This document shows positions 1-64,000 of a stretch of DNA of 64,000 nucleotides, piece after piece; within the stretch, counting starts at the first letter, position 1, and every line of letters starts with the position of its first letter. Below the pieces are notes generated by a model, which searched no databases, was not told the origin of the DNA, and saw nothing but the letters and a program-made list of their open reading frames with translations. The position numbers and the translations under genes are program-made. The DNA lies in the IMG/VR virus record IMGVR_UViG_3300042473_001540, positions 186,001-250,000 of that record; one strand, given 5' to 3'.

Positions 1-264
1 GAAGAGCTGCTGGAGTATGAGCCCATGGGTGGCGGCGGAACCGACATTTCTGTGGTTATTAGATCACTCAAGGAAATGAATGTTGAGCCCAAGGTATTGA
101 TCATCTTCACAGATCTTGAATCAAGTGAGTTTGGCGAGCCCAATTTCTGTCCCGTTGTTTGGCTTGTCAACAATCCTTGGAACAAGAATATCGTTCCGCC
201 GTTTGGTACCTGGGTGCGGTTCACAAAAGAAGAAGGGGTGGCTGAAACAGGAGATGCAGGCTAG
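1..264 (+). CDS. VWA-like domain protein (DUF2201-type), C-terminal part; starts before the window
   Basis: Frame open from base 1; GGGGTD...VLIIFTD...PVVWLV resembles the VWA-like C-terminus. Confidence 0.7.
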   Translation, partial: EELLEYEPMGGGGTDISVVIRSLKEMNVEPKVLIIFTDLESSEFGEPNFCPVVWLVNNPWNKNIVPPFGTWVRFTKEEGVAETGDAG

Positions 265-275
265 ATAATTGCCTC

Positions 276-305
276 AATAGGCGGAAGTTATTTCCGCCTA
301 TTTTT
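276..305. terminator. Intrinsic terminator, probably bidirectional
   Basis: AATAGGCGGAA-gttat-TTCCGCCTATT 11-bp stem followed by TTT, between convergent genes. Confidence 0.8.
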
Positions 306-1223
306 AGCACTTGCAGACATTTTTCTTTTTGACTCGTCAGAATGTTTGAGACCTTGTCTGCTTTCACTGATTTTCTTTTTTGTCTCATCCGAAAGCTTGC
401 GACCTTTGTTATTTTCGCTGATTTTCCTTTTTGTTTCTTCAGATTGAGTTTTACCCTTTTTAATCTCGCTCATTTTCTGTTTTGACAAATCGCTGTGTTT
501 CTTTCCTTTGAACGGGTTAACCATTCCGTTGGTGTAATTCTGCTTGTTTTTTTGACGTGATTTTTCTTTTACTTCTTCGCTGCGCGGAATGCCACGGAGT
601 TTACTGACCTTGCCCATATTGATTTGGGATAATAAGGCTCTAGTTTGCTCGGATACAATACGACCCTTCAATTTAGCTGCGCGTTTAGCCACTAATTCTA
701 GTGGCTGTTTTTTACCTTTCAAAGCTTCTGATCTTTTTCTATTGGACTCCTCTGAGGGAGTTCTGCCTTTGCTACTTTCTCCTATCTTCTTGCAGGTTTC
801 TGGTGAATGTTTTCTGCCTGTCCTGACTTGTGATACCATCTTTCTGCACTTCTCATATAGAGATGCAGTAACAAAATGTGAATTTGTTCGATAACCTACC
901 ATATAATTCAGTGCATAAATCATTTTAGCTTTCGCTGAGTCAGTAGATACTATATAAATCAATAGTTGATGACATAACAAATGTTCTCTTGCTGTGAGGC
1001 GAACTAAATTCGAAGGGTCATTTGAATTTCCTTCAATCCATCCTCTTGTACCCTTCCGATTACGATGTAAAAAGAAAGAGTCAGGGACTATGTGATGTTG
1101 TTCTGTATACCCAACAAGTTGACGAATTCTTGCTGATTCAATTATACTGTAATACCATTGAGTGTATTTGTTGTCTAAATACGGATGGTTGATAGGCAAA
1201 GATACCCTAGGCAATAATTTCAT
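288..1223 (-). CDS. Free-standing HNH homing endonuclease with about 9 NUMOD3 repeats
   Basis: EQHHIVP...SNLVRLTAREHLLCHQLL N-terminus; repeated GxKHSxETKxKISE; AAGGAG RBS supports ATG at 1223. Confidence 0.85.
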   Translation of the reverse strand: MKLLPRVSLPINHPYLDNKYTQWYYSIIESARIRQLVGYTEQHHIVPDSFFLHRNRKGTRGWIEGNSNDPSNLVRLTAREHLLCHQLLIYIVSTDSAKAKMIYALNYMVGYRTNSHFVTASLYEKCRKMVSQVRTGRKHSPETCKKIGESSKGRTPSEESNRKRSEALKGKKQPLELVAKRAAKLKGRIVSEQTRALLSQINMGKVSKLRGIPRSEEVKEKSRQKNKQNYTNGMVNPFKGKKHSDLSKQKMSEIKKGKTQSEETKRKISENNKGRKLSDETKKKISESRQGLKHSDESKRKMSASAKNRRK

Positions 1224-1250
1224 GCTGAATGCTCCTTCATAGCGTTTAGA

Positions 1251-1309
1251 GCGGTCGGAGAGGTTAGAGGCTCGCGGACCGCAATTGTATTTAGTGTCAA
1301 TTTTGACAC
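1251..1309 (-). promoter_or_regulatory. Late promoter TAAATA (1293-1288), downstream GCGGTC/GACCGC hairpin and GTGTCAA-tt-TTGACAC palindrome upstream of the endonuclease
   Basis: Motifs read directly from the sequence. Confidence 0.55.
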
Positions 1310-1337
1310 GTACACACATAATTGTACAAACTCTGCT

Positions 1338-1607
1338 ATGAGCACCAACATATCAACCCAACTTGAAGAACTGGCTGTGGGCATTGTCACCAGAGTCAGT
1401 GAAATGCTGTATGTGGCCAGCAAAGATCTTGAGCCCAGCAAGCGGGAAAAGATCGTAGAGATGATTGAAAACCAACTGCCTACAGTGGTTGTCAACACTC
1501 TCTTCCGAACAGAGGCTCTTCACACACCAAAAGGCATTGATCATCTCAGAGAGAATATCGAAGATTATTCAATGCAGTTCACACAAATGTTCATCAGGAA
1601 CGATTGA
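1338..1607 (+). CDS. Hypothetical protein
   Basis: 89-aa ORF, helical composition. Confidence 0.65.
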   Translation: MSTNISTQLEELAVGIVTRVSEMLYVASKDLEPSKREKIVEMIENQLPTVVVNTLFRTEALHTPKGIDHLRENIEDYSMQFTQMFIRND

Positions 1608-1669
1608 GCTTAAATAGGGGTGTGACCCAACCCCTCACTGTTTGTCTCAAATTTCCACGAGACTGTTCC

Positions 1670-1930
1670 ATGACACTGCTAAGAATAGCAGTACTGGAAA
1701 CTCAAATCACAAACACATATGAAAATGTAGGTTTCCGCAAACAGGAAACAATTTATGACATTGACGTCACCATAGAGTTTAACTCAGTTGGTGACCAAAT
1801 ACATTGGGAATTTACCAATTCCTCCTTGACACAAGTGGCTGGCATGTTATTTTGGCCCCATGAGCAAGAAAACAACAGCTTATTTTTCCATAGACATCGA
1901 AACCGATGGACCCTGTCCAGGACTCAATAG
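1670..1930 (+). CDS. Hypothetical protein (uncertain)
   Basis: Follows TAAATA at 1611 but overlaps the next gene by about 70 nt. Confidence 0.3.
   Translation: MTLLRIAVLETQITNTYENVGFRKQETIYDIDVTIEFNSVGDQIHWEFTNSSLTQVAGMLFWPHEQENNSLFFHRHRNRWTLSRTQ
1826..1853 (+). promoter_or_regulatory. Sigma70-like early promoter
   Basis: TTGACA-N16-TATTTT with TG upstream of the -10. Confidence 0.55.
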
Positions 1931-2438
1931 TATGTTGAGCTTGGGTTGTGTGGCTTTTGATGAACAGGGCAACAATCTTGACACCTACTATGTGAACTTG
2001 AATCTGTTGCCTGAGGCCAAACCAGACCCCAAAACAATGGATTTCTGGGCACAACATCAAAAATATTATGATGAGACGCGAGTGTGGTGTCAAAGCCCAG
2101 AGGAGGCTATGCCCCATTTCAGTCAGTGGGTGGCAAGTTTTCCTGGTAGTCCAGTGGCAGTGTGCATGCCCAGTGGATTTGACTTCACTTGGGTGTATTA
2201 CTATCTCATGCGTTTCACAGGGAAAAGTGTGTTCAGTTTCAGTGTGTTAGACATGAAGACCATGGCCATGTGCATGCTGCGGCTGCCTTACCGTGAGAGT
2301 GTGAAAAGGAATTGGCCACGACATTGGTTTAGCAAGTTGCCGCACACTCACAACGCTCTTGCAGATTCGCTCGAGCAGGCTGAGACCTTCAAACTCATGC
2401 TGAAGGATTTGATGGGAAGTGATGATGAGAAAGCTTGA
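1860..2438 (+). CDS. DEDDh 3'-5' exonuclease (Rv2179c-like exoribonuclease)
   Basis: SIDIETDG, GFDF and HNALADSLEQ motifs. Confidence 0.85.
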   Translation: MSKKTTAYFSIDIETDGPCPGLNSMLSLGCVAFDEQGNNLDTYYVNLNLLPEAKPDPKTMDFWAQHQKYYDETRVWCQSPEEAMPHFSQWVASFPGSPVAVCMPSGFDFTWVYYYLMRFTGKSVFSFSVLDMKTMAMCMLRLPYRESVKRNWPRHWFSKLPHTHNALADSLEQAETFKLMLKDLMGSDDEKA

Positions 2439-2721
2439 CCGATGGCAGTGCATTGATGCTGGTGGGCACTGGCGCTACCCATTAGCCGACAATTTCCTCA
2501 ACCATCATTTGGAGAACATTTTCCACCAGTATGGTGGTCGCAAAGGGTGGCTACAACACTATTTTCCTGAACTTTGGTGTTGGCTAGAGTTGAATGTGCC
2601 GCATTATGAGTGGGATATAGGCTACAAGATACCTTTTGAAACCCTTGATTTGTTGCTGGTCTATAATGTGAGACCTCTGTTTGAAGCTGCCTGGGAGGAT
2701 CAGATCCTTGACACCGTTTGA
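2419..2721 (+). CDS. Hypothetical protein, PDLYTW-family paralogue 1
   Basis: YPLADN...HYFPELWCWLELN shared with the next two ORFs. Confidence 0.7.
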   Translation: MMMRKLDRWQCIDAGGHWRYPLADNFLNHHLENIFHQYGGRKGWLQHYFPELWCWLELNVPHYEWDIGYKIPFETLDLLLVYNVRPLFEAAWEDQILDTV

Positions 2722-3013
2722 CTACAACCCCCCTTATAGTCGAGGAGATGGTGTGTTTGTGTATCCATTGGCTAACAATCTCACCAAACATGAAAAAGTC
2801 CTGGCTACAAGGAACGCACACTCAAGACTTCTGTTGTTTCAAGAAAATTTCCCTGATCTCTATACCTGGTGTATCTTGAATTTAGATGGTGAAGAGTGGG
2901 ACTTAGTGACTGCCTGGGACACAAGCACCAATTGGCAATTTGAGCTGCTGTTGGGAGAAAGGGCCTTTGAGAGATTTCAAGCTGCTTGGGGAGAAGATGA
3001 TGAGGCAGCTTGA
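2708..3013 (+). CDS. Hypothetical protein, PDLYTW-family paralogue 2
   Basis: YPLANN...ENFPDLYTWCILN; TTG start after GGAGG. Confidence 0.7.
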   Translation: MTPFDYNPPYSRGDGVFVYPLANNLTKHEKVLATRNAHSRLLLFQENFPDLYTWCILNLDGEEWDLVTAWDTSTNWQFELLLGERAFERFQAAWGEDDEAA

Positions 3014-3311
3014 TCCCATTCGTGCCACTCGGCGTTTTGCCAATGGTTTTTTCTATACTCTCTCTGATGATCTTGATGAGAATGAAACAACACAAGTTAC
3101 TAAAGATGAAACTGAGAGAATGCGGTTTTTCCAGACACATTGGCCTGATCTCTACACCTGGCTGATGTTGAACAGTAATGAGGAACACTTGAGTTTGTAT
3201 TACAGAGGGATCTATCCCAATGTGAGTTTTATATTGGCAATCTATTTTGATGATGCACTCTATTTCAACAGTGCATTCAGGAATCGAATAGAGTTTGTAG
3301 ATATACTATAA
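2997..3311 (+). CDS. Hypothetical protein, PDLYTW-family paralogue 3
   Basis: YTLSDD...THWPDLYTWLMLN. Confidence 0.7.
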   Translation: MMRQLDPIRATRRFANGFFYTLSDDLDENETTQVTKDETERMRFFQTHWPDLYTWLMLNSNEEHLSLYYRGIYPNVSFILAIYFDDALYFNSAFRNRIEFVDIL

Positions 3312-3339
3312 ACACCTGATTATACAATTGGGTATTTCC

Positions 3340-3850
3340 TGGTTGGCTCAGAGAACATACTCTCCCTGAGCAAGTCAGGGAGATAAAAGCTTTCCCGGCA
3401 GTACGCAGAGACTGGGTTTTGATGCTGTATGTCTACAGAAGTGGTTACTCGGTACTTCTTGATCCTTGGGGATCCACATCCTATCTCGAACAAAAATTGT
3501 TCAGTAGCGGCAAAAAACTGGAGGAGACCCAATCAACCTCCAGTTTTCCTGATCGTTGTCAATGCACAGACAGAGCGATCCATTTGAACACAGTGCCTCA
3601 CACTGCGAAGATGATTTGAGCCTATTCTGTGACTGGGCTTGTTATTCCGGGTTCGCGCTGGAGAGTTTCTTTGCATAACAGACAGCGGTGCTTCCCGGTC
3701 CGGTGGGCAGAGTTCCACCGACTTGTTTGCGTTCCTGACAGGTCACCTGTCCCTTCCGCCAGCGGATGCCATTTACCGCCATATCAATACTGCTGTTGCT
3801 CATATGTTAAGCTCCAAGGCGCATTCATGCTATCAAAATCACCAACTTTT
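3340..3850. ncRNA. Candidate large structured non-coding RNA of unknown class
   Basis: Largest interval without a credible gene; about 12 hairpins and a multibranch domain at 3673-3800. Confidence 0.55.
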
Positions 3851-3905
3851 CTGTTGACTTGGTAGGAGAGTGTTATATTGTTGAGTCAATGAGAAAGGAC
3901 TCCAA

Positions 3906-4265
3906 TTGAATATAGTGGCCTTATTTTTGTCAGTGTTCTTTTGGTCACAAGTGGCTATAATGGCCATTTGTGTGGGCCTCATGCTTCCCCTGATAATTTG
4001 GTATGAGTGGCGCAAGGGCAACGATCTCACATATGAACAGTTTTTCAAACTGTTGATTTTGTTCTCTGCAATGGGCGCCACCGGACTTGGGTTGGTATTG
4101 TTGGCGCTTATCTTGTGGAAATTTCCACCAGACAGTGTGGAATTGTTGGGCCAATATCAACCCAACAGCATTTACGAGCCAGTTGGCTCTCAAACCCTTA
4201 TGCTGCCAGGCAGCCGGAGTGCCAAAACAATGCGAGCATTGCTTAGCTCAAGTGAGGATTCTTGA
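3906..4265 (+). CDS. Membrane protein with C-terminal GSRSAKT motif
   Basis: Two hydrophobic segments; ends LPGSRSAKTMRALL. Confidence 0.7.
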   Translation: MNIVALFLSVFFWSQVAIMAICVGLMLPLIIWYEWRKGNDLTYEQFFKLLILFSAMGATGLGLVLLALILWKFPPDSVELLGQYQPNSIYEPVGSQTLMLPGSRSAKTMRALLSSSEDS

Positions 4266-4267
4266 AC

Positions 4268-4558
4268 ATGGACGCAGTTATTTTTTGGATAGTAATGTAT
4301 TTTGGAACAGGTTTCTTAGTTGGAGTGATAGGTGGAGCTGTTTCAATTTGGGAAAAATGGCGGCAAGGCGATGATGTACTGCTATGCGATCTCTTTGATC
4401 TCGTTGGGGCAATGATGGTATGCTTGTTCGTATGGCCGGCCGTAATCTGGATGGTGATTGTAGACGTCACAAAAAGCAAGTTCAAAATCAACAAAAACAG
4501 CGTTGTGCTCAAAGGTAGCAGGAGTGCCAAAACCTATCGAGCATTGACTGAGGAATAG
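4268..4558 (+). CDS. Membrane protein with C-terminal GSRSAKT motif (paralogue)
   Basis: Two hydrophobic segments; ends LKGSRSAKTYRAL. Confidence 0.75.
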   Translation: MDAVIFWIVMYFGTGFLVGVIGGAVSIWEKWRQGDDVLLCDLFDLVGAMMVCLFVWPAVIWMVIVDVTKSKFKINKNSVVLKGSRSAKTYRALTEE

Positions 4559-4570
4559 CTTAAATATCTC

Positions 4571-5170
4571 ATGAAGATAAATGAGATCACACAACGCATA
4601 GTTTGGCACAGCAGCCATGTTCCTGATATTCAAGAGTTTAGGTTTTTAACACATCTTGGAACCTGGGCTGCTGCTGTTGAACGTGCGTTGCAAAAAGATT
4701 TTTATACCGACATGCTCATGGCCGATCTGGGCCCAAAAACCTACATGTATCAAGTCAACATAGATGCCTGTGAGCGAGGCATTAGAATCAAGGACGATCC
4801 TGATTATGGTGATCCCTGGGATCACATTGCCTACAACTGGGATCGCATGCCAACGGAAATACAAACCAACATATCAAAAGATGCTCCTTATCATGAGCTG
4901 GCAGAAAAGCTTCCTGATATGTTCAAAAGCCTAGGCATTGACTATCTTTGGTACTACAACCGAATTGAAAGTCCACGCAGCAAAAGCTATATTGCACTCA
5001 ACCCCAAATGTTTCAAAATAATAGACATTCATGCATACGCTCCGCGCGAGCTACTTTTAGCTGATCCGAGAGTGATTGATTTACAGGTAAGGCGCGGAAT
5101 GTGGGCCAAATCAACAGCTCAGAAAATCAAAAGCATCCTTCGAGCCCGAGACCCAAACATCAAATTTTAG
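4571..5170 (+). CDS. Putative ADP-ribosyltransferase-like protein, late-expressed
   Basis: WHSS...HLGTWAAA and YYNRIESPRSKSYIALNP resemble ART-PolyVal-type proteins; TAAATA at 4561. Confidence 0.5.
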   Translation: MKINEITQRIVWHSSHVPDIQEFRFLTHLGTWAAAVERALQKDFYTDMLMADLGPKTYMYQVNIDACERGIRIKDDPDYGDPWDHIAYNWDRMPTEIQTNISKDAPYHELAEKLPDMFKSLGIDYLWYYNRIESPRSKSYIALNPKCFKIIDIHAYAPRELLLADPRVIDLQVRRGMWAKSTAQKIKSILRARDPNIKF

Positions 5171-5171
5171 G

Positions 5172-5218
5172 TTGACTCTAGTGTAAACTTTGTTACTGTA
5201 GTAACAGTAACAGTAACA
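5172..5218 (+). promoter_or_regulatory. Early promoter with inverted repeat over the -10 box and (GTAACA)x3
   Basis: TTGACT-N16-TACTGT; TGTTACT-gt-AGTAACA. Confidence 0.55.
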
Positions 5219-5230
5219 GGAACATTTCAC

Positions 5231-5416
5231 ATGTTTGACCATAAGCAACAAGTTTTAGCTGCACTCGAGGCAGCACGAGCGAGAATTGATTCAGAGGATT
5301 GGCATGGAGAATGTGTATGCCTTCACAGGACACTAGGACGATGCCCTTGCCATGAGGATCATCAAACTCTGTTGATTCAGTTGGAAGCTGCCATCAAAAC
5401 CATGCAAACTGTTTGA
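5231..5416 (+). CDS. Hypothetical protein
   Basis: 61-aa ORF after promoter and RBS. Confidence 0.6.
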   Translation: MFDHKQQVLAALEAARARIDSEDWHGECVCLHRTLGRCPCHEDHQTLLIQLEAAIKTMQTV

Positions 5417-5428
5417 CAGGAGACTGGG

Positions 5429-6316
5429 ATGCTGCTGCACACATTAGTTGACCGAAAACTCATACACCCGCCCAAGTGGTTGCCCGACAACACTCAATTT
5501 CTGGGCTATGCTGGTAGTGCTGCCTATGGTGTCAGCAACGACACGAGTGACATGGACTGCTTTGGCTTCTGCATCCCGCCCCGTGAGATTGTGTTCCCCT
5601 TCACCGACGGCGGCAGGGTGTATGGCTTTGGCACACAGGAACAGCGGTTTCGAGTGTGGAGCGAGCATCACATTCAGCTGCCGGATCAACGGAAAGAGTT
5701 GGACTTTTCTATTTATAATATCGTTGATTTTATGCAACTGGCGATGGAAAATAATCCAAATGTTTTGGACGTTCTCTTTCTTCCCCGCCGCTGCATTCTC
5801 CACAGCACCAAAATCGCAGAGCATGTGAGAGAGCATAGGAAAGAGTTCCTCCACAAAGGAGCTATGGGAAAACTTCGGGGATACGCATTTTCACAAATTT
5901 CAAAAATTCGCAACAAAACCAACAGCAGCAATCCCAAAAGAGCTGCCACTATTGCTGAACACGGATGGGATCTGAAGTTTGGAGTGCATGTAGTGAGGCT
6001 CATGCTGCAATGCGAGCAGATCCTGGTAGAGCATGACCTTGACATTGAGCGCAACAGCGAGGTGCTCAAGAGCATTCGGCGAGGTGAGTGGACACTAGAG
6101 CAGCTGGACAGTTGGTTTGATGTCAAGGAAAAATCTCTAGAGACACTACATGCCAACAGCACGTTGCGAGATAAGCCAGATGAGAAGAGGATCAAACATC
6201 TACTTCTTGACTGTTTGTCAATGCACTATGGCCCTCTCACCACCGGTGTCAAGCGAGAAACTGGTGTTGATCAACTGGTAAATGAGCTGCAAACTGTGCT
6301 GGATAGATATCGATAA
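5429..6316 (+). CDS. Pol-beta superfamily nucleotidyltransferase (RlaP/Nuc-transf-like)
   Basis: GSAAYGVSNDTSDMD (GS...DxD); NNPNVLDVLF; HVVRLM. Confidence 0.8.
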   Translation: MLLHTLVDRKLIHPPKWLPDNTQFLGYAGSAAYGVSNDTSDMDCFGFCIPPREIVFPFTDGGRVYGFGTQEQRFRVWSEHHIQLPDQRKELDFSIYNIVDFMQLAMENNPNVLDVLFLPRRCILHSTKIAEHVREHRKEFLHKGAMGKLRGYAFSQISKIRNKTNSSNPKRAATIAEHGWDLKFGVHVVRLMLQCEQILVEHDLDIERNSEVLKSIRRGEWTLEQLDSWFDVKEKSLETLHANSTLRDKPDEKRIKHLLLDCLSMHYGPLTTGVKRETGVDQLVNELQTVLDRYR

Positions 6317-6324
6317 GGTCTAGG

Positions 6325-6352
6325 TTGACAAGATCGTCAACCGTGCTATATT
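6325..6352 (+). promoter_or_regulatory. Early promoter
   Basis: TTGACA-N16-TATATT with TGC. Confidence 0.75.
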
Positions 6353-6376
6353 CCCTACACAAAAAAGGAGCCACAC

Positions 6377-6721
6377 ATGAGTTACCTCCGTAAGCGTATG
6401 ATGGAGCAAACCGAACTTTTGCGCACTGTGGACTTCAGCACAGTAGCTAATTACCAGGTGATGAAACGAGTGTATCACCAGCTGGTGAGCCAGCACCATT
6501 TCCCAGGCGATCTAGCCGCCGAAATCTCCGCTAGCATGCAGATCAATGTAAGTGATGCTGCACTACTTGATGAGGAGTTCATCACAGCCATCATCACCAG
6601 CACATGTGTGGCAGCGAGCCGACTGTATCGCCAACTGGAGATTGATTTTGGAGTCAATCGTGCCAACGTGATGCTGACGAGCCTCACCGGTCAGTTCAGC
6701 ATCACTTACGACGTGCCATGA
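6377..6721 (+). CDS. Hypothetical protein
   Basis: AAGGAG RBS, 114 aa. Confidence 0.7.
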   Translation: MSYLRKRMMEQTELLRTVDFSTVANYQVMKRVYHQLVSQHHFPGDLAAEISASMQINVSDAALLDEEFITAIITSTCVAASRLYRQLEIDFGVNRANVMLTSLTGQFSITYDVP

Positions 6722-6927
6722 TCCTTGACGTTGCCATGCTGGTGATTGCAGCTGGCTTTTGGTACACAGGCTACCTTCTGTGGACCATGAGGCAGGGGTT
6801 CAAAGCGTCAGCAAGCTTGGCTCTGCTATGTGGGTTTTTCAGCTTCTTGGCCTTTTGGGCAGTGGTTGAGTGGTTGCCGTTGGCAGCGGGCCTGTTTTGT
6901 CTATTCACTCTAGTCATGTTGAGTTGA
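6718..6927 (+). CDS. Small membrane protein
   Basis: Three hydrophobic segments, ATGA overlap. Confidence 0.65.
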   Translation: MILDVAMLVIAAGFWYTGYLLWTMRQGFKASASLALLCGFFSFLAFWAVVEWLPLAAGLFCLFTLVMLS

Positions 6928-6930
6928 GCC

Positions 6931-7464
6931 ATGGATGACAAGTTTCGCAAGATACTGGAACGAGCGCTGCATCCCAGCACCATGGAGGGCGAGTGGGACT
7001 CGGCTTTCCGTGCAGCACGTCGCATGGTTGGGGCCAGCAGCTTGGACAAGCTGTTGGGTGCTGCCTCGCAGCCACAGGTGCGGGAGGTGGTGCGTGAACG
7101 TGTGGTGTATCGGGAACCCAACTACAGCCACAGCATGGAAGTCAGTCTCAAGATCTCTGCTCGTTGGCAGCACAGCTTCATGGAAACCATCTGGAAGGAC
7201 GCCCAGAGTGGTGGCTTGAAGATTGAGATCTTGCACCTGCGATGCCGAGACAAAACCTTGAACAGCGGCTTGGACATGCGCGTGAAGGTGCACGGTAGTG
7301 CAAGTGGTTTGGCATGGTGGAATGGTCGAGTGGACGATTATTTAGCGGAGATGAACAGCAAGAACAAGAACAACACGAGGCCTACAGGTCCAGATGTAGC
7401 TGGTGAAACCATCCCCAAAAAGCCTGGATTTTGGCAGCGTTTGGCGAACGTCCTTCGGGGATAA
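6931..7464 (+). CDS. Hypothetical protein with DUF2786-like N-terminus
   Basis: KFRKILERALHPSTMEGEWDSAFRAARRM. Confidence 0.55.
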   Translation: MDDKFRKILERALHPSTMEGEWDSAFRAARRMVGASSLDKLLGAASQPQVREVVRERVVYREPNYSHSMEVSLKISARWQHSFMETIWKDAQSGGLKIEILHLRCRDKTLNSGLDMRVKVHGSASGLAWWNGRVDDYLAEMNSKNKNNTRPTGPDVAGETIPKKPGFWQRLANVLRG

Positions 7465-7467
7465 CCG

Positions 7468-7725
7468 GTGAGGAAGCTCACTCCAGATACTGCGGTGAAC
7501 CGCCGGCAATTTCCCTACTTTGTGCGAGTCGTCAACGTGAGTAATTTTTCGCACTACACGGAAATTTGCAGCTGGACTAAACAGCGTTGGGGCTCACCAA
7601 GTAGACTCCACAAAGACGCATTGTGGGCATGTCAGATTGAAACAAGCACTGCTGGAGAGCAGGAGATGTGGATTTGGTTCCGGCATGAAGATGACATGGT
7701 GCTGTTCTCTCTCACTTGGTGCTAG
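7468..7725 (+). CDS. LTW-family small protein
   Basis: Ends WFRHEDDMVLFSLTWC. Confidence 0.8.
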   Translation: MRKLTPDTAVNRRQFPYFVRVVNVSNFSHYTEICSWTKQRWGSPSRLHKDALWACQIETSTAGEQEMWIWFRHEDDMVLFSLTWC

Positions 7726-7731
7726 GGCAAC

Positions 7732-7941
7732 ATGACAGACGTTGAAAGAGAACTAATCAACCTTGGGTTTGATATCCTCAAAGGCTGGCACAGTTGTCGA
7801 CTGAGCAGTCCGTTGCCTGATCAAAAATCCGTTTACAACTGGCTCAACACTACAGATGGCGGACGCTATTGGGTTGGTGTCATCTCCATTTATTTTGAAC
7901 GAGAAGAAGACATGATCCTGTTCCAGCTCACATGGTGTTGA
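7732..7941 (+). CDS. LTW-family small protein
   Basis: Ends YFEREEDMILFQLTWC. Confidence 0.8.
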   Translation: MTDVERELINLGFDILKGWHSCRLSSPLPDQKSVYNWLNTTDGGRYWVGVISIYFEREEDMILFQLTWC

Positions 7942-7957
7942 TTGGTAGGAAGAATAA

Positions 7958-8179
7958 ATGATCGATATTGATCAACAATACCCCAGCGACTACCACACTA
8001 ACCACACTAAAATCCAGGAATGGCATAGCTGTTCTATTCGCCAATTTGTTGGGCCTGATCGACATACCATCCTCCAGTGGCTCAAAACAACAGATGGTGG
8101 CCGCTTTTGGGAGGGCGGAACTCGAGTATGGTTTGAGAGAGAAGAAGACATGATCTTGTTCACGCTCACGTGGTCATAG
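7958..8179 (+). CDS. LTW-family small protein
   Basis: Ends WFEREEDMILFTLTWS. Confidence 0.8.
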   Translation: MIDIDQQYPSDYHTNHTKIQEWHSCSIRQFVGPDRHTILQWLKTTDGGRFWEGGTRVWFEREEDMILFTLTWS

Positions 8180-8182
8180 CCC

Positions 8183-8413
8183 GTGCACGATATCGACAAC
8201 GACTATCTCGCCAAAGGTCACAACCAGAGACGTGACTACAGCATGCTGGACCAATGGCATCTCTGCCAAGTGAATTTCTCCGCCGTTAACGGAGACAAGA
8301 TGTTTAGTTGGCTTGACGCAGCACCTGGGGAACGGTATTATTGGACACGAGCTGGTAACATTTGGTTTGAGAGGGAAGAAGACATGCTCTTGTTCAAGCT
8401 CACATGGTGTTGA
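8183..8413 (+). CDS. LTW-family small protein
   Basis: Ends WFEREEDMLLFKLTWC. Confidence 0.8.
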   Translation: MHDIDNDYLAKGHNQRRDYSMLDQWHLCQVNFSAVNGDKMFSWLDAAPGERYYWTRAGNIWFEREEDMLLFKLTWC

Positions 8414-8512
8414 GGGATGCAAGCCGGCAAAGTGTCAGAGCATGGCACGCTTTTGCTCCCTGTTGCCATTCAAAGACGTGATAGTGATCAGCTGTTTCCA
8501 TCGTGCATAAAG

Positions 8513-8563
8513 CCTTGTTTGCTGTCAAACAAGGGTTGACACCCTGCCTAAATCTGCTATACT
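8513..8563 (+). promoter_or_regulatory. Hairpin abutting an early promoter
   Basis: CCTTGTTTG-ctgt-CAAACAAGG then TTGACA-N16-TATACT. Confidence 0.75.
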
Positions 8564-8590
8564 CACCACACAAGGAAAGAGGACAAGTTG

Positions 8591-8971
8591 ATGAGCAACA
8601 AGCGAGCACTAGTTAAGCTGGGTCAGTTTATGATGCAGAGTGCTAGTAATTTTAAGTGCGATGTGACCTTCAACAAGTGGGCACGAGTAGGACAAGCACT
8701 TACTGAGCTGGACAGAATTTTTGCGCCGCAACTGCGCGAGTTTCCTGTAGAGGACCAACTGGTGGTGAAGTCTGCTGCGGCTGTGATGATGGGCAAGCTT
8801 GAAATGCCTGATATGCTGGTGCCTCGCGAGAGTATTCCTCGACGCACGCGTCGTGCTCGCATGACCCGGGTTATGAGCAAGAAGGAGCCCAAGGCTGCCA
8901 AGCCAACACTGTCCCAAGACAGTGTGGCGCCTCGCAAGCGTGGTCGACCCCGTAAAGTGGTGGCTGCATGA
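8591..8971 (+). CDS. Basic protein with a C-terminal AT-hook motif
   Basis: PRKRGRPRK at the C-terminus. Confidence 0.7.
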   Translation: MSNKRALVKLGQFMMQSASNFKCDVTFNKWARVGQALTELDRIFAPQLREFPVEDQLVVKSAAAVMMGKLEMPDMLVPRESIPRRTRRARMTRVMSKKEPKAAKPTLSQDSVAPRKRGRPRKVVAA

Positions 8972-9177
8972 GCCACTCTCTGCAAGCGGGCTGCGATGAA
9001 AACACCCTCAACCATATCACAATGGTGCTGAGTGAGCTGAGCAAGCATTTTGATGTGAGTTTCCGTCATGCAGCAATGCGAGCTGTGGGGTTGGAACTGA
9101 TCTCTCAGGACCAATGGGTGGCACTCCAAGAACTAGCCAAGAGCGAAGCTGTTCATCAAGCTTTGATGAAAGAATAG
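8968..9177 (+). CDS. Hypothetical protein
   Basis: ATGA overlap. Confidence 0.6.
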   Translation: MSHSLQAGCDENTLNHITMVLSELSKHFDVSFRHAAMRAVGLELISQDQWVALQELAKSEAVHQALMKE

Positions 9178-9188
9178 GAAAACTGCAC

Positions 9189-9347
9189 ATGCGAGTTTTG
9201 TATCTAGACTGGGACCCTGCCACTCGGTGCTACTTTGCTGTTACCAGCCAGGGCAGCCGCATTACATTGAAAAGCTCAACTGAGCCTGACGCAGATGCTG
9301 AGGCTTCTCAACTGGAAGCTGATGAAATGGTTCACGATGAGTTCTGA
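9189..9347 (+). CDS. Hypothetical protein with acidic C-terminus
   Basis: MRVLYLDWD...; RBS upstream. Confidence 0.55.
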   Translation: MRVLYLDWDPATRCYFAVTSQGSRITLKSSTEPDADAEASQLEADEMVHDEF

Positions 9348-9576
9348 ACGAAAAGTGCTGTATCAGCGGAATACTATGGGCTATTGGATCTTGCAGCATC
9401 CATCAGGTTTGTATCCTGCTGATACAGCACAGGGTTTTTGGAGTAATCACCAGGTGGAAGCCATGAGATTCCTCACAAAAGAGGAAGCCAACGCCTGTGC
9501 TGAGTATCTCTCCACGAGCGTTATAAGCGGTATCAAATGTGACAGTCTCTTGGTGGAGCCGCTGTTTCAGATGTGA
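9337..9576 (+). CDS. Hypothetical protein
   Basis: Coupled ORF. Confidence 0.55.
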   Translation: MSSERKVLYQRNTMGYWILQHPSGLYPADTAQGFWSNHQVEAMRFLTKEEANACAEYLSTSVISGIKCDSLLVEPLFQM

Positions 9577-10295
9577 ACATCAGGGTTGTAGTTGGCATTG
9601 TGACAGAGATCATGCCACTGAGTTTGAGTGTCATCTCTATAAGCTTTGCCACCACCCTTCTCTTCTACAGCTAACATTGGGTAGATAAGGGCCCTGCGGC
9701 CGCTTTTGGTGATAGTCCAGTCAGCATTGTTTGAAATGCTATAATGAGGATCAATCAAAGTTTTCCATTGGTGAACTGGGTCCTCAAATGTGTCTACAGC
9801 CCATTGAGCATGACGTCGGCGTATCATATACATTTGAGTACCATAAACATTGAATTCAAAGCTGTGATACGTGTAGGGCTGACTGATAATTGGCATAGTG
9901 GCCTCTACTCTAGAGATGGTTTCAGGCCTTAGGTATCCCAGCATCAATATATCCAAATCAAGCTTCTGGAAATTGGCTACCACACAAGGCAATTCTTCAG
10001 CAAAGTCTCGGCGGATCATAACATCATCCTCCACTACTATACAAATTTCGTCACCTGAATAGATAAACTTTTTGAGAATCTTCATGTGACCAGCCATGCA
10101 ACTCCAAGCCAGCTCGCTCCATTTGTTTTCTTTTTTGATCCTTTCTTTTTGCCAGTTATCTGGTGCCAGTGTGGGGTGCGATGCAGCAACACTCTCCACA
10201 AGAGAGATGTCTAGCCCCACTTGCTCAAACCGGTGTCGCATGCGTTCTGCTTTGCTGAGATTGCGAAAAGTTAGGCAATAGATCGTGGGAATCAT
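9567..10295 (-). CDS. Glycosyltransferase family 25-like
   Basis: YCLT...ERMRHRF, SCMAGH, IVVEDDV and YGTQMYMI motifs. Confidence 0.75.
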   Translation of the reverse strand: MIPTIYCLTFRNLSKAERMRHRFEQVGLDISLVESVAASHPTLAPDNWQKERIKKENKWSELAWSCMAGHMKILKKFIYSGDEICIVVEDDVMIRRDFAEELPCVVANFQKLDLDILMLGYLRPETISRVEATMPIISQPYTYHSFEFNVYGTQMYMIRRRHAQWAVDTFEDPVHQWKTLIDPHYSISNNADWTITKSGRRALIYPMLAVEEKGGGKAYRDDTQTQWHDLCHNANYNPDVHI

Positions 10296-10337
10296 AATCC
10301 ATAGTAGTTGACGTTGTGGAAAATCACAAATAACTTG

Positions 10338-10365
10338 TTGACAAAGATGTCGTCTGTCCTACACT
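10338..10365 (+). promoter_or_regulatory. Early promoter
   Basis: TTGACA-N16-TACACT. Confidence 0.65.
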
Positions 10366-10388
10366 GGAAGGATATGGAGAATCTTACA

Positions 10389-10811
10389 ATGGGTAAATCA
10401 ACAAGTTGTGGTGTGGTGATAACTGACGGGAACAAGTTGGTTGTTGGGCATGTAACACGTGGTAAATGGTGGGACCTACCTAAAGGAGGCATGAACCCTG
10501 GAGAAAGCTTTCTTGAAGCTGCACTGAGGGAACTAAATGAAGAAACTGGTTTGGTAGTGGAAGACACCTCAGCCCTTACGCCTCTGGGCGTGTTCCTATA
10601 TAAGCCAAAAAAGGATCTAGTGCTGTATCTTTGGAAGGTCGAACAAATGCCAGACCCCACTTCCCTAGTCTGCAAGAGCACGTTTAAAGACTCCAAAGGT
10701 CGTGATGTCAAAGAATTGGATCAATTTAAAGTAGTCACCTGGCAAGAAGCTGCAAACTTAGTCAATCCAGATATGCAAAAAGTATTGAAAAAAGTAGAGA
10801 AGGAAATTTAA
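10389..10811 (+). CDS. Nudix hydrolase
   Basis: Nudix box GGMNPGESFLEAALRELNEETGL; start set by GGAGA RBS. Confidence 0.9.
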   Translation: MGKSTSCGVVITDGNKLVVGHVTRGKWWDLPKGGMNPGESFLEAALRELNEETGLVVEDTSALTPLGVFLYKPKKDLVLYLWKVEQMPDPTSLVCKSTFKDSKGRDVKELDQFKVVTWQEAANLVNPDMQKVLKKVEKEI

Positions 10812-11107
10812 TGACACGAGATCAATTTGTTGAAAAACTGTTGTCTGGTGAAGTCAACCTAGTGTTTGAGAAACGAGATGGCTCTCACCGAAAAATGAAG
10901 GCCACATTATCTGAACAACTTGTGCCGCAAGTATCCACGACGCAAGTATCAACCAATAGAAAGTCAAAGGGGCAAAACTTGAATCTAGTGGTCCTCTGGG
11001 ATCTAGATAAGGGAAATTGGCGCAGTCTGAGGTTTGATAGTCTGCTGTCTGTTAATGGAATAGACATGTCTCAACTCATCAAAAATACTGAACGCTCCAC
11101 AAATTGA
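10811..11107 (+). CDS. WYL_2/DUF2693-like SH3-fold protein
   Basis: VFEKRDGSHRKMKATL...WDLDKGNWRSLRFDSL. Confidence 0.75.
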   Translation: MTRDQFVEKLLSGEVNLVFEKRDGSHRKMKATLSEQLVPQVSTTQVSTNRKSKGQNLNLVVLWDLDKGNWRSLRFDSLLSVNGIDMSQLIKNTERSTN

Positions 11108-11214
11108 GATTGAGGTATGTGTTTTGAGCATGCCTGTCTGGTAGCTATGCAACTTGTTGATCGCATAAATCTAGTGTAAATATTGCAGTGCAACATAGAG
11201 AAAGAGAGAAAGCA

Positions 11215-11394
11215 ATGTTTACTACACTTATCCGCGCTATTTTTGGCGACGTTTCAACCCACAACAGCAACATGAACCTGCGTTGGTCCAGCAACACTGA
11301 ACTAGCCAATTATTTCCGCGCAGAGTACAAGGAAAATGCTCCAGAAGCATATGACTACTTCATGTGCACAGGCAAGGGCAACTTTGCTGGCTGA
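11215..11394 (+). CDS. Small late protein
   Basis: TAAATA at 11177 and its own terminator. Confidence 0.55.
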   Translation: MFTTLIRAIFGDVSTHNSNMNLRWSSNTELANYFRAEYKENAPEAYDYFMCTGKGNFAG

Positions 11395-11420
11395 GTGCTA
11401 GCCCACATCTAAGATAGTGC

Positions 11421-11448
11421 AAAAAGCCCGGTGTATTCCGGGCTTTTT
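11421..11448 (+). terminator. Intrinsic terminator
   Basis: AAAAAGCCCG-gtgtattc-CGGGCTTTTT, followed by TTGACA at 11451. Confidence 0.85.
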
Positions 11449-11492
11449 CCTTGACATCGTAAGCAGCTATTTGGTAGTGTGATTACACTGGC

Positions 11493-11693
11493 ATGACACT
11501 TTCTCATTGTTACAACACACGGCTAATCAGGATGAGTATTCAAGAAGCCAACAGTCGTATCTGTTGGTGTGCTGATAATTTTGGTGACCGGGATATCAAG
11601 TGGACTGTGCGATGCCACGACAGAAGTCGTTATGAATGGTGGTTTACAAATAAGGATGATTTAATTTGGTTTGGCCTTGTTTGGGAAAGTTGA
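11493..11693 (+). CDS. LTW-family small protein
   Basis: Ends WWFTNKDDLIWFGLVWES. Confidence 0.7.
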   Translation: MTLSHCYNTRLIRMSIQEANSRICWCADNFGDRDIKWTVRCHDRSRYEWWFTNKDDLIWFGLVWES

Positions 11694-11754
11694 CTGAACA
11701 ACAGGGTGTGTTAAGTTTCAGATTGTTGAAACACTCGTGTATGGAGTAGGAAAA

Positions 11755-12033
11755 ATGAACACTCGCGTTTCTGAGTCTCAGCGTCGGGAAAATTCTCGAG
11801 CTATTGCTCGTAGGGATAAATGGCGTCAACAATATGTGGTTGTGGTGAAGGCTATTCGTGAACTCAAAAGCCAAACTCGCGGCCGGCCATATGATCCGGT
11901 GATCAAAGTGCAACTGCGTACAATGAGGCAGCTGGCTTGCGACATGATGTTTGAACGGACGCATTACATCCGTTTTGATCTGGTGAATACAGCATATCCT
12001 TATGCAGCTACAACACTGGAACAAGCTGCATGA
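11755..12033 (+). CDS. Hypothetical basic protein
   Basis: After TTGACT-N16-TAAGTT (11690-11717). Confidence 0.7.
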   Translation: MNTRVSESQRRENSRAIARRDKWRQQYVVVVKAIRELKSQTRGRPYDPVIKVQLRTMRQLACDMMFERTHYIRFDLVNTAYPYAATTLEQAA

Positions 12034-12545
12034 ACAAAGAAACTGTGTTAATGCAGGAGGTAATTGTAAATTATCACCCGCAATTCGCTGACAGCACTCA
12101 ACTTCGTGAGATCGGCATGTTGCGGCCAGAGATTTTCAAGGTGGAAATGCTGATTGAAGAATGTCTGGCGGCATGGGGTCCTTACAACTTGGTCAGAGGG
12201 GATCATCAAGATTTCAGTGATGGAAGTGATTGTAAAACTGCAAGTATTCGATCAGAACCGGTTAAAGCTGGTACAGCATCTCATAAAGGTGAAATCTCAG
12301 GTGTACAAACCAGTGCTGGTGTTGTCAAGCAGGGAGCATTACGGTGTGTAGTTTATAACCCTTGCGAAAACAATATCTTGTATTTTTACTTACCCAAAGA
12401 GTTTTGGACACAAAATATCAATCGGCATCCCACAACTGGTATGGGACGGATCTTTTTCACGTATAATCGTAACACAATGGTAATTCCCAAACTTATTCAA
12501 TATCAAGTGAATAATTTTGAAGAATTAGCAAGGACCACAGGGTAA
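12030..12545 (+). CDS. Hypothetical protein, possible PD-(D/E)xK fold
   Basis: E...DFSDGSDCK pattern; weak. Confidence 0.5.
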   Translation: MNKETVLMQEVIVNYHPQFADSTQLREIGMLRPEIFKVEMLIEECLAAWGPYNLVRGDHQDFSDGSDCKTASIRSEPVKAGTASHKGEISGVQTSAGVVKQGALRCVVYNPCENNILYFYLPKEFWTQNINRHPTTGMGRIFFTYNRNTMVIPKLIQYQVNNFEELARTTG

Positions 12546-12550
12546 CAAGC

Positions 12551-12736
12551 ATGCAGAACCTGGGTGCAGAACTTTGGCCCCACAGAGTTGAAACTCTGGG
12601 GGGCAGTGATCAAGCTGGCATGCGTGGTTGGCTTGAGCGGAACGTGGACTGCACTGCTTGGTTCTTTGCAGCAGCCAATGTTGTGTATTTTTCGCACAAA
12701 GAAGATGCTATGCGATTCAGTTTGATTTGGACATGA
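12551..12736 (+). CDS. LTW-family small protein
   Basis: Ends YFSHKEDAMRFSLIWT. Confidence 0.8.
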   Translation: MQNLGAELWPHRVETLGGSDQAGMRGWLERNVDCTAWFFAAANVVYFSHKEDAMRFSLIWT

Positions 12737-12945
12737 AGTATTGGGCAGCAACCACGTTGGATGAGCCCAGACGTCAGGAAATGTCACGCTGGTGCAACCA
12801 AAGTTTTGGCTACACTGGGTGGATGGTTCACCCCCAGTTTGGGCAATGTGAGGAAGAATGCTATCTCAAATGGAGTTTTTGGTATCAAGCGGATGTTGTT
12901 CTTTTCACCTTGGTTTGGGATGTCGCTGCCAATGAAGATAAGTGA
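12733..12945 (+). CDS. LTW-family small protein
   Basis: WSFWYQADVVLFTLVWD. Confidence 0.75.
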   Translation: MKYWAATTLDEPRRQEMSRWCNQSFGYTGWMVHPQFGQCEEECYLKWSFWYQADVVLFTLVWDVAANEDK

Positions 12946-13133
12946 ACCAACGTGGGACAAAATTATAGCCTATTACCAAACAAAATCTCACATAGATGAT
13001 TATAATTGGGCGAGCTTCAAACAGTGGGTATGTACAACCTATAACGTTGATAAAGTCTATTTGGGTGTTGAGGTTGAACTTGTTTTTTATCTCCCAAGAA
13101 GATGAGGCTGTGTTCGCATTAAGTTGGCTATAA
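12932..13133 (+). pseudogene. LTW-family gene split by a +1 frameshift at T6 (13083-13088)
   Basis: Removing one T gives ...ELVFISQEDEAVFALSWL*, ending next to the following ATG. Confidence 0.7.
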
Positions 13134-13331
13134 ATGGGCCCTACACCGTGGAGCCACTTGCCTTATGAAGTTACCTTGCCCATCAACTCAGTTCACAATC
13201 TGTTGAAGATCAGCATCTGGTGCAACAACAACTTTGGTGACCAACCCATCAAATGGATGTATATTGGGCAAGGTCGCTGGTTGTTTCCTTCAGAGGAGCA
13301 AGCTGCTGAGTTTGCGTTGATTTGGACATGA
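13134..13331 (+). CDS. LTW-family small protein
   Basis: Ends WLFPSEEQAAEFALIWT. Confidence 0.8.
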   Translation: MGPTPWSHLPYEVTLPINSVHNLLKISIWCNNNFGDQPIKWMYIGQGRWLFPSEEQAAEFALIWT

Positions 13332-13423
13332 ACAAAATTTGACAGCAGCGATAGCTACCTGTTTTGGCTGCTGACCGTCAGTTGACACAAACCAAATTGG
13401 CCTGCATAAATTGGAGTATGACA

Positions 13424-14476
13424 ATGGAAACTCTCAAACTACTGGCGGCCAATTTGCGTTGCACTGATGCAGATTTTGAAGCAAAATACGCTGATTTATT
13501 GAATCAAATCAACGTTGAACTGGACCAACGCGAGTTGAAGAAGCAGCTGGCCACTTATGCAGCTTCCTTAGGCAAAGAAAACAGTGTGCTGGATTTGAGC
13601 AGCAGTGTTGTTGGCCTCGAAGGCAAGATTGCATTTTGTTTGAACCATGGTGCTGAGTTGAACGCAAGCAGTCTCACCCGAGTGGTGTTGCTGCTGGACC
13701 GCCTGGCAGAGCAAACTGAGCGAGCTACTCCCACATGGCAAAATTTGCCCATTACTAGCCAAACACGGCAGCGGGATCAGTATGTTAACTGTTACAGTCG
13801 AATTGACAACCTCAAAACACAAACGTTACAAGGCACTCGAACAATACGTGAGGTGGCAGCAGGTGTGCGAGACATTGTATCAGCGTATGCACCCAGCAAC
13901 AGCGGAGTTCATCGTCAGTTATTGACTCATTACAAAGACTGTTTGCATGAAGCCCAAAGTGACCCCACTGTCAGCAATTGGGTGCCTGTGTTACGAACAG
14001 TGGTTGAAACCCTCACACTACTTAACAGCAATCGTGGCAGCATCAAACAAGGCAAGCGAACTGCACGGGCTAGGTTGATGAGCAGCACTGTTGACACTAG
14101 AGATCGCCAAGGAGAAGCTGCTGCCACTCGTATCAAAGTGAAGTCAACAGACACTGATTTGGGTATCACGTCAGTGGATCCCACTAATGTGGTTGGTGCT
14201 GAACTGGCCGTAGTCTACAACACCAAAACTCATCACGTGGAAGTGTATCGAGCCAGTGGAGAGCAAAAGCTCAGTGTGCAAGGGGCTCGCATCACCAATT
14301 TTGACCCTGCCTTGAGTCAAGGGCGAGCTTTGCGTGAGCCCGACAGTTGGCTGCCACGATTTACCAGCATTACCACAGTTCGACGTGCAGAAGTGTTGAT
14401 GACCAGCCTCAAGGGCAAAAAGTGGGCACTCTCTGGCAAACTAAACAGCAACCATCTTATCCTGAAAACTCTCTAA
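13424..14476 (+). CDS. Conserved hypothetical protein of large T4-like phages
   Basis: C-terminal SVDPTNVVGAELAVVYNTK...LSVQGARITNFD...GKLNSNHLILK recalled from such phages. Confidence 0.75.
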   Translation: METLKLLAANLRCTDADFEAKYADLLNQINVELDQRELKKQLATYAASLGKENSVLDLSSSVVGLEGKIAFCLNHGAELNASSLTRVVLLLDRLAEQTERATPTWQNLPITSQTRQRDQYVNCYSRIDNLKTQTLQGTRTIREVAAGVRDIVSAYAPSNSGVHRQLLTHYKDCLHEAQSDPTVSNWVPVLRTVVETLTLLNSNRGSIKQGKRTARARLMSSTVDTRDRQGEAAATRIKVKSTDTDLGITSVDPTNVVGAELAVVYNTKTHHVEVYRASGEQKLSVQGARITNFDPALSQGRALREPDSWLPRFTSITTVRRAEVLMTSLKGKKWALSGKLNSNHLILKTL

Positions 14477-14536
14477 AAAATCTTGCATTAGTGAAACGCC
14501 CTGTTACAACTGTTGGGCATATAGAGGAACAACGCT

Positions 14537-14842
14537 GTGGAACCCAAAGACCAACCAAACCCATTTGGTAAGTGGACCATTATTGGTGGGAATTTTCCAC
14601 CGGAATGGAAAGATGACCCAGAAATGGCTCGGATCATGCAAGCACTCTTGGAGGCTAGCATCATTGCTGCTCAGCGCGAAGAGGCTCTTGAACGACTTAT
14701 GGGGGTCCAGCAGGATCCGGATCCTGAACTGGATGATGCCATTACTGACATTATCCTTGACGATGTGCAGGAATATCCTGAGGCACTGGGTTGGATCATG
14801 GGCGCATATCGCAAGGGTGAAGAACTGGGCTGGAAACGCTAA
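14537..14842 (+). CDS. Hypothetical acidic protein
   Basis: GAGG RBS. Confidence 0.7.
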   Translation: MEPKDQPNPFGKWTIIGGNFPPEWKDDPEMARIMQALLEASIIAAQREEALERLMGVQQDPDPELDDAITDIILDDVQEYPEALGWIMGAYRKGEELGWKR

Positions 14843-14850
14843 AACCACTG

Positions 14851-14879
14851 TTGACAACCCCGTAACCCCCTGCTACTTT
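14851..14879 (+). promoter_or_regulatory. Early promoter
   Basis: TTGACA-N17-TACTTT with TGC. Confidence 0.65.
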
Positions 14880-14885
14880 AGGCAC

Positions 14886-15122
14886 ATGAACAACAAACCC
14901 AAACCCACTCCCGCCCGTCTTGTGCGCAGCCTCATCACCCTGCTGGGTACACCTCGAATCCTGTTCAGCGACCGCATTCAAAATGGTCGCAGCATCAAGG
15001 TATGGGGGTGGGATGAACGCCTCTACAGCGAGGCCAGCATGATCCTTGCGCGGCATGGCTACCGTGTGCGCAAGGTAAAGACCTCGTTTGGCAGCACTCG
15101 TCTTCACGTGTTTGAGAAATAG
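14886..15122 (+). CDS. Hypothetical basic protein
   Basis: Starts just after the promoter. Confidence 0.65.
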   Translation: MNNKPKPTPARLVRSLITLLGTPRILFSDRIQNGRSIKVWGWDERLYSEASMILARHGYRVRKVKTSFGSTRLHVFEK

Positions 15123-15133
15123 GAAAACCGGTT

Positions 15134-15505
15134 ATGACCGATGATCTCGGAAACCTTTCTGACAATGACTTCAAGCGCCTAGTGCACCTGGTGAACGAGA
15201 TCATCCACCTAAGCCACGAAGGTGCTCGAGAAGGGCAAGCTCGGGCACACGACATCTACGCACTGTCACGAGATGCACGCGACATCTTGATCCTGGACGA
15301 AACCAGTCGGGAAGCTATGCGACGCCTCACAAATACTGAACGTCCCACCATGTATGGGGTCACCATCAGCAAGTCTGTGGAAGACTATGTTCGTGCTGGC
15401 ATGAAGATCAATGCCATCAAAGAGCTGCGAACTGAAACGGCTCTGGGCCTGAAAGAGGCCAAGGACGTTGTGGAGGCTTTTGCCAGCACAATTACGCCCT
15501 TTTAG
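15134..15505 (+). CDS. Protein with a ribosomal protein L7/L12 C-terminal-like domain
   Basis: GMKINAIKELRTETALGLKEAKDVVE. Confidence 0.8.
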   Translation: MTDDLGNLSDNDFKRLVHLVNEIIHLSHEGAREGQARAHDIYALSRDARDILILDETSREAMRRLTNTERPTMYGVTISKSVEDYVRAGMKINAIKELRTETALGLKEAKDVVEAFASTITPF

Positions 15506-15517
15506 GCACATCTTTGG

Positions 15518-15545
15518 TTGACAACACTCAATATCCTGCTATGTT
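15518..15545 (+). promoter_or_regulatory. Early promoter
   Basis: TTGACA-N16-TATGTT with TGC. Confidence 0.7.
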
Positions 15546-15569
15546 GCGCTGGTAAATGGAGTACATGAC

Positions 15570-16157
15570 ATGACCAACAAGCCTCAGAAGATCGTTGTTC
15601 ACAAGCACGCCGCCAAGCGGTTGTTTCATGTGAGCATTCACAATGTTGACAGCAAGGCTGCTAACACCACTTGGCAGGGTATTGCAGGCAAGAGCCGTTA
15701 TGCATATGAACAGGGCTTGGTAGGCAACTACAAGAACGATCGCGTTCTCACTGGTGGGCTGATGCTGGCTTTTGTCAACACCCAATATGAGGGTTGGGAA
15801 ACACAGGACGTGGAGGGCGAGTTTCCCAACATGATCCGTGCTGCTGAACACAAGGAACAGGTGGCGGATCAGCTGATCCAGGAGGGTCTTACAAACGTTG
15901 GTGTGCGCAATGTGAACAGCAAGCGCGATCCCAGCAGTGATGGCATGGGCAGCAACTGGAACGCCAAGTTCAACCCCAACCGGATGACAATGGCCAAGGT
16001 GAACGAGAAGATTGACTGGATCAACACAAGCCTGCAGATGAACATCTCTCGAGACGTTCGGAGCCGGGCACTGCGGGCAGTGATTGGTGCTAACGGCAAT
16101 GTGGACAGCATGGCTGGCCTGCTCCGCTTCATCCGACAGGAAATGGGCCTGGTTTGA
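15570..16157 (+). CDS. Hypothetical protein
   Basis: GGAG RBS, 195 aa. Confidence 0.75.
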   Translation: MTNKPQKIVVHKHAAKRLFHVSIHNVDSKAANTTWQGIAGKSRYAYEQGLVGNYKNDRVLTGGLMLAFVNTQYEGWETQDVEGEFPNMIRAAEHKEQVADQLIQEGLTNVGVRNVNSKRDPSSDGMGSNWNAKFNPNRMTMAKVNEKIDWINTSLQMNISRDVRSRALRAVIGANGNVDSMAGLLRFIRQEMGLV

Positions 16158-16450
16158 TGGCTGCTGTTTATCGGATCCTGCATGTGCCTACTAGCATGTA
16201 TTTTTGCCCCAGCAGGGAAGTGCGAGTCAAGCTCGCAGACCTACCCAGCTATTATGGCAGCGGCACGATTGCAGTAAAGAGCAATCTCAGCAAAACTGGT
16301 AAGACCTATCTCAAACTGCCTACCATCAAGCAAATTGGCCAAAGATACTACACTCACTTGTTCAATTCTGTGACAGACATGGCTCCTGGAACACATTACT
16401 GTGTGAGGGCTGTGGTGGTGGATGAGTGGGTGGTTGAGGAAATGGCATAA
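16157..16450 (+). CDS. Hypothetical protein
   Basis: Coupled to the upstream gene. Confidence 0.65.
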   Translation: MAAVYRILHVPTSMYFCPSREVRVKLADLPSYYGSGTIAVKSNLSKTGKTYLKLPTIKQIGQRYYTHLFNSVTDMAPGTHYCVRAVVVDEWVVEEMA

Positions 16451-16519
16451 AGTTTTTGGTTGACACATAGCTACACCTAGTCTAATGTGCGTTGATAAGA
16501 CAGTTTTTGTGAGGACGAG

Positions 16520-17731
16520 ATGAGCAAGTTCAGTTGCCCTGTGGTGCGTGTGGCCGCAGTCGAAGAACATCCGAATGCGGATCGCCTTTCTCTTGTGCGC
16601 CTTGAAGGCCTCGGTTATCTCTGCATCGCAAACAAACTAGAGGATGGTAGCCCGCGCTACAAGCCCGGTGACTGGGTCGTATACATTCCCTCAGCCTCGG
16701 TGCTGCCTGAATGGCTGCTCAAGGACATGGGATTTTGGAACGAAGACGCTGGTAAGGGTGTGCTGGCAGGCAGTGATGGCAACCGTGTGAAGCCACTCAA
16801 GCTGCGTGGTATTTTCAGCGAAGGTGTGCTGTATGGGCTCATTGCATATGGTGATGACGATTGCCTTTCTGCTGATTTTGGGTCGGCGACGGATGTACAT
16901 GTAGTAGGCAAAGACAGTCTTGAATATCCAGTCAAGCTAGGCGAGGATGCTGCTGCAATCTTGGGCATCACCAGGTGGGAGCCGCCCATTCCCGCTGCGA
17001 TGTCTGGTGAAGTTGCCAGTGTTGCTGAGGCTGCTCTTACCTACGATTTTCAGCGTTGGGAGAGCGTGCCTGACATCTTCGAACCTGGTGAGGTGGTGGT
17101 GGCCCAAGAAAAAATTCATGGATCTTGTACCATCATCCAGTACTTCCCAGGCATGGACCATCCCGAGATGTTCCCCGACCATGCAGGCTACCGCAGCATC
17201 ACTGTCAGCAGCAAGGGACTAGGCGGTCAGGGTTTGGTGTTCAAGAACAACGAAGCCAACGCCAACAACCTCTATGTGCGGGCACTTGGCACACTGCTAG
17301 CCGACCATGACCTCGCCGGGCTCCTCCACAGGATGAGCAAGGTGGACGGCGGTGCTCATCCGGTGGCTATCCTGGGAGAAGTTTTCGGCAAGGGCGTGCA
17401 GGACCTCGACTACGGCACCACTAAGCCCACGTTCCGGGTGTTCGACATGCGGATCGGGCGGGAGTGGCTAAGTCCCGATGCCGTGGCCTACTGGGCAAAG
17501 GACCTGCCCTGTGTACCTACCCTCTACACTGGCCCCTTTGACCAAACTGCCATTGAGGCTGTGAGAGACGGTGTCACAACGGTGGGTGGCACCAATGTGC
17601 GGGAAGGTGTGGTGGTGCGCAGCCTGGTTCCCACCGAGCATCCCCTGCACGGTAGGAAAATCTGCAAATTCATCTCTCCGGCGTATCTGCTCCGCCGAGT
17701 GAAGAACGGCGAGGCAACGGAGTTCAACTGA
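16520..17731 (+). CDS. RNA ligase, DRB0094/Rnl2-like family with N-terminal OB-like domain
   Basis: VEEHPNADRL, motif I EKIHGS, GEVFG, FRVFD, REGVVV, KICKFIS; promoter TTGACA-N17-TAATGT at 16460. Confidence 0.88.
   Translation: MSKFSCPVVRVAAVEEHPNADRLSLVRLEGLGYLCIANKLEDGSPRYKPGDWVVYIPSASVLPEWLLKDMGFWNEDAGKGVLAGSDGNRVKPLKLRGIFSEGVLYGLIAYGDDDCLSADFGSATDVHVVGKDSLEYPVKLGEDAAAILGITRWEPPIPAAMSGEVASVAEAALTYDFQRWESVPDIFEPGEVVVAQEKIHGSCTIIQYFPGMDHPEMFPDHAGYRSITVSSKGLGGQGLVFKNNEANANNLYVRALGTLLADHDLAGLLHRMSKVDGGAHPVAILGEVFGKGVQDLDYGTTKPTFRVFDMRIGREWLSPDAVAYWAKDLPCVPTLYTGPFDQTAIEAVRDGVTTVGGTNVREGVVVRSLVPTEHPLHGRKICKFISPAYLLRRVKNGEATEFN
17636..17731 (+). repeat. Copy 1 of the RNA ligase 3'-end direct repeat
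   Basis: Encodes EHPLHGRKICKFISPAYLLRRVKNGEATEFN*. Confidence 0.9.
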
Positions 17732-17813
17732 TGCGCTACGATCTACTGGAGGTCTACTGCTGCCTATGCCCAAGTCCCTAGACATATTGATCCCAGAAAC
17801 AGAAACTTTCTGG

Positions 17814-17841
17814 TTGACAATGTCCGGAACTGTGCTAATAT
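17814..17841 (+). promoter_or_regulatory. Early promoter
   Basis: TTGACA-N16-TAATAT with TGC. Confidence 0.7.
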
Positions 17842-17868
17842 GACGTATAATACATAAAGGACTAACAA

Positions 17869-18141
17869 ATGAGCGATCTCCCCAAGCCTATGTTTGCTAA
17901 CGTTGGCCGCGCGTATGTGGCTGCTGCCGCGTTGGGTCTAGACACTAGCAATCTCAGTCGTGATCGTGCTGATACTGTGCTCCGCGCGCTGGTCAAAATG
18001 CCTGGTTGGCTGGAACAAAACCTGGATGTGTATCAGATGTGGATGGCTGATGTTGACCCCTGGCATTGCTTCATCCGTGACCTGAGCGCGTACACCAAGC
18101 AAGTGCGGGCTCACACGAAAGCTACCACGCGGGCCAAGTGA
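17869..18141 (+). CDS. Hypothetical protein in the cassette between the repeats
   Basis: Own promoter and AAGGA RBS. Confidence 0.75.
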   Translation: MSDLPKPMFANVGRAYVAAAALGLDTSNLSRDRADTVLRALVKMPGWLEQNLDVYQMWMADVDPWHCFIRDLSAYTKQVRAHTKATTRAK

Positions 18142-18235
18142 GTATCGACTGCATAGCAGGAAAATCTGCAAGTTCCTCTCTCCGTCATATCTTCTCCGAC
18201 GGGTGAAGAACGGTGAAACAACAGAGTTCAACTGA
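18140..18235 (+). repeat. Copy 2: orphan, diverged RNA ligase 3' end
   Basis: Encodes EYRLHSRKICKFLSPSYLLRRVKNGETTEFN*; 67/78 nt identical to copy 1 over 18158-18235. Confidence 0.9.
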
Positions 18236-18247
18236 GTCGGGGCCACG

Positions 18248-18526
18248 ATGACCGAAAACTATATTCTCTTGAAATGGGGCACACTCAAGGGCTATCGGGT
18301 AGCTGACAACCCTGTGGCGCAAGGTTTGATTAAACAGTACATGGAGTTGGGTGCCAGCGCCATGCACCAACAGGACACTCCCGAACAAAAACAAATCATA
18401 TGCGAACTGCTGCCTGCTCTGGCGTGCCCGCGCCGTGCCTTCCCCAACCCATACGACCCCACAGGGCTGCTGCACTGGATCGCAACCCAGGAGCCGGTCA
18501 TTCTCGGACGCGACCCCGCTGGCTAG
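18248..18526 (+). pseudogene. Chimeric ORF: phage N-terminus fused in frame to the C-terminus of a high-GC bacterial gene
   Basis: Abrupt change in composition and codon usage near 18410 (...QKQIICEL|LPALACPRR...). Confidence 0.65.
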
Positions 18527-19700
18527 CCGGCTGGCCATTTCAGGATGCCGCCATGTCACGCCGCTTTCTCGTTACCGGAGGTGCCGGCTTCGTCGGCAGC
18601 CATCTCGTCGCCGCCCTGCTGGACCAAGGCGCGGAGGTGGTGGTGTTCGACAACCTGCGCACCGGCCATCGCGAAGCCGTGCTCCCCGGCGCCACGCTGG
18701 TCACCGGCGCGCTGGAGGACCCCGATGCGATCGCGTCCGTGCTGGCGCAGGGGCCGTGGCATGCGGTGTTCCACTTCGCCGCGCTGTCGCTGGTGGGCGA
18801 TTCCATGCGCGACCCGATCGGCTATCTCTCGGCCAATGTCGGCAACGGCCTGCGCCTGTTGGAGGCCTGCGTGAAGCACGGCGTGCCCCGCTTCGTGTTC
18901 TCCTCCACCGCCGCCCTGTTCGGCACGCCAGACCGCATGCCGATCGACGAGGAAACCGCGATCGACCCCGGCTCACCCTACGGCGAAAGCAAATGGATGA
19001 TGGAGCGCGCGCTGGGCTGGGCCGAACGCATCCACGGCATGCGCTCCGCCTGCCTGCGCTACTTCAACGCCGCCGGCGCCGACCCGCAGGGCCGCCTGGG
19101 CGAGGACCACACGCCGGAAACCCATCTGATCCCGTTGGCCATCGACGCCATGCTCGGCCGTCGCGCCGAACTCGCCGTGTTTGGCACCGATTACGACACG
19201 CCGGACGGCACCTGCATCCGCGACTACATCCATGTCACCGACCTCGCCGCCGCCCACCTCGCGGCGCTGGAGCGGCTGGACCACGCCAGCGTCACCTACA
19301 ACCTCGGCACCGCCGCCGGGCATTCGGTGCTGGAGGTGATCCAGAGCGTGGAGCGCGTCAGCCGCCGCCCGGTGCCGCACCGCTTCGCCCCACGCCGCCC
19401 TGGCGACCCCGCCCGCCTTGTTGCCAGCCCGGCGCGGATCATGCGCGAAACCGGCTGGCAGCCGCGCCTCGCAGCACTGGATGACATCGTCGCCACCGCC
19501 CTGGCCTGGCGCGAAGCCCATCCGCGCGGCTACGGCGGATGAGTTACCGCATCCCGGCGCATCGGCCTGTGCGTGTTCTCAGAAGTGCATTTTTCACCTA
19601 CTTATGTCCTCATCCGCCCAGCCGCCGCAGCGAGGACCGCCACGCCATGAGCCAGCCTGCCGCGACCACGGTCGCCAAGAACCTGGGCGCATGACGCTGG
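18410..19700 (+). other. High-GC bacterial DNA segment embedded in phage sequence
   Basis: Third codon positions almost all G/C; gene fragments at both ends; no transposase, integrase or target duplication seen. Confidence 0.85.
18553..19542 (+). CDS. galE: UDP-glucose 4-epimerase
   Basis: GGAGFVG, HFAALSLVG, FSSTAA, YGESK (YxxxK), LRYFNAAGA, DGTCIRDYIHV, RRPGDP. Confidence 0.96.
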   Translation: MSRRFLVTGGAGFVGSHLVAALLDQGAEVVVFDNLRTGHREAVLPGATLVTGALEDPDAIASVLAQGPWHAVFHFAALSLVGDSMRDPIGYLSANVGNGLRLLEACVKHGVPRFVFSSTAALFGTPDRMPIDEETAIDPGSPYGESKWMMERALGWAERIHGMRSACLRYFNAAGADPQGRLGEDHTPETHLIPLAIDAMLGRRAELAVFGTDYDTPDGTCIRDYIHVTDLAAAHLAALERLDHASVTYNLGTAAGHSVLEVIQSVERVSRRPVPHRFAPRRPGDPARLVASPARIMRETGWQPRLAALDDIVATALAWREAHPRGYGG

Positions 19701-19763
19701 AAGTCCTGCATGGAGTTTCCCAACCAAGAAACTTATCTGCAATGTTTGCTCACATGGAGTTGA
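19695..19763 (+). pseudogene. 3' remnant of an LTW-family gene cut by the galE segment
   Basis: WKSCMEFPNQETYLQCLLTWS* with an in-frame stop just upstream. Confidence 0.7.
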
Positions 19764-19832
19764 CGGCATCTGTGAGTCTGTTGCGTGTGATACAATGTAC
19801 CAACACCCTCTCTATGGACGGAGATAAAAAGG

Positions 19833-19860
19833 TTGACACAGTCTGTCTGTGCTGTATATT
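19833..19860 (+). promoter_or_regulatory. Early promoter
   Basis: TTGACA-N16-TATATT. Confidence 0.7.
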
Positions 19861-19884
19861 GAAGCTACACAAGGAGAACAACAA

Positions 19885-20367
19885 ATGGAAGCCACGCCTG
19901 ATCTAGCTGTCTACGTGCTGGCCCGAACTGATCTGCCCAGTATGAACCCAGGAAAGCTGGCTGCACAAGTACATCATGCTGGAACCCAGATGATGAGCCT
20001 ATTTGCAGATCATCCACTAGTTCAACAGTATGTTGCCGACGGTGTCTCACAAGGTGCCTACTACTTCAACACCACAATTGTGCTGGGTGCCACAATGGAC
20101 CAGCTTCATGGTCTGAGATGCACTTATGGTTGGGAATACCACCTCACTGTCAAGGGGTCAGTCGTCGACCCCAGCTACCCATTTTTTGTGGAAAATCAAG
20201 AGGTAGCTGATCTTGTTGCAGCTAATGGCAAGGCAGCTGTCATCAAAACCATGGATGATGGGCGTGTGCTGATGACTCGCCAAGAGACCACTTGCATTTG
20301 GTGCCTTGTGGATCGCAACAAGCCCGAAGTTTCAGACATTCTAGGCCATCTCAAACTCTATCCCTAA
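19885..20367 (+). CDS. Peptidyl-tRNA hydrolase type 2 (PTH2)-like protein
   Basis: VYVLARTDLPSMNPGKLAAQVHHA; C-terminal LKLYP. Confidence 0.7.
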   Translation: MEATPDLAVYVLARTDLPSMNPGKLAAQVHHAGTQMMSLFADHPLVQQYVADGVSQGAYYFNTTIVLGATMDQLHGLRCTYGWEYHLTVKGSVVDPSYPFFVENQEVADLVAANGKAAVIKTMDDGRVLMTRQETTCIWCLVDRNKPEVSDILGHLKLYP

Positions 20368-20385
20368 CAACAAAGGACACTGCCT

Positions 20386-20514
20386 GTGCTATTGCTGATT
20401 GAACTCATCGGTGCTCTGGTGCTCATTGGCGTATGTGCCTATGGTGCCAGCAAACTGATCGAAAGTTTCTACGATCGCAACCGAACCCCTCCCGACCGCA
20501 AGGACCCCAACTGA
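20386..20514 (+). CDS. Small single-pass membrane protein (not in the ORF track)
   Basis: GTG start after AAGGA; MLLLIELIGALVLIGVCAYGASKLIESF... Confidence 0.6.
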   Translation: MLLLIELIGALVLIGVCAYGASKLIESFYDRNRTPPDRKDPN

Positions 20515-20515
20515 T

Positions 20516-21436
20516 ATGTGGAATCAACCTCCGCGTGACTCCAATCCTCGAATCAACCCTCTACAGGAGACTCCCCGAGTGAACGCTCGATTCATCGCTA
20601 CCATGGTAGGTGGCGCAATGGCTGCTCTGCTGGCACTCACAGTGATCCTCGGCAGCTGGTACACAGTTGATGAGCGTCAGCGCGGTGTGCTGCTCCGCAA
20701 CGGCAAGCTGGTGAGCGTGGTGCAGCCAGGGCTGGGATTCAAAATCCCCTTCATCGACAATGTGGTGCTCATGAGCACCGAGACCGTCCTGCTGCGACTG
20801 GACAAGGAAGCGGTCTACAGCCGAGACCAGCAACCTGCAACTATCACCTTCTCGGTGAGCTGGCGTGTGAGCGAAGACAATGTGGACGATGTCTACAAGG
20901 AGTTTGGCGGGCTCCGAGGAGTTCAAGACCGTGTGATCCTGCCGGGTGTGCGTGACGAGCTCAAGAACGTAATGGGTCGCTACAACGCAGTCACAGCGAT
21001 TCAGGATCGCACCCGACTGGGCACAGATGTCAAGGCGGCCATTGTGGCCAACATCAAAGGGCCGTTTGTGATCGAGAATCTGGCTATTGAAAACATTGAT
21101 TTCAGTGACGCTTACGAAAAATCCATCGAACAGCGAATGCTCGCGGAGGTGGCTGTTGAAAGAGATCGACAGGATGCGATCCGAGAGAAGGTGCAGGCTG
21201 AAATTGTTGTAACCAAAGCGCAGGCCGAAGCTGATGCAGTCAAGGCACGAGCTGGAGCTGAAGCTGAAGCTATCCAACTGCGCGGCGAAGCTGAAGCCAA
21301 GGCCATCCGGGCCCGAGGCGATGCACTTCGCGCGAACGCAGAGCTAGTCACACTTACGGCTGCAGAGCGATGGGACGGTAAGCTCCCTACCACTATGGTC
21401 CCAGGTGCAGCACTGCCCTTTGTGCATGTGAAGTAA
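20516..21436 (+). CDS. SPFH/Band 7/prohibitin family membrane protein
   Basis: TM helix, SWYTVDERQRGVLLRNGK, GLGFKIPF, AEAEA coiled coil. Confidence 0.92.
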   Translation: MWNQPPRDSNPRINPLQETPRVNARFIATMVGGAMAALLALTVILGSWYTVDERQRGVLLRNGKLVSVVQPGLGFKIPFIDNVVLMSTETVLLRLDKEAVYSRDQQPATITFSVSWRVSEDNVDDVYKEFGGLRGVQDRVILPGVRDELKNVMGRYNAVTAIQDRTRLGTDVKAAIVANIKGPFVIENLAIENIDFSDAYEKSIEQRMLAEVAVERDRQDAIREKVQAEIVVTKAQAEADAVKARAGAEAEAIQLRGEAEAKAIRARGDALRANAELVTLTAAERWDGKLPTTMVPGAALPFVHVK

Positions 21437-21442
21437 TCAAAC

Positions 21443-21500
21443 AGAAAGGTGGGTGAAAGCTCACCTTTCTCCTTGACAAAAGTGTCAAACCCGCTAAATT
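21443..21500 (+). terminator. Terminator hairpin abutting an early promoter
   Basis: AGAAAGGTG-ggt-GAAA-gct-CACCTTTCT then TTGACA-N16-TAAATT. Confidence 0.8.
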
Positions 21501-21534
21501 ACAGATGTTGATAAACCAAGTGAGCTATCCACAC

Positions 21535-21690
21535 ATGACCGAAGATCAGATTGAGCGTACCGTGGAACGTGCAACAGATCGCCTGGACGAGCGTTATATG
21601 CGAGGGGAGATCAGCCGGGCACGCTATGCTGATGAAGCTGACAAGCTGAGTACATGGGCTGAACGCGAGTATCGCAGGGCGCGTCGGTGA
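21535..21690 (+). CDS. Small hypothetical protein
   Basis: MTEDQIERTVERATDRLD...; start uncertain. Confidence 0.6.
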   Translation: MTEDQIERTVERATDRLDERYMRGEISRARYADEADKLSTWAEREYRRARR

Positions 21691-22028
21691 AATTGGGACA
21701 ACACCTACACCAACGCCAAATGCTGTTGGATCAAGAGCTGTTGAGAACCACGTTGTTGGCAGTGCAACGTGAGCGAGAACGTGTGCATGACCAGCACTAT
21801 GATCTGGAACGCTTTAAAAGCCAGATCATCAGTTGTGTTTTGGAAAATCGGCCCATGCTCATGTTTACTCCTGGAAATAACTGGACTGACCCTCAAAATC
21901 CTGAACACCCTCCACGTTTTGTGTGCCATCGAGACCACAAGTTATGGCAAGAGTTCCTAGTTTGGTTGGAAAGTGAACACATGGAAATCCAATACCATGG
22001 ATGGAATTTCACTGTGATAGCCAAGTGA
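21687..22028 (+). CDS. Hypothetical protein
   Basis: GTGA overlap. Confidence 0.65.
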   Translation: MKLGQHLHQRQMLLDQELLRTTLLAVQRERERVHDQHYDLERFKSQIISCVLENRPMLMFTPGNNWTDPQNPEHPPRFVCHRDHKLWQEFLVWLESEHMEIQYHGWNFTVIAK

Positions 22029-22309
22029 CAGAAGACAGAGTCTTCCACAATGCGCTGCTTTTGTTTCCCAAAGATCTTTTCTGCTGCTCTGTTACACTTG
22101 GCGAGGAATACTACCGCCAACAATACGAAATCTTGGATTGGCTACGCCAACAAGGACCTGGTGACACTGGAATTGGTGATCCACCACAAGGTGAGTGCGT
22201 TTGGGCATATACACAGCTTTTTGGATACCAGTATATCGCTTTCCCCACTAGGGAACTGGTGACGCATTTTCAGCTGGTTTGGCAAAACAACACAGGACAT
22301 AGTGGTTGA
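22025..22309 (+). CDS. LTW-family protein
   Basis: YIAFPTRELVTHFQLVWQ. Confidence 0.7.
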   Translation: MTEDRVFHNALLLFPKDLFCCSVTLGEEYYRQQYEILDWLRQQGPGDTGIGDPPQGECVWAYTQLFGYQYIAFPTRELVTHFQLVWQNNTGHSG

Positions 22310-22358
22310 CACGGATGTGCAGACTCTGTATGTTGTGGGTGTTGCAAAGGAGACGGAT

Positions 22359-23084
22359 ATGCGAATTGATGTGCCCAGCATCGTAAATGATCCCCAGATG
22401 AGAACCTTGCCCTATTGGCTGGAGGTATATCCCAATCAGGATCAAGCTCGCCGGGCTCGAGCACTGGCTCGCAAGGCGTATGATCGCACACGGCTAGCTG
22501 AGGTGCAGCGTTGGCGCTGCTGCTGGTGTCACTGCGAGATGCGTGGCGAACAAGGCTTCAAGAACAGTGCCACCATTGAGCACATCACTCCTCGCAGTTG
22601 TGGTGGCACTGACCACATCACCAACTTGGCTGTGGCGTGTGGCCGATGCAACAACCGTCGAGGCAACACGCCCTGGGAAGATTTCCTGCAGGCTATGGAA
22701 ATGAGTCGGCCCGCGCCTGAGACTGGCAGCTTTCGCTCACTGGCTTTTGAACGTAAGATGCGCCGAGAGGCTGCTGAGCAGAACAAGCGCATCAAGCAGT
22801 TGACTCATTTGGTGCGCAACCACGAGGTGCAAGCCACTGCTACTCAAACGCGACGCGAACAGTGCAAGTCACTGGAAGCCCAATACTCAGACATGCTGCC
22901 AGGATTGCAGCTGGCTGGTTTCCAACGAGCCAAGAGGATGCGTCGCGAAGTTGACCGTCAACTGGCACTGCAAGCCCTCTCACAAAAGGTCAGCAACCCT
23001 TTTGAAGTGGACAGTCGGCCCTGGCGCATCTACGAGCGTATGCGTAACAAGCAGAGTGTTGACACACTGCAAGCAGCCGCTTAA
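22359..23084 (+). CDS. HNH endonuclease
   Basis: CCWC...ATIEHITPRSCGGTDHITNLAVACGRCNNRRG; promoter at 22306. Confidence 0.85.
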   Translation: MRIDVPSIVNDPQMRTLPYWLEVYPNQDQARRARALARKAYDRTRLAEVQRWRCCWCHCEMRGEQGFKNSATIEHITPRSCGGTDHITNLAVACGRCNNRRGNTPWEDFLQAMEMSRPAPETGSFRSLAFERKMRREAAEQNKRIKQLTHLVRNHEVQATATQTRREQCKSLEAQYSDMLPGLQLAGFQRAKRMRREVDRQLALQALSQKVSNPFEVDSRPWRIYERMRNKQSVDTLQAAA

Positions 23085-23092
23085 ATAAGGTT

Positions 23093-23386
23093 ATGAAAAG
23101 GTTCCTTGTTGCATTCATGTTGCTGTCCTCCAGTCCCTGTTGGGCGCAAGGATACCACTACCGCCCCTATGGCTATACTCCTGCGCCTCACTACCGCCAC
23201 CATCACCATAACCACGGTGGCGGAAACTGGGTAGCCCCTCTTGTAGGGGGCATTGTTGGCGGTGCAGTGTTGGGCGCTATCATTGCACCAAACATCTATG
23301 CTCCTGCACCAGAGCCCATTTGCACTGATAGGCTAGTGGGATATGATGTTTATGGTCGTGCCGTTGTGGAACGTTTTTGTAGGTAA
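23093..23386 (+). CDS. Small secreted protein with His/Tyr/Pro-rich segment and glycine zipper
   Basis: Signal peptide MKRFLVAFMLLSSSPCWA; GGIVGGAVLGAII; TAAATA at 23082. Confidence 0.75.
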   Translation: MKRFLVAFMLLSSSPCWAQGYHYRPYGYTPAPHYRHHHHNHGGGNWVAPLVGGIVGGAVLGAIIAPNIYAPAPEPICTDRLVGYDVYGRAVVERFCR

Positions 23387-23430
23387 AGTGTGCCTGCAGC
23401 CAGCACATCAATCATCCGAAAACAAACCAG

Positions 23431-23458
23431 TTGACAACCTTGCAAAACCTGCTATAAC
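23431..23458 (+). promoter_or_regulatory. Early promoter
   Basis: TTGACA-N16-TATAAC with TGC. Confidence 0.7.
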
Positions 23459-23485
23459 TCACGCAACGCAACAGAGGATACAGCA

Positions 23486-24388
23486 ATGAGTCACTTCACC
23501 GTTATGGTTATTGGGCCTGACCATGAAGCCCAGCTTGCTCCCTACCACGAGTTTGAATGCACTGGTGTGGCAGACCAGTATGTGGTGGATGTGGACGTCA
23601 CTGACAAGTTCCTTGCCGATATGAAAGATGCGGAGGAACATGCAGAGGAAGACCAATCTGCCCTTGACTATGCGCTGGAATATTACGGTTTTGAAGACCA
23701 GGTAGTTGAAGATGAGAGCGAAGTTGATCGAGAGGGTGAGCACAAGTTTGGATTTGTGGTGGTCCGGGACGGTGAGCTCGTCCGGGCTGTGAAGCGCACC
23801 AACCCCAACAAGCAGTGGGACTGGTACGAGGTTGGTGGGCGATGGACTGGCACGCTCAAGCTCAAGCCTGGTGCAAAGGGTGTGCAAGGCCGCCCTGGAC
23901 TGGGAACCCAAGGAGCAAAACAAGGGTATGCTGACCAGGCGAGGATGGGAGACATCGACTGGGCAGGCATGCGTGACGAGGCAGGCGAGAAGGCCGGAGT
24001 CTATTGGGATCGGGTGCGGGCACTTGCTCCAAATGTTTGGGAAAGCTGGGACAGTGTGATTTCACGCTTCCCCAGGGACACTGACGGTGCTCGAAATTTC
24101 TATCATAACCAAACGGGCAGGCAGGCCCTGCACCAAGCCAAAGACTTGTTTTGGTGTGAGGACTCGGTGCTGGTCGGCCGTGAAGAGTATGTGCAAACTG
24201 CTCGAGACAGTGCTGGCATGACCTTTGCATTTGTCAAGGACGGTGCGTGGATGGAGCGCGGCAGCATGGGCTGGTGGGGCATGAGCACAGACGACATGCC
24301 CAAGAGTGAGTGGTATGCTCGGATGAATGAGATGATCAACGGACTGCCCGAGGACACACTGATCACCATTGTTGACTGCCACATCTAG
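23486..24388 (+). CDS. Conserved phage hypothetical protein
   Basis: MSHFTVMV...NPNKQWDWYEVGGRW...MGWWG...TIVDCHI pattern. Confidence 0.8.
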   Translation: MSHFTVMVIGPDHEAQLAPYHEFECTGVADQYVVDVDVTDKFLADMKDAEEHAEEDQSALDYALEYYGFEDQVVEDESEVDREGEHKFGFVVVRDGELVRAVKRTNPNKQWDWYEVGGRWTGTLKLKPGAKGVQGRPGLGTQGAKQGYADQARMGDIDWAGMRDEAGEKAGVYWDRVRALAPNVWESWDSVISRFPRDTDGARNFYHNQTGRQALHQAKDLFWCEDSVLVGREEYVQTARDSAGMTFAFVKDGAWMERGSMGWWGMSTDDMPKSEWYARMNEMINGLPEDTLITIVDCHI

Positions 24389-24400
24389 CCAAAAAACGGG

Positions 24401-24428
24401 TTGACAGCCCTGAAAATCGTGCTATACT
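24401..24428 (+). promoter_or_regulatory. Early promoter
   Basis: TTGACA-N16-TATACT with TGC. Confidence 0.8.
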
Positions 24429-24456
24429 GCCCACAGTAGCTGGAAAGGCGCTGAAC

Positions 24457-25674
24457 ATGCACTACACGTTTCCCGAGATCACGCACCTGGATCAAGTGCT
24501 GGAAGCTGTCCAGGGTGTGGAAGGCTTCATTGTAGCCCAGCGGCCCTGGGGCACTGTGGTCAACTACATTCAGATGGGCCCGGACATGTTCCCCGAGGTC
24601 CATACTGCTGGAGGCAGCGCCAGCATGCGCGAGCGGCAGACTCGACTCAAGGCTATCCGCCGGGAGTGTAGGGGGCTGCTGTTCAGCCTTGATGGAAAGT
24701 TGGTGAGCCGCGCATTTCAGAAGTTTTGGAACGTGGGCGAACGGCGCGAGACTTTGATTGAAAACATCGATCTCACTCAGCCACACATCATCCTTGAGAA
24801 GTTGGATGGAAGTATGATTCGTGCTCTACCTCTAGGTAAGGGCTACTGTCTTGCAACCAAGATGGGGCCCACTGCTGTAGCAGCACAGGTTGAGCCGTTC
24901 GTGGCAACTCGAGACAACTATGACCGATTTATCCGAGACACACTGGAGCAGGGATACACTGCCTGTTTCGAGTGGTGTACTCGTCAACAAAAGATTGTGT
25001 GTGATTATCCAGTTGATCGACTGGTGCTGACTGCTGTGCGTCACATCAACTCGGGTGAGTATCTCACCTACTCTCAGATGCAGGAACTGGCGGCCGAGTA
25101 TGAGCTGGATCTAGTCAAGGCCTATCCTGGTACTGTGGCTAGCATGGAGCAGCTCGTTCGGGAGACGCATGAGCTGGAAGGCGAGGAGGGGTGGATCATC
25201 CGGTGGGATGATGGACATATGGCCAAGTTGAAATCGGCCTGGTATGTGCGTATCCACCGTGCCAAGGATGCTCTCACGCAGGAGAAGAACCTCATCGACC
25301 TCATGCTGGCGGAAAAGCTGGACGACGTCAAGAGCTTTCTGCCTGTGGAGGACCTGGCTCGCATCGACGCCTACGAGAACGCCTTCTGGACGGGTGTGGG
25401 GCAAACTGCCTACATATGGAAGGACCAGTATGTCAAGCTCCGGCGGCAGTTTGGTGACGATAGAAAGCGGTTTGCACTGGAGGCAGCACCGGGTCTTGAG
25501 CCCAACCTGCGTAGTGCTGTGTTCAAGGTCTGGGCCCGTGAGGGCCACGTGGACTGGCGTGAGCTGGTGTGCGATGTGATCCGCAAATGCACTGGCACGC
25601 AGACCCGGGTGGACGAGGCACGCTCACTGTTCCGTGCGCCGCGGTGGAGCCAGCAAAGTGTGGGAGACGAATGA
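24457..25674 (+). CDS. T4 Rnl1/RnlA-like RNA ligase
   Basis: ECRGLLF, RAFQKFWN, motif I EKLDGS, FEWC, EGWII, KLKSAWY. Confidence 0.9.
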   Translation: MHYTFPEITHLDQVLEAVQGVEGFIVAQRPWGTVVNYIQMGPDMFPEVHTAGGSASMRERQTRLKAIRRECRGLLFSLDGKLVSRAFQKFWNVGERRETLIENIDLTQPHIILEKLDGSMIRALPLGKGYCLATKMGPTAVAAQVEPFVATRDNYDRFIRDTLEQGYTACFEWCTRQQKIVCDYPVDRLVLTAVRHINSGEYLTYSQMQELAAEYELDLVKAYPGTVASMEQLVRETHELEGEEGWIIRWDDGHMAKLKSAWYVRIHRAKDALTQEKNLIDLMLAEKLDDVKSFLPVEDLARIDAYENAFWTGVGQTAYIWKDQYVKLRRQFGDDRKRFALEAAPGLEPNLRSAVFKVWAREGHVDWRELVCDVIRKCTGTQTRVDEARSLFRAPRWSQQSVGDE

Positions 25675-25865
25675 TGGCCTACAAAGGTGACACGGTGAAG
25701 TTTCGAGTGAGCAGTCCCAACGGCACTTGGCGCACAGTCTCCACGCTGGAAGAGGCTGAGCAAGAGATCAAAACTCTGGTGGACACCTATGGTGTGGCCT
25801 GGGCCGCAGTGGATAGGATTGAGACCACAAGGATCCTTGTTCGGCAAGTCAAGGCTGATGAGTGA
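25671..25865 (+). CDS. Hypothetical protein
   Basis: ATGA overlap. Confidence 0.6.
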   Translation: MMAYKGDTVKFRVSSPNGTWRTVSTLEEAEQEIKTLVDTYGVAWAAVDRIETTRILVRQVKADE

Positions 25866-26085
25866 CTCTTACCTTGTAACTTTGGTAGCGCCTATGTGCG
25901 ATGATTTTGATCAAGTGTGTGATTGGTGCATGCAACAATGGCCGTGTAAGGAGCGGCGCTGGCATATACACTGGGCTGGATTAACAACTAGAGGCAAGGG
26001 GTGGCAAATCACTTGCAGTTTCTGGCACCAAGATGATCTCACCATGTTCCTGCTCACATGGGCGCACCTGGTTGAATCTAGATAA
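25858..26085 (+). CDS. LTW-family protein (TWxHLV subtype)
   Basis: SFWHQDDLTMFLLTWAHLVES. Confidence 0.8.
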   Translation: MSDSYLVTLVAPMCDDFDQVCDWCMQQWPCKERRWHIHWAGLTTRGKGWQITCSFWHQDDLTMFLLTWAHLVESR

Positions 26086-26098
26086 ACAGGCGATAGTG

Positions 26099-26338
26099 AT
26101 GGCTATACTGCCCTACACAGCCACATTGGTAGCACCCAAACTCCGGGAGCTTGACCAAGTTCAGGAATGGTGCCTACAAATGTGGCCTTGTACTCATCGA
26201 GCCACATGGTATCAAGATAATATGACAATGCAAGTATTTGCAAGGTTTGAATTCAAATGCACCTGGAGTTTTCAGTTTCGAGAAGATCTCACCATGTTCC
26301 TGCTGACCTGGAGTCATTTGGTGGACAGCCATGAGTGA
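26099..26338 (+). CDS. LTW-family protein (TWxHLV subtype)
   Basis: SFQFREDLTMFLLTWSHLVDS. Confidence 0.8.
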   Translation: MAILPYTATLVAPKLRELDQVQEWCLQMWPCTHRATWYQDNMTMQVFARFEFKCTWSFQFREDLTMFLLTWSHLVDSHE

Positions 26339-26585
26339 TGCATATGTTGTGACAGTGATGGCTTACTCACTTGAAGAATTTATCCCAGTTTACAACTGGT
26401 GCTGCCGCATGTGGGGCGATACAAGCTTGTATCAGACTTGGTGTATGGGTTGGGCTAATTCAGATCTTTTGCGTGGAGTATATGTTTGCGATTGGGCTTT
26501 TCAACACAAGGATGATCTCATCATGTTTTTACTGACTTGGGGTCATTTGGTTGACTCTAGCCAAGAGGCAGAAAGTTGTGAATGA
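26331..26585 (+). CDS. LTW-family protein (TWxHLV subtype)
   Basis: AFQHKDDLIMFLLTWGHLVDS. Confidence 0.8.
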   Translation: MSDAYVVTVMAYSLEEFIPVYNWCCRMWGDTSLYQTWCMGWANSDLLRGVYVCDWAFQHKDDLIMFLLTWGHLVDSSQEAESCE

Positions 26586-26854
26586 CAAGTTCAAGATAAC
26601 ATTGAGTGCCCACACAAAGGGAGAACTCGAAGCTGTGAATCTATGGTGCCAACAGTTGTGGCCAGGTGAGTGCGGGACAGTATGGGACAGCGGATGGCCA
26701 CTACCTACAACTTTTTTTTAGAGCAGGTGGCATCACTGCGTGGCGTTGCAGTTGGTGGTTGACACGCAGGGAAGATCATGCTATGTTCCTGTTGACATGG
26801 GCACATTTGGTAGAGCCGCCCCAGAATTACACAAGGTATCCTCAAAGTGAATAA
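26578..26854 (+). pseudogene. LTW-family gene split by a +1 frameshift at T8 (26712-26719)
   Basis: Frame 0 reads MNDKFKITLSAH...PTTFF*; the +1 frame continues RAGG...REDHAMFLLTWAHLVE. Confidence 0.75.
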
Positions 26855-26866
26855 GGACAACAAACG

Positions 26867-27250
26867 ATGACCCCGGCACAGAAAATCAAACAGCGAATCC
26901 TTCTCGATCTTGTTAACCAGGGTTCACTCAGCATTGACCCTGCTGCTATCACATCAGACAATGTGGACGAGCTTTACGAGGAGCAAGATGCCTGGGACAT
27001 TGAGTGTGACTTTCGCCAAGGCGAAGTTGAAACTGGTATTCCCTGCGAATATTCCCGGCACTACGAAAGCCAGAGCGTGGCTGCCCAGATGGCAGATGGT
27101 TCCTGGGTAGGCTGGACCTACTGGTATGGTGGCGGCAAGCATGGTGAACCCGAATCCATTCCTTGGATGAGCGAGGCCTACGAACTAGACGTCAAGGAAG
27201 AGGAGAAGTTGGTGATTGTTCAAACGTTCTCAAAGAAGGGAAAAGAATGA
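26867..27250 (+). CDS. Hypothetical protein
   Basis: SRHYESQSVAAQMADGSWVGWTYWYGGGKHG. Confidence 0.75.
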   Translation: MTPAQKIKQRILLDLVNQGSLSIDPAAITSDNVDELYEEQDAWDIECDFRQGEVETGIPCEYSRHYESQSVAAQMADGSWVGWTYWYGGGKHGEPESIPWMSEAYELDVKEEEKLVIVQTFSKKGKE

Positions 27251-27459
27251 ACCAGGATCTCAAAACTCGGCATATAGCACTGGCCTTGGCTCGAGCTGAT
27301 GATGAATACCGTGGCTTTGAGCCTTTTCCGGAACCTCCCCTGGATGCTGATGCGGACTGGTATCATGATCACGTGGATGGATGGCCATGGTATAAGCACA
27401 TGGCAGAAAGGCTGTTGACGCAACCCAACCTCTGTGCTATCCTACAAAACAATACATGA
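27247..27459 (+). CDS. Hypothetical protein
   Basis: ATGA overlap. Confidence 0.6.
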   Translation: MNQDLKTRHIALALARADDEYRGFEPFPEPPLDADADWYHDHVDGWPWYKHMAERLLTQPNLCAILQNNT

Positions 27460-27468
27460 GGTAAATCC

Positions 27469-27723
27469 ATGCAATACCTGCTCACCCAAGAAGAGTATGA
27501 CGCACTCCGAGCTCGACAGGAGCATGAACTCAAGCTGAGTAGAGCCAAGCTTCAGAAACTCTGCACCAGGATTGCGGACACTATGCCTGTGAAGTGGGGA
27601 TGGAGCAAGGACGAGGAAGCCAAGCCCTGGGGTTGTATCCACTCTCAGCAAGAAGAATGGTATTGCGATAGCTGTCCTGTGCAGGAAATCTGTCCTGAGC
27701 CCCACAAAGAGTGGAGCAAGTGA
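27469..27723 (+). CDS. Cys-containing hypothetical protein
   Basis: WGCI...YCDSCPVQEICP. Confidence 0.7.
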   Translation: MQYLLTQEEYDALRARQEHELKLSRAKLQKLCTRIADTMPVKWGWSKDEEAKPWGCIHSQQEEWYCDSCPVQEICPEPHKEWSK

Positions 27724-27980
27724 CAGCACTCCTACTCACCATCGCACTGGTCACAGGACTATGCTATCTGGTCAGCTTGTATCTGTCATTGTGGGTTGGT
27801 GTGTTTATGATCCTATGGATACTGTTCAGCATCGGCTGGTTTTTCCGAACCTGGGCAGTCAAGGACAAGGATGGCCCGGAAACCATGTTTGATCGGATAG
27901 TGATCTCAAGCATAATACCAGTTGCCATGCTGTTTGGATTTTTGAATAATCTCCTACAAAAAAGGTTGGGATTGCCCTGA
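27711..27980 (+). CDS. Membrane protein
   Basis: Three hydrophobic segments. Confidence 0.65.
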   Translation: MEQVTALLLTIALVTGLCYLVSLYLSLWVGVFMILWILFSIGWFFRTWAVKDKDGPETMFDRIVISSIIPVAMLFGFLNNLLQKRLGLP

Positions 27981-28249
27981 TGAAATCAGATATTATCAAT
28001 CGCCTCACAGATCAAGCTGATGAGCATGCCAGTGACTATGTTGGCAGTCTACGCCAGCGTGGTCTTCAAGTGCTGCCCGAATACTACGAGCAAGCGTTCA
28101 GGAATAAGTTTGCTGAACTGATTGTGAGAGAATGTGCTGACATTGTGGACCGGATGGATGAGGGTCGCAATGAATACTTCCAGCGACTGGACGGGACCAA
28201 GGTCGTCACCGGAGACGTATTGAAACACTATTTTGGTATCCGGGAATAA
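27980..28249 (+). CDS. Hypothetical protein
   Basis: KFAELIVRECADIV pattern common in small phage proteins. Confidence 0.7.
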   Translation: MKSDIINRLTDQADEHASDYVGSLRQRGLQVLPEYYEQAFRNKFAELIVRECADIVDRMDEGRNEYFQRLDGTKVVTGDVLKHYFGIRE

Positions 28250-28254
28250 CCAAC

Positions 28255-28563
28255 ATGCTGTGCTATAACCCAGCCCACCCACACCATCACAATCAAACAT
28301 TGTGGTGTGTGTATGGGTTTGAAAGCTTTCCTGAAATTATCTGCTGCAAGATTGTCCCCCATCCCGAGTTTGGGCCCATCATCTGGGGCTACAGCGTCTA
28401 CCGGGGCGTGCCAGGGTTCCGCACGCTGGGCCAAAATGTCATCAACTGGCAGAGGGGATTGGAAGAGCGGTTTGGCCACACCATGTTTGAATTCTATACC
28501 ACGCAAGAAGAGGCCTTGGAGAGGCTGCGGGAGCTTACCACCCCAGCGGCAGAGGCAGTGTGA
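28255..28563 (+). CDS. Hypothetical protein
   Basis: Fits the operon. Confidence 0.6.
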   Translation: MLCYNPAHPHHHNQTLWCVYGFESFPEIICCKIVPHPEFGPIIWGYSVYRGVPGFRTLGQNVINWQRGLEERFGHTMFEFYTTQEEALERLRELTTPAAEAV

Positions 28564-28566
28564 CTT

Positions 28567-28779
28567 ATGCACTTGATGCGCACCTGGCTGTTGAATCTCA
28601 GTGATGAAGAAATCACCCAGGCTATTGACAGTTGGTTTGATCGGGAGATTTGGGATCAAACTCCCGACAAGCTGCGATGGATAGTGATTGATCTTGATCT
28701 CTACGAACAAGCCGTGCATTTGCAAAAGTGTAACTTTGATCGTGCATATGCCCAACTCACCTGGAAAGGACCCAGCTAG
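28567..28779 (+). CDS. Hypothetical protein
   Basis: Fits the operon. Confidence 0.6.
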   Translation: MHLMRTWLLNLSDEEITQAIDSWFDREIWDQTPDKLRWIVIDLDLYEQAVHLQKCNFDRAYAQLTWKGPS

Positions 28780-29057
28780 TGCTCTATACCGTAGCTGTGA
28801 GTTATTTTGCCACAGGCGAGGGACATACCTTGAGCCTGTGGATTGGCGTTGCTAGAGACCCCCAGGATGCCCGAGAAAAGTTTCAGCAGGCTGTGCCCAA
28901 TGGCAGTTTTTGGGTGCAGGGTGCAGAAACTTTTGAAGGTGTCAATCGTGAGCATGTGGCATGCAAGTATCTGCTCACACCATTGGCACTCACAAATCTA
29001 GAGGATCCTCATTGCATGCGTGAGTTTTCTGCTCAGCTGCATTTCAACTACAGTTGA
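28779..29057 (+). CDS. Hypothetical protein
   Basis: SYFATGEG...EFSAQLHFNYS. Confidence 0.65.
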   Translation: MLYTVAVSYFATGEGHTLSLWIGVARDPQDAREKFQQAVPNGSFWVQGAETFEGVNREHVACKYLLTPLALTNLEDPHCMREFSAQLHFNYS

Positions 29058-29108
29058 CATAGTGACAGACATGTGCTACTGTGCAAGCTGCACAATAAGG
29101 TGTGTTCA

Positions 29109-29315
29109 ATGTTTAGGATTGAAAAACGGCTCAGCAGTTTCTTCCGCAAAAACAGCTTGCGTGGTGCTCCATTCAAGCAATGGACCTTGCACAAAACCTA
29201 TGACAGGCTAGCTGATGCAGTTCAAGCCTATGATACGATGATCTCCAAACCCGGATACGGTATGAATTGGCGCATTGTATCTGGAGATACTGTAGTCAAA
29301 CAAAAGAACAAATAG
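29109..29315 (+). CDS. Hypothetical basic protein
   Basis: After TTGACA-N17-TACTGT at 29054. Confidence 0.6.
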   Translation: MFRIEKRLSSFFRKNSLRGAPFKQWTLHKTYDRLADAVQAYDTMISKPGYGMNWRIVSGDTVVKQKNK

Positions 29316-29428
29316 ACATGGTAGCCGTATTATGAATTGGGAAAGTTTGTTGTTCCTTCTGCTGAGCATGTTGTTTGCCAGCTTGGTTGTGTTGACCACA
29401 TTATTCCCATAGCACAAGGATTGAAGAA

Positions 29429-29704
29429 ATGAGCCAAGACTTGGACGACGATTGGGATTGGGAAGAATTTTTCCGTCAATTTCCCTGTGGTGCGGCTGTG
29501 ATTTTTGGTAACCATGTGGTGCATGCTGAGGGGTATCCTGAACCAGTCTCGGACATTGACGAAACTGAATTGCGCAAAGAGTTGGCAGAAGATCACGAGC
29601 TGGAACTGACCCTTCTCCGAGATTACTCAGTCATACGATTGGAAGGAGATAACTGGCGCCAGTTGATGCAGCAGTATGCAGGTGCAGATGGCACGCAGAA
29701 ATAA
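29429..29704 (+). CDS. Hypothetical acidic protein
   Basis: 91-aa ORF. Confidence 0.65.
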   Translation: MSQDLDDDWDWEEFFRQFPCGAAVIFGNHVVHAEGYPEPVSDIDETELRKELAEDHELELTLLRDYSVIRLEGDNWRQLMQQYAGADGTQK

Positions 29705-29927
29705 GACGCCACAACGGATCAAACCCCGCCGAGGATGGCACCGCGTGGTGTTGCCCAATGTACCCAATCCTTGGCGTGAGTTACTGACGGGCATGCCATC
29801 AACTGTGTCAAAGATTGACGACTGGCTGGCAGAAAACACCTCTGGCAAATGTGAGCAGTTTCGCTACAACACATGGGACTTCAAACGCCAAGAAGATGCC
29901 CTGTTGTTTACCTTGACGTGGGGATAG
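29688..29927 (+). CDS. LTW-family protein
   Basis: Ends WDFKRQEDALLFTLTWG. Confidence 0.8.
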   Translation: MARRNKTPQRIKPRRGWHRVVLPNVPNPWRELLTGMPSTVSKIDDWLAENTSGKCEQFRYNTWDFKRQEDALLFTLTWG

Positions 29928-29928
29928 C

Positions 29929-30264
29929 ATGGAAATAAAAATCACCAAACAAACTGTCCTTGCCCCTGTGCGTAAGTTGAGCGCAACTTGGACAATGGAA
30001 AAACCACAAACATTGAAACACACTGTGAGCGATGAGATCGAGCAACTTATCCAGGAAGAGATCAACAGTGAAATTTTAGCCGAAATATATCGAGTCCAAG
30101 GATGGTATCTTGTACCCCTCACTGCTCACAGCGTCTGGACAAAAGGCGCAGTGACGCCATGGCTCTTGGAACATTACCCAGATGGTGGTTACTATCTCTT
30201 CACTGGTGGTTGCATGTTCCGGGACAAAGAGATGGCTGTGGAGTTTGAGCTCACATGGACATAA
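29929..30264 (+). CDS. LTW-family protein fused to a gp23 major-capsid-like segment
   Basis: N-terminus IKITKQTVLAPVRKLSATWTME...EEINSEILAEI; C-terminus MFRDKEMAVEFELTWT. Confidence 0.7.
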   Translation: MEIKITKQTVLAPVRKLSATWTMEKPQTLKHTVSDEIEQLIQEEINSEILAEIYRVQGWYLVPLTAHSVWTKGAVTPWLLEHYPDGGYYLFTGGCMFRDKEMAVEFELTWT

Positions 30265-30467
30265 TACCCAAGTTCAGTTTCCTGCATCGTGTGGAATATC
30301 GGGATCTGCCCGAAGACCCGAGAGTTATGAACTATGGAGAATCTCGCACACAAATGATCATATGGTGCTGGAAAAATCTTCCTTTGAGCGATTGGTCGCA
30401 TGACCCCTTGGGTATTGATTTCAAGCATCAAGAAGGTCTCATGCAGTTTATGTTAACGTGGACATGA
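30255..30467 (+). CDS. LTW-family protein
   Basis: Ends DFKHQEGLMQFMLTWT. Confidence 0.8.
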   Translation: MDIIPKFSFLHRVEYRDLPEDPRVMNYGESRTQMIIWCWKNLPLSDWSHDPLGIDFKHQEGLMQFMLTWT

Positions 30468-30685
30468 TTGTTACCAAGTGCTTGCCCGGCGGTGGATGGT
30501 ATGCCGAAGTCATGCTGGACGATAGTGAATGGCCACCAATTGATGAAAATGACCAATGGTTAGACAGACCCATTCGACGTTGGGTAAGAGAACACACTGA
30601 GGGAGCACATTTTTTCAGTTTTAGGGGAACAATACTGTTCAGTAACGAAAGTGATCTCACAGCGTTTGTGGTCTCTTGGTCATAA
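30458..30685 (+). CDS. LTW-family protein
   Basis: Ends LFSNESDLTAFVVSWS. Confidence 0.75.
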   Translation: MDMIVTKCLPGGGWYAEVMLDDSEWPPIDENDQWLDRPIRRWVREHTEGAHFFSFRGTILFSNESDLTAFVVSWS

Positions 30686-30693
30686 CACGTAGA

Positions 30694-30933
30694 GTGGCCC
30701 GCTTTTTGGAAAAGGAGAAGGATCCTCTCTACCCTTATCCGGTTGTGTTTGACAACATGGAAGTCTCTGAGGCTGAAATACTTCGAGCCTGGCTAAGACA
30801 GCATGGTGGCCGAGAAAACGAGGATTGGGCTTGGACTCATGGATGGTGGGGAGATACCGTTCACTGTTTTAGGTTTCGAGATCCTTGCACAGCAGAGTTT
30901 TTCCGCTTGACTTGGCACCCAACAAGCGTATAG
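30694..30933 (+). CDS. LTW-family protein
   Basis: FRFRDPCTAEFFRLTWH. Confidence 0.75.
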   Translation: MARFLEKEKDPLYPYPVVFDNMEVSEAEILRAWLRQHGGRENEDWAWTHGWWGDTVHCFRFRDPCTAEFFRLTWHPTSV

Positions 30934-30940
30934 TTGCAGT

Positions 30941-31108
30941 ATGAAATACGACTCAGATATATGGTGTTGTGAGATTCTGCTGGCACGCTATCAGCAAGGA
31001 TGTTTACAACATACCAATCTATCTTCTTGCCCTGATTTTTTGGTGAATTGGGCAGCACAATCTCAATTGTTTTGTAGGCAGTGGAAAACAAAAAATGAAC
31101 ACCAATAA
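30941..31108 (+). CDS. Small hypothetical protein (not in the ORF track)
   Basis: 55-aa ORF filling the gap between genes. Confidence 0.4.
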   Translation: MKYDSDIWCCEILLARYQQGCLQHTNLSSCPDFLVNWAAQSQLFCRQWKTKNEHQ

Positions 31109-31523
31109 TCCCAAAACTGTTTGGCACGAGGATGGAACCAGCCCAGTTCCTGGCTCGCGTGTATTTGTTTTTGGCAGCAATCTCGCTGGCATTCACGGTG
31201 CCGGAGCGGCCCGGGAGGCTGCCGCTAAATTTGGTGCCCTGTATGGTTGCGGCCATGGCTGGCAACCTCTCAATCAAAGCTATGCCATTCCCACCAAGGA
31301 CCGTCGAATCCACACCCTAGCTTTGGATGAGATCAAACTCTATATTGATGAATTTGTGCGACTCACACAAAGCCCGTTTGTTATGAATAGTGGTTATTGG
31401 GTCACCCGAGTGGGCTGTGGCCTAGCTGGTTACCAAGACCACGACATTGCACCATTGTTCCGTGGCGCAGTAAATTGCAGTTTTCCTTTGCCTTGGCGCC
31501 AGTATTTGGAGCTTGAGACTTGA
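31095..31523 (+). CDS. A1S_2505-like / macro-domain-like phage protein
   Basis: VFVFGSNLAGIHGAGAA...SYAIPTK...VTRVGCGLAG. Confidence 0.75.
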   Translation: MNTNNPKTVWHEDGTSPVPGSRVFVFGSNLAGIHGAGAAREAAAKFGALYGCGHGWQPLNQSYAIPTKDRRIHTLALDEIKLYIDEFVRLTQSPFVMNSGYWVTRVGCGLAGYQDHDIAPLFRGAVNCSFPLPWRQYLELET

Positions 31524-31828
31524 TTGACATAGCTTTTCCTAATAGCCGCATTGGGCACTACATGCGGGTCACAAAGAGGTCTGGAAAGTGGGTGATGCAA
31601 CAAAGCTACATTGCACTGATTCACAAAATCGCCACCACCGAAGACTGCTATTACCTTGACTTCTACAAAAGCCGAGATAATGCCACAATGCTGGAGTGGT
31701 GCCAAAACGCATGGGGTCCGCCAGAGGTTGGTGAAACATGGTGGCAAAAGCTCACTGGGCAAGCTCAACTCACACTTGTGATACGTGGCGAAGAGCGTGT
31801 CACGCAATGGCAACTAACCTGGGAGTAA
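31520..31828 (+). CDS. LTW-family protein with longer N-terminus
   Basis: Ends VIRGEERVTQWQLTWE. Confidence 0.7.
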   Translation: MIDIAFPNSRIGHYMRVTKRSGKWVMQQSYIALIHKIATTEDCYYLDFYKSRDNATMLEWCQNAWGPPEVGETWWQKLTGQAQLTLVIRGEERVTQWQLTWE

Positions 31829-31832
31829 GCCA

Positions 31833-32120
31833 ATGAGCAGTGAATATCAGCATTTGAAAACTCTTGCATCGGAAATTTTCCGGCTGATGGGCGAGGAGAG
31901 TTTCACAGAGATAGACAGCATCTTGAGCAATATGCAGCCTACACTTCAAACAGAAGTAGAGATGGTGGCACTGCTACGCTACAGTTTTACAGCTCGGCAT
32001 CATCTCACCTGTTACCATATCTATCTTGACGCAGTAGCACAGGAATTGCTGCGTCGTGGCAAAGATGTGGAGAGGATTTTGCAGGGACTGCCCTTCTACA
32101 GCATCGATAGGTATCCATGA
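31833..32120 (+). CDS. Hypothetical protein
   Basis: Fits the operon. Confidence 0.65.
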   Translation: MSSEYQHLKTLASEIFRLMGEESFTEIDSILSNMQPTLQTEVEMVALLRYSFTARHHLTCYHIYLDAVAQELLRRGKDVERILQGLPFYSIDRYP

Positions 32121-32383
32121 GTCAGCAGGCTGCGCAGACTAGGGAGGCACATTTGTTGAATCACCAACCAGTTGACTGGGCAGATGATGTGATGGGGTTT
32201 CCCTACGCAGTCGCATGCAAGGTCACAGTGGTGGATTTGTGGCTTCGAACCAACTGGTGCAAGCAAAACATTGGCTGCTGGTTGGTAGATTGGACTCACA
32301 CATATGATAACCACCGGCAGGTGTATTGGTACTGTTTCTCTAGTCAGGAGCAATTGACACAGTTTCAACTCACATGGTGTTGA
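32117..32383 (+). CDS. LTW-family protein
   Basis: Ends YCFSSQEQLTQFQLTWC. Confidence 0.8.
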   Translation: MSQQAAQTREAHLLNHQPVDWADDVMGFPYAVACKVTVVDLWLRTNWCKQNIGCWLVDWTHTYDNHRQVYWYCFSSQEQLTQFQLTWC

Positions 32384-32408
32384 ACGTTTCACAAGAAGGA
32401 AGGAACAG

Positions 32409-32651
32409 GTGATTCGTATGGTTTTGCAGAAAATTTATCAACAAAATCAATGGTATGATAGCTTAAGTGGACATTACGTGCACCCCTACAAAGTTCCTGT
32501 TGTTTCTCACGCCCCAAGCGGTTGCATTCGCCCGGGACATCTATTGGGTTATACTTTTCTCAGGCACTCCTATGTTCCTCTATCTCATGTGGGGCTTATG
32601 GCACTGTGGCGCTTTCCGTATGTGATCAAGAACAAGCGTCAGCAACGTTGA
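32409..32651 (+). CDS. Hypothetical protein
   Basis: AAGGA RBS. Confidence 0.55.
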   Translation: MIRMVLQKIYQQNQWYDSLSGHYVHPYKVPVVSHAPSGCIRPGHLLGYTFLRHSYVPLSHVGLMALWRFPYVIKNKRQQR

Positions 32652-32697
32652 CACACAACAACAATCCGTTACTATAATATTACAAAAGGAGACTACT

Positions 32698-33069
32698 ATG
32701 CGAATTCAGGTGCCATTCAAGCCAGGCTACCGTTTCTGGAGCCCGCGTGTGCTCCGTCGAAGCGAGCTGGTCACCATCACGCATGAGTGCAAGGAGTATT
32801 CTCGGCGAGAAGAAACTCTTGAGATCAGTGCCCGGCACAAGGAGATCACCAGTGTTGAAATCACACTGAACCAAACTGGTGAGTCCAAGTTTCGCTATTG
32901 GGCTGTGACTGTGGGAAAGACAATGGCTATACACACTCTTGTTGATCCCTATTCGGGATTCAGCAATGAGCAAGATGCAACAGAGTTCGCTCGTCTCTGG
33001 CGAGATACACAGAGCACTGAATATTTTGGTAGCCCAATTGGCGAGTGCCATGATTACGACCATGAGTGA
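32698..33069 (+). CDS. Hypothetical protein
   Basis: Promoter at 32648, AAGGAG RBS. Confidence 0.7.
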   Translation: MRIQVPFKPGYRFWSPRVLRRSELVTITHECKEYSRREETLEISARHKEITSVEITLNQTGESKFRYWAVTVGKTMAIHTLVDPYSGFSNEQDATEFARLWRDTQSTEYFGSPIGECHDYDHE

Positions 33070-33262
33070 CGAAGTCATCAATTATGTGATTGCACGTCCT
33101 TGGGATACTCAAGAGCCCAACAATCTCTGCATCTATCACTTGCACAGTGAAGTGCATCGTGGCACAATAGAGGATGCAATGCTGACCTTGTCTCGTGTGC
33201 AACAGAGTAATCCTGGTTTTGAATATGAGGTATATGAGGTGTTTTACAGGAAGTTAAGTTGA
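33062..33262 (+). CDS. Hypothetical protein
   Basis: Coupled ORF. Confidence 0.6.
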   Translation: MSDEVINYVIARPWDTQEPNNLCIYHLHSEVHRGTIEDAMLTLSRVQQSNPGFEYEVYEVFYRKLS

Positions 33263-33537
33263 TGGGTTGGTTTGATAACTGCACAAAGGTTTGTCTATCG
33301 GGCCAAATACCCTGTAACTGTGATTTCATGCCGGGTCAGCAGGTGTTTCTCACAAGCAAGGACAGAGATCGTCATGCTGAAGACTATGCAAGTAGGAAAA
33401 CCAATTGGAGTGCGCCTTTTGAACCTTGGGTTGTGGAAACATGGCGCAGGTGTAGTGAAGCAACAGGCGCAGACAAAGTTGCCCAGAAAGTGCGTGACCG
33501 TTTGACCAACAGGCCTGTCTTTGCCAAACGACCTTAA
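33262..33537 (+). CDS. Hypothetical protein
   Basis: Coupled ORF; CLSGQIPCNC. Confidence 0.55.
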   Translation: MGWFDNCTKVCLSGQIPCNCDFMPGQQVFLTSKDRDRHAEDYASRKTNWSAPFEPWVVETWRRCSEATGADKVAQKVRDRLTNRPVFAKRP

Positions 33538-33817
33538 TACCTGCTGTATTTTTGAATTTCCTATGGGAGGTGTTACCAGCTGGGTAGTGCGGTTGCCCAA
33601 CAGCACCAACGGCCACGAACCCCAAGTAGTCAATTGGCTAATTGAGAGATTTGGCATCGACGATCACGAATATTGGACAAAAATCTTCAACCAGAAGAGA
33701 GAGACGCCCAACAGCCTTTGGAAACGAGGCAGCATCTGCACCTATGTGTATCAGGAATACTGGTTCACCAACAGAGATGATGCATTTGAGACCTATTTGG
33801 TGTTCTCAAAAATTTAA
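33521..33817 (+). CDS. Divergent LTW-family protein
   Basis: YWFTNRDDAFETYLVFS. Confidence 0.6.
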   Translation: MPNDLNTCCIFEFPMGGVTSWVVRLPNSTNGHEPQVVNWLIERFGIDDHEYWTKIFNQKRETPNSLWKRGSICTYVYQEYWFTNRDDAFETYLVFSKI

Positions 33818-33832
33818 ATTGAAAGGAAAATT

Positions 33833-34489
33833 ATGTTAGATACTATGGCAGATGTGATGCGCACAGCCTACGAGAGAGGTTGGATCACCACAAGAGACGG
33901 AAATGTAAGCATGCGACGAGCAGTACAAAACTGCATGTATATTACACCAACAGGAGTTCGCAAACAGGTTCTCACCAGCGAGAGCATGATCAAGCTGTAT
34001 TTTCCTGAAGACCGGATGAGTTCAGATGCATGGAGCAGGATGACTCGTGCTGATGACCTTTACCAACAGCGAATCATTGGCTTGCGTCCCAGTGGTGAAC
34101 TGCCCTTCCACTATTGGCTACAAGTTAACACGCCTACTTCAAATCGTGTTGTGTTGCATCTTCATCCCACTCACATTGTGGCTGCAATGTATGCTGGTAT
34201 GGATCTACAACAGATTGTACGTGATTTTCCTGAGCTTGAGAACCACACAACTGTAGGCCCAACTGTGGGCAAAGTACAAGCGCAAAGCACAGATCTTGGC
34301 TCAGCTGTTGCCCAAGCTTTTGATGTGCAACCTGATGGAGGCATCAATAGCCACATAATTGGGTTGCACATGCATGGCGTAGTAGCAGTGGATGTGGATC
34401 CTTGGTCAGCCTATGGTCACATCGAGAGATTGAACCATGTGTGTGAGATTGTGTTGGCTGCTGGAGGAATGCGTGACCAAACCCGTTGA
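33833..34489 (+). CDS. Class II aldolase/adducin family protein
   Basis: DGNVSMR, ITPTG, PSGELPFH, VLHLHP, HGVVAV. Confidence 0.88.
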   Translation: MLDTMADVMRTAYERGWITTRDGNVSMRRAVQNCMYITPTGVRKQVLTSESMIKLYFPEDRMSSDAWSRMTRADDLYQQRIIGLRPSGELPFHYWLQVNTPTSNRVVLHLHPTHIVAAMYAGMDLQQIVRDFPELENHTTVGPTVGKVQAQSTDLGSAVAQAFDVQPDGGINSHIIGLHMHGVVAVDVDPWSAYGHIERLNHVCEIVLAAGGMRDQTR

Positions 34490-34769
34490 GCATGACCTCA
34501 ACTCACTACCCCTTGGTCAAATCCACGAGGCCATGATTTGGTTTTACGACACATATGATGTACGAGAAGCTGAGGCTGACAAGTCTACTGGCGTAATAAA
34601 CGTTAAACTGCCTATTGACAACTTCTCTGAGGTGGCACTGACTTTGCACGAGCTGTGGCAGGAAACCTTCCTGCGCAGCCAGCACAGTGATCTCAAGGAC
34701 GAGTATCAACGCTATGAAAGTTTGCGTCTGTTGATCAAAAGCTTGACTGAAAAAACAATTCGCGTATAA
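34473..34769 (+). CDS. Hypothetical protein
   Basis: GTG start after GGAGGA. Confidence 0.6.
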   Translation: MTKPVEHDLNSLPLGQIHEAMIWFYDTYDVREAEADKSTGVINVKLPIDNFSEVALTLHELWQETFLRSQHSDLKDEYQRYESLRLLIKSLTEKTIRV

Positions 34770-34797
34770 CAAGACAACACTGCACTCAGGAAGCATC

Positions 34798-35898
34798 ATG
34801 TTTGAAAATGTAGATTTTGGCATTCGAGAAGATCATTTTGGCCATGGGCTGTGTAGCCGGATGCGGTTGGAGTTTCTCAGCCAGCAAACCGGCGCGACAA
34901 TGGTAGTGTGTCGAGCTGTGAAGCTGGAAATGCGCCGCAACATCGTAGACGTGTTCACTGGTATGGAAAGCCTCCTAAACAAGACTTTTCCTGAGGCAGA
35001 GGGCACTTGGCAGTTTGTGCAAGTAGATCCTGACTACTGGATGATCCAGAATAGCAGTATGTTCATTATTGGTGAGCAGCGCAGTGCAAACAGCCGACGC
35101 AGTTGGGGGTATGATGAAGGCAGCGTTCGTGTGAACCGTGCCAGCATCGAGGCATATGGAACTCCAGACCGGGTTAACCAGCTGCTGACTGCTGTGGAAG
35201 ACACGTTCCAAGATCGCACTTTTACCAAAATCACGTGGTATTACAAGGATGGTTCTTCGGTGGACTATCGCAGCCTCTACGTTGATCAGGACAACCAGAT
35301 TCAAAACAGCTTTTATCCTTGGTTCACACAAGGTGTTGATGCCTTCATTGAAGATTACCTGACTAGCACAGGCACAGTGCTACTCCTCTATGGGCCACCT
35401 GGAACTGGCAAAACCAGCTTTCTCAAGCATCTCATTTGTAGCCGGCGCATGAATGCGATCGTCAGCTACGATGAAGACATCCTGCGTGATGATCGCTTTT
35501 TCATTGACTTTTTGGCTGATGATGAGCACAACATCATGATCATCGAGGATGCTGACCTGCTGCTGAGCAATCGAGAAAGTGAACAGAACAAGATCATGAG
35601 CAAGTTCTTGAATGTCAGTGATGGCATTGTGAAGGTGGCCAGCAAGAAGATGGTGTTCACTACCAATATTAGCCAACTAAACAAGGTGGACCCAGCTTTG
35701 CTACGCAAGGGGCGTTGCTACAGTGCAGTGGAGTTCCGCAACATGAGTCCAAATGAGGCTGCCCTTGCTGCTGAGTCTGCTGGTGAACCCCAGCAAAACT
35801 GGAAAGGTAAGGAGCATTGGACACTAAGTGAAGTTTTCAATCGCGATATTGCCACAGCAGAAGTTACGCCTACAATGGGATTTGGTTTCCGGGTTTGA
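34798..35898 (+). CDS. AAA+ ATPase (BCS1-like core)
   Basis: Walker A GPPGTGKT, Walker B IIEDAD, FTTN...DPALLRKGRC; promoter TTGACT-N16-TATAAC at 34743. Confidence 0.9.
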   Translation: MFENVDFGIREDHFGHGLCSRMRLEFLSQQTGATMVVCRAVKLEMRRNIVDVFTGMESLLNKTFPEAEGTWQFVQVDPDYWMIQNSSMFIIGEQRSANSRRSWGYDEGSVRVNRASIEAYGTPDRVNQLLTAVEDTFQDRTFTKITWYYKDGSSVDYRSLYVDQDNQIQNSFYPWFTQGVDAFIEDYLTSTGTVLLLYGPPGTGKTSFLKHLICSRRMNAIVSYDEDILRDDRFFIDFLADDEHNIMIIEDADLLLSNRESEQNKIMSKFLNVSDGIVKVASKKMVFTTNISQLNKVDPALLRKGRCYSAVEFRNMSPNEAALAAESAGEPQQNWKGKEHWTLSEVFNRDIATAEVTPTMGFGFRV

Positions 35899-35913
35899 AA
35901 ATCATAGGAAATC

Positions 35914-35921
35914 TATAAATA
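35914..35921 (+). promoter_or_regulatory. T4-type late promoter
   Basis: Exact TATAAATA. Confidence 0.7.
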
Positions 35922-35944
35922 AGGAACTATTACCAAGGCAGGCA

Positions 35945-36151
35945 ATGAAAACAATAGCAGTAATATTTCTTTCATATGTAGGCGCGTTGTGCGCCTTTGC
36001 TGCTAGTGGTTTTCTTGCCAGCTGGGCATATCAGTTAAATGGATGTATATGGACCTCAAGCGGTGTGTTTGGGGTCAGTTTTTTGGCTATTGTAACTGGA
36101 TTTGCTGGTGTAATTACAAACTTGTTTGACTTCTCCGACTGGTTCCGTTGA
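35945..36151 (+). CDS. Small membrane protein
   Basis: Two hydrophobic helices. Confidence 0.65.
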   Translation: MKTIAVIFLSYVGALCAFAASGFLASWAYQLNGCIWTSSGVFGVSFLAIVTGFAGVITNLFDFSDWFR

Positions 36152-36180
36152 CAGCCAAAAGTTTCATGCTATAGTTAAGC

Positions 36181-37413
36181 ATGAAAAAGTTATCCTTACA
36201 TAGTATAGTAGTTTTGATTGGTCCCACTAAGAGTGGCAAAAGCACATGGGCCCAAAACCAGTTTGACGCTGATGAAATCATAAGCCTTTCTTCAATCAAG
36301 AAAGAGTTGACAGGCAACAATTCAACAGTGGATATTTTGCCAAATATTTGGCACGAACTCTATCGTAGAGTTGATATTCGTATCGCCAACGGGCAACGTG
36401 CAGTAGTTGATTCCACTAATCTAAAAGACAAGGACAGATTTACTTTTCTTGATATTGCCGAAAAGTATGGTGTGGAAGTCTATTACAAACCTTTTGACCT
36501 TGAATGGGGCACAATACAGCAAAACTCTGGTTCTTGTTATGACTTTGACTCTTTGAGAAAAAGCTATAGTATATGGAAAAATGCTCGCACACAGGTGTTA
36601 CAGGGCGATAATAAACGAGCTGTTGTGCTGTGTGGTGACGAAACCACTGTTGGATTTCCAAATGAATTGCAGAGTGCAAGGATTTTAGCAGTAGGCGATG
36701 TTCATGGCAATTTTCCAGCTATGCAGCAGGCAGTGCAAATGGCACAACAGTTACACGCAAAGCTAGTGTGGCTGGGAGATATTGTGGACTATGGCGCCAA
36801 TAATCTCAAATGTTTGAAACTTGCATATGACACTGTTCGAGACGGGCAAGCACTTATGATTTGGGGAAATCACGAAAGAAAAATTGATCGCTGGATTAGG
36901 AGCGACTTGGGTGAAACCTTTAATGGCAAACTTAGCGAGTCAAATCTATCTACTATAAGAGAAATCAACAGTTTGAATGACTTGCGGAAAAAGAAGTTTC
37001 TTGCAGCTTGGACAGCACTAAGAAACTGGAGTTTTAACCACCTAACAGTGGGAAAATTTTTGTTTACTCATGGTGCAGCAACACCTGCCATGTGGGCCAA
37101 CAAGGATCGCAGATTGCAAGGTGTTTGTGCAAATATGGCCTATTTTGGTGAGGTAGACACTGTTTCACCGACCAAGAATGATGGATATCCAAACCGTATC
37201 TGGAATTGGGTTCAAAACATACCTGCTGATCATACTGTTGTTGTAGGGCATGATTGGCTTGATCGTGTCAGTTACAACGTTGTGGAAAAAGCAAATTCTT
37301 GTGGCGGCCGGGCATTTGTTACAGATTGTGGTAGCAGCAAAGGCGGTCGTTTGGGTGCACTTTTTGTTGATCAACATAGCAAAGAAGTTTTGCCTTACTA
37401 TTTTGACACTTAA
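36181..37413 (+). CDS. Polynucleotide kinase-phosphatase-like (P-loop kinase plus metallophosphoesterase)
   Basis: GPTKSGKS, VVDSTN; GDVHG, GDIVDYG, GNHE; promoter TTGACA-N16-TATAGT at 36148. Confidence 0.85.
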   Translation: MKKLSLHSIVVLIGPTKSGKSTWAQNQFDADEIISLSSIKKELTGNNSTVDILPNIWHELYRRVDIRIANGQRAVVDSTNLKDKDRFTFLDIAEKYGVEVYYKPFDLEWGTIQQNSGSCYDFDSLRKSYSIWKNARTQVLQGDNKRAVVLCGDETTVGFPNELQSARILAVGDVHGNFPAMQQAVQMAQQLHAKLVWLGDIVDYGANNLKCLKLAYDTVRDGQALMIWGNHERKIDRWIRSDLGETFNGKLSESNLSTIREINSLNDLRKKKFLAAWTALRNWSFNHLTVGKFLFTHGAATPAMWANKDRRLQGVCANMAYFGEVDTVSPTKNDGYPNRIWNWVQNIPADHTVVVGHDWLDRVSYNVVEKANSCGGRAFVTDCGSSKGGRLGALFVDQHSKEVLPYYFDT

Positions 37414-37441
37414 ATATCATAGCAGTTAAAAAAGGTGTGTT

Positions 37442-38023
37442 ATGAATGCCACTCTGGTACTCAATGCTGATTACAGTCCTTTAGGTGTAGCTCCGTTGAG
37501 CACACTCAATTGGAAAGAAGCTATCAAGCTGATTTATCTTTCTCAAGTTAATGTAATAGAGCAGTATGACGATTGGTTTGTTCATAGCCCCAGCGTAACT
37601 ATGCAAGTGCCCAGTGTTGTTGTTTCAAAAACCTATGTTAAGAGCAGTAGGACTGTGAAGTTCAATAAACAAAATTTGTGTATACGAGACAACTATACTT
37701 GTCAGTATTGTAATCAAATATTTGAGCTGAAAAGCCTTACTATTGAGCACGTTATTCCACGATGCTGTGGAGGCAAAACAACCTGGACTAACGTTTCAAT
37801 GGCTTGTTCTAGATGCAACACCCGAAAAGGACATCGATTAGATATACATCCACAAATCTTACCTTACAGACCCAGTATTGGTGAAATTATAAGCAAAGTT
37901 AAAAGACAGCCAGTTGTTGTGCCCAACAGCAACTGGCTGCCTTACATTGGGTGGACACCCAGTTTGGTTTCAGTACGAGAGCCTTACAAAAATATTGACA
38001 CGGTTGCATCAAAACACACATAG
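37442..38023 (+). CDS. HNH endonuclease (McrA-like)
   Basis: LVLNADY...RDNYTCQYC...TIEHVIPRCCGGKTTWTN...CSRCNTRKG; TAAATA at 37411. Confidence 0.88.
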   Translation: MNATLVLNADYSPLGVAPLSTLNWKEAIKLIYLSQVNVIEQYDDWFVHSPSVTMQVPSVVVSKTYVKSSRTVKFNKQNLCIRDNYTCQYCNQIFELKSLTIEHVIPRCCGGKTTWTNVSMACSRCNTRKGHRLDIHPQILPYRPSIGEIISKVKRQPVVVPNSNWLPYIGWTPSLVSVREPYKNIDTVASKHT

Positions 38024-38049
38024 TGATACACCCCTATAGGAGAATACCA

Positions 38050-38274
38050 ATGAGTGAAACAACAGAGGCAACAATGCCTCCCACATCTGCCTCTGGAGCA
38101 GCAGAAATAACCATTACTGATTTAAAAAATGTTTTAGTCCTTATTGATTTGTGCACCCAACGAGGTGCTTTTCGAGGACCTGAATTGAGTTCTGTTGCAG
38201 CTTTATACGACAAGATTCAAGGCTTTGTTGGTGTGGCTGAAGAAGGCAAAAACACTAAACCAACCGGCATTTAA
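38050..38274 (+). CDS. Conserved small phage protein
   Basis: IDLCTQRGAFRGPELSSV. Confidence 0.75.
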   Translation: MSETTEATMPPTSASGAAEITITDLKNVLVLIDLCTQRGAFRGPELSSVAALYDKIQGFVGVAEEGKNTKPTGI

Positions 38275-38282
38275 GGAGCACA

Positions 38283-38999
38283 ATGATGTTTGACAATATG
38301 TACCGACACACAGGCCAGCTAAACAACACTGGCAAAAATGTAGTAGTTGTATTCATGCAACTGCCAGAAGATCCTGCACATGCATTAGTAATTGACACAG
38401 ATGCATTGCCTGACATGTATAATGAGGCTCTCAGGAAGGTTGTCGAAAGCACTGAAGGACAGCAAGCCAAGAATCTTGCTGACGTTTTGGCCCGTCGTCC
38501 CAGCCCAGATGGCAGTTCCAGTAACATGCTAGCTAAGTTTCACCAAAGCAATAGACTGCAAAAAACACCTGTATCTAATGTCACAATGGTTCCTCGCCGC
38601 GGAGTTCGTTGGCCTCTCTCTGATGTAATTGCAGCAATGGCATCACAGGAAACTGTTCCACAAGGCTTTAATGACCTAGACCCTGAAACAAAGGCTATGG
38701 TGGCTGCCGATCTCAGGAAGTTCAATGTTCATGCTGTGAACTCAGAAAATGACAACACCGGGCAGATAAAAGCACAGGCTGCCAATCTCTTGGAAATGGC
38801 ACGCATGTTGGAAACAGATGCACATAGCAAAAGAGAACAAGCATACCGGATTGATCCCAGTCTTAGGCCCGCAAAACGTAATCAACCAGCCGCAACAGCA
38901 GCACCTGTGGAGATAGCAGCACCTGTGGAGATAGCAGCTGACCCTCTTCCGGTTGTGCCTACTCTTAAGAAACCAAGTAAGGCTAAGCGAGCTGCCTAA
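38283..38999 (+). CDS. Conserved hypothetical protein with an APVEIA tandem repeat in its tail
   Basis: AGGAG RBS; 18-nt tandem duplication near 38900-38935. Confidence 0.8.
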   Translation: MMFDNMYRHTGQLNNTGKNVVVVFMQLPEDPAHALVIDTDALPDMYNEALRKVVESTEGQQAKNLADVLARRPSPDGSSSNMLAKFHQSNRLQKTPVSNVTMVPRRGVRWPLSDVIAAMASQETVPQGFNDLDPETKAMVAADLRKFNVHAVNSENDNTGQIKAQAANLLEMARMLETDAHSKREQAYRIDPSLRPAKRNQPAATAAPVEIAAPVEIAADPLPVVPTLKKPSKAKRAA

Positions 39000-39060
39000 G
39001 TAAAAATCTCAAGAGCTGGACAAACTGATAAATAAAGGAACTCCAGTTCTTGAGGTAGCT

Positions 39061-39426
39061 ATGGCAAAGAAGAAAACAACTGAAGACTTGGAATGGGAGT
39101 CTATATTCAACAGTATCTCTTTTAATACTGAACCTCCCGCCAAATATATAAAAGATGCTGTAGTACGCACGAGATACGGAAAGCGCATCAAATTATCAGG
39201 CAAAGAATTTGTTTCTGTAATGGAACAAGAGCGTATGATGGATCCTGAAGATGCGCTTATTGAAAGCTGCAAGGTAACCTTGGACTTTGATCGACTCAAG
39301 CAAGATATCTCACGTTTTGCCAACAGTGTGCTCAAGAAGGCCAGCAGTCGTTACAAAAAAAGTCGTGCACAAACAAGTCAAGCAGCTAAGTTACGCAAAC
39401 TCTTATCTCAGCAGAAACAAAGTTAA
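39061..39426 (+). CDS. Hypothetical late protein
   Basis: TAAATA at 39029, GAGG RBS. Confidence 0.75.
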   Translation: MAKKKTTEDLEWESIFNSISFNTEPPAKYIKDAVVRTRYGKRIKLSGKEFVSVMEQERMMDPEDALIESCKVTLDFDRLKQDISRFANSVLKKASSRYKKSRAQTSQAAKLRKLLSQQKQS

Positions 39427-39503
39427 TTTTATTTCCCAGCTGTTCAACTTGATTTAACCCAGTATCCTAGGACAAAATAGCAGTATAGGTATTGGAGATT
39501 GAG

Positions 39504-40436
39504 ATGACAACTTGGGAACAGGTGGCTGACGACAGCAGATACACAAAGGTACTTGACAAGGGCTTTGTGGGCTTGATTGACCACATGGGCAGTGATCAAG
39601 CCATTGTGCAAGCTGCTCGAGTCAGCTATGGCGAGGGCACAAAATCTGTAAATGAGGATCGCGGTTTGATCCGCTATCTCATGAGGCACATGCACTCGAC
39701 TCCATTTGAGATGGTGGAATTCAAGTTTCATCTCAAAATGCCAATCTTTGTAATGCGTCAACATGTGCGACACCGAATGGCCTCAATCAACGAATACAGT
39801 GGTCGTTATAGTGTTATGACGGATGAGTTTTATATTCCTGAACCAACTCGAATTCAAGCGCAAAGCAGTGACAACAAACAGGGCAGTGCCGGACAACTTG
39901 CAAAGCAAGAACTGGAAATAGCACTCAACACAATCCAGCGAGTAAGTGCTGAAAACTATCTAGACTATCTCAGCCTCATAAATGACCCCAATGGACGAGA
40001 CTATAAATTTGGTGAGCGTCAGGGCCTGGCACGCGAGCTGGCACGTATGGTGCTGCCAGTAAACAACTACACTGAATTGTATTGGAAAATTGACCTCAAA
40101 AACCTGTTTCACTATCTCAATCTCAGAATTGATTCTCACGCGCAATATGAGATCCAACAGTTGGCCTTACCTATTGCAGAGCATGTGAAACGCATTTGTC
40201 CAATTGCATGGGAAGCGTTTGAAGACTATTGGCAGCAAGCCACAACTGTGAGTAGGCTTGAAAAAAACCTATTGCAGGAGCTTATCAACTTCAGTAACGT
40301 ACAGAGCGTGAGTTTTGCAGACAGTTATGAGACTATGATCCAAACCGCAGGTAGCAAATCACAACTGCAAACACAGTTTGGAATGAGCAAACGTGAGTTG
40401 GCAGAATTTGAGAAGCAGTGGAAGCTGGCCCTTTAG
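39504..40436 (+). CDS. thyX: Flavin-dependent thymidylate synthase
   Basis: AARVSY, HSTPFE, RHRMASINEYSGRY (RHRx7SxR), ARMVLP. Confidence 0.96.
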   Translation: MTTWEQVADDSRYTKVLDKGFVGLIDHMGSDQAIVQAARVSYGEGTKSVNEDRGLIRYLMRHMHSTPFEMVEFKFHLKMPIFVMRQHVRHRMASINEYSGRYSVMTDEFYIPEPTRIQAQSSDNKQGSAGQLAKQELEIALNTIQRVSAENYLDYLSLINDPNGRDYKFGERQGLARELARMVLPVNNYTELYWKIDLKNLFHYLNLRIDSHAQYEIQQLALPIAEHVKRICPIAWEAFEDYWQQATTVSRLEKNLLQELINFSNVQSVSFADSYETMIQTAGSKSQLQTQFGMSKRELAEFEKQWKLAL

Positions 40437-42205
40437 GCCAGCTTCGCTTCTAGGGCTGCAAGTTTTTGACTTAGTTCTTGCACTGCTGCCCATAATATAG
40501 GTACTAACTTGCTGTTGTCTACTGACTGATAGACTGGATGGCCGTTTTCATCAACTTCATCTTTCTGGCCCTTAACAGCTTGTGGTACCACAGCTTGAAG
40601 TTCATGAGCTAAGAAGCCACTAGACCTTTCAGTCCGCATTGAGTCAACCCAGTTATAGGTTTTGGCATGAACTTTGCCTACTAAATCCAGGGCTTGGCTT
40701 AACGGAGCAATGTTTGTTTTGCGTCGATAATCAGATAGGCTGTTGTAATAGGTGCCGGCATCATCGAAAAGTATACTTCCTGACTCATATGCGTTTAGGA
40801 TTGATGTTGTATTGATTTTGAATGATATACCTTTTTGGACCGCAGGTGTTATTGGATAACTGCCCCAAAGATTTATCATAGTATTTGGCTGAGGGTTGAA
40901 GGGCTGACTTACGGTTGACCTGATGTTGATACCATCGGTGTTGGCTTGATTCATATTGATAGTAAGAAATGAATCATTGAACGCTGGGGAGGCAGTGGCA
41001 TTTGCTGCAATTGTTACGTCACCCAACCTCAAACCACGGTTTACAAACCGGGCAGTCTCAACACCAGATATGAAACAGCTTAGCTGATTTGACGCCACTT
41101 GGCCTAGTCCTGTTTGTAAATCACCTTTGAAAACATATTTCATAGGGCCATCAGATTCAGAAGGGGAGCCAGCACAGAATTTGTGAGAAAACACTGTCCA
41201 CAATTTTGTGTTCAAGCTACCAAGGTCAAATACGGCATCCACAGTAGGAATATTTGTAGCATCTTTCCGCATGAAAATTGTGGGACTGACGGGAGGCGTC
41301 CCAAGGGTATCAGCATTTAAGGCGCTTGTGGCTTTGCCATCAAAATTTGTGGCGTAGATAGTATTGTATTTGAAGCTGGTACTACCAAGGTTGTATAAGT
41401 TGTCATTTATTGGTAGATTTGTTTGGTCGCGACGCATGTAGCTTCCTGATGGTATGCCACCAAGGAAAACGCTGTTTTGGGCCAACAAAGTGCTTGTGCT
41501 TTCGCCATAAAATTTGGCATTGGGCAATGTGGGATTTAAGGTTATTCCTGGATAGACACTTGTGAACCCTTGTAATGGATTGGTTGGTGTTGCTGCTGGA
41601 GCGAAAGTTGCATCATTACTTACTACTGCAACCAGTTGTCCACCTACAGTCAATCTCAATACCTTATGGATTGCATTTAAGGTGTCTGTTACCAACAGTG
41701 CATCAACATTTGTATAGACTGGTATGCTGGGACTATTTGCATCGTTGCCGTCAGCGGCACCCAGCGGACCAACTAAGTTCCACTGTGATGAACCATACAC
41801 AAAAAGTTGTTTTTTAGTTTGATCATACAACAGCTCTCCGTCAACAGGATTTACAGGGCCAGGAGGAGAGGGAGGGCCTGGAGGAGTAGGACCAGGTGGT
41901 GTGGGTGGAGGTATGTTGGGTGTAGTTTGTACCGGGGCTGCACTTTTCCAGGCAGTGCCGTCATATACTTTCAATTGAGCGTTGGCAACGTCATACCATA
42001 ATTGACCAACTCTTGGATTACTGGGCCCAGATAATGGTGCCCCAGCAAAGTTTTCCAACATCCATACTAAGTTTTCAACAACAGGCTCACCGTAATTGGG
42101 ATAATTACGCCCAGGCAACCGCAACGAAGTTGCGGTTGTGTTGATTGTCTTGTCAGGAATGGATGCAATCGGAGTTCCGCTGTAACTGTTGATCACATAT
42201 GTCAT
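40433..42205 (-). CDS. Tail fibre with C-terminal peptidase S74-type chaperone
   Basis: ENLVWMLENFA N-terminus, poly-Pro linker, SDYRRKTNI...GFLAHELQAVVPQAV...VDNSKLVPILWAAVQEL; TAAATA at 42236-42231. Confidence 0.85.
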   Translation of the reverse strand: MTYVINSYSGTPIASIPDKTINTTATSLRLPGRNYPNYGEPVVENLVWMLENFAGAPLSGPSNPRVGQLWYDVANAQLKVYDGTAWKSAAPVQTTPNIPPPTPPGPTPPGPPSPPGPVNPVDGELLYDQTKKQLFVYGSSQWNLVGPLGAADGNDANSPSIPVYTNVDALLVTDTLNAIHKVLRLTVGGQLVAVVSNDATFAPAATPTNPLQGFTSVYPGITLNPTLPNAKFYGESTSTLLAQNSVFLGGIPSGSYMRRDQTNLPINDNLYNLGSTSFKYNTIYATNFDGKATSALNADTLGTPPVSPTIFMRKDATNIPTVDAVFDLGSLNTKLWTVFSHKFCAGSPSESDGPMKYVFKGDLQTGLGQVASNQLSCFISGVETARFVNRGLRLGDVTIAANATASPAFNDSFLTINMNQANTDGINIRSTVSQPFNPQPNTMINLWGSYPITPAVQKGISFKINTTSILNAYESGSILFDDAGTYYNSLSDYRRKTNIAPLSQALDLVGKVHAKTYNWVDSMRTERSSGFLAHELQAVVPQAVKGQKDEVDENGHPVYQSVDNSKLVPILWAAVQELSQKLAALEAKLA

Positions 42206-42268
42206 ATTGCTTGCCTCAGAGTATTTCTGATATTTATGCAGCAAATGACCTTGCTAGCCACAAAAAGC

Positions 42269-42853
42269 TTAGGCTGTTTGAATACGGATAGTATAAACCA
42301 CTTCAATTTCGCGATTCAAAGATTTTTGAACTGGTGAAAATACTACATGGCTTATCAACAATCCTGTATCTGCAACTGCTTTTTTGGTTTTCAAGCCCAA
42401 CTCATTGAACACGTAAGGACTTGACACATCTGTTGCTGTATCAAATGCATCTTGGCCAGCTGGTTCACCCAAGCCCAAAACACATGTGATTTTCACATCA
42501 GTATATACTGTACCAGGTCTGTGAATAACTTTGATAAAGTTACGAGTGGGGTCACTGTTGTCTGGACTGAGATCATTTACAACTTTGTAATATGTTTCGT
42601 TGTATAGTTGTGCATCAAGGCCCTGTACATTGGGTGGGAGATAAATTACTGTTCCTACACCAGAAACAACAGCAGCACCATTGCCGAACACCATTTCTTG
42701 AATATAACCTTCGGGGCGATAAGCCAACCCTTGTGCCAATGCAATGCTGAAATTCTCAAAATTGATGGCATTGTATTTGTCTACCAAAACTTCCTTGGTA
42801 TGAAAGTCGCGGATCAAAACGTGTCCTGTAATATTATTCAAGGGAGTTTCCAT
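42269..42853 (-). CDS. Putative virion structural protein
   Basis: GHVLIRD...NAINFEN...FNELGL...HVVFSPVQKSLNREIEVVYTIRI; lies in the structural module. Confidence 0.7.
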   Translation of the reverse strand: METPLNNITGHVLIRDFHTKEVLVDKYNAINFENFSIALAQGLAYRPEGYIQEMVFGNGAAVVSGVGTVIYLPPNVQGLDAQLYNETYYKVVNDLSPDNSDPTRNFIKVIHRPGTVYTDVKITCVLGLGEPAGQDAFDTATDVSSPYVFNELGLKTKKAVADTGLLISHVVFSPVQKSLNREIEVVYTIRIQTA

Positions 42854-42855
42854 TT

Positions 42856-42984
42856 TTAGGAGAGCCTTTTGTCTAGGATTATTTTGTTTGAGTTTAAATC
42901 TTTTATCAGTAGATGACTGCTTACTACTAATTTTTGACAGTCATCTACTTTTGTATCAACTATTTTTTCTGTCTGCTGTTCCAT
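42856..42984 (-). CDS. 42-aa ORF resembling the N-terminus of the downstream gene (not in the ORF track)
   Basis: SSHLLIKDLNSNKIILDKR versus TGHVLIRDFHTKEVLVDKY; TAAATA at 42995-42990. Confidence 0.6.
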   Translation of the reverse strand: MEQQTEKIVDTKVDDCQKLVVSSHLLIKDLNSNKIILDKRLS

Positions 42985-42992
42985 GGCTATAT

Positions 42993-45900
42993 TTATGCTG
43001 GTATCGACCCAGGTTGTGACAACAAAAATTGAGCTTGGTAAGTGCTGCTATATTGTAGCCCTAGTCCACCATAAGGCCACTGATACCCACCTGGGATAAC
43101 TTGCCGCACACTACCATCTCGCACTACGCTGGTAGTTGGGTGAGACATAGCTGTTGTTTTCCAGTCTTGTTTGAAGATTATAAGTCCAATATTTTTATTG
43201 CCTGCAGGAGGTGGTTCAAAAATTGGAGCCAATGTCTGAGAGGGGAATTGCAGATAAAATCCAGGGGCTGCATTTGAGGGGTTGCTTACTAGCATCCAAT
43301 CGTTTTGGAGCTTGCCATCCACAATAACATACGCATTTACCATTCCTGCTTGCCATTCTCCTGCGTTTGTAATAGTTACAGGATACAAATCACTGTTGCC
43401 TGTGCTACTCCAATACTGTGCCACAAATTTATCACTAATGCCGCCAGGTGTTCCCAGTGTGCCACGATTGATTTTTCTCAAAACAGCTTGGTTAGGAAAT
43501 GCAGTTGAGGCCGCAGGAGCTTTGTCAAAATATTCAATTCTTTCACCCTCAATCCAAATAACCCCAGGTCGTTTGTCATCAGGTTCAAGAAGAGTGTCGC
43601 CATTTGCTACAAAAATTTCCTGATCATTCCAGTTCAACACCTGAGTAAGAACGGTCCTGTCCTGATTCCCAAGGCGTAGGTATTGTGTGTCGTTATACAC
43701 ATTTGTCACAGCACGGAATGCAACACCATCTTTGCTGGGCAACGCTGTGGGATAATAGGCTTGAATCTCATCAGCTGCTGTCAAAGTGTAATGATTTCCT
43801 AACTTTAGGTACCAACTGTTTCCGGTTTTGACTATGGTATAGTCTAAAATCCAGCTTAAGCTACTGCCGTTGAGCCATACTTGCACACTTTGGAACTCCA
43901 ACGGAGTATTGGTGAATAGGTATTGGTTGCTGGAATCACCTGTCCAGACATCGTTATAAAAGGCACTTGCGCTGTCTTCACCCCAAGTTCTTACAACAAT
44001 AGTATCGCCGTCAACCACCGCCCAACTTGCCAAAAGTAGGTTTGTTCCTTGGATTTGATAATCATAGTTTTGGGCGACTGGATCAGCCACTTCAATGTAA
44101 ATGAAACTTTTATCTGATGGCGCTGTAGTGAATATTATTTGATTTCCAGCCAATGTATATTCTGTGTTAGGCAATACTGAGGCATTTAACCAAACTTGAA
44201 TAAATGACCCAGGATCTGGGAAAATAGCCAAATTATATGCTGTTGTGTTGTTGTCACCAATTGCACTCAAAAGGTAGGGTGGCTTCAATCGCTTGCCGTT
44301 ACTGTAGACCAGTGCATTGTTACTTTGTGCAGGATTGAATCCGCTCAAGGGATTATTTGGTGTATTCAAATTCAGCGGATACGTGAGCAATGGCAAGGTT
44401 ACTACCAAACTCTGTAATTTTTGTAGACTTTGATATTGACTGCTGTATACCAAAATTACAATAGTGTCGCCAGGCAAAGGTGTAAATCCCAGTCCAATTT
44501 GACGATTGTCGGCAGGGTTTACACCAAAACTCACTGTAGGCACTCCATTCCAAGTCATCAGAATAGTGTTAGCGCCTATGGGTTGATCCATTGTGATCAC
44601 AAAACTTGTGATGTCAAAAACAACAGTTTTAGTTTCTTGAATATGGCTGGAATAGTTAGCAATGCTGAACCCTGTGCCAGTACCAGGTGCTCCACCACTT
44701 ATGGTTACACCCACTTGTTGGAGGCCAACATTCTTATTCAAATAACTACCACGAGTCAACGGCAAGATGCTGGCTACTCCCCATTGTGGAGTAATCAACC
44801 CTCCTATACCTGTTCCATTTGTATACCATTCATTTTGACTTATGCTGGGCTGAGTATAATAGCCTTGATTTACAATACTCACAGCAGTAATTTGTCCAGC
44901 TACACCACCAAAAGCAGTAGTGCTGTCAACCTTGATTACCAAAGTTTGCGTTCCGCTCCCGTATTTGAAATACAAGAGATCTCCTACCTTGTAGCCAGAT
45001 CCTGGCTGATTTACATTTACAGCAGTTGCACGTATTGCAGTGACTAACACTGTTGTAGATGTGTAGCTCTGTGATGTATCACTTAACACGATAGTATCGT
45101 TCAAGTTGTAATCAATTCCTTGATTTACTATGCTCCAATTTCCGAGACCAGGGGTTGCTCCACCAAAACCAAAGCTGGTAATTACAACTGATCCCACTGG
45201 CGGGAAAACAAAAACAATGCTATTGCTGCTGGGATCATATACATAATCAGAGGTTGGTCCTAGAGTTTTCAAAATTCCGCCTACACTGACAATAATGTCA
45301 GCAGCACTGAACACTGGTTGGCCAATATAAAATCTATCAGTAATGCTGTCGCCAAGCCAACTTTCAGACAACACATTCCCAAAGCCCACTGTGGGTTGAT
45401 TGGCAACATCTATTATCAAGGTTTCTTTTCCTTGAAGCGGGAACAACTCTTCAGGATGATTGCCTTCCACATGTGGTCGACTCAACCCCTGTCCATCATA
45501 TACAGCATCAAGCGTGCCTCCTAGGGCACTTTCAAATGTGCTGCCTGCTTCTGCTACCCAAATGTTGGGTTTGGCTACAGCACTAAGTGGCGCCAGTGCA
45601 AATTCAAGACTTGTGCCGCCCCAACGTAGGACAAAGGTGGCATTTACGCCTGAACCGCCAGAGGCTTGCACTGCTGTTCCACTGGGAGTCAGTGTGTATG
45701 CCCCTGGAAAGACCACCTCAATTTTCAAAATTGCACCTGTCAAACTTGTGTTGACTACTTTCAGCTGAGCAGGAATAGTATAAGTGCCTCCAGATACAGA
45801 GAGTATATCATTTACACTATATCCTAATCCTTGATTAGCAACATCCACAGCAGTTATCCAGTTTTTGACTGTCCAATTGAGAGGAGTGTTTTGAAGATTA

Positions 45901-48900
45901 CCATTTACCCAAACACGCAAGTCATTTGGAGCTTGTGGGGCCTGAGGCAGGGCAAACTTTGTTTGCAGCCCGTCCCCTTTGAATACCCAATATTGTGGCC
46001 TTGCTCCACCATTTATGTATTGATCAAATAACCGATCAACTTCTTGGCTAGTGTTGTCCCAGCCCAATACGCCATCCCACACTGGCTCGCCCCAACGACC
46101 ATTTAGATTGAAATCCAAACCATCCAACACTGTTCCTTTGGGAGCACATCCACTGATCAGTAAGGGATCATTTGGAGGAGGCATGCTAGGAGTGGGCTGA
46201 TACAACTGTTGAATTCTGTCTGCTGCTCCGTTATCCAGTTGATATCCAACCAATTCAAATATGCCTTGATTGAACACAAACAAACTCCAAAGCCCAATGT
46301 TGTCGTAAATTACTTTGATTATTTCTCCATTAGGCAAGTTTGTCAGAGCTTTCATTTCTTCGATAGTGTCAATAAACCTATTTGGCACAGTATTCTCGCT
46401 GTATCCAGGACTGTAATAGTCTTCTGCGGGCACACACGCCAGTCGGTCCAACACAATTTTTGTCCTTGTGCTGCGTACACTGAGGTTTGCTATATCAAAT
46501 ACAGTCACAGTAACAATATCTCCAACACCTGGTGTGAAGTTGAGTTCAACGAGAGTGCTGTCGTCTAAATTTATCTCATAATCATTAGTTAATAAGTTGT
46601 TCCATCGAACTTGTGTAAATTGCCAAGTTATGGGATTTGTCATGCTTACTATTTGAGAAATGCCGTCACCAATAAATGTCTTACGCTCAAGATAGCTAGA
46701 TGCGTATACATACGCCTGCACAACATCGTTAGTGTTAGGCACAAAGACCAAATCAATTATTGAGTTGTCTCCAGGACGCAAATTCCAAGCTTGAGAAAGC
46801 TTGCTATTCCAGTATACCAAAACATTTTCAGGTTTGGTGCTAGTGCTTAGTTGAAGAGATTTGGTTGATCCGTTACCAGTTAAGGTCACTGTTTCAATCA
46901 ATGCACCACTGCTGGCTTTGTAGTTGTCGTACCACGGCTTGTATATGGTATCTCCGGACAAAATCGCAAGATCAACTGGGTTACTGACATTCAAGATTGA
47001 AACATTATTGTTCAGGTCAATATAGGGAGGGTTATCCAAATCGCTGCTGTTGCTTTCCCAATAGTCCGAGACCACTCTGTAATCCACAAATTGGCGTATG
47101 ACAACGTGGTAGGGTTTAACCTCTTGAATATATTTTTCCAAGCTGTCTATTTTACTTGGGTCATAATAGGCTGAACTCAAGAGTTGTTGGCTGAAACCTT
47201 TCAAATTGATAAAGCTTGTTTTGAAACACCAATCTACGAAATTTTGTTCAGCCAGCACATGGCTCACTAGCTCAAAAAATACCATGTTACGTTCATTTAC
47301 ATCACTGTCAACTTTCAAAAGTCCCACAGCTTTGTTGTTTTCAGGCCACAATCCCTGCAAAATATAGCTCAATTCTAGGCGTGTATCATACTCCCAACCT
47401 TGATAATCAACTGCATAACTTCCTCCACTGAAGCCCATGCTGTACTTTTCGTAGTCATAGAGATTGTCACTGAGTTGTAGATTGCCGTTTTGTACACCTA
47501 CTACGGTCCATAAGGTTTCAGAATCAGGCGTGTATTCAAAAAGATTCCAACGGCCATTGCCTGTATTCAACACTTTGACCAAAGTTCCAGAGTCAACCAC
47601 AAGAGTGTCACGGTCAGCCAAAGTGGCAACAGTAGCCCCAATCAGGGTGTCGGCACTGATGCCGCTGGCATACCAATCTACCAAGTACCAAACTTGGTTA
47701 GTGTCCCATGCTTGCATACGCTCTAATGAAAACTGGTTTTGTCCTTGATAAAGCCAAATGGTCCAGCGGTTGTTGGTGGCAGCACTTACATCTACCAAAA
47801 CTTTGTTACCAGGTATTAGGCTGGGAATCAAAGCATCTCTTGCCGCCAAAGTAGCTACGTAATAATCCCAATTGCAGGGCAATATGCCTTTTACTGGCCG
47901 TACAATTTGCCACTCTAGGGGATCAATTCCCAATTTCAAAATGTTCTTGTTGTTTTGAATATAGGTTGTTGGCAATAGCTGTGATGCACCTTCCAAAACC
48001 AACACTTGTGCATCTATTAGGTTGTCATCTATGCTGTCAAAATCTGCAGACCTCATCAAGATCCATGGATTGTTGAGCGAGCCAATGTCCACTACATCAT
48101 AAATTCCATTTTGATTAGGTGTTTGTGTGACAATAGAGCTGGTAAGAGTAACTGGATTTTGATTTTTAACAATTATTCGGTCTCCCAAATTTACTGTTAT
48201 ACCATCAACAACCAATGCACTATAAGATGAGCCATTATAGGTTAAGGTAGCACCCTTGCCATTTTCCCCAGGATAGTAAACAGTGTCTAGAGCAGTTGTG
48301 GTTGCCACTCGAGCATTGGCTTTGGTATTTTTTTGGAGAGGCTGTGGCTCTACGCTCTGAAAATACTGTAACCAGCCAAGCCTGTCAGGGTCATCCAATG
48401 GCGGCACACTGCTGCTGCTAAGGAGGCTGTTGATTTTTTTAACAAAAGCTCTCCTAGCAGTAATACCATCCTTGAACCAACTTTGTGAAGGTCGTGTCAG
48501 CATGCCATACTTGCTCATTTCAGGCAGTCGCAAATTGGGAACACTGTTGCCTACGTTGTTGAATTCCACAAGACTATCACACATTTTGCTCCACAAATCT
48601 AGTGTAGGTGTGCTCAAAGGATCGTTGGGTCTCAACAATGTCCACTCTTTGTAGATTTTATCTACATTTTCTCTACTTGTATAATTCACTTGCCAGACAG
48701 TGTTGTTTTCATCCAAGAAACTGCCAATGTTTGCTAACAATGCGCCTGTGCTGCTGATTGCGGCCCACCAGCTTTGGTTTTGTGTTTGTGGACTTTCAAC
48801 AATTTGACTCAAAGATGCAACACTTATCTTGCGATCTGGCACGTTGGGCACTGTGGTTTTGTTTTTTACCCAAAAGTAATAGGCATTTGTGTATTGGCCG

Positions 48901-51900
48901 CTTTCATTACGCTCACTTGCCAACACGTAGGGATAATCAGCACCTTTTACTGATCCTGTAGGGGTTTGATCTCCCCCTGTGGCTGCTGAGTTGCCCGCTG
49001 TAACAGCGCCTGCCCAAGATGAAGGAGGCACAAGGCTTCGTATCCATTCATAAATGTCAATGCTGATTCCTGGAGCAATTTGTCCCCAATGTCTCCGGCG
49101 GTAGCTGTCTGTTCCAATTTCATAATCAATAAACCTTGTTGTGCTTAAATCCCACCAAGTTTGCCCCACTTGGTTTGGGCCCCACGCTGTAGAGGGGTCA
49201 ACTTGATACAATCTTGAATCTCCAGCATTATAGCTCGCTGGATCCCAGTGTGTGCGATATGTTACTTCCTCATTTACAAGCCCTGGCAATGCACCTTTGC
49301 TGGGGTCCCAAATATTCAAATGAGCTAGTGTTTGTAATGTTGTTTTGTTATAAAGTGTGCTGGTCAATAATAGGCTGGTGTCAACTTTCTTGTCTTCTCT
49401 GCGATATTCAAACCAGACACCATATTTTTGATAGACTTTCCAAGGTTCATCTTGATTACCATCAACATAGGCAAAATCTCTTTGTGTCCAACCACCAGGA
49501 GGGGTTGCGTTATTGAATGCAGCATATGTGGGAAATCTTATACTCCAGTATTGTAACACTTGTCCATTGGCACCAGTAGCAGAGGTGGTTGCCTGCACAT
49601 CAAAAGTATTCCTAGTGACATTGAAAACTGAAAAAGTACCATCCAGTCTACCATTTACCCCTGTAACTCCGCTCAATACAAGGATGTTGCCATTTTGCAG
49701 ATTGTGAGGCAAGCTGGTTGATATTGTTGTTTGATTCAATGTTACAGGAGTAGTTTGTTGAATTTGCCAGGCTGGCCGGCATACTTTGTAAATGTTCCAT
49801 CCAATAGCAGTGTCAATAAATTGCCAAACTCTGTCATGTGCCTGCAAGGGAGTATTTTTAGTTTCAAGAGTTTGAGAGAGACTAAACAACTCTGCTTGAT
49901 CTTTGACATAATAAGTGGCCTCGGAAAATAACACGTATCCGCTGTTTGGCAAATCCCCTGGGGCTGAACCGTAGTGGCTTCTCAATGAGAAGTTTGGCGT
50001 TGCCTCACTTTTATACAAGACTCTACTGTCTTTGGGGGTTATTGTAATTGTGTCGTCATAAGCCAAATCTTCAATAGAGCCAGAGAAAAACTCAACCAAC
50101 TGCGGATTACTTCTCACTTCAGTTTGCAGTAGCAGCACGTCAATGCCGTGAATAAGTTCGTTGCTGCCATAAGTACCCAAACGGAAAGCGTACTCTTCGT
50201 AGTAGCTAAAGCTTTCATTGGCATCAACCAGTTGAGTGTTTCGCAACAAACTATCAATAGTGCCTTTTGTGCCTTTTTGTTTGATCATGCCTTGATAAAA
50301 TTGAAACTGTGTGGTTTCATCCACAAGGAGATTGGTCAAATATTCGCGTTGTTGATAGCCCACTAAGTGAGTAGCCAACATGTTATATCTTTTAGGCAAG
50401 GCTTGCGACAGTGCGCTGGTGGCATTTGTATGCATCCCTGTGCTGTCGCTGTAATTGTAGGGAGTTGGCACATCTATGTTGTATAACTTGCGAATATCGT
50501 CAACAGTTTTTTCAAAGTTAGCTAAGATCTGGTTATTGACAATTATCCGATCACCAATGGTAGATGTGGTTTGTGTTACTAGATAACCAGGCGCCTCAAG
50601 ACGGCCTGCCCAGTCCATGCTCTTGTAAGTCTGTATCTTGAATCGGCTTTGTCTTACGTCAAACAGTGGGTCATACACAATATCGCCAAAAATTGTTTTG
50701 TTTTGGAACAGGAGTGCATGTTCAAGGCCAGTAGTGTAGAGTCTAATGCCAAAAATGCCTTGATCATTCAAAGGTCTTACTGAAACTTGATCATCAATGC
50801 GCAAGAAATCTATATTTTGGACTTGAATTGGTCGTCCGCCACGATCTAAAATCGTGTAGCTGCCATTTACTATGCCGCCGATGTTTTGAATAGTTCCAAA
50901 ACTTGTGACAAATTTTGTTTTGAGTGCCAAAGGACTCAAGGCAATGTAATTGCCTGCTGCCCAAGGTCCTTGACTCCAGAACAAGAACTCTCGGCCGCTC
51001 AGGCTCCAATCTTGCAATTGGCCAGTGGTGCTGGAATATTCATCAAAAATCCAACCTTGGCTGACTTGCCAACGCCCCAAGCTTACCAAAAAGTCAAATA
51101 CATCTTGCTGTGTAGGCAAAATGGTACCATACGGCACTTTTTTAACAGATGGCAACCCCAGCTTGTATTCAATAACCTTGATTTTGTCTACAATCACTGT
51201 TGTTTTTGGACCAGTAAGGTTACTGGGAATTACATAAAAGTTGGGATCATAGCTGTCGTATCCAATGACTCGGTAACCCTCAGATCCTCTATATTCCACA
51301 ATTACGCCGCTATAGAAGAACTCTTTTAAGCTGGCACTGCGTATGAGATTGTTGGTCACATCTTCTTGGGGGATCAACAAACTGTCGTTGGAGCTTAGAC
51401 CAAAGCTGTCAACCAAAAGCTTAACACTTGTGCCATCAATAAATCCTCCAGCTCTGTATCCTAGAGTTACATCACTGTTGCGGATAACATTACCAAAATA
51501 TTCTGTGACGGAACGACTGTCATTTATCAAATACTCACTTATCCAGTGTTGAATGCCGCATGATCCATAATAGCTTAAGTCACTGCTTAAGGTTGTTACA
51601 TTTTGTGGATCTTCACGATGAACAAAAATGTCACTGTTGCTGATTCTTTTCCTGTAATCCTTCCAAACCCATTGACTGTTGGTTTGTGTGGCAAAAATCT
51701 GTTGGGCCCGTGGGCCGTCCCAGAGGTATTCAATAAATTGCGCTGGCTTGGCCAGATATCCTATCTGCGCCCAAATTTGGTCACTGTCAACTGCTGTAAG
51801 CCAGACATTTTCCAAAGGACCGCGGTCCCCAAATTTCCAATCGGCCCGGGCTTCAATTTCGCTAGGCAATGTGGTGACTATGCGAGCTGGACCAGGAGGC

Positions 51901-54900
51901 AACAGTTGCCCAAATTCGTCCACTGGCAAATATTGCATCAACCCAGGACGAGCATACGCCGGATCAATTCCCTGTCGTTGTCCTTGGCGTATCCTGCCAT
52001 CTCTTAAATCATACCACAATTGGGTGTTGCCACTGGTGTAAGGTGCGGCACCATATTCTGCATTCCACCAAAGTGGTTGCTGACTGAAGCCCAACATTTC
52101 CCAAGGGCAAGAGTTGGGGCGATCAGTATCAAAAAAGAGAAAATAGATACCGCGCCAATGACCAGGCACTGGGTTGTTTTCTTGATCAGTGCAACTGCTG
52201 TAATTCCAACTAAAGGGATCATCTATTTTGTAGGTTGTGTTCTTAAATGCATCCAACTGATTTGTTGTTAACCAACGTTCAAAAACTGGATACAACATTG
52301 TTAACTGATCTTTGTAAGAGTAGTTTGTGGTTCTCCACTTGCCAGAAAATATCGTTTTGATATCAAGCTTTTGCACACTGTCAGGATTTCTGTAGCTGGC
52401 TGGCAGAGAGTTGAACAAATTTACTTCCAATTGCATCCAAGCTCTAGCCACAGGATGCGTCAACAGTTGAGGATCAACGGTGCTTGATTGCTGGTCAGCT
52501 ATTGTTCCCAAGTCAGCACCGTTAAAATCTTGTAATACAACAACTGCACCATTGTGGCATCGGAGACTCAAGGGACTGTTGGGCTGGGTGACATCAAAAA
52601 ATGCTGTTGGCACAAAACTGGGGGTGACTCCCAGCCGGGCTGCGCTTGCTGGGACAAATGTGGGTGTTATTGACTTTTCACTGCAATATCGGCCAGGAAC
52701 GCCGTCAAAGCCGCTCATTGCCCAAGGACTGCTAAGTGTTTTGCCGACATTTATGGATTTCAATGCCTTATCTAGCCATTCACTAATGGGATTGGCCAAA
52801 GTCAGGCCTCCACTGTTGAATAAGTTAACTAAACTGTTGATGTATTTGTTGTAAAAGCGGAGATATTCTTTTTGTGACCATTGCATAACACCAATGGGAT
52901 CCAACAATGCATTACTGCTGGTCAAAGCAGATGTTTGTGCTATGCTGTTCAAAATCATGGTTTTCAACAAAGGTGCACGATGTTGAAGTATTACGGTTCC
53001 AAGACTTTGGTTTTGTGCAGTATCACGCCAATTATTTGCACCAATTATATTGCCAATAATATTTGATTGGTTACCAATAACAGTAATCAAATGATTGATG
53101 ATATTTTGCCTTGTGATCGTAGAGACCTCAAGGTTATTGGGATTGGCTTCAAGATTTTTAGGAATTTCAAAATAGCCAGTTGTTGCTATGTTGGTAATGT
53201 TTTGCCATGTTTTTACCACTACATTGGAATTGGGCTGCACACTGTTTGCTAGAGTCAAAACTTTGCCACTTACAGTGTATTGATCAGGAGTCAACAATAC
53301 ACCGCTTACTTCAACATTTATTGCACTAGGACCAGGAGCACCTGTCCCAGGTGCTTGATCCAATGTGAATGTTTTTTGACTTTCTTGTGTATAAAATTGA
53401 TTCACCACATATTGTCTACTCAACACAGGGCTTTTGAACCAATTGTTTTGATACACTGGTTGAGTAGTAACAGGATCAACAGTTTGCCAAAACTTGAATC
53501 CGCTGATGTCTACTCTTAAATTATTGGGTTGGTATGTCCAAGTGTTTTGACTCAATGTGTTTTCAAATGTTAATTCATTTGCTGAAACCAGCAAAGAGCC
53601 TTGGTTTATTGCAGCCAGTTGACTTGGATCATAAGAGAACAATGATGATCCACTAAAGCTGCTGAGCGGATAAATGCTGGGATCACTCAAACTGTTGCCG
53701 TCAATGTCAAATAATTCAAATAAGGGACTTTGACTGTCCACAGTTTGTTTCCAGCTTTGTGCACTTACCCAACTGTTCGTGCTGCTTTGAAATCTCAAAT
53801 AAGTGTCAAAAAATCTGTTAAGAGGATTTCCGCTGGCCACATACAGACTGTCATTGTTTTTGGGCGCACCTGTAACATCACTCTGGTTTGGCAATAATTG
53901 TAAGGTCAGCTTGTTATCGCTGCGCAATCCGCTAACTCGATAAATTCGATTATTGGCTTGACCGTCTACTAAGTTGGTGAACAAAATTGTCATGCCATCG
54001 TCAAGACTTATGCCGTCGACCAATAAGGGATTGCTGTTGCTTTGGCTTCGTCCAATCAAACTGCCTAAGTCAGTGGTGAAGCTATCAACTACTGTAACCC
54101 TACCTCTACCAATAGTGCCAAAATTCCAGAGTTTAGTGGTTTTGTCAAAACATATGATAGGATACTTGGCAACTAGCGCGTTAACATCTTGCAAGAGTGT
54201 TTGGCTTTGCACCAATACATCTCTATGGAACCAACGGTTTCTGATACTCCAGGGATTTTGGTTACTGCTGCCGCGATGCATAACAACATACGCAGGTGTA
54301 ACCAACTTATCAACGCCGTCCCAAGGAGTGCTGTCGTATTCTTTGGGATTGTCCCAGCGTATCTTGATACTGCTGTCTGTGTCGTCAACAAAGTAAATTT
54401 TTCTGCCCACGCCTTCAATAATCAACTCACGATCTCTAAGAGCTATATCCAAGTCAAGAGTAGGTTTGATTTTTAGCCCAGTGGAAAACACAAGGGGGTG
54501 TGTGGCGCCATTTATTATAGATGAAGGATTATTGGCAATTGCGTATGTGCCAGCATATACATATGCTGATTCATTACTAACAGAGCTTAGGTCTGTTATG
54601 TCCAATAGCGTAATAGTATCTGGTCCATCACTTAACCAAACATATTCTTGAAAATTCAACCACATGTCCACATCACATGGTAAACCAAAGCTGTAGTATT
54701 CTTGTTCAAACAAGCGATTATGATCGTTAACCAACGCACCTTGACTGCGCAACTTGTTCAACAAATCTTCATAAAACAAAATGTGCGAAACTGTGTCACT
54801 GCCTTGGCTGCGGCTTATTGCTGTTGCCTCAACTTGATAATCTTGGCGGGATTTAGAGGTCTCTACGACATAAAAATCCTTTTTGGGATTATACCAACTG

Positions 54901-55046
54901 GGCATTCGACCAATATAGTTGTTCAAATATTCAACTTTTTCAGGTTGAAACAAATGGTCAGCTGTGGCTGCGAAAAATTTACGAAGGATATCGGTTTGTA
55001 ATACCTCGGGTAGCAGATCGCTTATTCTACGTTTTGTATCGCTCAT
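42993..55046 (-). CDS. Giant (4017-aa) baseplate/tail structural protein
   Basis: Follows the gp6-like wedge gene; beta-rich; repeated F/W-x-G-D-G/S modules in the C-terminal part. Confidence 0.75.
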   Translation of the reverse strand: MSDTKRRISDLLPEVLQTDILRKFFAATADHLFQPEKVEYLNNYIGRMPSWYNPKKDFYVVETSKSRQDYQVEATAISRSQGSDTVSHILFYEDLLNKLRSQGALVNDHNRLFEQEYYSFGLPCDVDMWLNFQEYVWLSDGPDTITLLDITDLSSVSNESAYVYAGTYAIANNPSSIINGATHPLVFSTGLKIKPTLDLDIALRDRELIIEGVGRKIYFVDDTDSSIKIRWDNPKEYDSTPWDGVDKLVTPAYVVMHRGSSNQNPWSIRNRWFHRDVLVQSQTLLQDVNALVAKYPIICFDKTTKLWNFGTIGRGRVTVVDSFTTDLGSLIGRSQSNSNPLLVDGISLDDGMTILFTNLVDGQANNRIYRVSGLRSDNKLTLQLLPNQSDVTGAPKNNDSLYVASGNPLNRFFDTYLRFQSSTNSWVSAQSWKQTVDSQSPLFELFDIDGNSLSDPSIYPLSSFSGSSLFSYDPSQLAAINQGSLLVSANELTFENTLSQNTWTYQPNNLRVDISGFKFWQTVDPVTTQPVYQNNWFKSPVLSRQYVVNQFYTQESQKTFTLDQAPGTGAPGPSAINVEVSGVLLTPDQYTVSGKVLTLANSVQPNSNVVVKTWQNITNIATTGYFEIPKNLEANPNNLEVSTITRQNIINHLITVIGNQSNIIGNIIGANNWRDTAQNQSLGTVILQHRAPLLKTMILNSIAQTSALTSSNALLDPIGVMQWSQKEYLRFYNKYINSLVNLFNSGGLTLANPISEWLDKALKSINVGKTLSSPWAMSGFDGVPGRYCSEKSITPTFVPASAARLGVTPSFVPTAFFDVTQPNSPLSLRCHNGAVVVLQDFNGADLGTIADQQSSTVDPQLLTHPVARAWMQLEVNLFNSLPASYRNPDSVQKLDIKTIFSGKWRTTNYSYKDQLTMLYPVFERWLTTNQLDAFKNTTYKIDDPFSWNYSSCTDQENNPVPGHWRGIYFLFFDTDRPNSCPWEMLGFSQQPLWWNAEYGAAPYTSGNTQLWYDLRDGRIRQGQRQGIDPAYARPGLMQYLPVDEFGQLLPPGPARIVTTLPSEIEARADWKFGDRGPLENVWLTAVDSDQIWAQIGYLAKPAQFIEYLWDGPRAQQIFATQTNSQWVWKDYRKRISNSDIFVHREDPQNVTTLSSDLSYYGSCGIQHWISEYLINDSRSVTEYFGNVIRNSDVTLGYRAGGFIDGTSVKLLVDSFGLSSNDSLLIPQEDVTNNLIRSASLKEFFYSGVIVEYRGSEGYRVIGYDSYDPNFYVIPSNLTGPKTTVIVDKIKVIEYKLGLPSVKKVPYGTILPTQQDVFDFLVSLGRWQVSQGWIFDEYSSTTGQLQDWSLSGREFLFWSQGPWAAGNYIALSPLALKTKFVTSFGTIQNIGGIVNGSYTILDRGGRPIQVQNIDFLRIDDQVSVRPLNDQGIFGIRLYTTGLEHALLFQNKTIFGDIVYDPLFDVRQSRFKIQTYKSMDWAGRLEAPGYLVTQTTSTIGDRIIVNNQILANFEKTVDDIRKLYNIDVPTPYNYSDSTGMHTNATSALSQALPKRYNMLATHLVGYQQREYLTNLLVDETTQFQFYQGMIKQKGTKGTIDSLLRNTQLVDANESFSYYEEYAFRLGTYGSNELIHGIDVLLLQTEVRSNPQLVEFFSGSIEDLAYDDTITITPKDSRVLYKSEATPNFSLRSHYGSAPGDLPNSGYVLFSEATYYVKDQAELFSLSQTLETKNTPLQAHDRVWQFIDTAIGWNIYKVCRPAWQIQQTTPVTLNQTTISTSLPHNLQNGNILVLSGVTGVNGRLDGTFSVFNVTRNTFDVQATTSATGANGQVLQYWSIRFPTYAAFNNATPPGGWTQRDFAYVDGNQDEPWKVYQKYGVWFEYRREDKKVDTSLLLTSTLYNKTTLQTLAHLNIWDPSKGALPGLVNEEVTYRTHWDPASYNAGDSRLYQVDPSTAWGPNQVGQTWWDLSTTRFIDYEIGTDSYRRRHWGQIAPGISIDIYEWIRSLVPPSSWAGAVTAGNSAATGGDQTPTGSVKGADYPYVLASERNESGQYTNAYYFWVKNKTTVPNVPDRKISVASLSQIVESPQTQNQSWWAAISSTGALLANIGSFLDENNTVWQVNYTSRENVDKIYKEWTLLRPNDPLSTPTLDLWSKMCDSLVEFNNVGNSVPNLRLPEMSKYGMLTRPSQSWFKDGITARRAFVKKINSLLSSSSVPPLDDPDRLGWLQYFQSVEPQPLQKNTKANARVATTTALDTVYYPGENGKGATLTYNGSSYSALVVDGITVNLGDRIIVKNQNPVTLTSSIVTQTPNQNGIYDVVDIGSLNNPWILMRSADFDSIDDNLIDAQVLVLEGASQLLPTTYIQNNKNILKLGIDPLEWQIVRPVKGILPCNWDYYVATLAARDALIPSLIPGNKVLVDVSAATNNRWTIWLYQGQNQFSLERMQAWDTNQVWYLVDWYASGISADTLIGATVATLADRDTLVVDSGTLVKVLNTGNGRWNLFEYTPDSETLWTVVGVQNGNLQLSDNLYDYEKYSMGFSGGSYAVDYQGWEYDTRLELSYILQGLWPENNKAVGLLKVDSDVNERNMVFFELVSHVLAEQNFVDWCFKTSFINLKGFSQQLLSSAYYDPSKIDSLEKYIQEVKPYHVVIRQFVDYRVVSDYWESNSSDLDNPPYIDLNNNVSILNVSNPVDLAILSGDTIYKPWYDNYKASSGALIETVTLTGNGSTKSLQLSTSTKPENVLVYWNSKLSQAWNLRPGDNSIIDLVFVPNTNDVVQAYVYASSYLERKTFIGDGISQIVSMTNPITWQFTQVRWNNLLTNDYEINLDDSTLVELNFTPGVGDIVTVTVFDIANLSVRSTRTKIVLDRLACVPAEDYYSPGYSENTVPNRFIDTIEEMKALTNLPNGEIIKVIYDNIGLWSLFVFNQGIFELVGYQLDNGAADRIQQLYQPTPSMPPPNDPLLISGCAPKGTVLDGLDFNLNGRWGEPVWDGVLGWDNTSQEVDRLFDQYINGGARPQYWVFKGDGLQTKFALPQAPQAPNDLRVWVNGNLQNTPLNWTVKNWITAVDVANQGLGYSVNDILSVSGGTYTIPAQLKVVNTSLTGAILKIEVVFPGAYTLTPSGTAVQASGGSGVNATFVLRWGGTSLEFALAPLSAVAKPNIWVAEAGSTFESALGGTLDAVYDGQGLSRPHVEGNHPEELFPLQGKETLIIDVANQPTVGFGNVLSESWLGDSITDRFYIGQPVFSAADIIVSVGGILKTLGPTSDYVYDPSSNSIVFVFPPVGSVVITSFGFGGATPGLGNWSIVNQGIDYNLNDTIVLSDTSQSYTSTTVLVTAIRATAVNVNQPGSGYKVGDLLYFKYGSGTQTLVIKVDSTTAFGGVAGQITAVSIVNQGYYTQPSISQNEWYTNGTGIGGLITPQWGVASILPLTRGSYLNKNVGLQQVGVTISGGAPGTGTGFSIANYSSHIQETKTVVFDITSFVITMDQPIGANTILMTWNGVPTVSFGVNPADNRQIGLGFTPLPGDTIVILVYSSQYQSLQKLQSLVVTLPLLTYPLNLNTPNNPLSGFNPAQSNNALVYSNGKRLKPPYLLSAIGDNNTTAYNLAIFPDPGSFIQVWLNASVLPNTEYTLAGNQIIFTTAPSDKSFIYIEVADPVAQNYDYQIQGTNLLLASWAVVDGDTIVVRTWGEDSASAFYNDVWTGDSSNQYLFTNTPLEFQSVQVWLNGSSLSWILDYTIVKTGNSWYLKLGNHYTLTAADEIQAYYPTALPSKDGVAFRAVTNVYNDTQYLRLGNQDRTVLTQVLNWNDQEIFVANGDTLLEPDDKRPGVIWIEGERIEYFDKAPAASTAFPNQAVLRKINRGTLGTPGGISDKFVAQYWSSTGNSDLYPVTITNAGEWQAGMVNAYVIVDGKLQNDWMLVSNPSNAAPGFYLQFPSQTLAPIFEPPPAGNKNIGLIIFKQDWKTTAMSHPTTSVVRDGSVRQVIPGGYQWPYGGLGLQYSSTYQAQFLLSQPGSIPA

Positions 55047-58000
55047 TTCAATCTCAATTCAGTTTGATTTAGGCTGGGAACAATTAAAATGTCAGTGACC
55101 CTGGCACTGCTGATGAAAATTTCATCAGGTTGACATTTTATTTCAAATAAATCACCAAAACTACTGTTTTGGTTTTGTGGAACAATCACTAAGGAATTCA
55201 AGATAGCCGGATTTTGTTGGTGAATGTATGCCGCAAGCTCAGTGAAAAAGAAGCTTTGACCAAAATCCCAGTTAGCGATACTGAAATAGTTGTCAATGTC
55301 TCGAATAATCCGGGCTTTTATTTCACTGTCTGTAATGCTTACACCAGAGTTCTTAACTACCTTAAATGATACTCGCAGTTCAGGATCAGCACTTTGTCCA
55401 AACAACAGCTTGTATTTGACTGGATGCCAAATCAATTGATCAGTCATCATTTTGTATGTGTCAAATTCAGCGAAAGTAATACGCAAGTCTTCAGGTGCTG
55501 GTGGCTGAGGCATAGGGTCTGTGGTTTTGCCTCTGGCAATCCAATTGCGCATAGCTGTATCATAGCTGCTGGTCAAAACATATGTGTCGATTATGTTCAT
55601 GATTGCAGGGTCAACTCTTTTGCCTTTGTCTATAAAGTGTTGCCAACAATAATTGAGATCATTACGGCCCACTGCGGCTTTGTATGACGGTGTTACGTCA
55701 ATTAAGCTGTTGTTACTAAATTGGTATTTGAAGAACAGCTTTTGATCTCTAACATACGCTACCTCGCCATCGTTCCAACTCAGTGGGTTTGGTGGGTATT
55801 TGGTGCTCATGGAAATGAGATCGGTGAATATCTTATCAACAGTTGTGGGGGTCAAATAATCAAAACCATTTATTACTGTTGTTTTCCAAAAAACATAGGG
55901 AAAACTGCTGCCAGTTATTAGGCCTGTATCAAGGTCAATTTGTTGTTCTCGATCAGGGTCTACAATCACTTTGAATTCATCAGGATTGTCAACAATGCCA
56001 TCAAAATTAGAGTCTTGAAACCTTACTTGCACTCTGCGGGGCTCAATATAGCCATCTGGATACAATTGCTGTGATGCAATAGGCCAAAACCAGTCTTGAG
56101 AAAAGCTGAGATTGGTAGCTAAGTTGGTATTGACACGCAATATTTTAACAAAATCCTGGTTGGCTAACCCTGTATTACTACTGATTACAGGTGAGGTGTT
56201 GATTGTATAAAACCTTACATCATTTACACTTTCAAAAACATATTTCAGGCCACGACTGGTGATGTACCAGCCAAAGCCAGGCACATACTTCAATTGAATA
56301 AGCCAACTGGCATCTAAATTTTGATTAGCTGTGTTGCCTTGCTGTGCAAGAGAGAAGTCTGCGTCAACAGCCAAATTACTGGTGGAAATAATTTGCCACA
56401 TGCCAGTTAGTTGGATATAACTGATGCCGAAGGAAAGTTTTTCATCCAAGGCATTTTTGACTGCGTCTTTTTCAGCACTCAAGAGCACGTCTTTGAAACT
56501 GGGTATTACACTGCTTAGCATCGTTCCATTGGGCACAAAGCTACTGATAATTGCATTACCAGCACTGCTGACACTGTTGCCTTCGTCCACGAGATAGCTG
56601 CTGGTTCCGTTGGCAAAAAACAAATAGCTGCCTTTCCGGATCCCATATGTTGTATCTGGTAATGCCAAAACAAAGTCAACTGTTTGAGTATAAAAGTGAG
56701 CATTGGGAAATACAGTGTTACTGGGGTTTTGGTTTGTCCATTGAATATTGCCACCACCGCGTTTTGGATATTTGGCTAGATAAAAGTCCCGCATATCGGT
56801 GTTGATTTTTCGTGAATCAACACTGCCTTGAATCAAGGGTTGAATGTAGGTGTCAAGGATTTGTGTGTTGTTGACATTTAAACTGTTGGGCACTTCAATG
56901 TAGGTTTCATGTTCTTCTTCAAACAAGATTCCATCGTCTGAAAACACTTTTGAATTTTGATAAGTGCTAGTGGGATCATTTATATCAATGTAACGACTTT
57001 GGCCACTGTAAACACGGTTTACACTCTTGATCTTCAATGCTTGACTGCTGATCAAAGGGTAGACGTTGTAATCCTCTCCATTGACCATTCTGTTTTGGGA
57101 ATAAAACACTGCTGGAGCACGTTCGCGTATAAATGCATTGCTTTCCCTGCTCAGGCTGTTGGCTACACTGCTTTGTAAATCAAATTGCATTTGCAGCAGA
57201 TTTTGCGATGTACCATCGTTATCGCGATAATAACTCAGGCTCAAAGGAACACTGGATATATCTTGTGGTAAGATAGTATAGGTTAAATTGTTACTGGTCC
57301 GGAAGTAGACCCGTATCCGGCCAACTGGTATGTTACCAAAATTACCGTCACTAAATTTGATACTGATACTGTCTGTGCCACTTATGTCGCGTGTAATAAC
57401 TTGAAAAATATCTCTAGTAGATCGATTCAAGGAATTGTAAGCTATATTTGTGCCAAACAAGGCAGGTACTTTGGTCCATTCAACCAGTGTATTGCCCTGG
57501 TCATCAACTGTTTCAACCCACACATCACTTTCATTTACATTTAAGGCTGTTAAATCAAGAACACGATTACTCAAAGGCTCTGACAGAACAAAATCTGTAA
57601 ATGATAGGGTTCCTTGTTTGAACAAGCCAAAAAATCCTGTATCAGGACTGGCATTGCCATTGCCATCGTTGCGATACAATACGCTCCAAGGCTGTATATA
57701 ATTGGGAGTCTTTTCCCTATAATACCCAGCTGATCCCACAGTGATGCTACCACTTACACTGTTGACAAAATCAGTATTGACAAACTCAAAATTCATTTGT
57801 TGTCCGTTCACCACTCCGGTGAAGGGAAATGCAAGAGTGCGGGTCACTGTATTATCTAGGTCATATCGCTCAACAGTGAGTCCGTTAACTGCCCCGCTTT
57901 TTACAGGCTGACCAAAAGGATTGACCTTGCTGAAGCTGGCATTTAAGACCAAGATAAATTGTTCAAACCAATCAGGGTTGTTTGCATCATTCCAAATAAC

Positions 58001-58423
58001 AGGCACATTGGCTAGATTGAAACCATTGGAGTCATAGATATTTTGATCAGTGATTACTTGAGTTAACTTAACCAAACCCTGTGCAGCAATACAGCGTCGT
58101 GGGTTGTAGGAAATCAGCCTGGCAAGGCGAAAAATACTGTCACGTCGGGTAGCAGTATCGATGAAATTTTCCCGAATATTCAGATCCAAACGGAATGCCA
58201 AACTGGATGCCAAATAAGCCAAAAGTTCAATTATTGCGACAAATTCGCTGCTTTCAATCCAGTCGTTGAAATCTTCTGGATAATTCAAGCGGATGTAATC
58301 AATCAAAGCTTGGCGGATAGTATCATAGTCATAGGCATTAAAATTTACCTGACTCATGGCTTGATACAGCACACGCCAATCTTGTCCAAGGAATAAATTA
58401 TTTTGTCGGAGGCTTTGACTCAT
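55043..58423 (-). CDS. Baseplate wedge subunit (T4 gp6-like)
   Basis: YDYDTIRQALIDYIRLNYPEDFNDWIESSEF...ENFIDTATRRDSI...LSRESNAFIRERAP..YSQNRMVNGEDY. Confidence 0.88.
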   Translation of the reverse strand: MSQSLRQNNLFLGQDWRVLYQAMSQVNFNAYDYDTIRQALIDYIRLNYPEDFNDWIESSEFVAIIELLAYLASSLAFRLDLNIRENFIDTATRRDSIFRLARLISYNPRRCIAAQGLVKLTQVITDQNIYDSNGFNLANVPVIWNDANNPDWFEQFILVLNASFSKVNPFGQPVKSGAVNGLTVERYDLDNTVTRTLAFPFTGVVNGQQMNFEFVNTDFVNSVSGSITVGSAGYYREKTPNYIQPWSVLYRNDGNGNASPDTGFFGLFKQGTLSFTDFVLSEPLSNRVLDLTALNVNESDVWVETVDDQGNTLVEWTKVPALFGTNIAYNSLNRSTRDIFQVITRDISGTDSISIKFSDGNFGNIPVGRIRVYFRTSNNLTYTILPQDISSVPLSLSYYRDNDGTSQNLLQMQFDLQSSVANSLSRESNAFIRERAPAVFYSQNRMVNGEDYNVYPLISSQALKIKSVNRVYSGQSRYIDINDPTSTYQNSKVFSDDGILFEEEHETYIEVPNSLNVNNTQILDTYIQPLIQGSVDSRKINTDMRDFYLAKYPKRGGGNIQWTNQNPSNTVFPNAHFYTQTVDFVLALPDTTYGIRKGSYLFFANGTSSYLVDEGNSVSSAGNAIISSFVPNGTMLSSVIPSFKDVLLSAEKDAVKNALDEKLSFGISYIQLTGMWQIISTSNLAVDADFSLAQQGNTANQNLDASWLIQLKYVPGFGWYITSRGLKYVFESVNDVRFYTINTSPVISSNTGLANQDFVKILRVNTNLATNLSFSQDWFWPIASQQLYPDGYIEPRRVQVRFQDSNFDGIVDNPDEFKVIVDPDREQQIDLDTGLITGSSFPYVFWKTTVINGFDYLTPTTVDKIFTDLISMSTKYPPNPLSWNDGEVAYVRDQKLFFKYQFSNNSLIDVTPSYKAAVGRNDLNYCWQHFIDKGKRVDPAIMNIIDTYVLTSSYDTAMRNWIARGKTTDPMPQPPAPEDLRITFAEFDTYKMMTDQLIWHPVKYKLLFGQSADPELRVSFKVVKNSGVSITDSEIKARIIRDIDNYFSIANWDFGQSFFFTELAAYIHQQNPAILNSLVIVPQNQNSSFGDLFEIKCQPDEIFISSARVTDILIVPSLNQTELRLK

Positions 58424-58491
58424 TCGATATGTGCCCTGTTTTATCTACTTGCGTATTTAAGCGAGTTTTAACCACACATATAACTTAAGAT

Positions 58492-58887
58492 TTAGATAAT
58501 AGTGGTTTCAACATTTCTGCGATCAAAATCAATTTGGAAAACTTCCACAATATCCAACGGTTGGTAGTAGAGATCCATCTGGAGTTGCAGGCCATTGTCA
58601 TATTCAGTAAGTTTGATATCTCGTATTTGAACTCGACCATCAGCTGCCACTATTTGATAGCAGTCGTCAATAATCATCTGCAGGTTGTCAGCCACCATGG
58701 GTTCAAATAACATGTCCCAAATTATTGATCCAAAGTCTGGGCGCATGACTCTTTCGCGTTTCCTTGTATAAAACGCATTAACCAAATCTCTCTTGATAAG
58801 ATCAAGATCAGTGTATTGTGTTTGTTTGATACTGGTGTCCACTGAACTATAACCAATGAACAATCGGGTGCGGGGTGCTACTGCCAT
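58492..58887 (-). CDS. Baseplate protein gp25-like
   Basis: TDLDLIKRDLVNAFYTRKRERVMRPDFGSIIWDMLFEP; TAAATA at 58899-58894. Confidence 0.88.
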   Translation of the reverse strand: MAVAPRTRLFIGYSSVDTSIKQTQYTDLDLIKRDLVNAFYTRKRERVMRPDFGSIIWDMLFEPMVADNLQMIIDDCYQIVAADGRVQIRDIKLTEYDNGLQLQMDLYYQPLDIVEVFQIDFDRRNVETTII

Positions 58888-58940
58888 AATACTTATTTAG
58901 AGAAGATTTGACACTCTAAAATCTTGCCACAAAATAAGTG

Positions 58941-59444
58941 ATGAATAAAAAACATTTGAGTTTTGATGATATTACTGTTCTTACCTACAGTCTTTGCGAT
59001 AATATAGAGGCGTCAGGTTGGCAGCCCTCGATTGTTGTTGGCATTACTAGGGGTGGCCTCCTTACAGCCAAAATGTTGAGTCATTATTGGAAAGTGCCTA
59101 TGTGCACAATTGATGTGAGCTTGCGGGACTATACCTTATGGAGCGAAGATTTCAATACCAATTTGGTAATTGAGGCATTCAATGGTCACAATCTTCTTGT
59201 GGTTGATGATATAAACGACAGTGGTGCAACAGGGATCAAGATCAAAAACACTTGGACCACTGTAGTGAACAGTTTGCCAGAACATCAATCATTATGGCCC
59301 AAAAACAATATCAAATTTGGCGTGCTGTTGGAAAATGAAGTCAGCTCTCACCAAAGTGACTTTTGGGGCTCAAAAATCAACAAGGAACAAGATCCCATTT
59401 GGTATGTTTTTCCTTGGGAGATCCAACGGGGCAAGGGTGATTGA
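58941..59444 (+). CDS. Type I phosphoribosyltransferase
   Basis: GITRGG; PRPP loop LVVDDINDSGAT; WYVFPWE. Confidence 0.88.
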   Translation: MNKKHLSFDDITVLTYSLCDNIEASGWQPSIVVGITRGGLLTAKMLSHYWKVPMCTIDVSLRDYTLWSEDFNTNLVIEAFNGHNLLVVDDINDSGATGIKIKNTWTTVVNSLPEHQSLWPKNNIKFGVLLENEVSSHQSDFWGSKINKEQDPIWYVFPWEIQRGKGD

Positions 59445-59640
59445 AAAAACACACAATCTATTGTTTCCTTGGAGCGTGAGAATGAACTTTGATGTGGTGG
59501 ATTGGACACCTATGGACCATTGGTGTGTAGAGCATTTTGGCAATGAAGGTGTGTTGTGGAGCATTGGTTGGGAGAATGGCACGTGGGATTTTCAAAAATT
59601 TGAGGATGCAATGATGATGTGGCTGACATGGGTGAGATAA
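59437..59640 (+). CDS. LTW-family protein
   Basis: Ends WDFQKFEDAMMMWLTWVR. Confidence 0.75.
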   Translation: MIEKTHNLLFPWSVRMNFDVVDWTPMDHWCVEHFGNEGVLWSIGWENGTWDFQKFEDAMMMWLTWVR

Positions 59641-59954
59641 TTGAAGATTGGAGCGTTTCTGCAGATCTCTGCTGTCCGCTAAGCTTGGATCGTGATAGAT
59701 TGGATTGTGAACTGGCTTTGTTGAAGTATCGCACAACCCAAGAAGTTCAAGACAATCTCATACTTATCTATCTCAATATGCCAAGTTTGGGTTATCCCAT
59801 TGGCCAATTGGAGTTGGTTAAAGAGTGGCGCACTATTCTCTGTGAAGAGCTTGTGAAACGGAAACCCATTCATTGGCGTCATTTCTTGAAAAGCCGTATG
59901 GACAAAAACGCTGCTGAGAAAACATCAGTTGACGAGCCCAGCCCTTCAGCGTAA
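59628..59954 (+). CDS. Hypothetical protein
   Basis: Fits the operon. Confidence 0.55.
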   Translation: MGEIIEDWSVSADLCCPLSLDRDRLDCELALLKYRTTQEVQDNLILIYLNMPSLGYPIGQLELVKEWRTILCEELVKRKPIHWRHFLKSRMDKNAAEKTSVDEPSPSA

Positions 59955-59982
59955 GTTATCAAGGGACACGGAAGGAATGATT

Positions 59983-60435
59983 ATGACCAAAGGTGAGCTG
60001 CTAGGCAAGTGTTTGGTTTTTGCCACCAACGCACATGCTGGTCAGTTTGACAAGGGAGGTGCTCCATATTTGCTCCACGTCCTAAAGGTTATGCACTATT
60101 TGCGCACCGAGGACGAAGAGCTGCAATGCATTAGTTTGCTCCACGACGTGTGTGAAGATACTGATGCCACCTACGCTGATCTCAGAGATATTGGCTGCAC
60201 CGAGCGTGTGATTGCGGGCGTGAGGGCACTGACCAAAGTGCCGGGTGAAACACTCGACGAATACAAGGCTCGAGTTTTCGCCAACCCCGATGCCATGCGT
60301 GTGAAAAAGTGCGACCTGCGTCACAACTCGGATATCCGGCGCTTGAAAGGTGTCACAGAGAAGGACATTCGGCGCATGGCTCGCTACCATGAGTTTTACC
60401 TGGAGATTTGCGAGCGACTCAAGCTAGCTGATTGA
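59983..60435 (+). CDS. Stand-alone HD-domain hydrolase (SpoT/Mesh1-like)
   Basis: AHAGQFDKGGAPYLLH...LLHDVCEDT...VKKCDLRHN. Confidence 0.82.
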   Translation: MTKGELLGKCLVFATNAHAGQFDKGGAPYLLHVLKVMHYLRTEDEELQCISLLHDVCEDTDATYADLRDIGCTERVIAGVRALTKVPGETLDEYKARVFANPDAMRVKKCDLRHNSDIRRLKGVTEKDIRRMARYHEFYLEICERLKLAD

Positions 60436-60459
60436 CAATCCAATCAATACTGCTATAGT
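60432..60459 (+). promoter_or_regulatory. Early promoter whose -35 box contains the upstream stop codon
   Basis: TTGACA-N16-TATAGT with TGC. Confidence 0.78.
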
Positions 60460-60480
60460 GCTGGGGAAAGGAACACGCTG

Positions 60481-61068
60481 ATGATCACCATTGTGAAAAA
60501 GTCCACACAAAATCGTCGAGCACTCTTGGGCCAAACTGGTAAACAGTTTGTGAGAATGTCGGGCGATGCCGTGCGCTCCATTGTGGAGAAAAATACTTTT
60601 GATCCCACTTTGGCTTTTTGGGTTCATTGGTACAATCAAGCACCTGCCCTTGATTTCGATGCAACTGCGCTCACACCAAAGCAATGCCAAGATTTGATTG
60701 AGCTTGTGACGTTGCAGACCAAAAAAGATCTTGAAAATATTCTCAAGTATCTTGATGAGATCAGGCTAGATCAAGAATATTGGCGCACCGTGTCAGAAAA
60801 GCTGAGCCAAGGGCTTGAACCACCCAACGCCCCATATTTCTTTTGGGACCCGCCTGTCGGCATCCCAGACTTCTCCCGGTGGACGCAAGCTGATGCGCCA
60901 AATCAAGAGTGGCTGGAACATGTAGACAATCGCCTCAAGAGACTGAAGGTAGTTGAGCGCGACTACCGCAAGTCAGCCAGGCTCCACCAGGATCGCTTGA
61001 ACGACACATACATTTGGGCAGATGTGCAGACCGAAACTGTGCGCACCACTGTCATCACTCCAGTTTGA
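60481..61068 (+). CDS. Hypothetical protein
   Basis: AAGGA RBS, 195 aa. Confidence 0.7.
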   Translation: MITIVKKSTQNRRALLGQTGKQFVRMSGDAVRSIVEKNTFDPTLAFWVHWYNQAPALDFDATALTPKQCQDLIELVTLQTKKDLENILKYLDEIRLDQEYWRTVSEKLSQGLEPPNAPYFFWDPPVGIPDFSRWTQADAPNQEWLEHVDNRLKRLKVVERDYRKSARLHQDRLNDTYIWADVQTETVRTTVITPV

Positions 61069-61075
61069 GGGTCAC

Positions 61076-61894
61076 ATGAGCAAGGACAGTCTTGGCGACA
61101 GGATGAAGCTGCTGGAACAGCAGGAAACTGATCGACGCTTCCTGTTCAGCTTGCCCATCTATGCGCGTATTGACGGACGGGGCTTCAGCAAGTTCACCAA
61201 GGACATGGAGCGACCTTACGACACTGGCATGACCACTAGCATGATCGAAACCACTCGAACCTTGGTGGAGAAAACCCAAGCTACTCTCGGGTATGTTCAA
61301 AGTGACGAGATCAGCTTGGTGTGGGTGCCCACAGGCAATGGCCATGGTTGGTTTGATGGCAAGATAACCAAGATGACCAGTGTGCTGGCTGGCCTGGCCA
61401 CAGCAGCATTCATTGAGAATGTTATTCAGTATTTTCCCAACTGGCAGCAGCTGGTGCTCCGCCTGCCGCACTTTGATGCAAGAGTCATCAGCATGCCCAG
61501 TTTGAGTGAGACGGCGAACATGTTACTTTGGCGCAATCTTGATTGTGCCAAAAATTCCGTGAGCATGGCTGCCCATCACTATCGCAGCCACAAAGAGCTG
61601 CAAGGCCTAGATCAAAAACAGCAACAGGAACTCATTTGGCAAAGTGGCGTCAACTGGAGCTCATATCCCGCAGCATTCAAGCGAGGAACTTGGGTACGTC
61701 GACGTGTAGTGCAACGCACGTTGAATGACTCTGAGCTGGGGTTGATTCCGGAAAACTACAGGCCAGATCCCGGCACACTGTTTGCCCGGAGCGAGGTGCA
61801 AAGCTATGATCTGCCTCCTCTCAATCGAGTCACAAACCGAGTGGCTGTGCTGTTTGAAGACGCACCGCCTGAATACAAAACAGATAACCCTTGA
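61076..61894 (+). CDS. tRNA(His) guanylyltransferase Thg1-like protein
   Basis: ARIDGRGFSKFT...PYD...YVQSDEISL...FDARV...W-R-x-x-D-x-x-x-NS-x-S-M. Confidence 0.92.
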   Translation: MSKDSLGDRMKLLEQQETDRRFLFSLPIYARIDGRGFSKFTKDMERPYDTGMTTSMIETTRTLVEKTQATLGYVQSDEISLVWVPTGNGHGWFDGKITKMTSVLAGLATAAFIENVIQYFPNWQQLVLRLPHFDARVISMPSLSETANMLLWRNLDCAKNSVSMAAHHYRSHKELQGLDQKQQQELIWQSGVNWSSYPAAFKRGTWVRRRVVQRTLNDSELGLIPENYRPDPGTLFARSEVQSYDLPPLNRVTNRVAVLFEDAPPEYKTDNP

Positions 61895-61918
61895 CATACT
61901 CTCTGCCACTGCTATAAT
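61891..61918 (+). promoter_or_regulatory. Early promoter whose -35 box contains the upstream stop codon
   Basis: TTGACA-N16-TATAAT with TGC. Confidence 0.85.
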
Positions 61919-61943
61919 CCGCGCATACAAAGGAGACAGGTTG

Positions 61944-62888
61944 ATGGGCAGCTGGAACGAAACTTGTGGGATCACACGCTTGCCCATCCATTCAGGCGAT
62001 CCTGTGGTGCTGATCATGTTGAGCCAGGTCACTGACTCTGGTGGTGCTGATGGCGCTTGCTATGCCAGCCACTACTGGAAGCCCTATGCGCTCCCGCTAC
62101 GTGCAGTCTACAACGACTACGGTGGTATTGAAGATGTGGGCACAGAGTGGAATCAACGCTGGATCCTGGGCAAAACTCGCGAAAGCATGGAGAGCATGCC
62201 AGAGGGAGAAAATCCCTACCACGAGCCCGCTGTGGATCCACTACAGCTTGACAGCATGGAAACCCTCATGGAGTGGATTCGATCTGATCGGGTGTGGGTG
62301 AGAGGTGCTCGCAATCCCCGGGGCGGTGGGCATCTCCTGGGCTGGACCATGTGCCACGCTTGGGCATGGGACCATCTAGCCCAGCAGAGTGAACACTGGA
62401 ATGGCGATGTGACCACACTGGAGATGAACTACAAGCGGGGTCAGGAACGCTACCGCAGCCTCTTCAAGCTGGCACAGGATCACCCGGATGGTATGAACTT
62501 TGAGATGGCTTATTGGCGCTGGCGGGACACCCACTCCCTACGGGATCACTGGGCTGCCTTGCTAACTGGAGGCAGCAGCTTTGAAAGCTATGGTGGTGCC
62601 ACAACTGGCATCCGCTCTTACGCTGATCTCATGCGGCTGTGGGCAGTGGCAGGACGTGACGTCGATCATCCCGAAGTTGACGACTTTCTCCGGGAGATGA
62701 GTGCCTTTCTGTTGGTATCAGACAACATGTGTGGACTGCGCATGACATGGCACCCGCAAACTGGCAAGGGCAGTCAGTGCGCCGAATACCCTCTCTACAA
62801 AAGTTTTTTTCTTCGCTGCCAGCAGCATGTGGACCTGATGCTGAACGGTGGCGACGATGATGACTGCGACACTGATGACACTCTATAA
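61944..62888 (+). CDS. Hypothetical protein
   Basis: MGSWNETCGITRLPI...; AAGGAG RBS. Confidence 0.75.
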   Translation: MGSWNETCGITRLPIHSGDPVVLIMLSQVTDSGGADGACYASHYWKPYALPLRAVYNDYGGIEDVGTEWNQRWILGKTRESMESMPEGENPYHEPAVDPLQLDSMETLMEWIRSDRVWVRGARNPRGGGHLLGWTMCHAWAWDHLAQQSEHWNGDVTTLEMNYKRGQERYRSLFKLAQDHPDGMNFEMAYWRWRDTHSLRDHWAALLTGGSSFESYGGATTGIRSYADLMRLWAVAGRDVDHPEVDDFLREMSAFLLVSDNMCGLRMTWHPQTGKGSQCAEYPLYKSFFLRCQQHVDLMLNGGDDDDCDTDDTL

Positions 62889-62912
62889 CCTCAAAAACAA
62901 GGAAACCGTGCT

Positions 62913-63329
62913 GTGAACAACCTCAGCCTTCTCATCTACCTTGCTGGCGTAACAGGCAGTATTGGTAGCTTTCTGGTATTTGTTGCTGTTCTGTTTGGAT
63001 TTGGAATAGCAGTCTGCGGTGTCGTTTGGGTCGTAAGTCTTGACGCTACCAATTTCCGCACTGTGGAATATGCCAATCACGTCAAAATCCACAGCTGGCG
63101 CTGGCTTTGGGCGTTTTTGGTGCTGATGATTTTTGTTGGTAGTGTGTCAGCACTGGTGCCCAGCCGACAGACAGTGCTGCTGATTGCTGGCAGTGAGATG
63201 GGCGAGCGAGTGCTCAATCACCCACGCTTCAACCAAGTTGTGGATCCTGGACTAGAGCTGGTGACAACCTGGATGCAAAAAGAAACGGCTGAGATCCGCC
63301 GGAGCATGGATCCTACCAAAAAGCAGTAA
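62913..63329 (+). CDS. Membrane protein
   Basis: Hydrophobic segments; LVPSRQTVLLIAGSE. Confidence 0.75.
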   Translation: MNNLSLLIYLAGVTGSIGSFLVFVAVLFGFGIAVCGVVWVVSLDATNFRTVEYANHVKIHSWRWLWAFLVLMIFVGSVSALVPSRQTVLLIAGSEMGERVLNHPRFNQVVDPGLELVTTWMQKETAEIRRSMDPTKKQ

Positions 63330-63333
63330 TAGG

Positions 63334-63972
63334 CTAGCCCAGCTGGCCCAGGCTGGTGACAAATCCCGGGCGCCCGGGCTGGTTGTGCAGGATGAACTCG
63401 CTTTGTCCTGCACGATCGGTTATCCAGATGATGCTGTTAACAGGTATGTCAGCTTGCAGGACTTTCTCAAGCTTGCGGTCTCTCTTTTGCAACAGCTCAG
63501 TGATCCAAGTTTGGTCTTCTCGGAACTGCTCCTCTAAATCGTCCCCATCAGTTATCATGTCACCATCGCTGTCAAAGATGTGATAATAATAAGGGTCTAG
63601 GTCAGGGTCATTGGTGGGCTCATCAGTGCGCACATATTGTTTCCCTCTCCAAGTGACTTTGCCCTTTTGGTTATACTCTTGCACTGCTTGTTGAATAGCC
63701 TGATCAGTTATGGGCTTGACCTTCATGAGCCTGGGATCTACTCCTGCAAACCAAGCTGCAACGCGGGGGTCACTTGTCCAGCTGAGTGTGTGCCGGGGAC
63801 CACCTTTGTCACCCACAGGGGTTTGAGCTCGATAGAGACGTATGGTGTCGCCAAACTTCCTCCGCAAGGCCGCTTGCACTGGCCTAAAACTCTGCTCCAG
63901 GCTGGCTCGGATCCGTTGGCCCCGCTCACTTGGCTGTGGGCTGTAGGCATCTTCCAGTTGAGCACTTTTCAT
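63334..63972 (-). CDS. R-S-E type ADP-ribosyltransferase-like protein
   Basis: IRLYRA (R), LSWTSDPRVA (STS-like), GQSEFIL (QxE). Confidence 0.65.
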   Translation of the reverse strand: MKSAQLEDAYSPQPSERGQRIRASLEQSFRPVQAALRRKFGDTIRLYRAQTPVGDKGGPRHTLSWTSDPRVAAWFAGVDPRLMKVKPITDQAIQQAVQEYNQKGKVTWRGKQYVRTDEPTNDPDLDPYYYHIFDSDGDMITDGDDLEEQFREDQTWITELLQKRDRKLEKVLQADIPVNSIIWITDRAGQSEFILHNQPGRPGFVTSLGQLG

Positions 63973-64000
63973 GATTCCGCCCCACATGCCCTTGTTTTGG

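Follow-up and report, generated by a model that had tools for sequence, protein, structure and literature searches.

Introduction

The major capsid protein of T4-type phages, gp23, and the vertex protein gp24 belong to the Pfam family PF07068 and adopt the HK97 fold, in which an N-arm, an E-loop or insertion domain, a P domain and an A domain are combined in a protein of about 400-520 aa. Residue-level descriptions of the T4 head (PMC9546572) place head-length mutations in gp23 at A268V, A275T, D285V and D287V/N, close to the short, negatively charged P-domain helix that makes inter-capsomer charge contacts at the quasi-threefold axes. In addition, H282 and M284 contact the portal whisker, the gp31-bypass sites G292, V306 and V307 lie in the spine helix, and the length mutations A94V and G97S lie in the N-arm. 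Major capsid proteins are among the commonest triggers of bacterial anti-phage immunity, and certain sensors read short motifs (PMC9712102, PMC13581612). A short, highly conserved peptide in the first quarter of gp23, the 29-residue Gol region, binds EF-Tu and activates the Lit protease of the e14 prophage, and it acts on its own as a ligand for host proteins (PMC3014915).

Several other small proteins act on capsids or on host components. The capsid-redirecting proteins of phage satellites (P4 Sid, SaPI CpmA/CpmB and the capsid-protein homologue Ccm) are small accessory proteins, some of them derived from capsid proteins, that act on capsid-protein contacts. Mimics and sponges encoded by phages serve as counter-defence (PMC13728456). 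Ocr, for example, is a DNA mimic, and other proteins of this kind are sponges for nucleotide signals. The internal proteins of T4 (IPI-III) carry a short N-terminal capsid-targeting sequence that determines an interaction with the assembling head, and their cargo domain acts in the host.

In this study, we examined a gene of a jumbo T4-like phage that joins a segment resembling gp23 to a small domain, which we call LTW. The gene lies in a stretch of 64,000 nucleotides (hereafter, the window) of the IMG/VR virus record IMGVR_UViG_3300042473_001540. An earlier note, made from the sequence alone, had described a gp23-like segment of about 55 aa followed by a complete LTW C-terminus. It had inferred that a capsid fragment expressed in an early accessory operon could act as a decoy for capsid-sensing immunity or interfere with capsid assembly, and that LTW modules carry interchangeable N-terminal cargo. 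The observation in that note is confirmed by our analysis. Its interpretation is only partly supported.

Results

The gene and its neighbors

The open reading frame encodes a 111-aa protein and sits in a tight, same-strand array. Its ATG follows the stop codon of the upstream LTW gene by one base, and its end overlaps the ATG of the next gene at 30255. The features of the window are as follows.

29920..29924 (+), Shine-Dalgarno-like GGGGA, 5-9 nt upstream of the ATG; the TAG stop of the upstream gene is at 29925-29927.
29929..30264 (+), the gene, 111 codons plus TAA, encoding an acidic (pI 5.1) cytoplasmic protein made of a gp23-derived piece and an LTW domain.
29929..30099 (+), residues 1-57, the gp23-derived piece, predicted as an unstructured strand (residues 1-32) plus a helix (33-56).
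30100..30261 (+), residues 58-111, the LTW domain, predicted as beta(60-63)-alpha(72-82)-beta(88-91)-beta(94-97)-alpha(100-110) and ending in FELTWT.
29676..29927 (+), upstream LTW-only paralog (83 aa, basic N-terminus), translationally abutting the gene (LTW profile, E 1.4e-15).
30255..30933 (+), three downstream LTW-only paralogs in overlapping tandem, 30255-30467, 30458-30685 and 30676-30933 (E 3e-14, 1e-14 and 1.3e-14).
7468..8413 (+), tandem of four LTW-only paralogs of the same domain family, 7468-7725, 7732-7941, 7958-8179 and 8183-8413 (E 2e-14 to 1e-18).
25789..26585 (+), three further LTW paralogs, 25789-26085, 26033-26338 and 26331-26585 (E 9e-16, 1e-12 and 6e-10).
32117..32383 (+), LTW-only paralog of 88 aa (E 5e-17).
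59317..59640 (+), LTW paralog of 107 aa (E 8e-18) with a 60-aa N-terminal extension of unknown origin that has no match within the phage.

Within the same array, a 142-aa ORF at 31095-31523 (+) matches phrog_2072, a family of unknown function (E 2e-33), has no Pfam hit and contains a glycine-rich motif, GSNLAGIHGAGAA. The flanking context of the small-gene array (20516-25674 and 33833-34489) comprises a glycosyltransferase, an HNH endonuclease, a T4 Rnl1-type RNA ligase (405 aa) and a class II aldolase. On the opposite strand beyond it lie dCMP deaminase, DUF6524 and SprT-like genes. These labels were taken from precomputed Pfam hits on a near-identical contig.

The two parts of the protein

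The absence of any significant profile hit of the N-terminus to gp23 had been named beforehand as the result that would refute the observation, and this is not what was found. Residues 1-56 match Pfam PF07068 at E 1.3e-6, with 28.5 bits against a curated cut-off of 24.4, over profile positions 134-197 of 376. They also match PHROG phrog_138 (major head protein) at E 4e-7. BLASTP against the phage's own gp23, which was found at the other end of the 133.7-kb viral record holding the window, gave 23/53 identical residues (43%) at E 4e-9 over gp23 residues 169-221. Against solved structures, the family profile aligned to T4 gp23 residues 252-307 (E 2e-4) and to gp24 residues 162-228. Furthermore, an hhalign comparison of the family alignment (A2) with a gp23 alignment gave a probability of 98.6% and E 9.6e-16, limited to columns 1-59. 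Because this alignment stops at column 59, we rejected the idea that the LTW domain descends from the part of gp23 that follows the spine helix. The protein is therefore a capsid-protein fragment and not a capsid protein: only a small part of the Pfam profile is covered, and the model contains one helix plus a small alpha/beta domain rather than a complete HK97 fold.

The C-terminus (residues 58-111) is a complete LTW domain and a true member of a paralogous family, with a similarity far beyond chance. A profile built from 14 paralogs, with this ORF left out, hits residues 75-111 at E 1.4e-5, in a region that includes the C-terminal F-x-L-T/S-W motif, and finds about 20 members in the window. 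In the reverse direction, the C-terminal profile of the ORF family finds the paralogs at E down to 2e-11, including 16 in the 328.6-kb copy of the genome at E of 0.01 or better. W78 is invariant, and W59, F97, A103, F106 and W110 are nearly invariant.

The copied segment is one of the most invariant stretches of gp23. When the numbering of the structural alignment is combined with the T4 head structure paper (PMC9546572), the stretch 252-307 contains the head-length sites A268, A275, D285 and D287, the portal-whisker contacts H282 and M284, and the gp31-bypass sites. We assign it to a P-domain beta-strand, the start of the short acidic P-domain helix and most of the spine helix. The assignment of residues 252-267 to the strand leading from insertion-domain linker 2 into the P domain is an inference from HK97 topology. 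Column by column, the best-conserved N-terminal residues of the family (R15, L17, S18, A19, W21, T22, E24, Q27, E44, I45, D46 and E48) are the very positions that are invariant in gp23, and the acidic loop between them is shortened and variable. However, some family members (e.g., P0093, P0018 and P0036 of alignment A2) keep the full-length gp23 loop (AQDL.AVH...) and score far better against PF07068 than the ORF of the window, which has an 8-residue shortening. This suggests either uneven divergence or repeated re-copying from gene 23.

The phage genome

The phage's own capsid protein is 75% identical to that of Sinorhizobium phage Phosso (469 kb) and 64-68% identical to those of PA5oct-type Pseudomonas phages and the Rak2/G17/XbC2 group. 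Identical copies of the ORF lie on IMG/VR records of 223, 310 and 329 kb, and the 328.6-kb record is estimated to be 77% complete. This is therefore a jumbo T4-like phage of roughly 430 kb. The intact gene 23 lies next to a scaffold-like gene, whereas the ORF lies outside the head module, 96 kb away in the longer copy of the genome.

A widespread family

The fusion is not a local, one-off event. A word-based search found nine clusters of full-length orthologs at 62-98% identity. Across seven of these orthologs, Nei-Gojobori dN/dS is about 0.15-0.3 in both halves (about 0.2 in the N-terminal half), although synonymous sites are near saturation. Synteny between the Rnl1-type RNA ligase gene and the class II aldolase gene is kept even for a 35%-identical member. 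An exhaustive profile search of 1.84 billion representatives returned 112 clusters (at 50% identity) at E of 0.001 or better, nearly all of them 95-116 aa long and matched over positions of about 3-110. Full-length gp23 proteins were not among them. Many distant members resemble gp23 more strongly than the ORF of the window does, for example P0018 at E 7e-13, and 35 of 63 aligned members hit PF07068 on their own. There is no nucleotide similarity left to the phage's own gene 23: the in-register identity is 47.8%, with 18 of 53 third positions identical. A recent copy from gene 23 was rejected on this evidence, and the capture is old.

A sister family with another capsid motif

On a 125-kb contig of a different large phage, the gene immediately upstream of family member P0018 encodes a 133-aa protein (L012:5603-6004, in our locus numbering). 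Its residues 5-48 match gp23 residues 75-112 of the window phage (50% identity, E 3e-12; PF07068 41.7 bits at profile positions 3-42), and its residues 82-130 are an LTW domain (hhalign 95.7%, E 1e-8). A precomputed 'Gad2' label on a neighbor of these genes was not reproduced with our Pfam search and is not used here. A second, unrelated contig repeats the pattern, with a 113-aa protein carrying the same motif plus LTW (L060:1490-1831) about 450 bp from family member P0019. Therefore, both kinds of fusion sit in one gene array on two independent contigs. A search with both sequences found at least 41 clusters of 112-175 aa, on contigs up to 518 kb, and their alignment matches gp23 at E 8e-20 and the LTW part of A2 at E 6e-14. 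The motif (consensus VLLPxIRRVMPNIIAxxIIGVQPMTGP) belongs to the N-arm and is the most conserved part of the first quarter of gp23, which is how the Gol region is described (PMC3014915). The equation with Gol is an inference from position and conservation, and it concerns the sister family only. The idea that the ORF of the window carries the Gol peptide was rejected because its piece maps to T4 gp23 252-307.

The window's phage has two tandem LTW proteins of this subtype outside the window (L045:1056-1729, equivalent to 61056-61729 of G001, a record of the same phage). Their domains nest inside the sister-family clade (36% identity to the L012 protein, E 4e-11), but they lack the gp23 motif, which could reflect loss or replacement of the capsid piece. 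The tree of the LTW domain is poorly resolved (58 columns), and it allows, but does not prove, a single origin for each fusion type. Two further capsid-like pieces were observed. In the same phage, a 210-aa ORF between the DNA polymerase C-terminus and a sliding-clamp-like gene (L024:1288-1920; G001 79369-80001) has weak similarity to the gp23 A domain, with 20.1 bits to PF07068 (below the cut-off) at profile positions 213-316 and BLASTP E 4e-4 to the phage's own gp23, and may be a third capsid-derived piece. In a complete 212-kb phage (G004), a short ORF inside a tRNA cluster (L063:2414-2671) carries a sequence like the spine-helix piece (hhalign 98%, E 2e-13 to A2) but no LTW domain. Its 5′ end as listed overlaps a tRNA-Ala gene, and the true start is probably later.

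Predicted structure

The AlphaFold2 model based on the 63-sequence alignment has a mean pLDDT of 79. Residues 1-32 have no secondary structure (pLDDT about 60), residues 33-56 form a helix, and residues 59-110 form a beta-alpha-beta-beta-alpha domain (pLDDT about 88). The sister-family model is analogous and shows the same core: the capsid-derived residues 1-45 have pLDDT 44-56, and the C-terminal domain is at about 90. In both models, a flexible capsid peptide sits on a folded carrier. No specific known relative of the carrier was found. Foldseek against the PDB gave nothing at E of 0.001 or better, AlphaFold DB clusters gave nothing, and a wide VIA-align search gave Z of at most 5.8, to generic KH, RRM and secretin N-domain-like small alpha/beta sandwiches, below the level considered meaningful for that method. 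BFVD and the Atlas returned only uncharacterised viral proteins, including one of Agrobacterium phage Atu_ph07. Co-folding of the phage's own gp23 with the ORF, using an alignment without proteins from annotated records, scored 0.00, a value that with this method is no evidence either way.

The LTW domain family and its context

The LTW family is a large expansion of a small, phage-specific, acidic, tryptophan-rich domain. About 20 ORFs lie in the window (7468-8413, 11493-13331, 25789-26854, 29676-30933, 32117-32383 and 59317-59640), and at least 28 lie in the 328.6-kb record, all on one strand and most at 121-146 kb. Their median length is 84 aa, their median pI is 5.4 and their tryptophan content is 6.7%. 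LTW-only paralogs have a short helix before the conserved GW. Among cultured relatives, Phosso has about 20 LTW-only ORFs, annotated as hypothetical, Paride has one, and XbC2 and G17 have none. None of these four has a capsid-piece fusion. Apart from the ORF studied here, none of the other 27 LTW paralogs of this phage has an N-terminus resembling another protein of the phage. The earlier suggestion that LTW modules carry interchangeable cargo is supported in one striking respect, the second gp23 motif of the sister family, but it is not supported as a general rule.

Strong sigma-70-like promoters (TTGACA-N16-18-TAnnnT) are concentrated over the LTW arrays: 34 of 47 plus-strand sites lie at 115-205 kb. 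In the window, 26 promoter-like sites were found against 14.9 +/- 4.4 expected. This is the pattern of T4-type early regions and fits early expression, although it is consensus evidence only. The T4 late-promoter motif TATAAATA is uninformative in this phage because it is absent upstream of its gene 23.

Neither the fusion families nor the LTW domain has a model of its own in Pfam, PHROGs or NCBIfam. Searches of GenBank phages by tblastn with the ORF, P0018, an LTW paralog and a sister-family member found no full-length counterpart, and our literature searches found no description of capsid-fragment proteins. We therefore consider these proteins to lie outside the kinds described so far, with a function that is inferred only.

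Discussion

We believe, tentatively, that the gene encodes a molecular mimic, and we give this reading a probability of about 0.38. In this view, the protein would be made from an early-type gene array before gp23 accumulates and would compete with authentic gp23 for a partner that reads the invariant motif. The partner that we consider most likely is a host factor or abortive-infection sensor that recognises short conserved capsid motifs, as Lit does with the Gol peptide and EF-Tu, and as CapRel does. The protein would then occupy or blunt that sensor, acting as a decoy or sponge. The homology of the two parts, the breadth of the family, purifying selection, the retention of the gp23-invariant residues, the existence of a sister family with a second gp23 motif and, in the models, a disordered peptide on a folded domain have been demonstrated by our analysis. 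By contrast, early timing, mimicry as the mode of action, the identity of the partner, and any decoy or assembly-interfering activity are inferred.

The retention of the gp23 invariants is expected if the same partner surface is read, and two different invariant motifs, one of them inferred to be the Lit trigger region, were recruited to the same carrier. The predicted arrangement of an unstructured peptide on a confident domain is a display architecture. The gene also has accessory character: in addition to its distance from gene 23 and its patchy distribution, with absence from Phosso, Paride, XbC2 and G17 and from GenBank phages, it evolves faster than gp23, with 62-98% identity among the ortholog clusters found by sequence search against 77-96% for the best 120 gp23 matches, although these two hit lists are not the same set of phages. 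However, a trigger-like peptide could activate rather than block a sensor, and fold-enveloping sensors such as Avs7 (PMC13581612) would not be fooled by a 55-residue piece. Moreover, the piece of this ORF is not the Gol region, no sensor of its segment is known, no partner was identified, and early expression rests on consensus promoter motifs only.

A bolder extension, which we regard as doubtful although the evidence does not rule it out, is that LTW proteins are a peptide-display platform of jumbo T4-like phages. Early-made carriers would present the two most invariant motifs of the major capsid protein, the Gol-equivalent N-arm motif and the P-domain/spine segment, to host proteins of the Lit/EF-Tu-like or CapRel-like type, and capsid-triggered abortive infection would thus be disarmed before gp23 appears. 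This would be the first counter-defence built from fragments of the phage's own immune trigger.

The main alternative, less likely in our judgement, is that the protein modulates capsid assembly. The displayed segment would bind gp23 itself, capping the inter-capsomer contact or the spine-helix region, and might restrain premature or aberrant polymerisation, influence capsid geometry or chaperonin dependence in a very large capsid, or poison the assembly of co-infecting related phages. The copied segments of both families are precisely those where T4 head-length mutations map, and that of the present family also holds the chaperonin-bypass sites (PMC9546572). The gp23-invariant residues are retained, and satellites redirect capsid assembly with capsid-protein homologues. 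However, the gene is not in the head module, and it is missing from close cultured relatives whose gp23 is 64-75% identical, so it is not needed for assembly as such. In addition, the gp23 segment is almost invariant within the clade, so a competitor-poisoning fragment would also hit the phage's own capsid.

It is also possible, but somewhat less likely again, that an old capture of a gp23 strand and helix now simply serves as a structural or oligomerisation extension, the function lying in the LTW domain as it would in the LTW-only paralogs. Most LTW proteins have no capsid piece, the helix of the piece is modelled with fair confidence next to the domain, and no nucleotide similarity to gene 23 remains. 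However, this reading does not explain why the positions conserved across more than 60 divergent members are the gp23 invariants, why a second, unrelated gp23 motif was independently joined to the same domain and kept, or why residues 1-32 stay conserved although they are predicted to be unstructured. We consider it improbable that the piece is a capsid-targeting tag through which the LTW domain would co-assemble with or bind the prohead and be delivered into the next host. Jumbo phages package many small proteins and the piece derives from capsid-lattice contact elements (PMC9546572), but the promoter context looks early rather than late, no prohead-protease-type processing motif was identified by eye, and the protein is acidic and is not known to carry a T4-type N-terminal targeting sequence. 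Although hyperplastic regions of T4-like phages contain gene fragments, chance similarity or a non-functional relic of recombination is refuted by the homology statistics, purifying selection, conserved synteny and the 112 clusters.

Major capsid proteins cannot easily mutate their invariant motifs. A widespread class of small phage proteins that copy exactly those motifs onto a carrier domain points either to a new counter-defence logic (self-derived decoys) or to a new layer of capsid-assembly control in the largest T4-like phages, and either would be new biology. The finding also provides a concrete and easily synthesised set of proteins of about 110-130 aa for study with capsid-sensing defences, EF-Tu binding and gp23 assembly, and it defines a new, highly expanded phage domain, for which the cultured phage Phosso offers a laboratory entry point.

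Compared with gp23 and gp24, the protein shares residues homologous to gp23 169-225 of the phage's own protein and keeps the invariant residues. However, it has only about 57 of some 400 residues, lacks the A domain, insertion domain, N-arm and P-loop, and cannot form an HK97 fold or a shell. In addition, its piece is fused to an unrelated domain. Compared with the Gol peptide, which is part of gp23 itself and not a separate gene, the ORF carries a different segment, outside the first quarter of gp23, and it is the sister family that carries the inferred Gol-equivalent motif on the LTW domain. The capsid-redirecting proteins of satellites are encoded by elements that parasitise a helper phage, whereas this gene lies in the phage's own genome, in an early-type array, and carries only a fragment, and any effect on assembly is hypothetical. 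The mimics and sponges used as counter-defence are small, acidic, early accessory proteins that act by occupying a host component, as is proposed for the present protein, but none of them is known to be built from a piece of the phage's own structural protein, and no sequence or fold relation to the present protein was found in the structure searches. Finally, the T4 internal proteins resemble the present case in that a short N-terminal peptide precedes a separate domain, but no similarity to their targeting sequence is known, the promoter context of the present gene looks early, and its packaging would be conjectural.
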